This document shows positions 1 through 64,000 of a stretch of DNA of 64,000 nucleotides, in pieces; the first letter of the stretch is position 1, and each line of letters begins with the position of its first letter. The DNA is from Squalus acanthias. Its lineage: Eukaryota. The notes under the pieces were generated by a model. It was not told the DNA's origin. It was given only the letters and a program-made list of their open reading frames with translations, and made no database searches. The position numbers and the translations under genes were made by a program. The stretch is taken from positions 186,001 to 250,000 of the forward strand of contig JASTWF010000333.1 of the NCBI GenBank assembly GCA_030390025.1, in the 5' to 3' direction.

Positions 1-207
1 TGGAGAGCAACCTTCCAAACGCAAGGGAATATGAGCAGCGCTGCCGCTAAGCTGCGCAGCTGCATGGCCACGCAGCGGTCTGGAGGTCCCGCGCAGGTCG
101 CTCACTGGCTTTTAAATGGGAGTAACCGCACGTGCATGAATATTTGAATGGGTTGCGCAGCCACTTAAAGGGACGGCGCATCCCCCAAAAAATTAAAGGG
201 AACATTG
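1..207. mobile_element. Right end of a non-autonomous DNA transposon (hAT-like)
   Basis: GC-rich tract ending in TTAAAGGGAACATTG, resembling the CAATGTTCCCTCTAA-type TIR of vertebrate hAT-like MITEs. The other end is outside the window. Confidence 0.4.
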
Positions 208-803
208 AATACAAGCCAAGTTTATGCAACCTGTTCTCATAGCTTAACCCTTTATTAAATCCTTAAATTCTGCAGAAGCAACCATTGCCCATTATTGTGA
301 TATCACACTTGACATCTCACAGCAGCTGCCTGCCTGAAACATGGAGCTGTTTCTTATCCTGAAAGATGCAATCCTTGTGGGCAGGTGCTCTGGGAGCAAA
401 ATATGTGCAATCACTTTGAATTAGGCTATTTGAAAGCTCGCTGTACAGTAGAAATCATGTTGAACTTACTGTTTGATGCTGTGCTGTCTGACTAAACAAC
501 ATAAGAACTTTCATCTGAATCATGCAATGTAAAGCTTAGATGATGCTTGAAAAACCCGCTGCAGTTTTCTGAAAGGAGCCAAAGGCAATGAAGCTCAATC
601 CTAGTCTATCCTTTGCATATATTGACAGATTCAATATTTTTTTAAGCTTATTCCAAAGGTGAAGCATTGTCTCTACATTCATCTTGTTCCTTCTGATTGC
701 CTATTGATGTGTTGGTAAAATACCTAATCCTGGAATAGAACACATCTTCCATCTCTCTGTCATGTGTGCATCCAGTCATGAAGATCCTCTTATTAGAATG
801 AAA

Positions 804-901
804 ATGAGAAGTCGCACAACACCAGGTTATAATCCAACAGATTTATTTAAAATTACAAGCTTTCGGAGCTATCGCCCCTTCGTCAGGTAAAGTTACAATG
901 A
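804..901 (-). mobile_element. ~100 bp Penelope-like pLTR fragment with 14-bp flanking direct repeat
   Basis: Flanked by TTATTAGAATGAAA at 790-803 and 902-915. The minus strand carries a hammerhead core followed by a PLE-type 3' end. Confidence 0.7.
853..890 (-). ncRNA. Minimal type I hammerhead ribozyme motif
   Basis: Minus strand reads TTAC-CTGACGA-A-GGGGC-GATA-GCTCC-GAAA-GC-TT-GTAA: stem I TTAC/GTAA, CUGANGA core, 5-bp stem II, GAAA, palindromic AAGCTT stem III. Confidence 0.7.
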
Positions 902-1988
902 TTATTAGAATGAAACTCAGAGGTGATACTGTATGGTACTTGTAGTAATTGCAAGTAATTAGCTGTAACTGAAGCCTCATAAATTAATTAACCTGTTGTT
1001 TCCTTTTTCGTGCTTGTAATATTTAATGAGTATTATAAACTGCTACTAAGCTAAAGTGCAATGCCATTAAGCAAATACTTAAAGCAATATTCTATCTAGC
1101 TTCCACAGCCAGGGATTGTTTCTGTGCAATTGCATTTACATGAATAGCAACAATACCTGCAAAAAGAAAATCATCAAATAACTATTTGCAGAAAGAAAAC
1201 TGCAGAATGAAAGATGTATTTACAATGACTGATACAAATTAAGTATGGGCCTAATTCAAGATAGGGACCATACAAAAGTATGTACACTGGTAAAGGGTGC
1301 TTGGGTGCGTTGAAAAAAGCACACAAAAGTGCATGGAGGAGGAGGAGGGTGGGTTTGTCTAAGCACATGGCAGGTAAATTGCTACGCTGCAGCAGCTAGC
1401 AGCTCGTTTAGATATAAGGGGTAATTTTATGATCCGTTCTGCCAGAAAATTGTTTTATGCTGGCATTACATATCTGCTGTATGACATTAGTCATTGTGAG
1501 AGCCTGCCTAAGTCATTGTAAAAGAAGATGGCCTCGTATTTATGTAGCATTTTCGTCGGGTTTGTTGCTTAAAATGAGCGGGACCCATTTCTGACAGGTT
1601 TCTGCCCTGTAACAGCTGCAATCTGGAGTCTTTCACATGTGTACTCGCAAAGCTGCTTATTAGCGTGCTGGAGTCCACCTTGATTGAGCTGGACTTGTTC
1701 CACAGCCTGAAGGCTTCTGATATTACCCTGATACCATTGGGAAATGTTTGCACTCACATACAATAAGAGGTTCTGAATATCAGGTATAGGATTCCCTATG
1801 GCATTCCTTTGTATCTGATATTTAACAGAGGTACAGAAAGACCAGTGCAGGATGGTGGAAAAGAGAGTGAGGCAGCAATGGAGGAGACAGTGGTCTACAA
1901 GATATTAGCCCCCGCCAAAGAAGTTACAGGCCATACAAATCCTATAAAGACCATAGTGAGGTATCTGTTTCTCGCCTGAGAAATGGGC

Positions 1989-2532
1989 GGCCAGCAATTC
2001 AAAATCATGGGGAACCTTGGCCGCCCCATTAACACCCAAAGCGTCCCTGATTCAATTTTGAGGTGGGCCTGTAAATAGGCGACCAGCCTGCCCGCCTGAA
2101 ACAGGCGATCTGTTGTTTCAGTATGCAACTGGAGGTCCTACACCTGTAGGATCCTGAGTTCAATTTTCAAGTGCAAATAGGCAGAGCTTGTGTCACGAAC
2201 GCTCCACCCATTTGTACAAGGCGATGGGGCCCTAACCAGCGGTCCTTGAAGGGGTCTGCTGGAGAGTGCTCAAAAAAGCAGGAGTACTGCTCTTGAACTC
2301 CCAAAAAAACACCAGCCTGCTGCTGGCCCATTCACAGCCCTCCCCCTGGGATTGCCCCCAGGCCCTATCTGCTGCCTGGATCTGGCCCTCTGAACCACCT
2401 GTGTCTCTGGGATCCGTGGGCCTTTACGCAGGTGAACTCTCCGCAGTCTGGGAGCCTGGAGGTAAGTTCAGAGATGTTTCGTGGGTCGGAGGCATACTCC
2501 GGAGGTACATCTCCGACCGCAATTTCTAGTCC
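1989..2532. mobile_element. Degenerate Harbinger-type MITE
   Basis: Imperfect TIRs GGCCAGCAATT / AATTTCTAGTCC and a GC-rich body like the other MITEs in the window. Confidence 0.45.
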
Positions 2533-2539
2533 ATTATTT

Positions 2540-3371
2540 TCTCCGTTACCTTTTATTTACTTAAAAGGAAAGTGTGTGAGTGAGTATGGAGCAATGTGTT
2601 TGGGTGATGTGCCTCCCATAGTTGAATAGCTGTCATGGTGTGAGATGTGGGTGTGAGTGTTGGTAGGTAGAAATTGTTGGTGGGTGAGTTATGGGGGTGT
2701 GGTGCTTTGGGCAGTGTGTGAACATTGTGGTACAGATGGTGGTATGTAGCATTTGTTAAAGCATTCACTCACCCTGACCACCTGAGTGAGGCTGTTAAAT
2801 TTCTTCCTGCACTGTGTGCGGGTCCTGGAGACCACAGTGCTGGTTGAGATATGCTGTGCTACCTCCCTTCACATGGTGCAGAAGACTTGCGGTGAGGGCC
2901 CCCTGCCACTTGCCAGGTAGAGCACCACCCTCCGTCTCTCCACAGCGAACACCAACGCCTCCAATGCTTGATCGCAGAATCTGCGGGCTCGCTCCCTGGG
3001 GCGTGGATCTGCCATGAGTGCAGCTGCTTCAGTCCTCCAACTCCTTCTCCTTCTCCTTGTCCTGCTTCTGCTTGCTGAGGCAGCTGCACAGCCAGCAATG
3101 CTGAGAATGAGGTTCTGCAGCATCAATGAACCTCCCCTTTAACACTGAAAAAAGCCTGTGGCAATCACGATTAGACCACACCCGATCTTGGTCCACCCTT
3201 TGGGTGTAACGCCAATGAGCTTGGGCTTTAAGACTTGAATTAGGACTCCAATCATTTTTTTGAGCAGTGAGCACGAATTTCGCGTGCAGTCTACAGCATT
3301 AGCGCCTGGCACTAATTCTTCAACTTTTCTACTGATACCACCCATTCCTGGGCTATAATGAATTTCTAGCC
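2540..3371 (-). mobile_element. PIF/Harbinger transposon remnant (terminus plus Myb gene 5' part)
   Basis: Ends in the TIR-like AATTTCTAGCC at ~3361-3371 and contains a Myb/SANT exon. Confidence 0.65.
2773..3015 (-). pseudogene. Harbinger Myb/SANT-like DNA-binding protein exon 1, one nonsense codon
   Basis: Translates MADPRPRERARRFCDQALEALVFAVERRRVVLY...CTM*REVAQHISTSTVVSRTRTQCRKKFNSLTQVVR, then a GTGAGT donor. Matches the Myb_DNA-bind_5 (NAIF1/MSANTD-like) pattern. Confidence 0.75.
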
Positions 3372-3375
3372 TGTA

Positions 3376-3390
3376 GGGTTTTAAGCAGTT

Positions 3391-3421
<31 letters not shown>

Positions 3422-3644
3422 ACTTGTGGTGGCCAAGCGTTCATAGCAACATTGTTTTTTGATCCTTCAGTGTCGGCTCTTCCTATCATTGTGAAGCAGA
3501 ATTCACCAAGCGTGGATTGTTCACCCACTAATAGGAACGTGAGCTGGGCTTAGACCGTTGTGAGACAGGTTAGTTTTACCCAACCGATGATGTGTTGTTG
3601 CAATAGTAATCCTGCTCAGTACGAGAGGAACCGTAGATTCAGAC
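3376..3644 (+). pseudogene. 28S rRNA pseudogene fragment (domain V 3' part to sarcin-ricin loop)
   Basis: Contains GTGTCAGAAAAGTTACCACAGGGATAAC, GTCGGCTCTTCCTATCATTGTGAAGCAGAATTCACCAAGCG and the SRL AGTACGAGAGGAAC. Shows CpG-type substitutions and 1-nt deletions, with no flanking rDNA. Confidence 0.95.
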
Positions 3645-3715
3645 TTCCTGTGCTTCCTGATCTTTGTAAATAAGTTTGGTTTGTAAGTCATTACTGCGTA
3701 CAGCTGTGGCCAGGG

Positions 3716-3789
3716 GCCCTGAATTTCCACAGGGGTCTTCTGCCATAAATTTGGCTGAGGATTGACAGGCCCTTCCAGAAATTCAGGGC
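3716..3789. mobile_element. Very short MITE
   Basis: Perfect 12-bp TIRs GCCCTGAATTTC / GAAATTCAGGGC enclosing ~50 bp. Confidence 0.5.
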
Positions 3790-4399
3790 AAGGGTGTCGG
3801 TGGAAGCAGGCAACTCATTTCCTGGCGCAGATTTCCAGGTGCAGTAATGGTGGGTTTGCATTTAGATCCCTAGCAATGTACTGGGAGTTGCGTCTGTATA
3901 GTATTGTGCACTGCCTTGCAGGAATTGACATCAATCTGTGATTGTGCTCTCTGAAATCAAAATATGAACCATCATCCACCTCATAAATGCTCATCGTTCA
4001 TCAAAAAATACAGAAAAAATTTATGTAACGACATGATGACTAGGACTACTATCACTAGGCATTCTCAGTGCCACTGTCTTAATACCCTTGGGGAATGGAA
4101 GCAATGAAGAATTGGCCATCTTGTTTCGAAATGAAATGTATTGTGCCAATGAGTCACTGATCTAGGATATGGATTTAAATCCATGACCTTTATAAGAACA
4201 GAATTTTTTTTTTAAATCAGCACTCCGTTAAAGCAGTAAAGACACATTTTAATTCATATATTATGGCTAAACTCCAATTGTAAAAAGAAATGCATCTCTT
4301 CACCATGAGGTAAAGCTCACTGCAGCCAAGACAGGCCCATGAGTTTAATTCGAGATAAAATTAAAAATGCAAATTCTGAAAATCTGAAATAGAAACAGT

Positions 4400-5064
4400 G
4401 GGCTGGATTTTGATACAGGGCGGGTTGGGGTCGTGTCATCCGCATTTCGTGTTATCCACCCGACTGCAATTGGATGTGGGAGATTGATGCAATTTTCACT
4501 TAATTGGGCAATTGAGTTCCAGCATGTGGGAACCCATGAACCAATTAGTGGTTTCAGTCTGAAAGTCGCCTCTGATGATGTCGTCATTGCTGCTGCATTG
4601 AAGGTCTTCAGAGACTGCCTGGCTTTTGCTGTGAGAGGACCTGGATGCAAAATGAGCAGCAGCTCTAAGGAGAGAGAGAATTTTTTTTTGCTCCACCACT
4701 CCCAAATGCCCAGCCAGCCACTCACTGATAGTCAGGGCAGCCACTGATAGTCAGCTATCCAAATGTGCTCCCGCCAGGTTTCACAATCATGTTTCAGAAC
4801 AGGCGTGCTTCACGTAGAACAAGGGTTAAAATCACAAAGGCCTTTCAAAATGGCATTATAGAGCCAATATAGTGCTTGTTAAGGGCCTTAACAGCCTATC
4901 CCATCTCTTAAAGGCGGGACGCAGGCGGGACCAGCAGACACGATTTAATGAAAATTGCGTGGAGGCGGGATGGAGGCGGATTTGTGCCCGCCCGCCACTT
5001 TTTGCAATTTTAACCCCCCACACGCCTCCAAACCCGCCTCCACGGGTCAATGAAAATCCAGCCC
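4400..5064. mobile_element. Harbinger-type MITE
   Basis: Perfect TIR GGGCTGGATTTT / AAAATCCAGCCC. Flanks AGT/AGC form a near-match 3-bp TSD. Confidence 0.75.
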
Positions 5065-5079
5065 AGCAATTTTTTTTGT

Positions 5080-5462
5080 CTGCACTTCAGTCCCATGCTC
5101 CTGATCTTTGGTCACCCGATGCGGGGGAAGGTGGGTAAGTCGGAGGACCTCATCGTAGGACTGCTCCTGGGCCTGGCCAAAGTGGCCATCAACTGGTCCA
5201 GGCAGCGGGCGGTCGAGGGGGTCGTTCGGCCCGACTGCCTGCCTCTCTTCCGCAGCTGCGCTCATGCCTGGGTGTCCCTGGAAATGGAGCACGCAGTGTC
5301 CACTGGTACGCTCGAGGCCTTCCACGACTGGTGGGCACCGGAGGGACTGGAGTGCATCATCACCCTGGAAACAAAATGTAATTTAATTTATTAAGTTTCC
5401 TTTATAATGTTATTTTAAGTTACAGTTTATCAGTTGAGCCCCTTTAAGAAGGGGGGCCCTTG
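5080..5462 (+). mobile_element. 5'-truncated Tx1/L1-clade LINE 3' end
   Basis: ORF 5050-5394 has LLIFG...LLLGLAKVAI...F...W, typical of the Tx1/L1 ORF2 C-terminus, followed by an AT-rich 3' UTR. Confidence 0.65.
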
Positions 5463-6504
5463 CTACCTTTTAATTGACAATGATACCTGTCATCAATTAC
5501 CGTAATTAGCATAAAAGGCAAAAACAGCAAGTCCATGAACATCTGAAAATCAGCTTCTGGGCCTCTTTATCCCAAAATAATACTATTGTGTATTTTCTAT
5601 ATATCTTCCGAATAAGCACCTTTTAACAGGCAGATTATCTTGGCTCCTACATTGATACAAAATAATGTTGTAAAAACTGTGGTGCCCTGTAGCTTTAAGA
5701 TTATGTGCCTGGTCACAGGAGAAGTTTCTACTGAATTTCTGAGTTATTCATGAGCGTAACTCAACCAGAAAGTGCACTTAAATCCTCACCACTGTTCAGT
5801 GCACAAATTTATTCCCTTCCTTTTCTATTCCATAGGCCTTATGTTGAGCTGATGGTTTTTTCTCAATGACCCACATAGCAGCAATATTGCCCACTTATCA
5901 GTTTGTTACAGAATGATAAATTCATGTAATTCTGTCACTTCTATCTTAAGTAACTCACACTGAAAGCCATCATTCTGAAGATTCGGGCATGATTTGAAAC
6001 CTCAACAAATAAGCAAGATTTGAAGGAGAAAATTCACATTTGTGATCATGACAAGGAACATCATTTCAGCGCTGTCTTTTGTGATGGTATTCTGAGTGAT
6101 TTTCTGCATTGATGATACCATTTAAATTGTGGTGACTGAAGAGCTATTTGTGCAACAAAATGCCTTGGTGGTTGGTTGCTTTGAAGTGTTTAACAGATTC
6201 TAGCATTATATTTCGAGGTTAAGTATTAGTGTGGATATTTGATTCTGTGACGGGTACCTGGCACAGTCTATTAATGCAGCTCAAAGTTCATAATTGCTAC
6301 TACACATTGACAATTAAAGTATGAAAACAATCACAAGTCACTTGTGGTTTTATTCCAATGCGAGCCAACATTGGAGCTACAGGTACTTCCAAGTAGTTGA
6401 GTGTTAGCAACAGAAATCCCTCAGGTTCTTAGTTCATTCTGAACTATTGTATACTCTGGGCTTCCATATAGAGTTAAAAAAACAGATTAAACTATTTAGT
6501 TTAA

Positions 6505-7547
6505 AAACAACAACAACAACAACTTGTATTTTATATCGCGCCTTTAATGTAGTAAAACGTCCCAAGGTGCTGCACAGGAGTATTATAAGACAAAAAATTT
6601 GACACCGAGCCACATAAGGAGAAATTAGGGCAGGTGACCAAAAGCTTGGTCAAAGAGGTAGGTTTTAAGGAGCGTCTTAAAGATGGAAAGAGAGGTAGCG
6701 AGGCGGAGAGGTTTAGGGATGAAATTCCAGAGCTTAGGGCCTAGGCAACAGAAGGCACGGCCACCAATGGTTGAGCGATTATAATCAGGGATGCTCAGGA
6801 GGGCAGAATTAGAGGAGCACAGATATCTCAGGAGTTTGTGCGGCTGAAGGAGATTACAGAGATAGGGAGGGGCGAGGCCATTAAGGGATTTGAAAACAAG
6901 GATGAGAATTTTGAAATCAAGGCGCTGCTTAACCGGGAGCCAACGTAGGTCAGCGAGCATAGGGGTGATGGGTGAACGGGACTTGATGCGAGTTAGGACA
7001 CCGGCAGTCGAGTTTTGGATGACCTCAAGTTTACGTAGGGTAGAATGTGGGAGACCAGCCAGGAGTGCATTGGAATAGTCAAGTCTAGAGGTAACAAAGG
7101 CATGGATGAGGGTTTCAGCAGCAGATGAGCTGAGGCAAGGGCGGAGACGGGTGATGTTACGGAGGTGGAAATAGGCGGTCTTTGTTATGCTGCGGTATGT
7201 GGTCGGAAGCTCATTTCAGGGTCAAATATGATACCAAGGTTGCGAACAGTGTGGTTCAGCTCAGACAGATGTTAGGGAGAGGGATGGAGTTAGTGGCACG
7301 GGAACGGAGTTTGTGGCGGGGACCGAAAACAATGGCTTCGGTCTTCCCAATATTTAATTGGAGAAAATTTCTGCTCATCCAGAACTGGATGTCAGACAAG
7401 CAGTCTGACAATTTAGAGACTGTGGAGGGGTCGAGAGAAGAGGTAGTGAGGTAGAGCTGGGTGTCGTCAGCATACATTTGGAAACTTACGCTGTGTTTTC
7501 GGATGATGTCGCCAAGGGGCAACATGTAGATGAGAAATAGGAGGGGA
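6505..7547 (-). mobile_element. L2-clade LINE, 5'-truncated
   Basis: RT motifs YADDTQLY and LRWLPVKQRLDFKIL, and an (AAC)n tail at 6505-6523. Nearly identical to 49077-49675. Confidence 0.9.
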
Positions 7548-7582
7548 AACAAAGAAATCAAAGAAACACTTTACCCATGTAC

Positions 7583-8342
7583 ACAACAACAGCAACATGC
7601 ATTTATCTAACGCCTTTAACGTAGTAAAACCTCCCAAGGCGGTTCACAGGAGCATTATCAAACAAAATTTGACACCGAGCCACAAAAGGAGATATTAGGA
7701 CAGACGACCAAAAGCTTGGTCAAAAAGGTAGCTTTTAAGGAGTATCTTAAAGGAGGAGAGAGAGGTAGAGAGGTTTAGGGAGGGAATTCCAGAGCTTAGG
7801 ACCTAGGCAGCTGAAAGTACGGCCACCAATGGTGGAGCAATGACAATCGACAATGCGCAAGTGGCCAGAATTGGAGGAGCGCAGAGTTCTCAAAGGCTTG
7901 TCGGGCTGGAGGAGGTTACAGAGATAGGGAGGGGTGAAGCTATGGAGGGATTAGAAAACAAGGATTAGAATTTTAAAATTGAGACGTTGCCAGACCGGGA
8001 GCCAATGTAGATCAGCAAGCTCAGGGGTGATGGGTGAGTGGGACTTGGTGCGAGTTTGGATACAGGCAGCAGAGTTTTGGATGAGCTCAAGTTTATGTAG
8101 GGTGGAAGATGAGGGGCCGGCCAGGAGAGATTTGGAATAGTCAAGTCTAGAGGTAACAAAGGCATGGATGAGGGTTTCAGCAGCAGATGAGATGAGGCAG
8201 GGCGGAGTCGGACGATGTTGCGGAGGTGGAAATAGACAGTCTTGGGGGATGGCATGGATATGTTGTTGGAAGCTCATCTTGGGGTCAAATACGACACCAA
8301 GTTTACGAACTGTCTGGTTCAGCCTCAGACAGTTGCCAGGGA
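7583..8342 (-). mobile_element. L2-clade LINE 3' fragment
   Basis: LIHAFVTSRLDY and LHWLPV motifs, with an AAC-type tail at 7583. Confidence 0.88.
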
Positions 8343-9194
8343 CACTTACTAAAGACACAACTACTTGCTTTGTTTTAATCACAGCCACGGAAACATTGCT
8401 CAGAATTACAATGAAACCTGGAATAATGACCCACCTGTCTTGTGATACCTCTTCATCTCACACCAGACAGTAAATATATAACTCCGACTTCAGCCTGTGT
8501 CAGGAAACAACCTCTGTAATTAAATAAAAACACAATGGAGCAAGATTTCCTCAGTATGCCATGTGTAACAAACTCACTAAACCATTTATAAAGCACAGGT
8601 TCACAATTTTATTACATATAGTGTACAGAGGAAATATTCCCTCCCATATGTCCATTGTGAAGGAGCTCATCATATTATTTCCATTATAGTTATTTCTCTT
8701 TATTCTAAACCAGGTCAGCGGGTGGTTAGAATTGCCACAGTGGCTTACGTCCTTCACTCCCTCTATGTTCTATGGGTTGCAATTTTAACCTTGAGCAGGT
8801 GGGAGACACACCTGCCAGATGGCAGTGGGGTCCTTCTTTAAATATGCAGATTGGCTCGGATGATTTTAACCCAAGGCTTGGATGGTGAGGCCGTCGCAGC
8901 TGTCCTGCAAGGCTAAACTGGTAATAAGCAGGAGTGGAACCATAAGAAACCCTGAATGGTGAGTTAATTTATTTTTGTTGGTTTTCCTTATAGACCAGGA
9001 GGAGTAAAAGTAGGCCTCCAGGCCCCACAAGGAATCCTTGGCCTCCACTGTCCCGAAATTTCCTCCTCTTCCTCTGAATGCGATGCCCTCTCAACCCACC
9101 CTCCTAATCATTTATCTGACTTCCAGGGACCGTTCCTTTGACTCCCCACCTGTGGTCTCCTACTGCCAAAAGTTTCGCTCCCATCCGCCAGACA

Positions 9195-9475
9195 TTAAAC
9201 TAAAACACTGTCTGCCCTCTCAGGTGGATGTAAAAGATTCAATGGCACTATTTGAAGAAGAGCAGGGGAGTCCTCGGCAATATTTATCCCTCAACAACTA
9301 GAAACAGATTATCTGGTCATTATCACATTGCTGTTTGTGGGAGTTTGCTGTGTGCAAATTGGCTGCCGCGTTTCCTACATTACAACAGTGACTACACGTC
9401 AAAATTCTTCATTGTCTGTAAAGCGCTTTGGGTCATCCTGAGGTCGTGAAAGGCTCTATAGAAATTTAAGTCTTG
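9195..9475 (+). mobile_element. Deu-domain SINE (SacSINE1-like), headless fragment
   Basis: Matches the body of 57924-58300 (GTAAAAGAT..ATGGCACTATTT.GAAGAAGAGCAGGGGAG; GCAAATTGGCTGCCGCGTTTCCTACATTACAACAGTGAC) with an L2-like tail. Confidence 0.7.
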
Positions 9476-10160
9476 CTTTTTATTATCTGGTCTTTGCTTT
9501 CATTCATTGCACATATAAAGATGAAGTCACTGGTCAGTGCTAGAACTAATTACTCATTCAGATCAGCTTCTTCAATACTTACTGACCTTTGTTCTGAGTC
9601 TAACACACACTCTGGCTCTGGTGACTCCAGGAACAGTAGGCAGCCATCGTGACTGAACCGAAACAGCAATCAAATTACTGCCAACTGAGCTGACTCCGCG
9701 GGATCAATTTATTTTATTTTCCATTTGATGTGTCTTCATACTGCGCAAACTTTTGACCTTTTTTTTAACTATTTATTTCGAAAACTTAGAAGGCGCAGAA
9801 CAAGGCAAGCATATAAACAACATGGACCGAACAGAACTTCTAAAATAATGAAAAGCCAGATGCTAAGGCAAAGTATGATACAACGCTCCAATTTTTAAAA
9901 AAAAGCACATTTATCGAGCTGAGCATTAACGTAAGGCCTAAAACACACAACTACAAGCAACCAGACAAGGGTACCCCAAAAGGAAGCAAAAAATCCTTTA
10001 GCGCCAAGAAGAGCATCGCAGCATCCAGGCTGCCTCCTCCCAAGGAAGAAGTATTCACAGCAAGCAGGATGTGACTTGTTTGACTGAACCAGACAATCCA
10101 TCCCCAAAAATGGCAGCAGGACAGATGCAAAATCATGTCTTGAACATTTATGAAAACAAT

Positions 10161-10903
10161 GGGCCAAAAATTCATCCCGCGACGCGAGAGTACGCACTGC
10201 GTACTCTCGCGTATTCCCACTCCAATTGCCGGTTTTCTGCATGCCCTGCGCATGCGCTGAAAACCGGCAATTGGTCTTTTGAAAAGGGGGCGGTTCCTCG
10301 GTGCATCGCGTGCGCGCTACAGGCTGCGCGCACGCTGTGCACTTCATGCTTTGGACGCGCAGGTAAGTACGGAAGATTTTAGAAATGGAAAAAGGAGGAG
10401 TAAGACCCACTTTTAACAAGGTAAGTAGTGAATTAAGTATTTTTTTGAATTTTTTTTAACAGGTATATCTTTTTTAGAGACTTTAAAGACAGGTAAGTTT
10501 ATTTTTATAACTTTTTAAAAGATTTTAAATTTTTTCAAAAATTTAATTTTTTATTTAAAATGGTTAATTTATTTAACTATACTTATTTTATTAATGTGAT
10601 GGGTTTTTTTTTAAATTTAATTGAGGTTTAGCTGTTATTTTGGGGGGTGTAAGATTCATAGATTTCACAGCACGTATGTGAAACTTATGAATGGAAGATG
10701 GTGTGCTGCCATTGGCTCTAACTGAGTCACGTGATCCCACAGCTCGCACGAATTCACTACGCCGGTGGGATACGCAAGCACTGCCCAGCTGATGTCTGGA
10801 ACATCAAGTTCGTGCGAGCTGGATCTGAAAAAGCACAAGCGAGATGAGACATCGCGGGGAAGGCTTACCCCCGCGGGAACAGAGCGAGATCAATTTCTGG
10901 GCC
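10161..10903. mobile_element. MITE family A (Harbinger-like), orientation 1
   Basis: TIRs GGGCCAAAAATT / AATTTCTGGGCC, flanks AAT/ATT. Close inverted match to 37816-38558. Confidence 0.85.
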
Positions 10904-11356
10904 ATTATATTTCGTGTTTTAAAATACATGATAGAAGTGTGGTAAATAATTTATTCACAGTGATTGACAAAAAAATGCGCTGCTATTTATTAATCGCCTG
11001 TTTAATATTTGTATCAATGCTTTTAGATATAAAATAGGTAAACAGATCTTACTCCAAAGGGAAGGTGATTTCTTGCATTAAGTTTTTTTTATCACTCAGA
11101 TCCATGTAGAAACTAGCATTTCACTGCCTGCAGGACTTTTTGTCCAAAATTGTGGATAGAAAAAAAACCAGGTGGTTTAAAATAGTTTCCACAATCTAAA
11201 CTACTCTAGAATTGATTTTATTGAACAACAACAGCAGTTTGTATTTATATAGAGCGTTTAACATCAAATAGTCCAAAGGCTTCACAAATTGGCAAACTGA
11301 AAATGATGCCAAGCAAAGAAGGAAGAGATTAAAAAGGCTGTTAATAAGGCTGTGTG

Positions 11357-11925
11357 CCTCGAATTTTAACAGCCTTTTAGATTTATCAGCTGCGGGCCTG
11401 GTTTTCCAGGGCTCGGGAAACCCAGCAGCTGAAGGGAGATGAGAAGGGCCAGATCTAGCAGGTAAGTGGTTTCCCAGCACTGATTGCAGGCCAGGAAGAG
11501 TGGGAGTACTTCCTCCAGCCCCTCAAACAAACCTGCTTCCCTCCCCGCGATCCAAAGACACCCCCCCCCCCCCGGTCAACGATCTGAAGCACCCACCTCC
11601 CCCCCACAATCCACGATCTACCCCGCCGACCCACAATCTCCACCCCGATCCACAATCTCTTCAACCCCCATCCCCGTGATCTCTCCCTCCTTCCCTCCTC
11701 TCCGCTCCCCAGGTGCGGTCTTCTAGCACAGGCCTTCCCAAGGACGGCCAGCCAGCTTCTCAACCTGGCTGGCTGCCAGCCGGGAAATGGAGAAAAAAAA
11801 TTCAAATAAGGTCGTGCCTTTAAATTCGGCAGGACTTCCGCATTACCCACATTTCCGGGTTTCCCAGCTGCTACAACCCACACCCCTTCCCCCCACCCCC
11901 TCACATCCCCGTAAATAGCAGGGCC
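11357..11925. mobile_element. MITE family E
   Basis: Body similar to 13071-13705, ending in GGGCC-TTT. Confidence 0.6.
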
Positions 11926-12029
11926 TTTCGATTTTGAACTGCATGCACTTGGGACAGGGAGCTGGTATAGATACAAATAGTGTGGTCAGCATGCATGCAG
12001 CACAGTTTTGGACCAATTGGAGTTTATGA

Positions 12030-12995
12030 AGGGGTCAGCTTCCACATGTACGCTGATGACACTCGGCTCTCCCTCTCTACCACCTCTCTTGAATGCTCCA
12101 TTTCCCCAGTGTTGTCAAACTGCTTGTCCAACATGCAGACTTGGATGAGCTACAATTTCCTCCAGTTAAACACTAGGAAGACCGACGCCATCATCTTCTG
12201 TATCCTCAACATTGATTCAATTCCCCTCCCGAGCCACAGTCTCAGGTTGAACCAGACTGTTTGCAACCTTGGTGTCATATTTGACCCTGAGCTAAGCTTC
12301 CAACCCCATATCCTCTCCATCACAAAGACTGCCTACTTTCACCTCCGTAACATCGCCCATCTTCGCGACTACCTCATCCATCTGCTGCTGAAACACTTAT
12401 CCATGCATTTCTCACCTGCAGACTCAACTAGTCCAATGATCTTTTGGCCAGCCTCCCATCCTCCACCCTCTGTAAACATCATCTCATCCAAAGCATTGCT
12501 GCCTATATCCTATCCCACACCAAACCCCACTCTCCCATCACCCTTTTCTCACTGACCGACACTGGTTTCTGGTAGCCCAATGCCTCAAATTTAAAATTCT
12601 CAACCCCATGTTTAAATCCCTTCATGGCCCTGGCCCTCCCTATCTGTTTAACCTTCTACAGCCCTGAAATCTCCCCCAACCCCGAACTCTCCTTTCCTCT
12701 GATTCTGGGCTCTTTGCATCATCCCCTCCCTTTGCCCCACCATTTGGTGGCCATTCCTTCAGCTGCCTAGGCGCCACACCCTGAGATTTCCTCCCTAACA
12801 TTCTTCATCTCCCCACCTCCCTCTCCTCCATTAACACCTTCTTTAAAGCCCATTCTTTGACTAAGCTTTTGTTCACCACTCCTGGTACCTTCTTCTTCTT
12901 TGGCTCGGCATCCATTTTACTGATTACGTCTTTGTGAAGCTTCTTCGAACATTTTTCTATATTAATGGCTCTATATAAATGCAAGTTGTTGTTAC
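12030..12995 (+). mobile_element. Older L2-clade LINE 3' fragment
   Basis: FHMYADDT and NFLQLNTRKT motifs in ORF 11980-12555. The tail is TATATAAATGCAAGTTGTTGTT. Confidence 0.85.
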
Positions 12996-13070
12996 TGTTA
13001 ATGATAATGGATGGAACAATGGTTTCAAACTGCTTAGAGTAGAACAGAATGCCAGGATTGTGAACATTTT

Positions 13071-13705
13071 GGCCTCGATATTAACCCACCTCCCCCACGA
13101 AGGGTGGGAGAGGGTCGGGGGATAAAAATGTAAAACGGAGAATGCATCCCAAACTCGTCGTGTCGGCCTTTTCACGGTGGCAGGTTTCGTGGCTTCCAAG
13201 TGTCACAAAGTGCAATTTAGAGCCTAATTTAAATGTAACAGTTGCCGCGCGGGTTTCCAATGGCTCAAGAAACCTGGCAGTAAAAAGGAGGCGGGAACTG
13301 CTGGCTCAAGAATGTAAGTGCCTTTTACAGCACTCCTTGTGGGCCAAGAGGAGCAGGAGCGCTTCCCCAGCCCCTCAAGGAGGTTTTTGTCCTCCCCTCT
13401 GCCGATCAGGGGCTCTCTCTCCCCCCTGCCACGATCACTGACCCCAGGCCCCAATCTCCAGCCTTCCCCCTCCCAATTGCTGGGGACCATCCCAAAGGTC
13501 TCTGGCTATGACCTCCTGCTGCTGGTTTTCCCGCCTGGCCGCCGGCCAACCTGGCAGTTTGGACGCCTGCCGAGTGGGAAACGGAAGAAAAAAATGATAA
13601 TGAGGTCCTGCCGTTAAATTCGGCAGGACCTCCAAGTCCCCAGCCTCAACGTGTTCCCCGGCTGGTATTGCCCTCCCCCGTAACATCCCCTTAATTATCG
13701 GGGCC
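13071..13705. mobile_element. MITE family E
   Basis: TIRs GGCCTCGATA / TATCGGGGCC and TSD TTT/TTT. Confidence 0.75.
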
Positions 13706-13707
13706 TT

Positions 13708-14750
13708 TGATTCAGCCTGAGAGAGTGGTTGAGGTGGGTTAGAGTCTGTGGCAAGGGAACAGAGTTTGTGGCAGATGTCAAATATGATGGCTCTGGTTTT
13801 CCTGATGTGGAGCTGGAGGAAACAATGACTCATCCATGACCAGAAATTCAGGTCGGAGGCTTCCCGCGGGTGCAAGCCCCCAACCTGCACTTACCTAGCG
13901 CGCCTGCCGTTGTGCTGTGGGCCCTGCGTGGGATTCCGATACTGGGCCTCCTCCAGCTGCAGGTGCGCAGTGCTTGCGTATCCCAGGGGCGCAGTTAGTT
14001 CGAAGCGTCCCCTGGGATCACGTGAGCCATGGAGAGCCAATCGGAGCAGGGAATCTCCATTCATAGATTTGACAGGAAGACCTGTCAAATCTATGAATAG
14101 AGATCGGCCCCAAAACCTCACTAAAACTTCAAATACATTTTTTTTTTAAATCACATTTTTAAAATAACTATAAATTACATAAATTAACTATTTTAAGTAA
14201 AAATTTAAATTTTTGAAAACATTTATTAAAGTTTTTAATGGGGCTAAAAATAAACTTACCTTTCTTTAAAGTATTTAAAAAAGATAAACCTGTGGAAAAA
14301 ATGTTTAAATTTTACTTAATTCACCACTTACCTTGTTAAAAGCAAGCCTTGCGCCTGCTTTTTCCCCGCACAGCTACAAGGAACTTACCCTCACACAGAA
14401 ACCTGAAAAAAAACCGGAAGTTCGATGCGTGCGTACTGCCTCTCCGGCACACGCGTTTGACCTCTGAACCCCTTCATTCAAGGGAACGGAAGTTCCGGTT
14501 TCCAGCACATGCGCAGTGCATGCGCGAAACCAGCACTTTTATTGGGTCTACGGGTGAGTACACAGTGCGTACTCACCCGTGGAGACCCGAATTTCTGGCC
14601 CAATATCAGACAAGCATTCAAGGGTCAGGAGAAGTAGTAGAGAAGTAGAGCTGGGTAAAATCAGGCTGCATGTGAAAGCTGACCTTGCCTACTGATGATG
14701 TTGTCAAGGGGCAGAACAAGCAAGAGCAGGGATCAAGGATAGATCCCAGG
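13708..14750 (-). mobile_element. Old L2 fragment interrupted by a MITE
   Basis: L2-like sequence at 13708-13837 resumes at 14602 (ATCAGACAAGCA...GTAGAGCTGGG), matching 7370-7460. Confidence 0.6.
13838..14601. mobile_element. MITE family A, orientation 2
   Basis: CCAGAAATTC at the left and GAATTTCTGGCCC-AAT at the right. Shares the AT-rich core and hairpin with the other A copies. Confidence 0.8.
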
Positions 14751-14756
14751 AGGTGT

Positions 14757-17062
14757 CAGTTATAAAGGGATATAGACAGGTTAAGTGAGTGGGCAATAAA
14801 TGTGGCAGATGGAGTCTAATGTGGGGAAATGTGAGGTAATTCACTTTGGTAGGAAGAATAGGAAATCAGAATATTTTTTAAATGGTGAGAAACTATTAAA
14901 TGTTGGTGTCCAGAGAGATTTAGGTGTCCTCATACAGGAGACACAGAGGCTGCGATTTTACTAACCTCGGCGGGTCCGTGGTGGGCGCTGTCGGTGGTGG
15001 GTCCCAGCCCCGCTGCTGGCTCCATCCCGGCCTCTGAAATGAATTTCCCCGATTGGGCTTGTTAAGCCCGCCCAGCGCGTTTCCCGGCCAATTAGAGGAA
15101 GCGGGTCTGATGATGTCATTTGATGACGTGTCATCAGCTGGTTTCCTTAAAGGGACCATGGCCAACTTTATTTTGACATTTGTGCTGTCAGTGTTCTACA
15201 GCATTGAGGTGCGACAAAGAGGGAGTCACAACACGCTGGGAGGTCCTCTTCCCTTCCCATGGGCGGAAGAGACCTCCCCAGGAGATCAACACAACCTGTT
15301 TGCACATTGCACAGGAGGGCACAAGCAGGGATGTGGTCATGAGGACCTGGGTGTAATGCAGCAAACGTTTCAATGATCTCAGTAGATTACAAAACGTTAG
15401 TACAAAACCTAATCCTGCTGTGCCTCTCATCACATCCCCATCACTCTGCCTTCCCTACCCTACTCCTGCACATCCTTTGGAAGTGGCTTAGTGAGTTGCA
15501 GTGAATGGTGAGACATAATGGTACCCACCGCAATGGTGATGAGTGTGAAAGGAATGGCTTGGGCTTTGTAGGGATGCTTTATGGCGTTGGTGTGGAGTGG
15601 TGCCAACCTGGCGCATCATGTGGCAGCCAGGGTGTACAGCGTCAAGTGAAGTAAATGTGGCCAATGGTGAGGCCATCCCTGGCCTCCCAGGCAGCAATGT
15701 GGTCGGGTGCTGATGCCCTGTGTCCTGTGCAGCATCAGGTGATTGTGGAGAAGGTTGGTGGTGTTGTTGTTGGTGCTGCTGGTGTGCCTTGTGCTGCTGG
15801 TGTTGGGGCTGATCGTGGTGGGATTCTGAGGACCAAGGTGAGATAGTATAAAGGGCACCCATGCTGATGGAATAGATGGCAGGTGAAGTAGAGATGACAG
15901 AAGCGATCTGTCAATGGTGAGAGAGGTAATGAGGTCAGACTGGATGGAGACTTGTGTAAAGACTTGCAGCATGGTGAATCTGTTGTGGAAATGCAGTGAG
16001 GAACAGCTTGTGGCTGAGGGAAGATATCTCTGTAAGGTGGGAGCTTTTACTGTACATTTGAAGCTGTCAACTCAACAGCTGATTCAATGGCCACTGAACG
16101 CCTGCCTCAGCTTGACAGATGTGGTCCACGAACAGCGTGGACCCCGTGGGTGAGCTGGCAAATGCAGAAGGTGAGCTGAAATTCATTCTTAAGTGGCTCT
16201 AAACAAGCCACTAATTACCTGAATTGGGTCCCCTGCTGAAAACCCGTCGCTGCGTGTCGGGTCTGCTCAGCGCTGACAGACCCGACATCGGGGAAAGGAG
16301 CATGGTGGCGGGTTGACAGCGGGGTCCCGACCTGCTGGGGAAAAAAAACTCTTTCCCACCCAACCCACCACTGATCGTGCTCGCTGACCCCCCCCCCCAC
16401 CCCCGCCCCCCGCAGACCCAGCCCTGAGAGTTAGCATGCAAGTACAGCAAGCAATTAGGCAGGCAAATAACATGTTGGCCTTTATTGCAAGGGGGTTGGA
16501 GTAAACGAGTAAGGAAGTCTTGCTACAATTGTACAGGGCTTTGATGAGACCACACCTGGAGTACTGTGCACAGTTTTGGTCCCCTTATCTGAGGAAGGAT
16601 ATACTTGCCTTAGAGAGTGTGCAACAAAGGTTCATTAGATTGATTCCTGAGATGAGAGGGTTGTCCTATGGGGAGAGATTGAGTAGATTGGACCTATACT
16701 CTCTGGAGTTTAGAAGAATGAGAGTTGATCTCATTGACACATATAAAATTCTGAGAGGGCTTGACAAGATAGATGCTGAAAGATTGATTCCCCTGGCTGG
16801 GGAGTCTCAGGATAAGGGGTTGGTCTTTTAAGACTGAGATGAGGAGGAACTTCTTCATTCACAGGGTTGTGACTCTCTAGAATTCTCTGCCAAAGGGCTG
16901 TGGATGCTGAGTCATTGAATATATTCAAGGCTGAGATAGATAGATTTTTGGACTCAAGCGATATGGAGATTGGGCGGGAAAGTGGAGTTGGGGTCGAAGA
17001 TCAGCCATGAGCAGGCTCGAGGGGCCGAATGGCCTACTCCTGCTCCTATTTCTTATGTTCTT
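14757..17062 (+). mobile_element. CR1 LINE 3' fragment split by a DNA transposon
   Basis: CR1 RT C-terminus (KCEVIHFG; RPHLEYCAQFWSP) at 14757-14946 resumes at ~16425, with the tail CTCCTATTTCTTATGTTCTTA. Confidence 0.9.
14947..16424 (+). mobile_element. Non-autonomous Harbinger-derived element, family C
   Basis: Interrupts CR1, with ends AGGCTGCGATTTT and CCCAGCCC. Inverted homolog at 28704-29696. Confidence 0.7.
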
Positions 17063-17084
17063 AGTAGGAGGGAATAGGAGCCAT

Positions 17085-17320
17085 TCCTTAACATGGACCA
17101 GCTGCATTCATATAGATAAGAATGGAACCATGCAAACGCAGCTCCATAGAGCAGAGATACTGGAGGCGGGTGACGTGGTCAACTGTATCCAACTCTGTGA
17201 ATGATCAAGTTGGATGAGGTGATGTAATACACCATGACCGCAATCACAGAGGTTGCCATTCATGACTTTGACTAGGTTCATTTCGGTGCTATGAGAAGCC
17301 CAGAAGCCAAATTGGAGGGG
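17085..17320 (-). mobile_element. Degenerate L2 RT fragment
   Basis: HSTEMNLVKVMNGNLCDCGHG...LD resembles the L2 HSTETALVKVTND..LLDL region. Confidence 0.55.
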
Positions 17321-18191
17321 TGGTGGGGTGTGGGGGGGGAGGGGTGGGGGACGGAGGGGTGGGGGAGGGGTTAGGGGTAGGTGAGGCATGGGGGAGGGGT
17401 GGGGAGGTGACGTGGCAGGGATGGAAACCAGAGAAGAAGCAGTTGGGAGTGTGCGAGTGGATTTCTGAATAATATGAGTGAATACATCCAAGTAACCTGC
17501 ACTGACATTTAAAAGCAATAGTTGCAATGATGTAACAATGAATGGGCTAGAAAAATGTTATAAAAACACAAAATCTGGAAAGGTTAACATTTTATTCAAG
17601 ACCCTTCATCCGAACATTGATTGCTTTTCATACTGAATGCATACAATGTGTTTGCTGATCATGTGCATTAACTTTCATCTGTTATCATAGAAAATTCTAT
17701 GAATAGCTTTTGTTCTCCATGCTTGTCTGAAATATGGGATTTAAAGAACAGTGGTACTAATATCTAATCTGATTCCTCCAGGGAGGTTGAAAGACTTGGA
17801 TGAATAATGGGTGATGTCAGAATTCTAGTCAAGGCAAGCACATATAGTGTGTAGAAAGGAGAAAAAAACTGCAATTGTTTTTTTTTTCCAAAGGCGAGAT
17901 TTGTAAATCTGATTTGACAACAGATTGCAAAAAGCAATCTGTGCGTAGAGAACTATTGTTAAACTGAGCACAATACTACGCTAATGGTTTGGAATCATTG
18001 TAATCATTAAGGCCTAAATTTCTGAGATTACATGGAAAAGCCAACAATATATGTTATAAAGTTACATGTGTTACACATCTGCAACATCAAGGAGTTCAGA
18101 TGCTGCTAAGTGCCACAACACTGACCTTTAAGCGCTTAGCGAATATTGTCTGAACTCCAAGCCTTGACACACACTGTTGTGTATTTTTATT

Positions 18192-18918
18192 GGCCCGTTT
18201 ATTCCGATCGCTGGCCTCCCATGGGCGGAGGACTGCGATCTGGAAAAATCTGCTCCCGGGACACGCACAATTCCGATGCTGGGCCTCTCCAATCTTGAAG
18301 TGTGCAGGGCCCACGTATCCCAGAAGCGCAGGTAGTTCACAGCGTCTCTGGGATCACGTGGGCCATGGGGAGCCAATCACAGAAGGGAATCTCCCTTCAT
18401 ACACTTGACAGGAAGACCTGTCAAATATATGAATGGAGATCAATGAAAAAACAGAGTAAAACTTTAAATAATTTTTTAAAAATCACATTTTTAAAATGAC
18501 TTGAAATTACAATAAATTAAGTATTTTAAACAAAAATTTAAATTTTTGAAAAAAATAATTAAAGTTCTTTATGGGGCTAAAAATAAACTTACCTTTTTTA
18601 AAAGTATTTTTAAATGATAAATCAGTTTAACTTTTTTTTCAACTCTTATCCTGGTAAAAGCAGGCCTTACACCTGCTTTTACCAGGCATAAGAATTGTAA
18701 GGGTTTTCTGCGGGCGGAGGGTCTCCAAAAAGCGGAACTATCCGCCCGCAGAGGCCCTTCTCCCGGGCAGCCGGAGGATCTGTCAAGTGTTTTCTTGACA
18801 GATTGGAAATGCTGGTTTCCAGCGCATGTGCAGTGCATGCCTAAAACCGGCATTTCCAATGTCCCTACGGGTGGGTACACAGCGCGTACCCACCCGTAGG
18901 GATCGGAATATCCGGCCC
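18192..18918. mobile_element. MITE family A, orientation 2
   Basis: TIRs GGCCCGTTTATTCCGATC / GATCGGAATATCCGGCCC and TSD ATT/ATT. Confidence 0.85.
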
Positions 18919-19083
18919 ATTATCTCTAATGCTCTATAAAGCTTGACTTTAATAGCAGAAGATACAAACCTGAATTGCAAACAAGATATTGCTATGACAA
19001 AAAAAAATTGGTTTAGAGAGTGCTGTAAAAATTGTAATAAATTATCAACATTTTAATAACCCAACATCTTCTGAAACTCTTTG

Positions 19084-19974
19084 GGGGAGAAATTCAGTGT
19101 CGCCCCATTTGGGGCGCAATTATCGGCCGGGCGCAAAGATTAGCGCCTGGTGCTAATTATCGCCACCGACTGCAAACTTGACTTTTATCGCCCCTGGAGG
19201 TGATTGCAGCGCTATATCAGGCGCTTCACACCTGTCTTAAGGCGCAAAGGCCGAGGAGCGAGGCGCTACCTCAGAGCGCTGGCGAAGCTCATGTGATGTC
19301 AGTCAGCAATGGAACACACACACAATGGCGCCGGCCAGTTCTTAAAGGGGAGGGTCGATATTGCTCTCCATCCACACCCTGCTCATTGCAGCCTTGAATC
19401 TCGGCCTGGAGAGACTTGCACATCAAATGTGCTGGAAAGAACAATGGAGAGTACCAGGCAAAGAGCTCAGAGTGCAGCCCCCACAGTCTCTGCTAAATCG
19501 ATACAAGGAATGGCAAATCAAAATGAACCTGCAAAGTGCTGCTCAGTACCCAAAACTCCTTCACACAACGTTGAATCTCTCCAGAAGTCTCTCCCTCTCT
19601 CTCTCAGAATGCGTAGTTCAAAAATGGCACCAACAATAAAAGGCAGGAAGCGGTCACCTTTAAATAGCGCTCCCCCTTTCCCTTCATGACTGCAGAACGC
19701 TCCCCTCAACCTGTCGTTGCTAGCGTCAGGCGGTAAGGCAGGGGGCGCCACTCAATATCCGCTCCGGGGCGATACCGGGGCGTTGCGCACTCGAGTGACG
19801 TCATGATCTGCCGGCGCAGGAGATCGTGGAGGTAGTGTTTAGCGCCGCCGCAAAATGTCTAGTTAATTTCGCGAGCGGCGCAAACTTCGCCGCGCCTGGG
19901 CGCTGGATGCTTTGCGCCCCATTAGCGCCCTTTAAGGCGCTAACGGGAGGCGCAACCAACTGAATTTTTCCCCC
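19084..19974 (+). mobile_element. MITE family B (~890 bp)
   Basis: TIRs GGGGAGAAATTCAG / CTGAATTTTTCCCCC and TSD TTG/TTG. Highly similar copies at 22334, 35350 and 63732. Confidence 0.9.
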
Positions 19975-20653
19975 TTGATGCCTTACAACATGCTCCAAAC
20001 CAGCTGCTATTGACTAAGCTTTCCTCTTTGGGATTGGACAAATCTGCCATCTAAACCTGTAGTCTTACTACAGAAACTCTGGTCAAGTTATACTTCTGAC
20101 GCACTGAGCATAGTGATAATTGAGTTCTGAACATGTGTGCTTGGACACTAATTTGTAAGAAGACAAGAGAAATGCTGCTCGTACCCACTCCTTTATAAAA
20201 TTATGGCCTAGAATTTCGAGTGGGCCGAAATCTGCCGGTGTCACCACGGGTCGAAGTTAACGGCCGCCCGCAAGAATAGCACAGGCAGCACCAGTATTTT
20301 GATGCTGCCTGCTGATTAACATTAGCGCAGCGCAAAACCCGTAGTGTTTTTTCCAGCGGTAGACCCAGCAGGAGGCCCAATGTAGCCCTAGGATCCCTGG
20401 AGCGAGGCAGCATTCTCTTAAATCTAGCCTGTCATTTTCGAAAGCAGTCTCGATCCCTTAAAGGGGAAATGCCTTCAAAAATGAAAAAATAAAAATCATT
20501 TATGAATAGGCAGTCTTTAGCTTTTAGAGCTCAACTACCTTCTGAAAAAAAATAAACATTAAAATAATTCCGAAATGGCAGTCTCCAGCTCTTAAAGCTG
20601 AACTGCCTTCTGCATATAAAAAAAATGTTATAAGTGCTTCAGCACAAACAAAA

Positions 20654-20882
20654 ATGGCTCAACAAGCTAGGGAAGGGGCACCCAGGGTCTCGCACGTAGC
20701 ACTCCAGCTTTGCGCAGTGGGTCAACACTGCAAGAGAGGTCCTCTACCCACAGGGCCCAGGAGGCCCTCCAGAAAGAATGATGTGGGACCACATCACCAA
20801 GGCCGTCACTACCAGCAGTGTCACCCCCACGACCTGGCTCCAGTGCCCAAAGAAGCTTCATGACCTCAGATCAGTGGTCAAG
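20654..20882 (+). pseudogene. Harbinger Myb/SANT exon 1, frameshifted
   Basis: MAQQAREGAPRVS...WDHITKAVTTSSVTPTTWLQCPKKLHDLRSVVK, then a GTCAGT donor. Confidence 0.7.
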
Positions 20883-21723
20883 GTCAGTGAATGCATCTTC
20901 AAAAACCATCTCCTACCAATTGCACCACTAGCCTCACACACTGCTCATTGCACGACCCACCCCCATCACTCACCTACCAATAATCTGTACCAAACACGAG
21001 GCACACCTTACATTCCAAGCTTCACCTCATCCCCTTGGAGGAGATGGTGCTGGTCATTCTTGGCAGGGGCATGGCTGAGCCCTTGGCCAGCGGCAGGGCT
21101 GAAAGGATACAAGATGCTGGCATCCACATACGTTATGCTCCTTCTCACATCCCACTTCTCCCTCATCCCACAATCTCTTCTGATTTACAAGGTGTGCATG
21201 GTGTAAGCATTCAGCTCTTGGTTTCCCGTCCTCTGCTCACCACAACTCTACCCTTGTGCCTTCCTCATTTAACACACGCAAGAAATCCTGCCTGCCCAGC
21301 CAGTGGTTGACTAAGAAGAGGCAGAGGAGAGTGAAGAAGAAGAAGAAGAAGAAGAAACAACGTCACTCGATTTGACACTCCGAGCACCAGCTCCTCAAGG
21401 TCAACCTGCAAGGCCATCTGCAGTGTCCCCCACTGAACGTCAGCAGCCTTCCACCAGCCATGCTGCAGCCAAAAGGGGAGCACTGTGTGACATCACTAGA
21501 ATAGGCAAAGACATACACAAGACAGTCACTAAGGGAATGTATAAGGGTGATTAGTTGATTTCTTGATGTCATATTGGATGGATAGATGTATAAAGCTGGA
21601 TTGGAAAGTTTGCTTTGTGGTGGCTTTTATTTCAGCATTGTGGCCAAGAGGACATTGTGATGGTCAGTAACAGAGGGAAGGTAAAGTGTGGGACAAATGT
21701 TGAAAGGGGAATTGGGGTTGTGG

Positions 21724-21852
21724 TCACTGGTACCACAGGCGGATGATTCCATCCCGGATATCCCGGTCAGAAAGGGGCTGTTTGGGTTGCATCCTTCCTA
21801 CCGCTTCCTCCTCTTCTGCTTCTTTCTCTTCTGCTTCTTCCTCTTCCCTCTG
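21724..21852 (-). pseudogene. Probable Harbinger transposase C-terminal remnant
   Basis: QREEEEAEEKEAEEEEAVGRMQPKQPLSDRDIRDGIIRLWYQ*: an acidic tract followed by an R-x-x-R-D-x-I-I-type terminal helix as in HARBI1-like transposases. Confidence 0.55.
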
Positions 21853-21856
21853 TAAG

Positions 21857-21995
21857 TGGATGCTGGAAATCTGAAATAGAAGCAGAAAATGCTGGAAATA
21901 CTCAGCAGGTCAGGCAGCATCTTGACCTGAGACAATTAACTCTGTTTCTCTCTCCACCGATGCTGCCTCACCTGCCTTTTCAGCATTTTCTGTCT
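21857..21995. mobile_element. Penelope-like pLTR fragments in inverted arrangement
   Basis: GATGCTGGAAATCTGAAATAG...CAGGTCAGGCAGCATC followed by the opposite-orientation TTAACTCTGTTTCTCTCTCCA.CGATGCTGCC...CAGCATTTTCTG. Confidence 0.7.
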
Positions 21996-22333
21996 TCTCA
22001 GAGGCTTTCCTTTATCATCCGTAGCCTAGCAAGCATCCAGCAGTAATCCCTGCACTCCCTGCACACTTTAAAAACTTTGAACACATATTGTACCAAGCCA
22101 TTACTTCAATAAAATATATTAAAAAAGTCCAAAAGCTTAAATCCAAACTTACTTGAAAGATGCATGTGTCCTTTTAAGAAGCGCTGACAGTGTCTCTGCA
22201 GAGCTGCTTCACGCATGCTTTTCTGAGTGTGCTTAGGGCCTAGTGTTACGGTGTGCAAAAATGTCCAAGTTGGCAACCCTGGCGTCAAGTCAGGATTTGC
22301 ACAGCGATTGGCGTCTTGATCTGCTACTTTACA

Positions 22334-23171
22334 GGGGAAAAATTCGGTTGCTTTGTGTCTCCCGTTAGCTCCCTAAGAAGGCGCTAATGGGACGCAAAGC
22401 AACTAGTGCCCGGGTGCTAAACACTACCACCACAATCTCCTGCGCCCGCAGATCGTGACGTCAGTCAAGCGTGCAACGCCCCGCTAGCGCCCCGGACCAG
22501 ATATTGAGTGGCGCCCCTGCCTTACCGCCTACCGCTAGCAACGATGGGTTGAGGGGAGCGTTTTGCAGTCGGGAAGGGACTGGGGGAGCGCTATTTAAAG
22601 GCAACCGCTTCCTGCCTTTTTTTGTCGGCGACATTTTTGCACCACACATTCTGAGCGAGAGAGAGAGACTTCTGGAGAGATTCGACGCTGTGTGAAGGAG
22701 TTTTGATTACTGAGCAGCACTTTGCAGGTTCATTTTGATTTGACCTTCCTTGCATTGATTTAGAAGAGACTTGGGGGCTGCACTCTGAGCTCTTTCCCTG
22801 GGCCTCTCCATTGTTCTATCCAGCAGATTTGATGTACAGGTCTCTCCAGGCAGAGATTCAAGGCTGCAATGAGTAGGGTGTGGATGGAGAGCAAGATCGA
22901 CCCTCCCCTTTAAGAGCTGGCCGGTGCCAGTGTGTCTGTGTTCCATTGCTGACTGACATCACATGAGCTTTGCCAGCGCCCTGGGGTAGCGCCTCGCTCC
23001 TCGGCATTAGCGCCTTAAGAGAGGTGTGTAGCACCTGATTTAGTGCTCCAATCACATCCAGGGGCGATAAAAGCCAAGTTTGCAGTCAGAGGCGATAATT
23101 AGCGCCAGGCGCTAAACTTTGCACCCGGCCGATAACTGTGCCCCAAACGGGGCGATACCGAATTTCTCCGC
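22334..23171 (-). mobile_element. MITE family B, inverted, more diverged
   Basis: Reverse complement of 19084-19974 with an internal deletion. Confidence 0.85.
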
Positions 23172-24207
23172 TTACATTTCAGAGGCCAGCACTGTCCACA
23201 GCTGCACTATGGCCCTTATCAAAATGACGGCCTTCGTGTCCTGCACCAGAGGCGACCACCATTTTTTTACAGACAACCAGTGTTAACAGACAGCGCGCAG
23301 GTTTGGAATTTCTAGACCCACATTCTAGTTTACACCACTCTCCTAGCTTAGAAAACCCCAAAAATGTGCTGCTCACCAACCAATCACCAATCTGCTGTCC
23401 TGTGACGTCATCGGGTCCGGGAGTTGTTTACCCCAGCCGAATGGACACGACTGGAAAATCTCACGCTTTCTTAAACCCGGTTTAATTATCCTAGTTCTTT
23501 ATCTTCGGTCCTTACCTTATCTTAGTCTATATTTATTTATAGGTAATTACTTCTTAGTCTGTTTTAAGTTTTTTTTACATACTAACTTGCACTAAGTTGT
23601 TGCTGTTATTGTATAACTGTAGCCTAAAACAATATGGGATCTTGTCAGTGTTTTTCTCTGTTTTATTGTATCTCCCAGGTGATCACGTGGCTGCGAGGGA
23701 AGAGGCAGGGTGGGGAGTGAAGATGTGTTTAGTCATGATGCGCCAGCCATCATGGTGTGGGGCAAATTTAATGGACCAACTAGTCTTTCTCTGCCCGTCA
23801 AATTATCCCAACATGGGGAAGTGGGAATAAAACAGCATTTTCCATCTGCATGTCAGAAATTTAACTCCCTTTGTAATGAGATGATTGAGCATGTTTCAGA
23901 GCTAAAATATAATGTGCATTATATTTTTATTTAATCTCAAGTAGTACATGGCAATGAGTACAATTCAGTAGTTTGAGGACTACAGTAAACTTTCTGCCTC
24001 CTAAAATATGACCAGGTTTAAAATATTTTAGTTCATTCAGTGGATATGTTAAATTCATAATTGTTCTGTAGTTGCCAACATTTCTCTATTTTAAATTTTT
24101 TATTAAAGAAACCAGAAATGTAAATGAATTCTATTTTAGTAATGCAGTAGAACATTAGAACTGTGCAATATTTACTTCATGTATGAAAGCATAATGGGAT
24201 AAGTTAA

Positions 24208-24530
24208 AGGCAAAATACTGCGAATGCTGGAAATCTGAAATATAAATAGAAAATGCTGGAAACACTCAGCAAGTCAGGCAGCATCTGTGGAGAGAAAACA
24301 GAGTCAACATTTCAGGTCGATGACCTTTTGTCAGAACTGGAAATAGTTGGAGATGTAACAGATTTTAAGCAAGTGTAGGGGCAGGGAAAGGGGGGAGGAG
24401 GAGAAAGAACAAAAGGGAAGGTCAGTGATAGGGTGGAGGGCAGGAGAGATTAAATGACAAAAGGGATGATGGTGCAAGGCAAAAAGGGATGGTAATGGGA
24501 CAAGTAAAGAAACAAAAGATGGGTCTAGGA
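24208..24530 (-). mobile_element. Penelope-like element 3' UTR/pLTR
   Basis: Reverse complement of 42340-42640. The hammerhead core is mutated (CTGACAA). Confidence 0.8.
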
Positions 24531-25200
24531 TAAGTTAATGCTGCCCTTGTTGTCTTCTGTGTGATATACTGATTAATGTCACTGTCTTCATATGCCATGT
24601 CTGCAGGAATGGTCTACTAGAAATCGTGGTTAGACTATGACCCTAAAATTCCAGAGGAGTTCTACTTGGTCTCCCTCTGTAACTTTGGCAGGACACTGGC
24701 GAAACCCCCAAGGAAACGTTTCAGTGGAGGCCGTACTATGAGAGAGATGAGGCATACCTGTGTCTACAAGGGTGCATGTGGGCCCCACCTGTGGCAAGAG
24801 GTCTGATTCCCTTAGTAGCAAGATTCTGATGCAACACTCAAGATCACGGCCCACGGAATTTCAGGGCCTATGCATTTTGTGATTTTAATATTTCATCTTG
24901 CATTCAGAAGTTTAATGGTCATCCTGTCATTGGACAAAACTGTGTACCTATTTCTAAAACTGCAAAAAATATTACAATTAACTATTTATGGGGAGTGTCT
25001 GATAAGAGAGTGCTGAGAGAGTTGTCTATAACACTAACACAATGTGCATTTAAAGTAGCAATTAAAGTCAGAATCGTTTCTTGAACATACTGGTTTTATC
25101 AGGTTCACTTGGGTTAGACCCTCAGTACTTCTATGATGCTCTAAAGTGCACTAACCAATATTTTTTTAAAGTTCTGACTGTTGCACTCTCTTAATTTCAG

Positions 25201-25328
25201 GTGGGATTCCTTTTGTCCTCACTGGTGAGATGTTTGATCAGTCCTGTCGATCTTCTGCATTCATGATTGGTGGCACAGTGCTCTGGCTTTCTAACTTTTG
25301 TGTTGGACTTCTCTTTCCTTTTATCCAG
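25201..25328 (+). CDS. SLC2A9: GLUT9-like facilitative transporter, penultimate coding exon (128 nt)
   Basis: Acceptor ctcttaatttcag and donor CAG/gtatga. Translates (G)[42 protein letters not shown], against human GLUT9 [43 protein letters not shown]. Ends in phase 0, in frame with the 57169 exon. Confidence 0.9.
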
Positions 25329-25551
25329 GTATGATCTAAATGGAAACTCTTGCAACTGCAATGTATATGGCAATATAAGTTTACATAAGTAAAATATAAT
25401 TAGCATTACAATCCTAGCAAGGAGTCTTGTGATATCTAAAGTACTGGATAGTAAAACACATTGGGTCCCGTACTGCTCTTCTTTCGAGCCACTGGTTATA
25501 TAAAACAAATCCTGCCATTCCCCTTCTCTACCAGAGCAGTACCTGATCATG

Positions 25552-25828
25552 TCATAGAATCATACAACACAGAAGGAGGTCATTCGGCTCATCGTGCCTG
25601 TGCTGGCTTTTTGAAAGTGCTATCCAATTAGTTCCATACCCCTGCTCATTCCCCATAGCCCTGCAAAATATTCCTTTGCAAGTATTTATCCAATTCCCTT
25701 TTGAATATTACGATTGAATTTGCTTCCACCACCCTTTTAGGCAGCGCATTCCAGATCATAGCAATTTGCTGAGCAACAAAACTTCTCCTCATCTCCCCCC
25801 TGGTTCATTTGCCAATTATCTTAAACCT
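25552..25828 (-). mobile_element. CR1 LINE 3' end
   Basis: CATAGAATCATA tail, reverse complement of the CR1 3' end at 53340-53560. Confidence 0.8.
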
Positions 25829-27283
25829 CTTGGTAATACACCAAAAAAGACAGAAGTGCTAGTTAAAATTCATTGAAAAGAACGTTGACTAATGTCAAAC
25901 TGAATCCTACAGACAGGGATGATCCCCGATCGGTGGTGATTTAGTGAATCACAGGCATGTAAGCAGTAGGGGCACAAAAGTTGGCCTCAGCACCTCTGAA
26001 GTATTGAGGGGGAAAAAACAGCCAGGCTTTCAGCTCTTGTTCCCTATTCAGTGACTTTTTCTGGAAAATGCACCCGTGTGAATGTCAGGTATGGACATGA
26101 TCAAGATCAGTCCACAGTCGAACAGCCTGCAAGTGCTCACTTTCTAGACTCACACATAAGGAACATCCATTTGGGTGAGGATGCAGACAGGGTTACCAGC
26201 ATTTTAGAACCATATTTCAACATTAATCGGTGCTTTCAAGAGACAAAATTAGACGGGGGAGAAAAATTCTCGCCCTGAAATTCCGCAGGGATTTTCCCAG
26301 TTACCTTTGGTGGGAAATCGGTGGAACCCCCACATAATTCCATGTCCCTATATTGTATGGCTTGTAATTCCAGACTTACTAGACATTAGTGTATGACCTT
26401 ACAGCAGTAACTAGCCATTCAAAAGAATCCATATTTTATGAGATTATATGTCGCAGATCTGATATCCTGCAAAGTCCTTATGACAAAATGAGCAGCCATG
26501 AGAAAAGAAAGAGGCAACTGTTTAAAAAAAATAACTCTTCTTATACCATAGATCATTGCAGGCAGTGAGGCCTGCCGCCCACTTCCTGATTTGTACTTTC
26601 CTCCCCCTGCCCCCATTGAGACCGACACTGGCTGCTCCTTCCCCCCCTGCCACATGTAAATGGTGCAGGGCTGGGGGTGGGAACAAGCCCCCAGCAATTT
26701 CCCTCCTGACTACCTGCTGCTTGCTGGAGCCACCATGGGGGGAAGTGGTGATCGGCCTTAGGAAGCGACAGTCGTGTCCTTGAGGTGCCCCCGTGGTGGG
26801 GAGCCTTGTATAGTCCTTTTTTCCGTCTAGTCTTGGCCCAACACTTACCTGCTAAAGGCTCCCAATCTCAGCTGAGGCCTTCAGTGGGACATCATTTCCC
26901 ACCTTCAGGACGCTTTTGCCACTTTCAGGTCCCTCACTAGCTCTTCTGGTACTGCAGTGGCATCCCTGCACTGTACCAGCGATATGCTGCTCTTTGCACT
27001 GGTAGGCTCCCTCCCACCGGAAACCCGCCATGCATTTCTGATGAGCTGACGGAAGTGGGTCTGGGTTGTAGCAAATTGGGTGGAAATCCTATCCTGCTGG
27101 AAAACTGCCTCAGAGGAGAATCCTGACCTGGATGTCTGCAAGTGAATTACTGGCATTAATGTAGTCTTGGAGCTCAGTTGGTGAAGAAACCGATTGATCT
27201 TGCCTCTCTTTTTTAATTATCCGAACCTTTTGATTGAATTATTGATTCATAGTCCACTGCTGACCATCTAGCATCATGTATAT

Positions 27284-28660
27284 CAAGGGTTCTCAAACGT
27301 TTTGCTTCTGAGGCCTCCCTCCCATATTATAAAAAGTCCACAGTCCCTGTAGCACAACACAAGTATTTTTTCTGTTTAAAAATTAGTTATACAATTAAAC
27401 ATATATATTTATTATTATTTTTGTTTTACTTACTTAATGTAAAAATTGGATGGCTGAATTAAGGTGGGCCGAATGGCCTTCTTCATTTGTAATTACCAGG
27501 ATCTTGTGGAAAGGCCCTAGCCTTTTTTGTTAGCACTAAATCAGTTTACTCAGACTTGTAAGTGGTGATCCCATGGTAGTCAATGGACCGACTGCAGAGC
27601 AATTCTGGTACACTGACCTGGGAAATTTCTGAGCTTGCAGCGGAGCGGGAAAATATCCCACGGGATTTGCCCCAGCTTTCAGCATAAAATGATAAATAAT
27701 GTATCCCACAAAGAGCTGCATGTTTCTAAACCTACACAGAACTCGACATAAACGGAAATGTCTATAAAAATATTAATAAACACTCAACATCATTTTTTTA
27801 AAGTTAGGAAAAAGTACCAAAATCACCAAAAGGGGTTTGTTAAATTTTATCGCTAGAAAGTTTGCGACCAACAGTCAAACGGGATCATGCTGGAGGCCCA
27901 GACATGGTGTAAGAAGATGGCAGCCAGCTTTGCAGCAGCAAAATAAACCCAGCTTCTACTGCAGTCACTTTTAAAGAAATATTTCAGCATTTGTTCAGTT
28001 TGCTTTCCAATAATTATTAAATTGAAATCCAGTTTTAATAATAACAGAAGCCAAAAGTGATTCAACGGCACACAACATGTAGCCCAATATTAAGGTCAGC
28101 CTGACAATGGTCCCTCCCTCATCAGTATTATTAATTTCCAGCAGTTGGATTGATTCCCACACGTGCCATTAGGCACCTTGCACACAGATTAATTCATCCT
28201 TTTTTTTGCCTCTTGTTGTATGCTCCAAGCTCTGTAACGGTTTTGGTGTGTTCGGCTCTCAGCTGCAGTCAGTACCAGGGTCAGCACTTTACTCAGCACA
28301 TCTATGTCCATGTTATCATATTTGATGCTAAGGGGCTGTGCCGGCTTCTCGTCCACCTCAGTCACTCGTGCAAGTCTACAGTCATGTTGCAGCTGCGCTG
28401 CGGACAACCCGGGTTCAGGCTGCGTGAGCTGGCGCTGCGTGAGCTACACTGTAGCAGGTTGAGATACTCCCGACTTCTGATAGGCTCTGCGCTCCTCGCC
28501 CTCAATCCTTATTGGTTGCACTGAGCTGCTTTCCCAGAGCTCCGCCCTCCCGCTATAAATAAGTTCGCAAAGGGCATCACTGCCAGTCAGTAATAAATGC
28601 AGAGGGCAGTGTCAGCTAGGGCTCTGCGAGAAGGTTTCAAGTGGTCCACCAAAAATAAGA
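27284..28660. mobile_element. Possible old hAT (Charlie-like) remnant
   Basis: Starts with CAAGGGTTCTCAAAC (hAT-Charlie-like TIR). No matching right TIR was found, so the extent is speculative. Confidence 0.3.
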
Positions 28661-28703
28661 TTCTAGCTGTTAGAATCTTAGCTGTCTAGCTGTTAGACAA
28701 CAT

Positions 28704-29696
28704 TGCTGCCCAGGAGGCCAGCAATGGCATCACCATGGCCAGATTTACTTCACTTGACGCTGTACACCCTGGCTGCCACATGATGCGCCAGGTTGACACC
28801 ACCCCACACCATCACCATAAAGCATCCCTACAATGTCCAAGCCATTCCTTTCACACTCATCACAATTTGGGGTGGGTGGATGAAGTTATGTCTCAACATT
28901 CACTGGAACTCACTAAGACACTTCCAAAGGTGAGCACAGATCTGTCCAATAAGGTAAAGTGTTGAAAATAAATTTTCAATGTTTGACAACACATTAACAG
29001 AGAATTTACATGAACATTGCATAAAACACCCAAATGCCTACCCTTGTGTGTTGTTAGTTGGTATGATTGTACTCGGGTGAGGGTGAGTGTGAGGGGTGGC
29101 TAGTGAGATTGGGAAGTGATAATGTAAGTTGGTGTGAGTAAGAATGTGCAGGAGTACTGTAGGGAATGTGATGAGTGGCACAGCAGGATGAGGTTGAGTA
29201 TGGCTTTGTACTAACGTTTCATGATCTACTGAGATCAATGAAATGTTTGCGCCACTACAGCCTGGTCCTCCTGACGACATCCCTGCTTGTGTCCTCCTGT
29301 GCAATGTGCAATGTGCAACCAGGCTGCGTTGGTGTCCTGGGGAGGTCTCTTCCGCCCATGGTAAGGGAAGAAACCCTCCCTGCGTGCTGGGTGCAGCCAT
29401 CCACCTCTGTGCAGTGCTTGTCAGTGCTGCAGAACACTGACAGCACAACTGTCAAAATGAATGTGGACATGGCCCCTTTAAGGAAACTGGCTGATGACAC
29501 GTCATCAAATGAAGTCTCCAGACCCGCTTCCTTTTAATTGGCCGGGAACCTCTCACGGCCAGCTTAACAAGCCCAATCAACGTAAAATCCTTTTCACAGA
29601 GTGGGCTGGAGCCGGGACCAGGACTGGATCTGGGACCGGGACCCGCCAATGATCTCGCCCGCCGCGATCCCGCCTCCGATGGCGAAATCGCGGCCC
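28704..29696 (-). mobile_element. Family C Harbinger-derived element, inverted and truncated
   Basis: Reverse-complement similarity to 15050-15700. Ends in GAAATCGCGGCCC. Confidence 0.7.
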
Positions 29697-30055
29697 TGAA
29701 CTTTGTTCTTTGTCTGTCCTGTTTACCGAGTTTGTATGAATTGTTGTGCCTTGATACTTTGGCCGGGGTTTTCCATTTCTGCACTTGCCAGCCCACAGTG
29801 TTTCATCCATTAAAGAGAATGGGTGGAAAATGGCAGGATGGGAAGTTAAACAGAAAACTCCCACCCTTATGTGTATATCAGGCAGAGTGGTCAAATTATT
29901 GACAATGAAATTAGAGATCAAACGGGAAGTAGCAATAAGAATCAGGAGCCTGAAAATTACACTGTGCGACATTGTCATACACATGCTTAACATGTTCATA
30001 GTATATTACACTGTCCACTATTTTAAAGGAGGCATACATCCGTTTTAAGGATAAT

Positions 30056-30802
30056 GGCCCAAAAATTCGGCCGAATACGGGAGAGTACCCGCTGCGTACT
30101 CACCCGTATTCATTCCCGAAGTGCCGGTTTCCTGCATGCACTGCGCATGCGTGGGAAACCGGCACTTCCGGTATGGCGAAGGGGGCGGTTCCTAGGTGAC
30201 CCGCGTGCGCACTAGAGGCTGTGCGCATGCAGCACACTTAGGTTTTTTTTCAGGTTTCAACGCGAGGGTAAGTATGGAAGATTCTACACAAGTAAAAAGG
30301 AGGCGTAAGACCCCTTTTGAACAAGGTAAGTAGTTAATTAAGTATAATTTTTAATTTTTTTCAACAGGTTTATCTTTTTTAGAGACTTTAAAGAAAGGTA
30401 AGTTTATTTTTATAACTTTTAAAAAGAATTTAAATTTTTGTTTAAAGTGGTTAATTTATTTAACTATAGTTATTTTATTAATGTGATGGTTTTTAAAAAA
30501 AAATTATTTGAGGTTTAGCTGTTCTTTTGGGGCCGATTTCAATTCACAGATTTGACAGGTCTCCTGTCAAATCTATGAATGAAAGATGGTCTGCTGCCAT
30601 TGGCTCTCCATGGCCCACGTGATCCCAGAGGTCGCATCGCACTAACTGCACCCCTGGGACACGCAAGCACTGCGCGCTGGCACTAGGGAGAGGCCCAGGA
30701 CACGAAGTTCCTGTGGGCCCGAAACACAATGGCAGGCGCGGTGGGTAAGAGCGCGCGCGATCCTTACCCCCGCGGCAAGCCGGCCACCCGAATTTCTAGG
30801 CC
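30056..30802. mobile_element. MITE family A, orientation 1
   Basis: TIRs GGCCCAAAAATTCGG / CCGAATTTCTAGGCC and TSD AAT/AAT. Confidence 0.88.
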
Positions 30803-31369
30803 AATATCACACAATTATTTCTGAGCTCCAGAGTTTAGTATAAGCTCAATAATTCAAAGTCATGTGAGTATTCCAAAACACATGAGACAATCAATTCAGG
30901 ATTATAGTTGTAAATAACAGAAACATAAACAGCAGTGCATACTGTTTGTTCTGTTAGAATCGGTGTAGTCAGACCGCAGCCTATTTTGTCTGCTGGGAAT
31001 GTGGACAAGTGAAACTATGCACTTGAAATGTTGGCATTGTTTAATGTGTATTTTGTGAAGTGTTCACATTGATTGAATGGCTGCAATGTTTTGTAATATC
31101 TAAGACAAACAGCAGAACTAGGGTTAACTTAAAGAGGGGAAATCCGTGAAGAACTGTACCATTATTCAAGTGCTGGGGTGACAGTAAAGGAGCTACATAT
31201 CGCCTCGATGTCCTTTGGTTATGGAGGAGAAAATCAGCCGAGGTTTCTGTTTCAGATAGTTATCCACTGACCAATGCTGGAAGTGCACGTGCAAACATTG
31301 GGTGCAGATGCCATTTTGGAATCTTAAGGTGTCTCCTAGCGCCCAAAAAATGGGTGCTACCGAGCCCAA

Positions 31370-32970
31370 TTTTTTTTTATTCGTTTATGGGATGTGGGAG
31401 TCGGTGGCAAGGCCAGCATTTATTGCCCATCCCTAATTGCCCTTGAGAAGGTGGTGGTGAGCTGCCTTCTTGAACTGCTGCAGTCCATTTGGTGAAGGTA
31501 CTCCCACAGTGCTGTTAGGTAGGGAGTTCCAGGATTTTGACCCAGCGACGATGAAGGATCGGCGATATACTTCTAAGTCAGGATGGTGTGTGACTTGGAG
31601 GGGAACTTGGAGGTGGTGGTGTTCCCATGCGCCTGCTGCCCTTGTCCTTCTAGGTGGAAGAGGTCACGGGTTTGGGAGGTGCTGCCGAAGAAACCTTGGC
31701 GAGTTGCTGCAGTGCATCTTGTAGATGCTAGACACTGCAGTCACGGTACACCGGTGGTGGAGGGAGTGAATGTTTAAGGTGGTGGATGGGGTGCCAATCA
31801 AGCAGGCTGCTTTGTCCTGGATGGTGTCAAGTTTCTTGAGTGTTGTTGGAGCTGCACTCACCCAGGCAAGTGGAGAGTATTCCATCACACTCCTTACTTG
31901 TGCCTTGTAGATGGTGGAAAGGCTTTGGGGAGTCAGGAGGTAAGACACTCGCCACAGAATACCTAGTCTCTGACCTGCTCTTGTTGCCACAGTATTTATG
32001 TGGCTGGTCCAGTTAAGTTTCTAGTCAATGGTGACCCCCAGGATGTTGATGGTGGGAGATTCGATGATGGTAATGCCGTTGAATGTCATGGGGCGATGGT
32101 TAGACTCTCGCTTGTTGGAGATAGTCATTGCCTGGCACTTCTGTGGCGCAAATGTTACCTGCCACTTATCAGCCCAAGCCTGAACGTCGTCCAGGTCTTG
32201 TTGCATGCGGGCATGGACTGCTTCATTATCTGAGGAGCTGTGAATGGCGCTGAACGCTGTGCAGTCATCAGCGAACATCCTCATTTCTGACCTTATGATG
32301 GAGGGAAGTTCATTGATGAAGCAGCTGAAGATGGTTGGGCCTAGGACACTGCCCTGAGGAACTACTGCAGTGATGTCCTGGGGCTGTGATGATTGACCTT
32401 TAACCACCGCAACCATCTTCCTTTGTGCTAGGTATGACTCCAGCGAGTGGAATGTTTTGCCCCCGATTCCCATTGACTTCAGTTTTACTAGGGTTCCTTG
32501 ATGCCACACTCGGTCAAATGCTGCCTTGATGTCAAGGGCAGTCACTCTCACCTCATCTCTGGAATTCAGCTCCTTTGTCCATGTTTGGACCAAGGCTTTA
32601 ATGAGGTCGGGAGCTGAGTGGTCTTGGCGGAACCCAAACTGGGCATCAGTGAGCAGGTTATTGGTGAGTAAGTGCCTGCTTGATAGCACTGTCGATGACA
32701 CCTTCCATCACTTTGCTGATGATTGAGAGTAGACTGATGGGGCGGTAATTGGCTGGATTGGATTTGTCCTGCTTTTTGTGGACAGGACATACCTGGGCAG
32801 TTTTCCACATTGTCGGATAGATGCCAGTGTTGTAGCTGTACTGGAACAGCTTGGCTAGAGGCGCAGCTAGTTCTGGAGCACAAGTCTTCAGCACATTAGC
32901 CGGGATGTTGTCGGTGCCCATAACCTTTGCTGTATCCAGTGCGCTCAGCCGTTTCTTGATATCACGTGGA
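31370..32970 (-). mobile_element. Poly(A)-tailed APE-RT LINE (CR1/L2-group), 5'-truncated
   Basis: RT motifs NYRPISLLS, QFGFR, LDIKAAFDRVWH, VPQGSVLGP, MFADD. The tail is AAGGGCAATTAGGGATGGGCAATAAATGC...GAAT(A)n. Confidence 0.92.
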
Positions 32971-33368
32971 TTCGCCCCCTCTCTATCATAAAGCAGCCTA
33001 TTGGACTTTTTGTGTGAGATGCTGGAAAGAGAAACAGAATCGTCAAAGACTTTGTTGGTATAAATGCTTTCATATGTTTCTCTTTGTTAAATTATTGTGC
33101 TCCCAGCGATAATATGTTAATTCTTTATGTCAACTAAACTAACTTTACATATACAACCAAGATTTAATAGATAGCATTTCCTTTATAACACAAACACAGA
33201 ATCATATCTTCATTATTGATTTATGCTGATAACACAATTTCATTACACTATTCTGAATAACATACTCATGAATTATGCTAATTTAGCCTATTTATAAACA
33301 CAAACTAGGTTGATTATACAATGCACTTTAATCTAGTGCTCAAAAAAGGTAATTGCTTGTGGTGTAAA

Positions 33369-34092
33369 TAGGGTTACCAACACTCCAGGATTGTCCTGGA
33401 AGCTCCAGGAATTAATGATTAATCTCTTGGACACTGCTGGACAGTGAGGTGAGCCATGACCGGGAGATGGGTCAAAATAGCCTCCTTTTGGTAGTCCGAT
33501 GGGATCGGACTAGGCCGCCTTACCCGACCAGCGGTTGAAGGGTGCCCACTTGGGGAAACGAGTTGCTCTCGACAAAAGCTCTCTGTGCATTTATGGCAGA
33601 AATAGTCCGAGTAAATACTTATTTCGATTCTATTTGTACAATGAACTATTCATTTCTGTAAATGAATGGCATGCATGTTTTAATAGCCTTTTAAAATGAG
33701 TTGTGGGCAAAGCAGCAATCTGTTTCCTGATTGGCTAAGAGTCAGGAAGTGAAAGGAACACCGCCCTGCGTGATCTCAGGTTTGCATACGCACAACGGCG
33801 CGCTCCTGGGCTCCATGGGGCTGTACGCAGCGCACAACTCTGCAAAGCTTGAAAGCAAGTTTTTGAAGGGGGGTTCACACGAGCTAAGTGTGGATTTCCT
33901 TTGGCTGTCGGCAGCGTACTCGTTAGCTACACCGCCGACCGCGAATTCAGGGCCGTCAGCCAGCTCCCGTGAAGGAATCCTGTGACGGTGGGGTGGTGTT
34001 TGCAAGAAATCTGGTGCTTCTGCAGTATTTAAAGTCCTGAAGCAAAATTTAAAAGGGAAGTGTACTTTTGGAGTAAAGATTAGGCAACTATT
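33369..34092. mobile_element. Possible hAT-type non-autonomous element
   Basis: TAGGGTTACCAAC at the left and a degenerate TAGGCAACTATTA at the right, resembling TAGGGTTGCCAAC TIRs. Confidence 0.35.
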
Positions 34093-34309
34093 ACATTTTA
34101 ACAGGAAAATAATGGCAGCGTGAATTGGTGCAGGAACTCGAGCCCCAAATTATTGTGCTGGTGGAATTGAAGTGCAGCAGAGGGGGTGGGGGGACTGCTT
34201 GACACCCCCGAACATCAGCTGCAGAGATGAGGAACATGGAGTCCTTGGGGGGAGATTGGGTTTTATCTCAATGCTGAGTTCAACGTTCTAGAGAATCTGG
34301 CAACAAGTG

Positions 34310-34892
34310 CACCGTGCACAGCACCCCGGCCGCGATCTTCGGTAGCGCCCCCTGACTTACCGCCAGACGCTATGTCCGACAGGGTCAGGGGGGCCTACCT
34401 ACGGCAGGGGCGGCGCTATTTAAAGGCGAAGTGCCGGGCAGCCATTTTTGTTGCTGTCTGCCTGCCAGCACCTGCATCCGCTCCTGTCCCTGGCCTCCTT
34501 ACCCATCCCCCCCCGTGGAGTGCCGGCTGCGCTCCATGAGCCCGGCACTTCTCTTGAGTGCCGGGCTCTTTTGCCAGCACTCCCGATCCCCGGGGGGCCC
34601 AGCTGGGCCTCGGGTCGCACTGCGCAAGGCCCCTCCCCTTTAAGAAGGGGAGGAAGGCCTGCAATACTGCGGCGCAACGTGCCACAGTGCGTGGCAGTAT
34701 GGCACGTAGCGCCGCAATATTCCCTCGCAGCGCCCCAAGAGGGAGGCGGTGCGCTTCCAGTAGTGCCCCACTTCCCTCTTGGGGCACTACTACTCAATTT
34801 CAGTCGCGGGGCGCTAATTTTTCTGGGGCGTTACAAGTAGTGCCCCAGCGAAGTTAGCGCCCCAAAGTGGGGCGCGACTCAATTTTTCGCCC
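34310..34892. mobile_element. MITE family D, partial
   Basis: GC-rich body colinear with 55450-55912, ending in AATTTTTCGCCC. Confidence 0.7.
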
Positions 34893-35349
34893 TTGGAGCC
34901 CATTCTCTCCCCTGTTGCACCGTTCCTCACTCTTTCCCAGGTCTGAATCTCTTCAACCATGACTCCCAGCACTTGCTCCAACCCATAATGCACCTCCCTT
35001 TTAAGAGGTGCAGGCTAGCTTTAAGCAGTGCAGGCTAGCTTTAACAGGTGTTAGCCTCCCACAATATTGATCCCCCTGCTGATGCGTCTGGCCAATGAAC
35101 AGCATAGTTAGTGCTGGCTGGACTTAGAGATCCTATAAATGAGCAGGCAGCGCGAAGTTGGCGTGTTGCCTGCATTGCAATCAATGGGTGAGTCTTAATC
35201 GTGCATCGCGATCCCCGTGTCCGTTTTCGGTGGCTGATCAATTTAGCCCCCATTACGTCCACAAAGGCAGCCTAAAAAAAAAGCAGCTCTGTTCATCAAT
35301 GTATCTGTTGCTAGCCAGGCTCAATTAAGTATTAGTGATAAAATTCAAA

Positions 35350-36241
35350 GGGGGAAAAATTCAGTTGGTTGCGCCTCCCGTTAGCGCCTTAAGAGGGCGC
35401 TAATGGGGCGCAAAGCATCCAGCGCCCAGGCGCGGCGAAGTTTGCGCCGCTTGCAAAATTAACTAGACATTTTGCGGCGGCGCTAAACACTACCGCCACG
35501 ATCTCCTGCACCGGCAGATCATGACATCAGTCGAGTGCGCAACGCCCCGGTATGGCCCCGGAGTGGATATTTAGTGGCGCCCCCTGCCTTACCGCCTGAC
35601 GTTAGCAACGACAGGTTGAGGGGAGCGTTCTGCAGTCATGAAGGGAAAGGGGGAGCGCTATTTAAAGGTGACCGCTTCCTGCCTTTTATTGTTAGTGCCA
35701 TTTTTGAACTACGCATTCTGAGAGAGAGAGAGAGAGACTTCTGGAGAGTTTCAACGTTGTGTGAAGGAGTTTTGGGTACTGAGCAGCACTTTGCAGGTTC
35801 ATTTTGATTTGCCATTCCTTGTATCGATTTAGCAGAGACTGTGGGGGCTGCACTCCGAGCTCTTTGCCTGGTACTCTACATTGTTCTTTCCAGCAGATTT
35901 GATGTGCAGGTCTCTCCAGGCCAGGATTCAAGGCTGCAATGAGCAGGATGTGGATGGAAAGCAAGATCAACCATCCCCTTTAAGAACTCGCCCGTGCCAT
36001 TGTGTGTGTGTTCCATTGCTGACTGACATTACATGAGCTTCGCCAGTGCTCTGAGGTAGCGCCTCGCTCCTCGGCCTTTGCGCCTTAAGACAGGTGTGAA
36101 GCGCCTGATTTAGCGCTCCAATCACCTCCAGGGGCGATAAAAGTCAATTTTGCAGTCGGTGGTGATAATTAGCGCCAGGCGCTAATCTTTGCGCCCGGCC
36201 GATAATTGCGCCCCAAATGGGGCGATACTGAATTTCTCCCC
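35350..36241 (-). mobile_element. MITE family B, inverted
   Basis: Near-identical reverse complement of 19084-19974, with TSD AAA/AAA. Confidence 0.9.
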
Positions 36242-36704
36242 AAAGTGACCCAAATCCGAACCTTTGGGATTAATTGGCAAAAATGCAAGTTTTAGATAAA
36301 TTAGATAATTTGAAATTTGGGTCTGCCTCTATAAATCCAATGCTAGTGATATGGTACAGGAAGCTGAGAAATAAACAGATTCAAAAAATAAATAAATTAC
36401 AAATAAATAAGTACACCAAGTTGGGGAATTGTTTATTTGTGTACATGGACTATTAATGTCAACATTCCACCATTAGTTCGCCCTGGTTATAATGGATACA
36501 AGCTAGAGCCATAGCAACAGAGTCAAATGTAGATGTTTTAATGGGTTACTTATCCTGCATTCTGCTATGGGCACAGGCATTCAATCCATCTGACTGTAGT
36601 TGGTGAGTAAACATCAATTTCCCCAGTAGGCAACTGGTAGAGTGTACATCTATTTTTCCATGTGATGCTGGCAGGCTGATTGGTTTGGAAAGTGGAAGGT
36701 CTAG

Positions 36705-37095
36705 AAGCTGGGATTGTTCTCCTTAGAGCAAAGAAGGTTAAGAGGAGATGTAATAGAGGTGTTCAAAATTATGAAGGGTTTTGAGAGAGTAGATAGGGAG
36801 AAACTGTTTCCACCAGCAAGAGGGTCAGTAACAAGAGGACACCGACTTAAGTTAATTGGAAAAAAAGCAAGGGCGAAATGAGATTTTTTTTTTACTCAGC
36901 GAGTTGTTATGATCTGGAATGCACTGCTTGAAAGGGTGGTGGAAGGAGATTCAATAGTAACTTTCAAAAGAGAATTGGATAAATACTTTAAAAGGAAAAA
37001 TTTGCAGGGCTACAGGGAAAGAGCAGGGGAGTGGGACTAATTGATAGCTCTTTCAAAGAGTCAAACGGCCCAATTCTATGATTATGATTTTATGA
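36705..37095 (+). mobile_element. CR1 LINE 3' fragment
   Basis: LGLFSLEQRRLRGD-type coding and a TTCTATGATT tail. Confidence 0.85.
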
Positions 37096-37785
37096 ATCTA
37101 TATGATTTTGGATGCCATGGTGGTTATTATATGTTTGTTTTCCTTGATGACTGAGTGGGAATGGGAGGAAAGAAGAGACACCCCCCATGTTTCCTGATGG
37201 CTTTGAAAACCTGAGCTGGGTGACTCTTCACATTTGCTTTCACAGGCACAAAAATGTTTCAACCATTGAAGTAAAATATAAATGTGAAAGAAATCCAAAT
37301 TCTTACCTATTATTAAACACATTTTCTTCTGCCTTACTCACCGTGCTCCTACTTTGCTTCACCAGCCCCACAATCTCCACTTTTATCATTGGAAGGCTTG
37401 ACTCATTATAGTGTGGCCCTAGTTCCTTACATGTTAGCTGCAAAATTACCCATTGATAAAACTTGCCTATTAGAAGGAACAAGAATAAATTGTCCATAAT
37501 TCAATAGTAGTTTGGCCCATAACCCTGGGAAATATAATTCTTTCCATTCATATCAAACTCCTGTCTCCAGCAAGACAAGAGCCTATGCACACTTCCCACT
37601 ACACACCAAGCACACAATCAAAATAAATTATGAAGTACAGTAGATACCAGAAACAGTCTTTGAGTCCAACTTTGCATCAACATAACACCAAACAGCAGCA
37701 GCAGCAGAGGAATAGTCTTGTTTTGCACTAGCTCATTAGCATATAATGAAAACTCAGCAAACGTGGGAGTGAAGATATAAATATA

Positions 37786-38662
37786 TCTGACGAAGGGTCA
37801 TCGACCCGAAACAGTGGCCCAGAAATTAAAGAGGGAGCCTTCGTGCGAGGGTAAGGCTTCCCCGCGATATCTCACTGCGCGCCGGCTTTTTTATTCCGAG
37901 CTCGCACGAACTTGATTTACTAGACAGCAGCTGGGCAGTGCTTGCGTATCCCACAGGCGCAGTTAATTCGTGCGAGCTGTGGATCACGTGATTCAGTTAG
38001 AGCCAATGGCAGCACACCATCTTTCATTCATAGTTTTCAGAGCAAGGGCTGTGAAAGCTATGAATCTATACCCCCCCAAAAGAACAGCTAAACCTCAATT
38101 AAATTTTTTTTAAAAACCATCACATTAATAAAATAAGTATAGTTAAATAAATTAACCACTTTAAACAAAAAATTTAATTTTTGAAAAAATTTAAAATCTT
38201 TTAAAAAGTTATAAAAATAAACTTACCTTTCTTTAAAGTCTCTAAAAAAGATATACCTGTTGAAAAAAATTCAAAATAATACTTAATTAACTACTTACCT
38301 TGTTAAAAGAGGCTCTTACGCCTCCTTTCTTTATGTGCAAAATCTTCCATGCTTACCTGCGCGTTCAAAGCACTAAGTGCACTGCGTGCGCGCAGCCTGT
38401 AGCGCGCATGCAGTTCACCTAGGAACCGCCCCCTTTTGAAATCACCAAGTGCCGGTTTTCAGCGCATGTGCAGTGCATGCAGAAAACCGGCAATTGGAGA
38501 CAGAATACGCGAGAGTACACAGTGCGTACTCTCGCGTAGAGGCACTAATTTTTGGGCCATTAACTCTGTTTCTCTCTCCATGATGCTGCCTGACCTGCTG
38601 AGTGTTTCCAACATTTTCTGTTGTTATTTCAGATTTCCAGCATCCGCAGTATTTTGCTATTG
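37786..38662 (+). mobile_element. Penelope-like pLTR (hammerhead-bearing) interrupted by MITE A
   Basis: CTGACGAAGGGTCATCGACCCGAAAC at 37787-37812 resumes as ATTAACTCTGTTTCTCTCTCCA at 38559. Confidence 0.8.
37816..38558. mobile_element. MITE family A, orientation 2
   Basis: TIRs GGCCCAGAAATT / AATTTTTGGGCC, flanks AGT/ATT. Confidence 0.88.
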
Positions 38663-39638
38663 TACAAATATACCTACCCAGTTAAAAGGGTGGTGTGGAT
38701 TAAGACCAGCTTCTAACCAGCATAAAAGGGTCAATTAAATGGGCTGCAATTATGGCTGATAGCTGCTGTGCTTCATTGTGAACCGTTGCCTGATCTACTT
38801 GCAATGGCTTCTCAAAAGAGATAGAAAAATTGGCATATGCAGATTTAGACAACTGCTGTTGCAATCTCTGCTTCAAGTTACCACCAGCTAGAAAATGACA
38901 TCCGTAAATCACACCAGTGCTTAGTTTAGTGGTATGATTAAACAAATCACCAGTTATTTGCCTGCAGAGCTGATTAACCAACAGTGATAACTATTCCATC
39001 CCAAGTGACAACTATTTAGCCAACCATGACTAGTATTCACATCCAAGGATAAAATTAGAAAGAAAATGTCTCTCTTGATATAATGTGAGATGCACATGAT
39101 TATACCAGACAATCCCTTGATTCACCGCTGAGCTTGAATCACTGCTTCCTCCCATCACACTTTGTCCTTAATTCTTCTTCAGCCGGGAAAGGGCAGCTGC
39201 CTGAACTGTGCTGTTCTCCACATATTCACCAATACCTTTCTATGATTAACTAACATAGGTGCCCTGCTCCTCCCCCAAGAATGGGTATTTTGCTTGCATA
39301 TGGTCTCCATCTAAGAGTTTAGCCAAGAACTAGCCAAAGTGACACAGATTTCAATTTCGGTCAAGGCCGGGATTCAATTGCTAGCATTGGATTTGAAATT
39401 AGGACAGGAACTGGACCATTAACTGTCCTTTAATATAATCAATCACATCGTCTTAAATCATACAGCTGAATCTGCAACTGCTTTAGGCTCTGAACTGAAG
39501 CTGGCCAGAACAACAATAATGAGAACACAATACGATAAGTATGGCTGGTTAAAAATAAATGTAGTTGATGATTGTAATTTAGATCCACAGAGCTTGTTGA
39601 CAGGAACTCCTTTCACATTTCCTACAATTAAAAAAAAA

Positions 39639-40257
39639 TTTTTTTTATTCGTTTATGGGATGTGGGCGTCACTGGCAAGGCCAGCATTTATTGCCCATCC
39701 ATAATTGCCCTTGAGAAGCTGGCGGTGAGCCGGCTTCTTGAACCGCTGCAGTCCGTGTGGTGAAGGTACTCCCACAGTGCTGTTAGGTAGGGAGTTCCAG
39801 GATTTTGGCCCAGCGACAATGAAGGATCAGCAATATACTTCTAAGTCAGGATGGTGTGTGACTTGGAGGGGAACTTAGAGGTGGTGGTGTTCCCATGCGC
39901 CTGCTGCCCTTGTCCTTCTAGGTGGAAGACATCGCGGGTGGGAGGTGCTGCTGAAGAAGCCTTGGCGAGTTGCTGCAGTGCATCTTGTAGATGGTACACA
40001 CTGCAGCCACGGTACGCCGGTGGTGGAGGGAGTGAATGTTTAAGGTGGTGGATGGGGTGCCAATCAAGCGGGCTGCTTTGTCCTGGATGGTGTCGAGCTT
40101 CTTGACTGTTGTTGGAGCTGCACTCATCCAGACAAGTGGAGAGTATTCCATCACACTCCTTACTTGTGCCTTGTAGATGGTGGAAAGGCTTTTGGGAGTC
40201 AGGAGGTGAGACACTCGCCGCAGAATACCCAGCCTCTGACCTGCTCTTGTTGCCACA
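39639..40257 (-). mobile_element. Poly(A)-tailed APE-RT LINE 3' fragment
   Basis: Nearly identical to 31370-31990. Confidence 0.9.
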
Positions 40258-40595
40258 GGGGAGGGGATTCATCAACTATATTGATGCTAATGATATGCCA
40301 TCACTTTTTTGGAATTGAGCATTGTTATAATAATTATGTGCTTCTAAGGGACAATTTTGTCAAGCGACTAAATGAGGGTACGGTTGACAATTAAGAAGTG
40401 TGTTGCAAGTGGTGTAGGAGAGGTGAAGTGTTAGACGTGGGGATGTGAGGATGTTCAGGTGAGGAAGGGGTTTTGGAGTTGTGCAAGGCAGCTGTTGTGT
40501 GTTAGTGGAGCTGTGTAGTCATAGTTCAGAATAGGATGTTGGAGGCGCTCTTAACCAGAGAACATTGCGAAGGGGTGGTTGTGGAAGTGTTGCTT

Positions 40596-40740
40596 TAAGA
40601 CCAAGCTTTTGATCATCTGCCATAACATCTCCTTATGTGGCTCGGTGTCAAAAACATTTTATATAACACTCCTGGTGAAGCGCCTTGGGGCGTTTTATTA
40701 TGTTAAAGACGCTAAATAAATATAAGTTGTTGTTGTTGTT
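40596..40740 (+). mobile_element. L2 3' end
   Basis: GACCAAGCTTTTG...GGCTCGGTGTCAAA...AAGTTGTTGTTGTTG tail. Confidence 0.75.
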
Positions 40741-40799
40741 GTGCTGGTGCCCAGGGGAACCAAGGAAGAAAATAGAGAGATGTGCAGTGTGTTGTCTTA

Positions 40800-41015
40800 C
40801 CTGCCCTGCTGAGGATGTAGAAGTTCTTCTGACACTATTCTACAGTCCTGGGGGTGAAGGAAATGGTACTTGGCGCCAGTGTCATCTCCCTCCAGGTAGC
40901 ACAAGTGATCATTCTGGGAGAGTTGGTGGCACCCACCCTCAGGAGTTTGTTCATATTACCCCTTGGAGCTTGGAGGTTTGAACAAGTGAAGTTCTACACC
41001 CTTCACCTCTGGACA
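40800..41015 (-). pseudogene. Degenerate Harbinger Myb exon
   Basis: Minus strand WREMTLAPSTISFTPRTVE*CQKNFYILSRAG followed by GTAAG, in the same register as the W...RT..QCRKKF.DL motif. Confidence 0.45.
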
Positions 41016-41599
41016 CAGAAGGGACTTGAATATTTATAATTTTGTCCAAGTGTAATAAAAAATATTGATAAAATATGTAGTGAAGTAATTAGAGAGAAAT
41101 GAAGGAGCCAAGCAGTGTTCCTGCCTTACCTTCTTGTCTCCCACTGTTTTGCTGAATAGCTCAGGCTGAACAGGCTGCACAGAAATTTCGAGGTATTTCA
41201 GCTGCTGGTACTGGTTTTACATTAATGTTACACTGATTTTACATCAATGCTTGCCACAATAGATATGCAATTTTGCATATCAAGGAAGCATTTGTGTATC
41301 TCCCTCTAAAGCCAGTGGCAGATATATCAAGGGATAAGGGGCAAAGGCAGGTAACTGGAGTTGAGGTACAGATCAGCCATGATCTAATTAAATAGCGGAA
41401 CAGGCTCAAGGGATTGAAAGGCCTACTTCCGTTCCTAGGTAACACTTTTTTTTTAAAGGTGGAACAGCAGTGTAGCTCACTTTAAGGACATTCTAGGCCA
41501 TTGAAATTTGGGGATCTGCCAGCCACCACCAGAATTAGAACAGACAGAAGCGACCAAAACTAAGCATTTATACATTGTTTAGTATGGAACAGGGTGTAA

Positions 41600-42640
41600 A
41601 ATCCAATACACCATCCGATCCATTTCCCGCGCTTCTGCTCTCACCTCTTCCCCTCCCTCCCAGAACCACAATAGGGTTCCCCTTGTCCTTACCTTTCACC
41701 CCACCAGCCTCCACATTCAACGGATCATCCTCCACCATTTCCGCCACCTCCAGCGTGATCCCACCACCAAACACATCTTCCCCTCCCCTCCTCTTTCAGC
41801 ATTCCGAAGGGACCGCTCCCTCCGTGACACCCTAGTCCACTCCTCTATCAACCCCAACACCCCTTCCCCTTCCACGGCACCTTCCCATGCAAGCGCAGGA
41901 GATGCAACACCTGCCCTTTTACCTTCCCACTGTCCAGGGCCCCAAACACTCCTTCCAGGTGAAACAGCGATTTAATTGTACTTCATGCGATTTAGTATAC
42001 TGCATTCGCTGCTCACGATGCGGTCTCCCCTACATTGGGGAGAGCAAATGCAGATTGGGTGACCGCTTCACGGAACACCTCCGTTCAGTCCGTAAGCGTG
42101 ACCCCGAGCTTCTGGTTGCCTGTCACTTTAATTCTCTGCTCCACTCCCACTCTGACCTCTCTGTCCAATGAAGCTCAACGTAAGCTCGAGGAACAGCACC
42201 TCATCTTTCGATTAGGCACTTTACAACCTTCTAGACTCAACATCGAGTTCAACAATTTCAGACTATAACCTCGGCCCCTATGTTTTCTTTCTTCTCTCAC
42301 ATGGCCGCTGTTGATGATTCTGCCATCGCCATTTACACCTCATCTAGAGTCATCTTTTGTTTCTTAGCTTGTCCCATTACCATCTCCTTTTGCCTTGCAC
42401 CATCATCCCTTTTGTCTTTTAATCTCTCCTGCCTTCCATCCTATCATAGACCTTCCCTTTTGTCCATTTCCTCCCCTCCTCCCTTTCCCTGCCCGACACT
42501 TGCTTAAATATCTGTTACTTCTCCAACTTTTTCCAGTTCTGACGAAGGGTCATCGACCTGAAACGTTAAATCTGTTTCTCTCTCCATGATGCTGCCTGAC
42601 CTGTTGAGTGTTTCCAGCATTTTCTGTTGTTGTTGGTATT
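41600..42640 (+). mobile_element. Penelope-like retroelement 3' part (GIY-YIG endonuclease plus pLTR)
   Basis: FQVKQRFNCTSCDLVYCIRCSRCGLPYIGESKCRLGDRFTEH (GIY-YIG with CxxC) and EEQHLIFRLGTLQPSRLN, followed by a pLTR with a hammerhead. Confidence 0.92.
42533..42574 (+). ncRNA. Minimal hammerhead ribozyme motif in PLE pLTR
   Basis: CAGTT-CTGACGA-A-GGGTC-ATC-GACCT-GAAA-CG-TT-AAATCTG, with palindromic AACGTT stem III and one mismatch in stem I. Confidence 0.6.
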
Positions 42641-45457
42641 GTGAAGTCCAATATCTGTGCTCTGGCAGCTCAGTGCCAGTATCTGAGAAGGATTCAACAT
42701 AATGCAGCACTACCTAATGGGTTGTGGTATCATGAACATCTGCACCTGTCCCTCCTGTCAGAGATGCTTTGACCACTGGCCTTTGGTCCTTGCTTGGGGA
42801 GTTATTTGGAGAGAACCAGCTTTAAAGATCTTCAGGGCACCATCTCTGAGGGTCCAGAGGATCTATCTGATACCATAAGATCTGCTCTCCCACTGATCAG
42901 TGGACACTTAGATCTATGACCCAGCACAAGTGGTGTGGCTAGAATCCACCTTCATGATCCCGCCCTTCTGCTGATTGCAGCTCATATGACCTCAGTTGGC
43001 TTCCTCAGATATCTGATCATATAGGTGTCAGGATACAGGATCAGGCTGCCCATGCAATTGCAGTGGCAACACAGCCCACTAAGAGTCTTCCTGAGAATCT
43101 GAAGCCCTAAGATGAGGGCCACCCGTCCCAAGAGGCTCATGATACCAAAGTGCAGCCAAGCACCACCAGCATCCCTGGCCCTCAGGTATCACCTTAACTT
43201 AGCACCAGGATAGGTTTAAGAACAGCACAGAGAAGCACTAGGGGTCGGCACGGTACTAATAGGAAGCACTTGCTGTAAGGTAAACCACTTTGTGTCCTGA
43301 AGTTAGTCTGTTCTTTGTTTTTTGTGCTTGAAAGATTTTTGACGGTTGCAACAAGAGACAATTTTATCTAAATCTTCTTATTGAACCATTGTATCCTTAA
43401 GCTGATTTCTGCTAAGACATCATCAGTGGAGCAATATAATCTTGTAGATTCTGTTAGAAGAGTATCTCCTAGTTGATCTTCTCATATATTGTAGCCTTTT
43501 ATTTGCCTCTGTCATTTTCTCTTCCTCCTGTTCCTGTTCTGCCTACAGTATAAGGACATGTATGGGAATGACCATAGTGAATGCCATGGTAAGAGTTCCA
43601 TGACTACTACTTCTATAGTTACTGGAACTACCTTGTGAGCTGATGTTCTTTCCCTCCAGCGATATGTTTACATCCTTGTTTACATGGGTTGAGCTTGACA
43701 TAGGTTTCAGTATTTGACCTTTGCTCCATAAATAGGATTCAGCGGCTTCCAGGAAGGCAAATGGGCCAGAGGACCATTTTTAGGATGAGACATCCACCTT
43801 GAAATTGGATTGGGACCTCTCCCCCAGCATAAGTACGGTGGTTGCGAGGCCCCGTACTGCTGTCGGTGTGGCTGCATCCCACATTTGGGAGACTGGTTTA
43901 TTTACATGACCAGGGGGGAAGCCCCGATCATCTGGTGGATGTGAACTGCTCCAACAGGGGGAGCCCAGGTCCAGGAAAGGTCAAAAAAATGTATTAGGCA
44001 AATTGAAGTTTTATTTCTAAAGGAGCAATTTGGAGGCATTTCAAAAGTAATCACTAACCTCAAGAATCATTTATCTTTATCACTAGAGATTCTATGGCCT
44101 TTAATAGGCATCAGCGGATCACACATCAACTCTCAGGCAGAATGGGCGATTGTCCCAGGGTAGCCTGGCATGGCCTCTTGACATGGGGAGAGGGCGGGTG
44201 GAAGATCCTCCTCAGCAGAATTTAAAAGGACATTACAAATGAGGCACAAACCCGATGCAATCCCAATTCCTGTGCCCTCAGGTGGAAATCACTTTTTTGC
44301 GCTCTCAAGCCCCAGAAATTTTAGGGCCACCCTACTTTTTTAAGGCATTTTTTTCCCCTTCTTTTTTTGGACAATTGCCAGTCAGGAAAGCTCATGGGTG
44401 AGTTGGTTATGCCCTATTCCCAGTGCGGCTCTAAAACACAAAGAGGGACAAAAAAAAAAGAGAACAAACAAGTTCTTTCTCCCTTCCCCTATGTGGAGTA
44501 TAAAAACATTTACAATTCTTACACAACTTGTAGTTTATTGGGGAATTGGCACTTATTGTCACAAATTCCATTTAAAATCTTAAGCTTTTAACTTTTCAAG
44601 TTATTCCTGTACATATGTACAACTATTTGTGCCAAAACAGTTAAGAAATATATATGGGCTGATTCTCCAATCAGACGTTTTCAGCAAGAAGCAGCATTCG
44701 CAGGGAACACTACTCTGGAAATCACAGGCCCACAGTCCCTCATTTTCCATCCATCTAAATCAATAAACAGGAAATTAGTGACTCCAGGCCCAGGCTTCCC
44801 TGAAAGTGTGAGCACTGCTTCTCTCCAGAATGCCGGGTTGGGGAATAAGATCTACAGATTAATGAAGCCTTATTTTTATAGACATGCCACAAGAGACAAA
44901 CAGTGCTTGCACAACTGTGGGAGATTAAAGTGCTTTATTAAAAAATTGGAAGCCCTTTTATAGTATGAAGGTCACTTTATCATTTTATTTTTAAATGCGT
45001 GGATTTCTGAAAATCCCAGTGACTGCGTTTTCTGTCACATCTTATCTGCTTTCCAAATCGTGGAAAATGTGAAGAGATAACACGGTCTGATCTGACTTAG
45101 GATCAGCTGTTCAATATGAAGTCATCAAACCTTCAAATTTTCCCTAGTCACCACATGTTATACCACCAGAGTGAATTTACATTGACAAACTGATCATCTT
45201 CACTGACCCACAAACAGGTTGGGAAGAAAAACAACTTCACAATCAACTGCTGTTCTCTGGCATTGCAGCATTGCTATTACAGATATCATTTGAAATTTGA
45301 GCTGCCAGGAATGGGTCAGGGCAGCAGTACAACAGCTGAGATACCAAACTGTCATATTTAGAACAGAGATTGAGTTTTTCATTAAAATCGAGGGGCACTA
45401 AATTCTGTGACTTTTATTTTGGGGGAGGGCGGTGGGGGGAGGGGTGTTAAAAGTAAT

Positions 45458-46214
45458 GGCCTAGAAATTCCGTTCCCTACGGGTGGGTACGCGCTGTGAA
45501 CTCACCCGTAGGGCCAACGGAAGTGCCGGTTTTACGCATGTACTGCGCATGCGCTGGAAACCAGCACTTCCGTTCTCTGCAGAAAGGGCTTCCCAGGTCA
45601 AACGCCTGCGCCGGATAGGCAGCGCGTACGTTAGAAACTTCCGGTTTTTTCACACTGGCTTGAGTCCAGGTAAGTCGGGAACAGCTGCGCCTAGAAAAGC
45701 AGGCGCAAGGCCTGCTTTTAGCAGGCTAATAGTTTAAGAAAGTAAAAAAAAAATTTTTCCACTGATTTATCATTTTAAAATACTTTAAAGAAAGGTAAGT
45801 TTAATTTTAGCCCCGTTAAAAACTTTAATTATTTTTTTCAAAAATTTAAATTTTTGTTTAAAATAGTTAATTTATGTAATTTATGGTCATTTTAAAAATG
45901 TGATTTTTAAAAAAAATTATTTGAAGTTTTACTTATGTTTTGGGGCTGATCTCTATTCATAGATTTGACAGGTCTTCCTCTCAAATCTATGAATGGAGAT
46001 TCCCTGCTCTGATTGGCTCCCCTTGGCCCACGTGATCCCAGGGACGCTGTGAACTAGCTGCGCCCCTGGGATACGCGAGCCCTGCACACCGGCAGTTTGA
46101 AGAGGCACAGCAACGGAATTCTGCGCCTCCCGGGAGCCCTCCAGTCCAAGGTGCAGATTTTTCCAAATCGCAGCCCTCCGCGCGCGGGAGGGCTGCGAAC
46201 GGAATTTCTGGGCC
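45458..46214. mobile_element. MITE family A, orientation 1
   Basis: TIRs GGCCTAGAAATTCCGTTC / GAACGGAATTTCTGGGCC and TSD AAT/AAT. Confidence 0.9.
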
Positions 46215-46236
46215 AATATAGTTCCAGTGCAGTCAA

Positions 46237-46545
46237 GGGAACGGTAGCATAGTGGTAATGTCACTGGGCTAGTAATCCTAGAGGCTTGGACTAATGATCC
46301 AAAGACGTGAGTTCAAATCCCACCATGGCAGCTGGGGAATTTAAATTCAGTTAGTTAAATAAATCTGGAATAAAAAACTAGTATCAGTAATGGTGATCAT
46401 GAAACTATCGGATTGTTGTTAAAAACCCATCTGGTTCACTAATGCCCTTTAGGGAAGGAAATCTGCCGTCCTTATATGTGACTCCAGACCCACAGCAATG
46501 TACAGCCCTCTGAAATGGCCTAGCAAGCCACTCAGTTGTACCAAA
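46237..46545 (+). mobile_element. tRNA-derived SINE head plus conserved central domain (MetaSINE-like), continuous with the downstream LINE
   Basis: A box TAGCATAGTGG (46245-46255), B box GTTCAAATCC (46311-46320), then AAAACCCATCTGGTTCACTAATG.CCTTTAGGGAAGGAAATCTGCC. No SINE tail or poly(A) before the LINE. Confidence 0.75.
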
Positions 46546-48320
46546 CTGCTACAATAATAAGAATGAAACCGGACGGACCACCCGACATCGACCTCGGCAC
46601 CGGCTGCGGACATGGCAACAGCCCAGTCGACCCTGCAAGGTCCTCCTCACCAACATCTGGGGACTTGTGCCAAAATTGGGAGAGCTGTCCCACAGACTAG
46701 TCAAGCAACAGCCTGACAGAATCATAGCTTTCAGCCAATGTCCCAAACTCCTCCATCACCACCGGCAGGACGCACCAACCAGGGGTGGCGGTACAGTGAT
46801 ATACAGTCAGGAAGGAGTAGCCCTGGGAGTCCTCAACATTGACTCCAGACCCCATGAAGTCTCATGGCTTCTGGGTAAGGAAACCTCCTGCTGATTATCA
46901 CCTAGTGCCCTCCCTCAGCTGATGAATCAGTACTCCTCCATGTTGAACACCACTTGGAAGAAGCACTGAGAGTAGTAAGGGCACAGAATGTACTCTTCAA
47001 CGTCCATCACCAAGAGTGGCTCGGTAGCACCACTACTGGCCGAGTCCTGAAGGACATAGCTGCCAGTTTGGGCCTGCGACAGGTGGTGAGAGAACCAACA
47101 CGAGGGGAAAAACCTACTTGACCTCGTCCTCACCAATCTACCTGTTGCAGATGCATGACAGTATTGGTAGCAGTCATTGTGGAGATAAAGTCCCGCCTTC
47201 ACATTGAGGATACCCTCCATTGTGTTGTGTGGCACTACCACCGTGCGAAATGGGGTAGATTCAGAACAGATCTAGCAGCTCAAAACTGGGCATCAAAGAG
47301 GTGCTGTTGGCCATCAGCAGCAGAAGAATTGTATTCCACCACAATCTGTAAACCTCATGGCCCGGCATATCCCTCACTCTACCATTACCATTACCATTAA
47401 GCCAGGGGACCAACCCTGGTTCAATAAGGAGTGTAGAAGAGCATGCCAGGGGCAGCACCAGGCTTACCTAAAAAAAATGAGGTGCCAACCTGGGAAAGCT
47501 GGACCACATAGCATACTAAAAAGCGGAAGCAGCATGCTATAGACAGAGCTAAGCGATCCCACAATCAATGGATCAGATCAAAGCTCTGCAGTCCCGCCAC
47601 ATCCAGTCGTGAATGGTGGTGGACCATTAAACAACTAACAGGAGGAGGAGGCTCCAAGAATATCCCCATCCTCAATGATGGTGGAGCCCAGCACGTGAGC
47701 GCAAAAGACAAGGCTGAAGCGTTTGCAGCCAGAAGTGCCGAGTGGATGATCCATATCAGCCTACTCCTGAGGTCCCCACCATCACAGAAGCCAGTCTTCA
47801 GCCAATTCGATTAACTCTACGTGATATCAAGAAACAGCTGAGCGCACTGGATACAGCAAAGGCTATGGGCCCTGACAACATCCCGGCTCTTGTGCTCTAG
47901 AACTAGCCGCACCTCTAGCCAAGCTGTTCCAGTATAGCTACAACACTGGCATCTATCCAACAATGTGGAAAACTGCCCAGGTATGTCCTGTCCACAAAAA
48001 GCAGGACAAATCCAATCCAGCCTATCAGTCTACTCTCACTCATCAGCAAAGTGATGGAAGGTGTCATCCACAGTGCTATGAAGCGGCACCTGCTCACTGA
48101 TGCCCAGTTTGGGTTCCGCCAGGACCACTCGGCTCCCAACCTCATTACAGCCTTGGTAAAAACATGGACAAAGGAGCTGAATTCCAGAGGTGAGGTGAGA
48201 GTGACTGCCTTGACGTCAAGGCAGCATTTGACCGAGTGTGGCATCAAGGAGCCCTAGTAAAACTGAAGTCAATGGGAATCGGGGGGAAAACTCTCCACTG
48301 GCTGGAATCATACCTAGCAC
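46546..48320 (+). mobile_element. APE-RT LINE 5' two-thirds (same family as 31370-32970), frameshifted
   Basis: APE N-terminus CKVLLTNIWGLVPKLGEL...QPD, RGGG, LDLVLTN, followed by PWFN, GPDNIP and QFGFR. 47820-48320 matches the reverse complement of 32420-32970. Confidence 0.9.
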
Positions 48321-51070
48321 GTAGATGGTGGACAGGCTTTGAGCGATCAGGAGATGAACCACTCGTCACAGAGCATCCAGCCTCTGCCTTGCACTAGTAG
48401 CCATGGTGTTGATATGTCTGGGTCAGTTTATACTCTGGTCAATGGTGATCCCCCGCCTCCAATGTGCTGTTGGTTGGGGACATGGCGATGGTGATGCCAT
48501 TAAAGGTCAAGAGGAGATGGCTAGGCTTCCTCTCGTTCAAAATGGTCACTACCTGGAACTTAGGTGGCGTGAATATTACCTGCCATTTGTCAGCCCAAGT
48601 CTGAATATAATTCAGGTCCTGTTGTTGGCTGGTGTGGGCTGCTTCATTATCAGAGAACATAAGAAATAGGAGCAGGAGTAGGCCATACATCCTCTCGAGC
48701 CTGCTCCGCCATTTAATAAGATCATGGCTGATCTTTTACCTCAACTCTACTTTCCTACCCTATCCCCATATCCCTTGTTTCCCTTAGAAAGGTTGTGAAT
48801 GGAGCTAGGCACTGTGCAATCATCAGCAAACAACCCCACGCCTGTCCTTCTATCAGAGGGGTCATTAATGAAGCAGCTGACGATGGTTGGTTCGAGGATA
48901 CTTCCTTGAGGAACTCCTATACTGAACTCCTTCAGTGATGTCCTGAGGCTAGGATGACTGACTTTCAACAACCACCTTCATCTTCCTTTGCATCAGGTAT
49001 AAGTCCAGCTACTGAATGGTTTTCCCTTTGACTCCCATTGACTTCAGTTTTGCTTGAGCACTTTGGTTCCATACTCAACAACAACAACAACAACTTGTAT
49101 TTATATAGTGCCTTTAACGTAGTAAAACGTCCCAAGGCACTGCACAAGAGTATTTTAAGACAAAAAATTTGACCCCGATCCACATAAGGATAAATTAGGG
49201 CAGGTGACGAAAAGCTTGGTCAAAGAGGTAGGTTTTAAGGAGCGTCTTAAAGGAGGAAAGAGAGGTAGCGAGGCGGACAGGTTTAGGGAGGGAATTCCAG
49301 AGCTTAGGACCTAGGCAACAGAAGGCACGGCCACCAAAGGTTGAGCGATTATAATCAGGGATGCTCAGGGGGGCAGAATTAGAGGAGCACAGATATCTCG
49401 GGAGTTTGTGCGGCTGAAGGAGATTACAGAGATAGGGAGGGGCGAGGCCATTAAGGGATTTGAAAACAAGGATGAGAATTTTGAAATCGAGGCGCTGCTT
49501 AACCAGGAGCCAATGTAGGTCAGCGAGCTCAGGGGTGATGGGCGAACGGGACTTGATGCGAGTTCGGACACGGGCAGCCGAGTTTTGGATGACCTCAAGT
49601 TTACGTAGGGTGGAATGTAGGAGGCCAGCCAGGAGTGCGTTGGAATAGTCAAGTTTAGAGTTAACAAAAGCATGGACTCAGTCGAATGCTACCTTGATGT
49701 TGAGGGCACCCTTCCTCTGGCATTCGGCTCTTGTGTCCCTGTCTTTATGAAGGCTCTGATGAGGTCTCGAGATAACCGGTTCTGGCAGAAACCAAACTAA
49801 GAATTGATGACCGGATTATTGGTGAGTAGGCTTTGCCTGATGGCACGATTGATGACTCCTTCCATCACTTTACTGATGATTAGGAGGAGGCTGATAGGGC
49901 AGTAATTAGGCACCATCAGCACGTCCCCAGCCATCAACACCTTGGGGGGGTCACCATTGACCAGAAAATTAACTGAACCAGCCATATCAACACCATGGCT
50001 ACTAGAGCAAGGCAGAGGCTGGATGCTCTGTGGCAAGTGGTTCATCTCCTAATCCCTCAAAGCCTGTCCACTATCTGCAAGGGTCAAGTCAGGAGTGTGA
50101 TCGAATGCTCATCATACACCTGGATGGATGCACCTGCAACAACACTCAAGTAGCTCAACACCATCCAGTGTTAGGTTTGTGGATAGGACATACCTGGGCA
50201 ATTTTCCACATTGTCAAGTAGATGCCAGTGTCATAGCTGTACTGGAACAGCTAGGCTAGAGAAGCGACTAGGTCTGGTGCATAGATCTTTAGCACTACAG
50301 CCAGGATGTTGTCAGGGCCCATAGCCTTTGCGGTGTCCAATGCACTCAGCCGCTTCATAACGTCATGTGGAGTGAACTGAATTGATTGATCATTGGTATC
50401 TATGATGGTGGGGACCTCAGGAGAAGGCCAAGTAGGATCATCCACTTGACACTTTGACTGAAAACATTTGCAAAAACTTCAGCCTTGTTTCTTGCAGCCA
50501 GCTGCTGGGTTCCACCATAGCTGAGGTTGGGGATGTTCAAGGAGCAGAATCTCCTGTCAGTTGCCTAGTTGTCCACCAACGCTCTCAACTGAATGTTGTA
50601 GGTCTACAGAGCTTTGCTCTGATCCATTGGTTGTGGGACAGCACAGCTGAATCTGCTGTTTTAGGTGTTTAACTTTACTAGGTTCGTACCTCATTCTAAG
50701 GTACGCCTGGTGCTACTCCTCGCAAGCCCGGCTACACTACACATTGAACCAGGGTTGGTCTCCTGGCTTGATAGTTTTCAAGGAGTGAGGGATGTGCCAT
50801 AAGGTTGCAGATTGTGATAGTACATAATTCTGCTCCTAATGATGATCCACAGTGCTTCGTAGATTCCCAGTTTTGAGCTGCTAGATCTGTCCTTAGTCTG
50901 TCCCATTTAGGACGGTGGTAGTGCCACACTACCAGATGGAGGATGCCTTCATGGTGGAAATGTGACTTTGTTTTCACAAGGACTGTGCTGTGTTTTCACA
51001 ATTTCTGTTAAGGCTATCATGGACAAACATGTTTGCGACAGGTATCTTGGTGAGGCTGACGTCAAGAAGG
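48321..51070 (-). mobile_element. Older diverged copy of a related APE-RT LINE, with nested CR1/L2 and an inverted segment
   Basis: VPQGSILEP, LFADDC and AMGPDNI on the minus strand. A CR1 tail lies at 48656-48790, an L2 at 49077-49675 and a plus-strand piece at 49911-50168. Confidence 0.8.
49077..49675 (-). mobile_element. Young L2 3' fragment
   Basis: (AAC)n tail. Near-identical to 6505-7105. Confidence 0.9.
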
Positions 51071-51880
51071 TCATAGAATCATAGAATCATAGAAATTTAC
51101 AGCACAGAAGGAGGCCATTTGGCCCATCTTGTCCGTGCCGGCCGACAAAGCGCTATCCACCCTAATCACACTTTCCAGCACTTGGTCCATAGCCTTGTAG
51201 GTTATGGCACTTCAAGTGCATATCCAAGTACTTTTTAAATATGATGAGGTTTTCTGCCTCTACCACCCTTTCAGGCAGTGATTTCCAGACCCCCACCACC
51301 CTCTGAATGAAAAAAAATTCTCCTCAAATCCCATCTAAACCTCCAACCAATTACTTTAAATCTATGCCCCCTGGTTATTGAACCTTCTGCTAAGGAGAAT
51401 AGGTCCTTCTTATCCATTCTATCTAGGCCCCTCATAATTTTATACACCTCAATTAGGTCTCCTCTGTTCCAAAGAAAACAACCCCAGCCTATCCAATCTT
51501 TCCTCACAGCTAAAATTCCCCAGCCCAGGCAACATCCTCGTAAATCTCCTCTGCACCCTCTCTAGTGCAATCACATCCTTCCTGTAACTGCATGCAGTAC
51601 TCTAGCTGCGGCCTAACTAGTGTTTTATACAGTTCAAGCATAACCTCCCTGATCTTATATTCTATGCCTCAGCTAATAAAGGCAAGTATCCCGTATGCCT
51701 TCTTAACCACCTTATCTACCTGTCCTGCTACCTTCAGGGATCTGTGGACATGCACTCCAAGGTCCCTCTGATCTTCTGCACTTCTCAGTGTCCTACCATT
51801 TATAGTGTATTCCCTTGCTTTGTTAGCCTTCCCTAAATGCATTACCTCACACTTCTCCAGATTGAATTCCATTTGCCTCA
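51071..51880 (-). mobile_element. CR1 LINE 3' fragment
   Basis: (CATAGAAT)n tail and the MEFNLEKCEVMHLG...RDLGV motifs. Confidence 0.9.
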
Positions 51881-52131
51881 AACCTATCTTTTCAACCATG
51901 CATACAGTCAACTCTGTTAATTCTTCAATTAATGCTCAATCCATTTCATCCCTATATGAAGTATCTTGGGACATTTTATTATGTCAAAGGCACAATACAA
52001 ATGTACATTGATTTGATTGCAGAACTGGAGGGCATACATGCATAATTATCAAGTTTGAGCAAGACTACAGATTAAAAGGATTTCTCTTCTGCTTGTAGAA
52101 ATGTGGAATTGACTTCCTGGAAAATCTTTTA

Positions 52132-53560
52132 AGTTGTTTTTCGGACTGGAGGAAGGTTTTTTTTAATTTGTTCATGGGATGTGGGCATCACTGGCAAGGC
52201 CAGCATTTATTGCCCATCCCTAATTGCCCTTGAGAAGGTGGTGATGAGCCGCCTTCTTGAACCGCTGCAGTCCGTGTGGTGAAGGTACTCCCACAGTGCT
52301 GTTAGGGAGGGAGTTCCAGGATTTTGACCCAGCGACGATGAAGGATCGGCGATATACTTCCAAGTCAGGATGGTGTGTGACTTGGAGGGGAACTTGGAGG
52401 TGGTGGTGTTCCCATGCGCCTGCTGCCCTTGTCCTTCTAGGTGGTGAGGTCGTTGGTTTGGGAGGTGCTGCCAAAGGAGCCTTGGCGAGTTGCTGCAGTG
52501 CATCTTGTAGGTGGTACACACTGCAGCCACGGTACATCGGTATACAGTGGTGTTCCCCAGGGGTCGGTTCTAGGACCACTGCTTTTCTTGATATATATTA
52601 ATGACTTGGATGTGGGTGTACAGGGCACAATTTCAAAATTTGCAGATGACACAAAATTTGAAAGTATAGTGAACAGTGAGGAGGATAGTGATAGACTTCA
52701 AGTGGACATAGACAGGTTGGTGGAATGGGCAGACACGTGGCAGATGAAATTTAATGCAGAAAAGTGCTAGGTGATACATTTTGGTAGAAAGAATGAAGAG
52801 AGGAAATCTAGACTAAAGGGTACAATCCTAAAGTGGGTGCATGAACAGAGAGACCTAGGAGTATATGTGCACAAATCATTGAAGGTGGCAGGGCAGGTTG
52901 AGACAGCAGTTAAAAAAGCTTACGGGATCCTGGGCTTCATGAATAGAAGTATAGAGTATAACAACGTGGAAATTATGATGAACCTTTATAAAACACTGGT
53001 TTGGCCTCAACTGAAGTATTGTGTCCAATTCTGGGCACCGCACTTTAGGAAGGATGTGAAGGCCTTAGAGAGGGTGCAGAAAAGATTTATGAGAATGATT
53101 CCAGGGATGAGGGACTTCTGTTACATGGATAGACTGGAGATGCTGGGGTTGTTCTCCTTAGAGCAAAGAAGATTGAGAGGAGATTTGATAGAGGTGTTCA
53201 AAATCATGAGGGGTCTGGGCAGAGTAGATAGAGAGAAACTGTTCCCATTGGCAGAAGGGTCGAGAACCAAAGGACACAGATTTAAGGTGATTGGCAGAAG
53301 AACCAAAGGCGACATGAGGAATAACTTTTTTACTCAGTGAGTGGTTAGGATCTGGAATGCAATGCCTGAAAGGGTGGTGGAAGCAGACTCAATCACGGCT
53401 TTCAAAAAGGAATTGGATAAGCATCTGAAGGAAAAAATTTGCAGGGCTACAGGGAAAGGGCGGGGAATGGGACTAGCTGAAGTGCTCTTGCAGAGAGCTG
53501 GCACAGGCTCGATGGGCCGAATGGCCTCCTTCCATGCTGTAACCATTCTATAATTCTATG
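52132..53560 (+). mobile_element. CR1 LINE (RT to 3' end), interrupted near its 5' end
   Basis: SGVPQGSVLGPLLFLIYINDL, KFADDTK and YCVQFWAPH motifs, with a CATTCTATAATTCTATG tail. Confidence 0.92.
52157..52540 (-). mobile_element. Poly(A)-tailed APE-RT LINE 3' end inserted in CR1
   Basis: Matches 31370-31755. The CR1 sequence GGACTGGAGGAAGG|TATACAGTGG is split around it. Confidence 0.88.
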
Positions 53561-53603
53561 AAGAGATGTGTTGACTGACATTTTCCTTTCAAAAGAACTC
53601 AAT

Positions 53604-54333
53604 GGGCTAGAAATTGGCCTCCTTAGCACCTCCCTGGGGGGGGCGATAACGGGGTGCTAACGACTTACCTCCCGGGCGTAGCAAGATGAATGACTCCCGC
53701 GCATTTCGGTGAGAGGTTTGCATCGGCGGTAAGACTCGTGCCACGATCTCCTTCGCCACGCGCATTGCCCCGGTAGCACCCCGGACCCGAACTTCGGTTC
53801 TGCCCCCTGCAGCATCGCCGGGCGATGACACCGACAGCTGCAGGAGGCGTTGATCGAGAGGCCGAGCACTTCAGGGGGCGAAAGTTAAAATAGGGGCCGC
53901 CGAGGTAAGTGCATAAAATTCTGAAATGGTTTTGCTCAATTTTTTATACTTGTTGTGGTTTGCGATCGATCAGCCCGGCACTCTGCTGGAGTGCATGGGG
54001 CTGATCGAGCCGGATCGTGGCTGCCATTGGGGACCAGCTAACTGATCCCAATGCAGAGCTGCAGCGATAGCCCTTCCCTGTAAGGGAGGGAAGGAGCCTC
54101 AGAACGCGGGAGTGCTGCACGGGACATTGTGCAGTGCTGCACAACTACCGCCCTGCCTCGCCTGTGTCCTTTAGCACTCCAGGAAGGAAGTGGCGCACTT
54201 TTAGCACTCCACTTCCTTCCTGGAGCGCTAAACCCAATTTCGTGAAAGATGGGACTCATTAGCACCTGGCGCTAAGTTTCCCAGCTTTCAAAATTTACCG
54301 CCCCCAAATGGGCCGATAATGAATTTCACCCCC
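53604..54333. mobile_element. Harbinger-type MITE
   Basis: AAT-GGGCTAGAAATT ... AATTTCACCCCC-AAT: imperfect TIRs and an AAT TSD. Confidence 0.7.
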
Positions 54334-55189
54334 AATGAATATTTAGCTAAAAATAGGGCTAGGAGCTAAAAGTATGGAGTGAACACAGTGATTATAGTCC
54401 TCTGGACCAAAGAGATGTCACTCTTGGAATGGAACTAGTAGGGCTGATAACCTGAAGTTTTGTGAAATTACTTTAGGGGTGAGGGAGACATTCACAGTGA
54501 TTTATTTGCTGGGAAGGTTTACCTCTGATATTCTTCCCTCTCAAGAGATTAAATAAATTGGAGGGAGTCCATTATGATGCATATTATCTGAAAGACCAGA
54601 CTCAGTGATCAGATGAATGACTCCTTTCATTCCTTACTCATGTTTTTATCTTCTTAACCTGACCTAGGCTAAATATGCTCAACAATTAATCATGTTTGAC
54701 CACAGTTCCCACAGTGTCACTGTAGTGCTTTATCTTTGTGTTTAATTTGATCCACTATGCAATTGTCACCTGTTAAGAAGAGACTAGCAACGGGAGTGCT
54801 GACAAGTGTAATTTCTTTATTTTCTATGCTGTTTTTCCCAGCATTTTATTTACCACTAATTTAAGTGAAAAAATTACTATAATAATAATTGGAAAATGTG
54901 CAAAAATACTGGAATGTTGTCCTGGATTTTTCTTGCAGTGAGCTGTAACAGGGTTCATTGAATAAATCTGCGTACCTACCACCTGCTACATTTTCCATTG
55001 CTGCTGATGGTCACCAGCAGAATATATTACTGAAATTGCAGTCGGTTCTGCTATTATTTAGGTCAGAAACATGGCCACTATGGGTGATAGAGAATGACAA
55101 ATGAGAAAATGCCTTTGTTATGCTCCTGCTTCCCATCGCAGCATGCGTAGTCGATGGCACCACCTAAGGCTGTGGAAAATCGGGACATA

Positions 55190-56075
55190 TTCCAAAGAGC
55201 AGAGGCGTTCTCCCCAGTTTCCTGGCCAATATTAAACCCATCACTAAAACAGATTGGGGGAAAAATTGGGTTGTTTTGCGCCTCCCGTTAGTGCCCCGGT
55301 AGGGGGAGGGGGCGCTAACGGGGTGCAAAGCCCCTAGCACCTGGGCGCGGCGTCGCTAACGCCTCCCGTGAAATTCAGTGGGAGGTTAGCGGCTGTGGTA
55401 GCCGGTAGCGCCCTGTGACGGTGCACCTCCGGCAATGACATCATTGCCATGCGCAGCGCCCCGCTTGTGCCCCGGCCGCAAACTTCAGTTGTGCCCTCTG
55501 ACCTACTGCCGGACGATATGTCCGACAGGGTCAGGGTGGTGATTTTGCGGCCGCGGCAGCGCTAATTAAAGGGCAGGTGCCGGGCGGCCATTTTTTTTGC
55601 GGGCCACCTGCCAGCACCTGCCCCCTTTCGCGTCCTCATGCGGGGTGCCGGCTGCGATCCAGCATGGCCCCCGGTGCGCACTGCGTTAGGCTCCTCCCCT
55701 TTAATCAGGGGAGGGAGGCCTGTACATAGTGCCACGATATTGAATGGTAGCGCCCCAGGAAGGAAGGGGTGCACTTCCAGCAGCGCCCCCCTTCCTTCTT
55801 GGGGAGCTACCACTCAATTTACTGCGTGGGGGCGCTAACTTTTTCCGGGCAGTAAAAGTAGTGCCCCAGCGAAGTTTGCGCCCCAAAGGGGGCGCGACCG
55901 AATTTTTCCCCCGTTATCTGGTCATTTCCACATCTCTGTTTGTGGGACATTGCTGTGCGCAAATTGGCTGCTGCGTTTCCTACATTACAAAAGTGACTAC
56001 TCTTCAAAAGTACTACATTCACGGTAAAGCACTTTGAGACATCGTGAGGTCATGAAAGGTGCTATATAAATGCAA
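55190..56075 (+). mobile_element. Deu-domain SINE fragment split by MITE D
   Basis: CCTGGCCAATATT...AAAACAGATT resumes as TTATCTGGTCATT...CAAATTGGCTGCTGCGTTTCCTACATTAC at ~55914. Confidence 0.7.
55256..55912. mobile_element. MITE family D
   Basis: TIRs GGGGGAAAAATT / AATTTTTCCCCC. Related to the family B termini and to 34310-34892. Confidence 0.8.
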
Positions 56076-56434
56076 TCCTTTCTTCCTCCTCCCTCCCCTT
56101 CCCTTCCCTCCCCAGGCTATGCTCACCAAGGACCACCCCCTGACCCCACCAAAATTGGCTGTGCCACGGGGAGATCCCTTGTTTTACGTGTGAATGGTGG
56201 TTCTCCATGATACTAGTTGTGCATCTTGGGCGCCTGCCTGTGGCAACTTGACAGAGAGTCCTGCACAACTTGCCAGCTCTGGGAAATACCTAGTTATCCT
56301 CTCCCCCACCCCCCACCACGCCCTCCCCCGCCCCCCGTGAAATGTACTATATAAATGCAAGTGCATCCTTCCTCCCTCCCCTCCCCTTCCTTGCCCTTCC
56401 CTCTCCTTCCCTCCCCAGGCTATGCTCACCCAGG
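56057..56434 (+). repeat. Local ~75-bp direct duplication
   Basis: CTATATAAATGCAA...pyrimidine tract...CCCAGGCTATGCTCACC occurs at ~56062-56128 and ~56347-56430. Confidence 0.6.
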
Positions 56435-56439
56435 ACAAG

Positions 56440-56580
56440 ACAACCCCTCCAATGCTGCAGCACTCCCTCTGTACTGCACTGGAGTGTCAGCCTAAACAAG
56501 GTGTTCATGCCCCCGGAGTGGAGCTTGAACCCATGACGTTCAGACTCAGAAGCAAGAATACTATCACTGAGCGAAGGCTG
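56440..56580 (-). mobile_element. Deu-SINE head fragment
   Basis: Reverse complement of 57930-58065 (GCAGCACTCCCTC.GTACTGCACTGGAGTGTCAGCCTA; CTTGAACCC). Confidence 0.65.
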
Positions 56581-57168
56581 ATACCTCTCAGCCTAGGTCC
56601 CCAGGTGGAGGCCTCTTCCAACGTTTGGCAGTATAGTATGGGCATGCAGTTTCTGATCCTACATCAGGTCTCACTGAGAGTTGGGGATATGGGAACTCCC
56701 GACTTTAGGAGTCCCCATCTCCCATCCTATCTCACCCCATTCCACCCCCACAGAGAGTTTCTGCATCTTATGAGCCTCACAGAAATCCCGATGTAAGACC
56801 AGGATCTGGGATATCTAGGTTTCTAAGCTAATTTCCAGATGTTCCAGCACGCTCCCACTGGAGTTATGGGGGTTATGGGGATGGTGCCCTGGAAAGCCAT
56901 GGAATTTCCGCTCCACGGTTTTGGGAGGTGCAAATATGTGATTGGATCTTTGCAAAGGTGCCATTCATTGATAAAAATGTAATTATTTATGTATGCATCT
57001 GAGAAATTAAAGGTTTTCAAAAATCTTTCTTATTAATGTTTACTTTAAAAATCGATTTGTAACTAAAATTGTGATTACATGTAAAGCGAACCTTATTTTG
57101 CAATATTTAATTTTAAACTGTAACAATCTTCATCCGCCAACTTATTAACTTCTTATTTTTTTACACAG

Positions 57169-57435
57169 AGTAACTTGGGATCCTTCTGCTTCTTGCTGTT
57201 TGCTGCAATTTGTATATTAGGGGCAATATACCTCTACATCGTCTTACCTGAAACCAAAAACAAAACCTTTGCACAAATATGCCAATCATTTGCCAAAATC
57301 AACAAGGTACCTATGCGAGAAACTGAACCAATTGCAACATTGGAGAATGAACTACACCTCGCAATGATTCCTTTACGTGATGGGACGAAGAACAAAGCAA
57401 AGAGGGACTCTGACAACGTTGAGAATATTTCATAA
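57169..57435 (+). CDS. SLC2A9: GLUT9-like transporter, last coding exon (TM12 plus C-tail)
   Basis: Acceptor tcttattttttttacacag. Translates [41 protein letters not shown]...ENIS*, against human GLUT9 [41 protein letters not shown]. Carries the sugar-porter PETK motif. Confidence 0.92.
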
Positions 57436-57496
57436 AAGATAGCCAACAAATCTTTCTCATTTAGATGGTCCTAATATATTAATCTACCTGACTCAA

Positions 57497-57502
57497 AATA
57501 AA
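57497..57502 (+). terminator. Candidate polyadenylation signal
   Basis: First AATAAA after the stop codon. Its use cannot be verified from sequence alone. Confidence 0.3.
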
Positions 57503-57639
57503 CAAGACAATTCTTGAAACACATGCCTCTAGAGAATTATTATTGCCATAATCTATTGCCTACTTTTTTAATTTGTTCAGAAAAGATATATAGTATTAAT
57601 TTTCAGACACTTTGGGCAATTTTCCTGGGGACTATGCTG

Positions 57640-57765
57640 GGGTATAAAAGGATATGGAGCCAAAGCAGGTGGATGGAGTTAAGATACAGATCAGCCATGA
57701 TCTCATTGAATGGCGGAACAGACTCAAGGGGCTGAATGGTTTACTCCTGTTCTTCTGTTCCTATG
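57640..57765 (+). mobile_element. CR1 3' tail
   Basis: GATCAGCCATGATCTCATTGAATGGCGGAACAGACTCAAGGGGCTGAATGG...GTTCCTATG. Confidence 0.75.
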
Positions 57766-57923
57766 TAAGAATTCAACTCCATATGTCTTTTTGCAGCTTC
57801 AAATCAAACCTCAACAAACTTCTTTCAATTGTAGTCACGATTGCTGGGCTACTTCTACTTTACAACAGTTGACAATCTCTTCAATTAAAAACATTCTGCC
57901 TTTTGATTTGGTAACCACATGTC

Positions 57924-58300
57924 AGCTGTGGCTCAGTGAGTAGCACGCTCGCCTCTGAGTCTAGAAGGCTGTGAGTTCAAGTCCCACTCCAGGGACTTGA
58001 GCACATAAAGCTAGGCTGACACTCCAGTGCAGTGCTGAGGGAGTGCTGCACTGTCAGAGGTGCCGTCTTTCAGATGAGACGTTAAACGTCTGCTCTCTCA
58101 AGTGGACGTAAAAGATCCCATGGCACTATTTCGAAGAAGAGCAGGGGAGTTATCCCTGGTGGCCTGGCCAATATTTGCCCCTCAACCAACATAACAAAAA
58201 CAGATTATCTGGTCATTAGCACAATGCTGTTTGTGGGAGCTTGCTGTGCGCAAATTGGCTGCCGTGTTTCCCACATTACAACAGTGATTCCACTTCAAAA
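57924..58300 (+). mobile_element. tRNA-derived Deu-domain SINE (SacSINE1/AmnSINE1-related)
   Basis: A box TGGCTCAGTGAG, B box GTTCAAGTCC, and Deu-like GAGGGAGTGCTGCACTGTCAGAGGTGCCGTCTTTCAGATGAGACGTTAAAC. Confidence 0.8.
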
Positions 58301-59394
58301 ATACTCCCAAAACCTGGAGTTCCCATCCCTGTCCCTGGATGGGGAACTGACATATCAGTGGCAGCCAGTATGCCGAGTGAGATGAGGTATTCGGCGCCAC
58401 CAAGAGTGCATGGGGCAAGCAACCAGGACCCCCAGAAAGAGACTTTTTAAAATGATTTCCTGGATTAGCCCTTGATCACAGCAGTGCGGGGTTGGGGGTG
58501 TGGGGGGATCCTGGTAAATCTCTGCCCATGGGCAGGTGGCCAGCTAAGTTTGTGGTGGCATGGGGCAGGGAGGCACCAGAGAAGTGCCCCAAGTGGCTTC
58601 TACTGGCTTCGTGCAAATAAAATTCCCTCCCACTGACCCCATAAACCCCAGCAGGGGTCTACGTTGGAGGGCACCGACGGGCCGATCCTTGGTGCTAACA
58701 TTGGGATCACCATTTGTGAAATTTCGCAGCCTATTACATTTAGTATTGAGTCTTTTAAATGTTATGACAAAGCAGATACTGCCACCTATGCTCTCCTAAC
58801 ATGATATAGTCACAGGGGCAAGGGACTTTTCTCTCTCTACTGCTGGGCAGAGTGCAAAGCACGAGCCACAGTATAAATCTGATCATGCCAGCTGCACTTC
58901 ACATTTGACAGCTACCCATCTCAGTATAACAGCAGCCTTAATATCAAAAGAAACGATTAAAACCACAAAAATGTTGCAGTTGCCTCCAACACTTCCCCAT
59001 TGAATAACGGTCAGGTTTGTTGTCATGTATTCTGAAGTCTTCAGTAACATAAAGATATATTGCTGTGAGGGCATTTATTTCTGATTGCTTCATATTGCAT
59101 GAGATGATCTTGAACTACCTGTGCTCTGACATTTATTGCACTTCCTTTATTGCCAAACATCAGCTATGATTCTCATGCCATTTACTAGCCAACAGGATTG
59201 CATTTTTGAGAAATACTTATGAAGGGCTAAGTTCCATAGTGTAGGACACTTTCAGGTAGGAAAGATTACGAGACAACAGAAGGTGAAGTAAGAAGCAGTG
59301 ATTAGTGATGGCAACCTGGAGTTTTTAAAGCTTAAATATCGTGAGAGGAAGCAAAGACTGAATTAAATTTGCAGCATTAACCCTAGCTGTAGCT

Positions 59395-60311
59395 CACCAC
59401 CACCTCTCTCGACCCCTCCACTGCTCCTGTCTTGTCAGACTGCTTGTCCGACATCCAGTCCTGGATGAGCCGAAATTTCCTCCAAATAAACATTGACAAA
59501 AGCCATCGTCTTTAGCCCCTGCCAAAAACTTTGTTCCCCAGCCACTGATTCCATCCCTCTCCCTGGCCACTGTCTGAGGCTGAACCAGACTGTTTGCAAA
59601 TGAGCTGAGTTTACAACCCCTTATCGTCTTCATCACAAAGGCCACCTACTTCCACCACCGTATTATTGCCCATCTCTGCCCCTGCCTCAGCCCATCTACT
59701 GTTGAAACCCTCATCCATGCTTTTGTTTCCTCCAGCCTTGACTATTCCAATGCTCTCCTGACTGGCCTTTCATCTACCACCCTCCATAAACTTGAACTTG
59801 TCCAAACCTCAGCTGCTCGTATTCTAACTCGCACTTAGTCCCGTTCACCCATCACCAATGTACCTTTGACCTACATTGGCTCCTGATTGGGCAAAGCTTC
59901 GATTTTAAAATTCTCATCCTCATGTTCAAATCCTTCTGGCCTCACCCCTCCCTATCTCTGTAGCCTCCACCAGCCATACAACCCTCCGGAAACTTTGCGT
60001 TCCTCCACCTCTGGCCTATTGTGCATCCCTCACTTACCTCGCCCCTCCATTGGCAGCCATGCCATCAGCCCTCTAGGCCCTAAGCTCTGGAATTCTCTCC
60101 CCAAACTTTCCACCTCTCCACCTCTCTCTCCTCCTTTAAGACGCTCCTTAAAACCAACCTCTTTAACCAAGCATTTGGTCACATTTCCTAATGTCTCCTT
60201 CTTTGGCTCGGGATCAACTTTAGTCTGATTACGCTCCTGTGAAGCGCCTTGGGAACATTTTACCACATTAAAGGAGCTGTATAAATGCAAGTTGTAGTTG
60301 TAGTTGTTGTT
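59395..60311 (+). mobile_element. L2 LINE 3' fragment
   Basis: Colinear with the other L2 copies, with the tail TATAAATGCAAGTTGTAGTTGTAGTTGTTGTTG. Confidence 0.88.
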
Positions 60312-60451
60312 GCTTCCAAGAGGCCAAAAGGTTAGATAATCTGATAACATTTGAAAACAGTAACGGTAGTTAAAGTGGAATACTTGAGATGAGATGCTCC
60401 CACCTCTGGCAAGATGTGACAGCTCCTGGCTGCAGAGGAGATGAGCTGATG

Positions 60452-61325
60452 GAATTAGATAAGTTGAGCGAGTGGGCAAATACATGGCAGATGCAGAATA
60501 ACGTGGATAAATGTGAAGTTATCCACTTCGGTAGGAAAAACAGAAAGGCAGAGTATTATTTAAATGGTGATAGATTGGGAAATGTTGATGCACAAAGGGA
60601 CCTGGGTGTCCTTGTATACCAGTCACTGAAAGCAAACATGCAGGTGCAGCAAGCAGTTAGGAAGGCAAATGGTATGTTGGTCTTCATTACAAGAGGATTT
60701 GAGTACAGGAGCAAGGATGTCTTACTACAGTTATACAGGGCCTTGGTGAGACCACACCTGGAGTACTGTGTGCAGTTTTGGTCTCCTTACCTAAGAAAGG
60801 ATATACTTGCCATAGAGGGAGTGCAGCGAAGGTTCACCAGACTGATTCCTGCGATGGCAGGACTGTCGTATGAGGAGAGATTGGGTCGACTAGGCCTGTA
60901 TTCACTAGAGTTTAGAAGAATGAGAGGGGATCTCATTGAAACGTATAAAATTCTGACAGGGCTAGACAGACTGGAAGCAGGGAGGATGTTTCCCCTGGCT
61001 GGGGGGTCTAGAACGAGGGGTCACAGTCTCAGGATATGGGGTAGGACATTTAGGACTGAGATGAGGAGAAATTTCTTCACTCAGAGGGTGGTGAACCTAT
61101 GGAATTCTCTACCACAGAAGGCTGTGGAGGCCAAGTCACTGAATATATTTAAGAAGGAGATAGATAGATTTCTAGACACAAAAGGCATCAAGGGGTATGG
61201 GGAGAGAGCGGGAATATGGTATTGAGATAGAGGATCAGCCATGATCATATTGAATGGGGGAGCAGGCTCGAAGGGCCGAATGGCCTACTCCTGCTCCTAT
61301 TTTTCTATGTTTCTATGTTTCTATT
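60452..61325 (+). mobile_element. Young CR1 LINE 3' fragment with open reading frame
   Basis: Uninterrupted ORF2 C-terminus to the stop at 61225 (KCEVIHFGRKN, RPHLEYCVQFWSPY) and a (TTTCTATG)n tail. Confidence 0.95.
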
Positions 61326-62209
61326 ATTCATTGCTGAACCACCTGGAGAAAGTGACAGCTGCGGGAGCATCTGCAAACCTTCCTCTGCTTCATGAGAGAG
61401 TCAAGTAAGTCAGTCAACTCAATGTGGAGGCACTGAATGAAGGACTGCAGGTCTAGGGGAACCATCTGCAGAACTCACTATCAGCTGGATTGCAGGATAT
61501 ACAGGGCAGTATCTTGAGGGGATTAGACGATATTCGATTGACTCTCAGAGATTTAAGGATCTTTCTGATTCCGTGACATCCGTTCTCCCGCTGATCGCTG
61601 GTAACTAGAATCCTGTTCCCAGTGGAGCAGCTGTTGTGCATACCTCAGATGCTGCGTCCCCTCATGGCAGCAGCACAGCAGCGCTCCATCAGTTCCCTGC
61701 AGAAGCCTTCATCGTTGCATAACCAATCTGCCAAGAAGCCCATGACAAAAAGTCAGCTGTTGCCATGTCCATCCTGGGACTTGGGGGCTCCAAGAGAAGA
61801 GCCATATCCATTCCAAGGGAGGCTCATGATAGTTTACACAGAATTACACAGAAGTTACAACACCGAAACAGGCCATTCGGCCCAACCAGTCCATGTCATA
61901 ATTTACCCTCCGTGCGAGCAAATAGTTCTACTCACATTTACCCACCCTGTTCCCATATCCCTTCAACCCTTTTCCGTCATCCATCCATCCAAACTAGTCT
62001 TGAATGTTGACATAGTTTCTGCCTCAACCACGAACCATAAATAAACTTGAAAGAGAGGGCTATCATAAGATAGTAAATATTCTGAATGATTACTTCCTCT
62101 AAGTATTCACAAGGGAAGTTATGAGCAACATGCCCTCCCCAAACAGAGATAACCCAAGCAAAATTAATAACCAATATAAATAAGAGGCAAATCCTAGACA
62201 GGCTACGAT

Positions 62210-62305
62210 AGCAAAATACTGCGGATGCTGGAAAATTGAAACAACAACAGAAAACGCTGGAAAAACTCAGTAGGCCAGGCAACATCCGTGGAGAGAGAAA
62301 CAGAC
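62210..62305 (-). mobile_element. Penelope-like pLTR 3' end
   Basis: GCAAAATACTGCGGATGCTGGAAA...GTGGAGAGAGAAACAGA, matching 24210-24305. Confidence 0.7.
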
Positions 62306-62800
62306 TAAATGGTCTCAAAAACAACAAATCCCCAGGGATAGATGGTATTTATCCCAGAATACTAAAGGAGACTAAGAAGGAGATTTTTGAAGCACTAACA
62401 ATCATTATGAGGGAGTGACTGGACACTGCGGCGCTACCAACAGATTGAAAACAAAAAGGATGACAAAACAGACACGGGCAGAGCCATTAGTTTTACTTTA
62501 ATCCTGTGTGAAATAATGGTATTATCAGGTATAAGCTTGAAGATTATCCATATAATAATAATTTAGTAAAGAGTATTCAGCATGGATTCAGAAGGGGAAA
62601 ATCTTGTCTGACTAACCTCATTGACTTCCTTGAGGAAGTGACATCCCAAGTGGACTGTTGTAAGCCCCACAACATGTGGTACCTTGACTGCCAAAAGGCA
62701 GTTGACAAAATTCCACATGACAAGCTATGAGTTAAACTCAAAGCAGTGGGCATTCAGGATAAATCTTCAGAATAAGAAAATGATGTTGAAGGGTAAAAAA
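62306..62800 (+). mobile_element. Old CR1-type RT fragment
   Basis: KSPGIDGIYPRILKE, QHGFRRGKSCLTNL and a degenerate YLD.QKA.DK.PH motif. Confidence 0.75.
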
Positions 62801-62851
62801 TAACCTGTACATGTTAGAGGCATTATGTAGAGGTGGGGGGGGGGAAAAACT

Positions 62852-63490
62852 GAGGTCAATTTTAATCCCTCTCCCGGTGGCAATGGTGCGGGCGGGGGTT
62901 CCGACGTGTTACCACGCCCATCATTTTAACTTACTTCAGAACAGGCATGCCCCAGGCAGACAGGGGCCTATTTTACATGGAAAAGTCGAGGCCCAATGAC
63001 ATCATTGGTGATGTGACGCCATTTTTACTCATGGATTCGGGAGGCCCGCATGGGGAAACCCGGACAGCTCTATCATGACGAGTGTCCACAGAGTGGCCAG
63101 AAGAGACCAAGGTAAGTTAAAAAAAAATTACTTTTATGTGGAATTTTTGTGGGACAGGAGGAGAAGGACTGCTCCCCCAGGCTTCACAAGGAGTCCCTGG
63201 GCTCCCCAGCCCCAGCCTTGCCTCTCCCTCCCGGCACTGGGATCTTCACCCAAATTCCCTCACCAGCACTAACACCATGCCGGGGAACCATTCCCTTCCG
63301 TACCCGGCGTCCTTGGGCTCCCGACCCGATTACTGCACCCACCTGCCAGCCGGGCGCCACCCCCATCGGTTTCAGGTGGGAGATAGTGCTGGAATATTTA
63401 AATGAGGCGCAGGATCAAAACAGACTGAGCTCCCAGCAGGGTTTTCCCTCCAGCCCTGCACCCCGCCTGCCCCGAATTAAAATCAACCCC
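62852..63490. mobile_element. Harbinger-type MITE (family E-related)
   Basis: GAGGTCAATTTTAAT ... ATTAAAATCAACCCC imperfect TIRs. Confidence 0.55.
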
Positions 63491-63731
63491 ACTGAGTGGG
63501 GTGCCCCAGAGTTTGGTGTTGGGCCCGTTACTTTTTCTATTTCTATTTCTATTTCACATTAACGACAGGACTCATAGCGGTGTAAATTGGTCAAATGTGC
63601 AACTTATACAAAACTAAGGAGAGAGACTGGAATTAGAGGAGACAGCTCAGACATTACAGCATGAGGCAATTGGGAGGGGGGTGAGTGGTGGCCGGCAGTT
63701 TTAATGATGGGTGCTGCGCAATCGAGTTTCT

Positions 63732-64000
63732 GGGGGAGAAATTCAGTATCACCCCCATTTGGGGCGCAATTATCGGCCGGGCGCAAAGATTAGCCCCTGG
63801 CGCTAATTATCGCCTCCGACTGCAAACTTGGCTTTTATCACCCCTGGAGGTGATTGGAGCGCTAAATCAGGCACTTCACAACTGTCTTAAGGTGCAAAGG
63901 CCGAGGAGTGAGGCGCTACCTCAGAGCGCTGGCGAAGCTCATGTGATATCAGTCAGCAATGGAACACACACACAATGGCGCCGGCCAGTTCTTAAAGTGG
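63732..64000 (+). mobile_element. MITE family B, left part
   Basis: GGGGAGAAATTCAG...CCCCATTTGGGGCGCAATTATCGGCCGGGCGCAAAG matching 19084 onward. Runs off the window. Confidence 0.9.

What the first reader, a model, noticed from the sequence alone, without database searches (positions are those of the whole stretch)
31370..32970. No Pol III terminator (TTTT) on the sense strand of the SINE-headed LINE family
Seen by manual scan: 46237-48320 (+ copy) has no TTTT but about a dozen AAAA runs. The minus-strand copies 31381-32970, 39650-40257 and 52170-52540 have no AAAA on +, meaning no sense TTTT. Together these overlap to cover the element from head to tail. CR1 (e.g. GCAGTTTTGG near 60775) and L2 copies here do have sense T4 runs. 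Established: vertebrate Pol III terminates at four or more Ts. Inference: selection for full-length Pol III read-through, which independently supports the previous finding. Caveats: the sense strand is T-poor, and the older related copy has T4 at ~50461-50476.
Basis: partly seen in the sequence, partly recalled or inferred. Interest (0 to 1): 0.75.

Follow-up and report, generated by a model that had tools for sequence, protein, structure and literature searches.

The report
Shark LINE purged of Pol-III terminators
These are dead copies of a known 3.3-kb shark-and-ray jumping gene (Zenon) that encodes its own copying enzyme, starts with a tRNA-type promoter and almost wholly lacks the T-rich stop signals of RNA polymerase III on its coding strand, so it is likely read by that polymerase, which is thought to make only short non-coding RNAs; no transcript has been tested.

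Summary
Observation confirmed. All four young copies lack sense-strand TTTT, and so does the 3,305-nt family consensus. Zero TTTT alone is weak: P=0.014 in base shuffles, 0.22 in dinucleotide shuffles, 0.11 in codon shuffles. Counting the tested weak human Pol III terminators as well (T3VT, TVT3, T2VT2) makes it strong. The consensus has 1 such site against 6.5 (dinucleotide, P=0.007) and 5.6 (codon, P=0.008), and 39 on the other strand. Observed/expected is 0.18, against 0.71 or more in 65 other LINE ORFs, 0.87 in CR1 and 1.08 in L2. Dead copies regain T-runs with age, which explains the old-copy caveat. The family is elasmobranch Zenon (PMC13343379): tRNA head with A/B boxes, one EN-RT ORF under purifying selection (dN/dS about 0.2), no in-frame AUG, poly-A end. 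That paper never mentions tRNA or Pol III. Best reading (0.6): selection for Pol III read-through. That the protein is made from this RNA is inferred (about 0.45). This scan already noted the family many times, here and in other genomes.

The parts
46237..46332 (+). tRNA-derived head at the element's 5' end; A-box-like motif 46245-46255, B-box-like motif 46309-46320
   Evidence: ARAGORN tRNA-like call 46259-46332; motif positions; 60 of 85 head-to-ORF alignments start in the first 8 nt (sample partly chosen by head queries)
46333..46639 (+). 5' leader shared with the short SINE form (to about 46540), then about 100 nt up to the endonuclease start; no conserved in-frame AUG
   Evidence: likeness to the Deu domain of DeuSINEs is recalled only, not tested
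46640..48320 (+). Decayed 5' part of the single EN-RT ORF (consensus 441-2254), cut at 48320; no sense T4
   Evidence: 88% to consensus; T-run count
31373..32970 (-). 5'-truncated young copy, consensus 1710-3306: RT, ORF end, 3' hairpin, A-tail; no sense T4
   Evidence: 96.8% to consensus; open 228-aa RT stretch; tail fold
39637..40258 (-). 5'-truncated young copy, consensus 2687-3310; no sense T4
   Evidence: 96.6%
52160..52541 (-). 5'-truncated young copy, consensus 2924-3306; no sense T4
   Evidence: 95.8%
48321..51071 (-). Fragments of an older lineage (72-80% to the young consensus), interrupted by an L2 and with one inverted piece (49924-50168, +); 3 sense T4 runs, best explained by decay

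Best explanation
This ORF1-less Zenon LINE is likely transcribed by RNA polymerase III from its tRNA-type A/B-box head, and selection on the active master copies has likely removed the T-rich signals that would stop that polymerase before the 3' tail needed for reverse transcription. Shown: the head at the 5' end, one EN-RT ORF under purifying selection, sense-strand loss of T4, T3 and interrupted T-runs, regain of T-runs in dead copies, and no in-frame AUG. Inferred: initiation at the first G by Pol III, read-through of 3.3 kb to a T-run in flanking DNA, cap-independent non-AUG translation of the same RNA, and retrotransposition without ORF1p. Short head+tail SINE forms use the same promoter and tail.
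For: Terminator-like sites (T4+, T3VT, TVT3, T2VT2; classes from PMC3141230): 1 in the 3.3-kb sense strand, of the weakest class, against 39 antisense and 39/48/20 for the same motif in A/C/G. Nulls: dinucleotide 6.5 (P=0.007), synonymous codon 5.6 (P=0.008), base 9.3 (P=0.0007). Observed/expected 0.18, lowest of 65 control ORFs 0.71, CR1 0.87, L2 1.08, and 0.84 in an invertebrate-type relative with the same T content (L394). T-run spectrum is graded: T1 474/418 expected, T2 76/82, T3 7/16, T4+ 0/3.9. Copies gain T4 from about 0.5 to about 3 per 3.3 kb as identity falls from above 90% to 65-75%, so mutation does make them. Older lineage, 88% identical: 0 sites against 2.8 (P=0.010), dN/dS 0.18-0.22, and old copies also join head to ORF (L357, L310). 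31 of 58 copies chosen by internal queries reach the head, and none shows another shared 5' end. Published Zenon consensuses of five sharks and rays begin with the head and show no T4 in the 400 letters held. Hagfish and coelacanth Zenons show no such head by eye and do have T4 there. First in-frame Met is 249 codons into the ORF. Pol III transcripts of Alu need no ORF1p (PMC2666806 abstract).
Against: No transcript evidence: no raw RNA reads were offered, so start site, strand and polymerase are untested. T4=0 alone is not significant under dinucleotide or codon nulls. The old lineage is not independent: a simulation keeps T4=0 in 64% of runs, and interrupted motifs give only P=0.08. The wider motif set was chosen after the T4 test proved weak. 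Most control ORFs are distant (22-42% identity) and richer in T. Pol III is held to be poorly processive, and autonomous elements are stated to need Pol II (PMC10886601). Pol III RNAs lack an m7G cap (established knowledge), so translation needs an unshown mechanism. The B-box-like motif here departs from the textbook consensus (recalled), though it is canonical in three other species.
Confidence: 0.6

Rival explanations
1. Split labour. Pol III makes the 3.3-kb template RNA, hence the purge, but the protein comes from capped Pol II transcripts that read into a few source copies. Most RNA would then move like a giant SINE.
For: No in-frame AUG and no cap on Pol III RNA. An out-of-frame ATG lies before the ORF in 33 of 54 copies. 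Internally deleted short forms with varied joints move in trans.
Against: Sustained dN/dS of about 0.2 along the headed lineage fits cis use of the protein. No alternative 5' end among 58 copies. The head-ORF structure is kept in five species.
Confidence: 0.15
2. The element is transcribed by Pol II, the head being a relic or a dual promoter. U-runs are avoided for another reason, such as splicing, polyadenylation or U-tract-binding proteins.
For: All characterised LINEs are taken to be Pol II units. TT is depleted overall (ratio 0.71). CR1 also shows a mild T4 deficit in codon shuffles (4 against 8.7, P=0.019).
Against: CR1 and L2 in the same nucleus keep 18 and 20 terminator-like sites, at expectation. 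Copies start just upstream of the A box. The boxes persist while the sequence between them differs among species (read by eye).
Confidence: 0.2
3. No selection on T-runs. A T-poor, C-rich ancestor happened to lack them when a SINE head was joined on, and the state was simply inherited.
For: T is 19.7%. T4=0 has P=0.11-0.22 under tighter nulls. One short control ORF (L244) also has no T4. Old and young lineages share ancestry.
Against: The full motif set is depleted at P of about 0.007 after fixing dinucleotides or codons, and lies far outside 65 controls. L394, with 20% T, has T3 16/16 and T4 3/4 of expectation. dS of 0.38 separates the lineages with no gain.
Confidence: 0.12

Closest known systems
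Elasmobranch Zenon LINEs (SquAca_Zenon-1 to -3, CarCar, RhiTyp, ScyCan, HypSab; Stuart et al. 2026, PMC13343379)
   Same: About 3.3 kb, no ORF1, EN+RT, poly-A end. The first 400 letters of SquAca_Zenon-1 read nearly the same as my consensus (compared by eye).
   Different: Nothing seen in sequence. The paper's main text has 0 mentions of tRNA, polymerase III or start codon, so head, terminator purge and missing AUG are not remarked there.
tRNA-headed DeuSINEs of sharks and coelacanth (SacSINE1, 463 bp; LmeSINE1)
   Same: tRNA head, body and LINE-type tail. Short forms here are about 400-475 nt of head plus tail. Papers give a CR1-4_DR-like or L2-2_CM partner.
   Different: The long form keeps a whole constrained ORF. 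Identity with SacSINE1 or the Deu domain is recalled only; no sequence was available to test.
Invertebrate, hagfish and coelacanth Zenon-type single-ORF LINEs
   Same: About 940-aa single ORFs, 40-44% identical in RT; L394 is 35.5% identical over 858 aa.
   Different: L394 has an in-frame AUG and normal T-runs (its 5' end is missing, so its head is unknown). Hagfish and coelacanth entries show T4 runs and no evident tRNA head in their first 400 letters (the coelacanth entry is low-confidence).
Pol III-promoter TRIMs (Cassandra, Helenus, Ajax; PMC10886601)
   Same: Retroelements with small-RNA-derived Pol III promoters.
   Different: Non-coding, at most about 1.3 kb, LTR type.
R2 retrotransposons (recalled)
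   Same: Single-ORF element whose uncapped RNA is thought to be translated without a normal AUG.
   Different: Co-transcribed by Pol I, released by a ribozyme, site-specific, different endonuclease.

Membership tests
Zenon (CR1 group) | No ORF1; one ORF with APE endonuclease and RT | tested here: met
   One 935-codon frame from the endonuclease start. Pfam RVT_1 on L050. The endonuclease is inferred from similarity to L394, which hits Exo_endo_phos; the L050 frame lacks that part.
Zenon (CR1 group) | Poly-A tail | tested here: met
   68 3' ends listed, mostly ending in a short A run
Zenon (CR1 group) | Sequence match to a named Zenon consensus | tested here: met
   First 400 letters of SquAca_Zenon-1, by motif search and by eye; the rest of each cell is cut
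Zenon (CR1 group) | RT groups with Zenons in a tree | not tested
   No named reference RT sequences were at hand
SINE (SINE2) | tRNA-derived head with A and B boxes at the 5' end | tested here: met
SINE (SINE2) | Short and non-coding | tested here: not met
   3.3 kb, ORF with dN/dS 0.18-0.22
SINE (SINE2) | No internal Pol III terminator | tested here: met
   0 T4 and 1 weak T2VT2 site in 3.3 kb
SINE (SINE2) | Transcribed by Pol III | not testable with these tools
   Only assembled contigs were offered
DeuSINE | Deu domain in the body | tested here: inconclusive
   Resemblance recalled. The defining paper is not held and motif searches of papers and supplements found no Deu sequence.

The most novel reading that the evidence does not exclude
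An autonomous, protein-coding LINE whose whole 3.3-kb RNA is made by Pol III and translated without cap or AUG. It has persisted across sharks and rays by purging Pol III terminators from a coding sequence, and its leader and tail are the source of the shark head+tail SINEs.
Probability: 0.45. Interest if true: 0.88.

Novelty: new variant of a known kind. Interest (0 to 1): 0.7.

Why it matters
The LINE/SINE divide rests on Pol II against Pol III, and Pol III is held to be unable to serve autonomous elements (PMC10886601). A natural Pol III-made mRNA of 3.3 kb would break that rule and need cap-independent, non-AUG translation. It would also link the loss of ORF1 to polymerase choice, as the Alu experiments suggest, and could give a function to a conserved SINE body as a LINE leader. 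The terminator purge makes it directly testable: one synonymous T5 in the ORF should truncate the RNA and stop retrotransposition.

Tried and rejected
T4=0 as a stand-alone statistic: not significant under dinucleotide or codon nulls. Phe codon bias alone: too few codons. DNA search with the old copy returned only young copies; a diagnostic motif was needed to find the old lineage. The T3=0 result for the old lineage (P=0.003) depends on my CpG restoration and is not relied on; the raw consensus has 2 T3 in 993 nt. The start-codon tally used the wrong frame and was redone. The metagenome scan gave only distant LINEs; the scan of viral contigs gave none and the prokaryote-genome scan one stray contig. 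Shared flanks upstream of truncated copies proved to be CR1 pieces, not another 5' UTR. Expression: no RNA holder listed, contigs only. Rfam found no family on the element. Full Zenon consensuses of other species could not be counted because supplement cells are cut at 400 letters. An IRES-like fold before the ORF, proposed in earlier AI notes, was not tested; my single fold of the leader was uninformative.

Full report
1. Observation. The plus copy 46237-48320 has no TTTT and 13 AAAA runs, and sits in the longest TTTT-free stretch of the window (2,571 nt; next 1,099). The three minus copies have no AAAA on +. Together they cover consensus 1-3306. For single copies this is only marginally unusual (P=0.049 and 0.12 in base shuffles).

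2. The family. Searches of the own genome gave many copies. A consensus from 109 alignments is 3,305 nt long and 19.7% T. It has a tRNA-like head with A- and B-box motifs, a leader, one ORF of 935 codons from the endonuclease start (Pfam RVT_1), a 3' hairpin and a short A tail. The head is part of the element. 26 of 29 head hits run on into the ORF and 3 are short head+tail forms. A 22-nt motif at the end of the head occurs 1,842 times exactly (control 0), against 59 for one short-form joint. Of 58 copies chosen by internal queries, 31 reach the head and 12 its first 15 nt, and no other shared 5' end appears. Contigs from four other coded organisms bridge head and ORF-side sequence. The first 400 letters read nearly the same as SquAca_Zenon-1 in the supplement of PMC13343379, so this is the elasmobranch Zenon family. 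That lead came from earlier notes of this scan and I checked it.

3. Is the lack of TTTT more than chance? Alone, barely: 0 against 3.9 (base shuffle, P=0.0135), 1.5 (dinucleotide, P=0.22) and 1.9 (synonymous codon, P=0.11). But the deficit grows with run length: T1 474/418 expected, T2 76/82, T3 7/16, T4+ 0/3.9; A, C and G show no such loss. Human Pol III also stops at interrupted runs, T3VT2/T2VT3 > T3VT/TVT3 > T2VT2 (PMC3141230 passages). Counting these, the sense strand has one site, of the weakest class, against 39 on the other strand and 39, 48 and 20 for the same motif in A, C and G. Null means are 6.5 (dinucleotide, P=0.007), 5.6 (codon, P=0.008) and 9.3 (base, P=0.0007). This wider count was chosen after the T4 test proved weak; the same window statistic was first run, before I read that paper.

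Controls. Of 80 metagenome LINE loci, 65 with ORFs of 400 aa or more were used and 15 dropped. Their observed/expected ratio under codon shuffling has median 1.0 and minimum 0.71, against 0.18 here. CR1 gives 0.87, L2 1.08, and L394, a relative with 20% T and an in-frame AUG, 0.84. Most controls are distant and richer in T; one short one (L244) also lacks T4, and CR1 has a mild T4 deficit under codon shuffling. No RTE control was built. Phe is 15 TTC to 3 TTT, about 6 expected.

4. Time depth. Copies gain T4 with age: about 0.5 per 3.3 kb above 85% identity and about 3 at 65-75%. That explains the T4s at 50461-50476, where the consensus has none. A diagnostic motif found 54 copies of an older lineage, of which 53 were fetched. 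Its consensus, reliable only for positions 1818-3305, is 88% identical to the young one, with dS 0.38, dN 0.069 and dN/dS 0.18-0.22. It has no T4 and 0 terminator-like sites against 2.8 (P=0.010, 993 nt). This is not independent evidence: random change of that size keeps T4=0 in 64% of runs. Old copies at 70-76% identity also join head to ORF (L357, L310). In the published set, five shark and ray Zenons start with the head and show no TTTT in the 400 letters held, while the hagfish and coelacanth Zenons show TTTT runs and no evident head (read by eye).

5. Mechanism. Shown: promoter-like head at the 5' end, constrained ORF, strand-specific purge of terminator motifs, and no in-frame AUG. The first Met is 249 codons in; an upstream in-frame ATG is present in 9 of 54 copies and an out-of-frame one in 33 of 54. 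Inferred: Pol III starts at the first G and must cross 3.3 kb, because a truncated RNA would lack the tail that the RT recognises; the RNA is translated without cap or AUG; ORF1p is dispensable, as for Pol III-made Alu RNA (PMC2666806, abstract only). I put 0.6 on Pol III read-through as the cause of the purge and about 0.45 on the protein coming from that same RNA. The rivals are split Pol III/Pol II labour, Pol II with another reason to avoid U-runs, and inheritance without selection. Nothing here shows a transcript.

6. Literature. PMC13343379 (abstract, passages, first 400 letters of supplement rows) describes the family but has no mention of tRNA or polymerase III. PMC10886601 and PMC5786205 (passages) state that LINEs use Pol II. 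PMC5499810 (parts 1-3 of 6; no supplement held), PMC3747384, PMC4824008, PMC2746220, PMC10468316, PMC7245038 and PMC4494074 (passages) cover shark and Deu SINEs and do not describe a headed LINE in what I saw. Searches listed no paper on a Pol III-transcribed autonomous LINE. Earlier AI notes of this scan reach the same reading on other copies; they are not independent evidence.

7. Verdict. A real feature. The family is known; the promoter and terminator anatomy is unremarked in the papers searched. The statistical case is good once weak terminators are counted, and the polymerase is untested. Interest 0.7.

Noticed in passing
window 3355-3950: Fragment of the 3' end of eukaryotic large-subunit rRNA (Rfam RF02543), probably a dispersed pseudogene piece.
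   Followed up: no
3' tails of 68 copies, e.g. L099, L103, L109, window 39637: 12 of 68 tails carry a T4+ run in or just behind the A tail and 7 a T3, in graded lengths. Probably slippage after insertion, but a captured terminator is not excluded.
   Followed up: partly
L287, L294, L307, L341, L347, L359, L371, L148, L395-L406: Short head+tail forms have varied joints (head end about 325-352, tail start about 3168-3247), suggesting repeated internal deletion from the long element. In four other organisms the short form dominates the contigs.
   Followed up: partly
L069, L090, L128: A CR1 3' end directly abuts the Zenon 5' break at three different positions; likely later CR1 insertions.
   Followed up: partly
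window 48321-51071: The old-lineage copy is rearranged: collinear minus-strand pieces, an L2 insertion at 49076-49676 and an inverted duplicate-like piece at 49924-50168.
   Followed up: no
L394 (JARHYK010000017.1): An animal-type Zenon-like LINE contig lies in a record titled as a Clostridia MAG, probably host contamination.
   Followed up: no
window 19081-19976, 22413-23169, 35348-36244, 63731-64000: A young repeat family of about 900 bp (88-96% alike), not classified; a second of 630-770 bp at 10158, 13842, 18188, 30050, 37845 and 45454.
   Followed up: no
   Followed up: partly

Follow-up and report, generated by a model that had tools for sequence, protein, structure and literature searches.

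A tRNA-derived head and RNA polymerase III (Pol III) transcription define SINEs, and coding capacity and transcription by Pol II define LINEs. The closest described relatives of the locus analysed here are the elasmobranch Zenon LINEs (Stuart et al. 2026, PMC13343379), which belong to the same family, lack an ORF1 and end in an A tail; the supplement lists 10 Zenon consensuses, the elasmobranch sequences among them. Neither 'tRNA' nor 'polymerase III' occurs in the main text (nor 'trna' in the preprint), and the head, terminator avoidance and a missing AUG go unmentioned in the passages compared. Other Zenons, known from Lepidoptera, share with the shark element a single endonuclease-reverse transcriptase (RT) frame, an A tail and a length of ~3.3 kb. 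Zenon can give rise to short internal-deletion derivatives; one of them, the lepidopteran Persaeus, carries the Zenon 5' end without tRNA homology or a Pol III promoter (PMC6740152). RTE-1_DAn and elements related to it are autonomous LINEs holding tRNA-like sequence that matches many SINE2 elements; they differ in belonging to the RTE clade, and in the passages compared the position and promoter role of that sequence are unstated and the matches were discarded as noise (PMC5786205). Bov-tA, CoeSINE4, SINE2-1_EC and other SINEs, like shark Zenon, carry a tRNA head on LINE 5' and 3' parts (PMC5786205), but these elements are non-coding and add the head to a deleted LINE, whereas shark Zenon bears it in front of a complete coding element. 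R2 resembles shark Zenon in being a single-ORF LINE whose RNA is no capped Pol II product and for which translation by internal entry has been proposed (PMC6765202), and differs in its Pol I co-transcription, ribozyme release and other type of endonuclease; no ribozyme family in Rfam matched the element. MetaSINEs (PMC4824008; 15 members listed, none from a shark) have a tRNA head followed by a central body, as shark Zenon does, but their Meta-domain is 66 bp long and lies directly after the head, and the bivalve sequences are unlike the Zenon body. Neither a tRNA-headed Zenon nor a Pol III-driven autonomous LINE was found in open-literature titles and abstract openings, and a tRNA-headed Zenon is undescribed in the portions compared of PMC5499810, PMC11481361, PMC7245038 and bioRxiv 10.1101/443036. 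The family is published, and its head architecture has apparently gone unremarked in the literature.

The locus was studied within a 64-kb window (the whole stretch of Squalus acanthias DNA analysed, 64,000 nucleotides), where the focal copy opens on the forward strand with a tRNA-derived head (46237 to 46332; ARAGORN, Rfam) that forms the 5' end of the element according to a step in contig depth and the start of the published consensus. Its A box (46245 to 46255; Pol III type 2 promoter consensus) and B box (46311 to 46320, 55 nt 3' of the A box) can be read directly in the sequence, as the earlier note had claimed. Using consensuses for the two boxes, both strands of the window were scanned for an A box followed 25 to 75 nt later by a B box, and the pair at 46245 and 46311 was the only one on either strand; the same scan found no such pair upstream of the endonuclease in any of 21 control LINE loci. 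ARAGORN called a single tRNA-like gene in the window (46259 to 46332), and the Rfam tRNA match (46254 to 46331) reached 22.7 bits (E 0.031) where the gathering score is 29; the tRNA-derived head typical of SINE2 elements is thus present by ARAGORN and by an Rfam match below gathering. The A box begins 8 nt into the element, the 5' boundary is sharp in contig depth at 46237 to 46240, and the spacing of the boxes and their position near the 5' end are usable for a Pol III type 2 unit. Comparison of the window with itself yielded no further copies of the head, in agreement with the claim that only one copy here retains the 5' end.

The long spacing between the boxes arises because two near-identical hairpin arms lie in tandem within the head (46264 to 46304), the second of which ARAGORN takes as the anticodon arm (Ile, AAT). 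The pair may have arisen by duplication of an anticodon arm, or may include the long variable arm found in tRNAs of the Ser/Leu type; in the consensuses of other species, judged by eye, the second arm has different letters and could still pair. Folding of the head was no better than that of shuffled sequences (z = -0.09; body, z = -1.39; tail, z = 0.09). The 18 nt preceding 46237 have no nearby recurrence that could represent a target site duplication (TSD). They separate the head from a MITE-like repeat (45454 to 46218; 22-nt terminal inverted repeats, AT-rich centre), a separate element with five further copies in the window at 67 to 83% identity.

The head is followed by a SINE-like body (46333 to 46540, forward strand) that is common to all seven elasmobranch consensuses and carries two private deletions in the focal copy, marked by loose contig ends at 46474 and 46505. 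Its 3' limit is approximate and was set by contig depth, which drops 4- to 8-fold at 46540 in three of four runs, at the entrance to what is also the most variable part of the element. This part is an arginine-rich linker of ~90 nt (46541 to 46633, forward strand), open in the endonuclease frame and devoid of an in-frame ATG. It leads into an apurinic-type endonuclease domain (46634 to 47230, forward strand; frameshifted, 3' limit approximate), recognised by Pfam and by the motif CKVLLTNIWGL at 46634, which lies within a stop-free frame from 46514 to 46894. The inter-domain region and the first part of the RT (47231 to 48320, forward strand; Pfam RVT_1, tblastn) are likewise frameshifted and are broken at 48320. 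Because the copy is frameshifted, its Pfam scores fall below the cut-offs (RVT_1, E 0.011 and 1.3e-5; Exo_endo_phos_2, E 0.019); the RT region is matched by full-length relatives in tblastn and is 87% identical to a second window copy at 32425 to 32970, and the homologue P0001 gives a Pfam Exo_endo_phos match at E 0.0088. From the start of the head to the endonuclease is 397 nt, which leaves no room for an ORF1, so that the reported direct fusion of head and body to the endonuclease through a ~90-nt linker is borne out by both the reading frames and the spacing. SINE2 elements are short and non-coding with a LINE-derived tail directly after the body; here the body enters a coding frame.

Other points in the earlier note fared less well. 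The focal copy does lack a tail and TSD, as described, but this has no diagnostic value, since its 3' end was lost at 48320, where it stops against an inverted older relative. The resemblance of the body to a MetaSINE domain failed motif tests against bivalve MetaSINEs: no 12-letter bivalve Meta motif occurs within three mismatches between 46237 and 46640 (a test distinct from comparison with the cross-phylum consensus), and four of five body motifs are absent from the PMC4824008 supplement, the fifth appearing there only in V-SINE tails. Four body motifs had no match in full-text literature.

Judged by likeness to published consensuses, the focal element is a degraded copy of an abundant shark and ray Zenon LINE of the CR1 group, a membership indicated by a 5' end nearly identical to a published consensus. 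The supplementary consensuses were compared over their first 400 letters (PMC13343379). The first letter of SquAca_Zenon-1 corresponds to position 46237 of the window, and over 400 letters the window copy differs by ~14 substitutions, two one-base insertions and three short deletions (counted by eye), most of the substitutions being seen in contigs as well. All seven elasmobranch Zenon consensuses (SquAca_Zenon-1, -2 and -3, CarCar_Zenon-1, ScyCan_Zenon-1, RhiTyp_Zenon-1 and HypSab_Zenon-1, representing four sharks and one ray) start with the head and continue into the same body and linker. The A box is present in all seven (by eye) and the exact B-box 10-mer in six, the B box of the ray consensus being broken by one missing C; by eye, the letters between the boxes vary between species while the boxes stay. 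Within the first 400 letters of the entries in the CR1-group table (at least 909 rows), the six B-box 10-mers match only those six entries. Zenon consensuses from hagfish (two) and coelacanth (one) show no tRNA head at their start and contain TTTT in their first 400 letters (both by eye). The longest genomic insertions reported (3322, 3299, 3299 and 3220) are close to the consensus lengths (3314, 3288, 3293 and 3283), and nearly all copies are dead, with intact ORF2 in 0/2313, 1/1419, 3/612 (ray), 1/294, 0/59 and 0/396. The Zenon features found here are endonuclease and RT in one frame (frameshifted in the focal copy), no ORF1 and, in the three other window copies, a poly-A tail. In a 139-sequence tree that included no named Zenon protein, the RT fell into a group (support 0.93) together with 44 full-length proteins, most of them without a name.

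To evaluate the junction across the family, contigs of 4 of 24 listed public runs were aligned to positions 46150 to 47049 at 80% likeness; three were DNA runs (guessed or unlabelled; organisms A, B and D) and one a guessed RNA run. Summed contig depth is not copy number and cannot rank parts of the element, and it was used here to locate edges: in all four runs it stepped up between the bins 46210 to 46239 (32,145, 33,868, 8,164 and 225) and 46240 to 46269 (911,246, 718,136, 123,063 and 7,080), and two contigs of one run, whose first 349 and 291 letters are unaligned, start to match at 46237. Linker bins remained at 59,000 to 596,000 in the three DNA runs, with individual contigs listed at depths of only 4 to 91, and the lowest listed linker point, at 46613 (15,380, 41,301 and 8,339), was a shallower dip than those at the focal copy's own deletions (46504 and 46994). 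Away from contig ends, a variant letter was carried at 46541 by at least 100, 122, 124 and 39 contigs in the four runs and at 46613 by at least 67, 87, 67 and 22. Among the joints listed (992 more lay beyond the listing), each of the three DNA runs has contigs that skip a variant linker and connect the body with the endonuclease, and the 24 loose ends listed (3,326 more lay beyond the listing) all look like variants of the element itself. By eye, residues encoded by body or linker precede the endonuclease in three of six short database proteins. The head-to-endonuclease junction is a family trait and no chance neighbour. Both outcomes that the earlier note had named as fatal to its proposal, a junction unique to this locus or full-length copies with a different 5' UTR and an ORF1, thus failed to appear: contigs of three organisms cover the junction deeply, all seven elasmobranch consensuses begin at the same head, and the family has no ORF1. 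Two gene models join parts of this LINE to host domains: P0001 links an RGM C-terminal domain to the endonuclease, and in P0018 a piece of the RT precedes a protein with a FERM domain, annotated from Heterodontus francisci. These fusions are probably annotation artefacts and possibly exonisation.

Three further copies of the family in the window, all 5'-truncated and on the reverse strand, supply the 3' end that the focal copy lacks. The longest (31376 to 32970; Pfam RVT_1, E 1.5e-30) provides the remaining RT and the C-terminal region, followed by a 3' UTR of ~60 nt and an A tail; the others retain the 3' end with its A tail at 39642 to 40258 (94% identical to the 31368 to 31992 copy) and 52163 to 52541 (93% identical to the 31370 to 31755 copy). 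In tail alignment an A run ends all three, an AATAAA precedes it by ~40 nt in each, and no clear TSD could be seen by eye. The copy near 39630 to 39645 has a run of nine Ts directly after the A tail, which the other two do not.

Beyond the break at 48320, an older relative of the LINE lies on the reverse strand (48321 to 50985) and meets the focal copy tail to tail, neither of the two retaining its 3' end; the older relative contains a nested L2-like tail (49077 to 49676) and a short repeat (48656 to 48785). A 5' inversion by twin priming at 48320/48321 was considered and rejected: the inverted part is only 66 to 77% identical in the overlap, against 87% for the 32970 copy, and is therefore an older, separate insertion. 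A 7-letter stretch near the break recurs just beyond the break point in the intact copy and may reflect a microhomology deletion. Elsewhere in the window, a fragment of the 3' part of 28S rRNA (3355 to 3950, forward strand; Rfam LSU, 213 bits), matching well over about its first 300 nt and then fading, is a pseudogene or rRNA-derived repeat, and a young repeat family is represented at 19081 to 19976, 35348 to 36244, 22413 to 23169 and 63731 to 64000 by copies up to 96% identical.

Minimal Pol III terminators are TTTT and TVTTT (PMC8466645), and the sense strand of the element was searched for them over 3,124 non-redundant nt from two window copies. TTTT is absent (4.4 expected, P = 0.017), a result that for TTTT alone is not significant under nulls that take dinucleotides or codons into account (per copy, P = 0.36 and 0.30; in a further test, P = 0.12 and 0.21). 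TTTT and TVTTT together are also absent from the sense strand and occur 21 times on the antisense strand, the TVTTT pattern being a second test chosen after the contexts of T3 runs were seen. The combined count expected was 7.7 by mononucleotide shuffles (0 of 2000 reaching a count of zero), 4.5 by dinucleotide shuffles (P = 0.004) and 3.3 by codon shuffles of the 32970 copy (P = 0.021). The same run pattern is depleted for C (16 versus 25.8, P = 0.002) and G (10 versus 15.8, P = 0.029), to ~62% of expectation; the shortage of terminators is therefore partly not specific to T, and applying the discount seen for C and G to T arithmetically gives P near 0.06. Sense-strand T poverty is common in LINEs (PMC7140322).

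The controls were 80 LINE loci, the best-ranked among 454 distant ones from a metagenome profile scan; none falls in the clade of the Zenon RT, so they serve as outgroup controls only. TTTT occurs in 79 of the 80 coding stretches, including all 33 of at least 2 kb, and the seven controls with comparably low T (≤0.23) have 42 terminators between them over 13,057 nt. Control L044 (59 to 1826) has no TTTT in 1,768 nt at a T content of 0.206, but has two TVTTT, and its 5' end lies outside the contig. L2-like and CR1-like fragments in the window itself carry terminators. At a relaxed threshold ARAGORN made three calls in the 80 control loci, none of them a sense-strand head upstream of the endonuclease.

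The endonuclease frame of the window copy is opened by no ATG. A two-codon frame, Met-Ala-stop (46515 to 46523, forward strand), and a second ATG at 46563 share a frame that is +1 to the endonuclease; the latter was rejected as a start codon, being out of frame and turned into ATA by a G-to-A change at 46565 in a large share of contigs (174,460 of 464,870; 152,507 of 300,125; 194,166 of 223,295). The Met-Ala-stop mini-frame is present in the lead consensuses of all five species, in frame with the endonuclease in three and off by one in two (by eye; for two of the three in-frame species the frame was tied via shared linker codons, the first 400 letters ending before the endonuclease). In 40 of 43 related database proteins the motif could be located, and 37 of these 40 open with a called Met no more than 26 residues from it, although a called Met may stand for another start codon. 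In the shark family, translation likely begins by reinitiation, at a near-cognate start or by internal entry; translation of uncapped, non-Pol II LINE RNA has been proposed before, for R2 (PMC6765202).

Taken on sequence evidence, it is somewhat probable that Pol III makes the RNA of the headed Zenon. More tentatively, and with confidence that falls just short of an even balance, we propose an autonomous coding retrotransposon whose full 3.3 kb would be transcribed by Pol III, starting from a SINE promoter that it had captured. It would have shed its Pol III terminators and be translated without a cap or an in-frame AUG, an arrangement retained since before the shark-ray split. Before that split, a Zenon ancestor would have acquired the front end of a tRNA-SINE, the probable route being a template switch. 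With TFIIIC bound to the boxes, transcription by Pol III would begin at the first base and run along the terminator-free sense strand into the flank. The resulting RNA would carry no m7G cap and offer no in-frame AUG; its low-level translation would rely on reinitiation past the two-codon frame, on a near-cognate start or on internal entry as proposed for R2. The protein would then bind the 3' tail, and target-primed reverse transcription would insert a copy, the promoter being regenerated in every full-length copy.

The strongest competing explanation, which we regard as a serious though less than even prospect, is that the head is family-wide but that the transposing RNA comes from Pol II, whether driven by a promoter within the head or the body or produced by host read-through. 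The A and B boxes would then be left over from the capture of a SINE, or would serve some other purpose, for example TFIIIC binding, RNA structure or exchange with SINE copies. Pol II is the usual polymerase of LINEs (PMC5786205), the AATAAA ahead of the A tail suits Pol II (it is also found in polyadenylated Pol III SINEs; PMC8466645), and the ray family has intact ORF2 in 3 of 612 copies while its consensus has a broken B box. The T-run signal can be explained in part by composition, and translation would be easier with capped RNA. Set against this, all seven consensuses begin exactly at the head with boxes kept while the spacer changes, and the strand imbalance in terminators is complete (0 sense, 21 antisense). 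Moreover, since no AUG opens the frame, a cap alone would leave translation unsolved.

It is also conceivable, but unlikely, that Pol III yields mainly short or non-coding RNA, through SINE-like copies or early termination, with the protein made from rare Pol II read-through RNAs and mobilising the Pol III RNAs in trans. The missing in-frame AUG would fit such an arrangement, as would the guessed RNA run, in which head and body bins reach 33,000 to 66,000 against at most 11,000 for the endonuclease, a ratio of about six-fold where peaks in the DNA runs differ by ~1- to 1.5-fold; however, the RNA nature of that run is a guess, contig depth cannot rank parts of the element, and terminators are missing along the whole body, where short transcripts would have no need of their absence. 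Largely refuted, and very improbable, is a union of head and ORF by chance at this locus, or by extension of a consensus jumping from LINE to SINE through the shared body: the published consensuses were extended automatically (PMC13343379) and no contig among those listed covers head to endonuclease in one piece, but the window sequence is uninterrupted and agrees with the consensus from the consensus's first letter onwards, the same structure recurs in five species, and the joints in all three DNA runs, the three short proteins and the 24 loose ends described above all speak for a real junction.

A partner SINE would be expected to combine head, body and 3' tail and, as a deletion derivative, to be younger than the LINE; no such short element occurs in the 64-kb window. 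Exact patterns from the head and body also had no match in viral contigs, metagenome contigs or prokaryote genomes, nor had an RT fragment in viral contigs, but shark DNA would not be expected in these collections and the negatives have no bearing on the question. Short copies would fit both the depth drop at 46540 and the six-fold excess of head and body; the loose end listed at 46540 resembles a linker variant. Because the Zenons of butterflies, hagfish and coelacanth are without the head, it was probably gained in the elasmobranch lineage, and a LINE that took over the front end of a SINE is at least as likely as the reverse direction, in which a SINE would derive from the LINE.

A LINE that keeps a SINE head across sharks and rays blurs the line between SINEs and LINEs, even if the promoter is a relic, and the headed Zenon would represent module exchange from SINE to LINE. 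For shark genomes, this means that repeat annotation may score the 5' ends of LINEs as SINEs or tRNA pseudogenes. If transcription by Pol III holds true, the family would offer a long protein-coding transcript made naturally by Pol III, together with a test system for the translation of uncapped RNA without an in-frame AUG, and would allow a test of whether a promoter switch frees a transposon from Pol II silencing.
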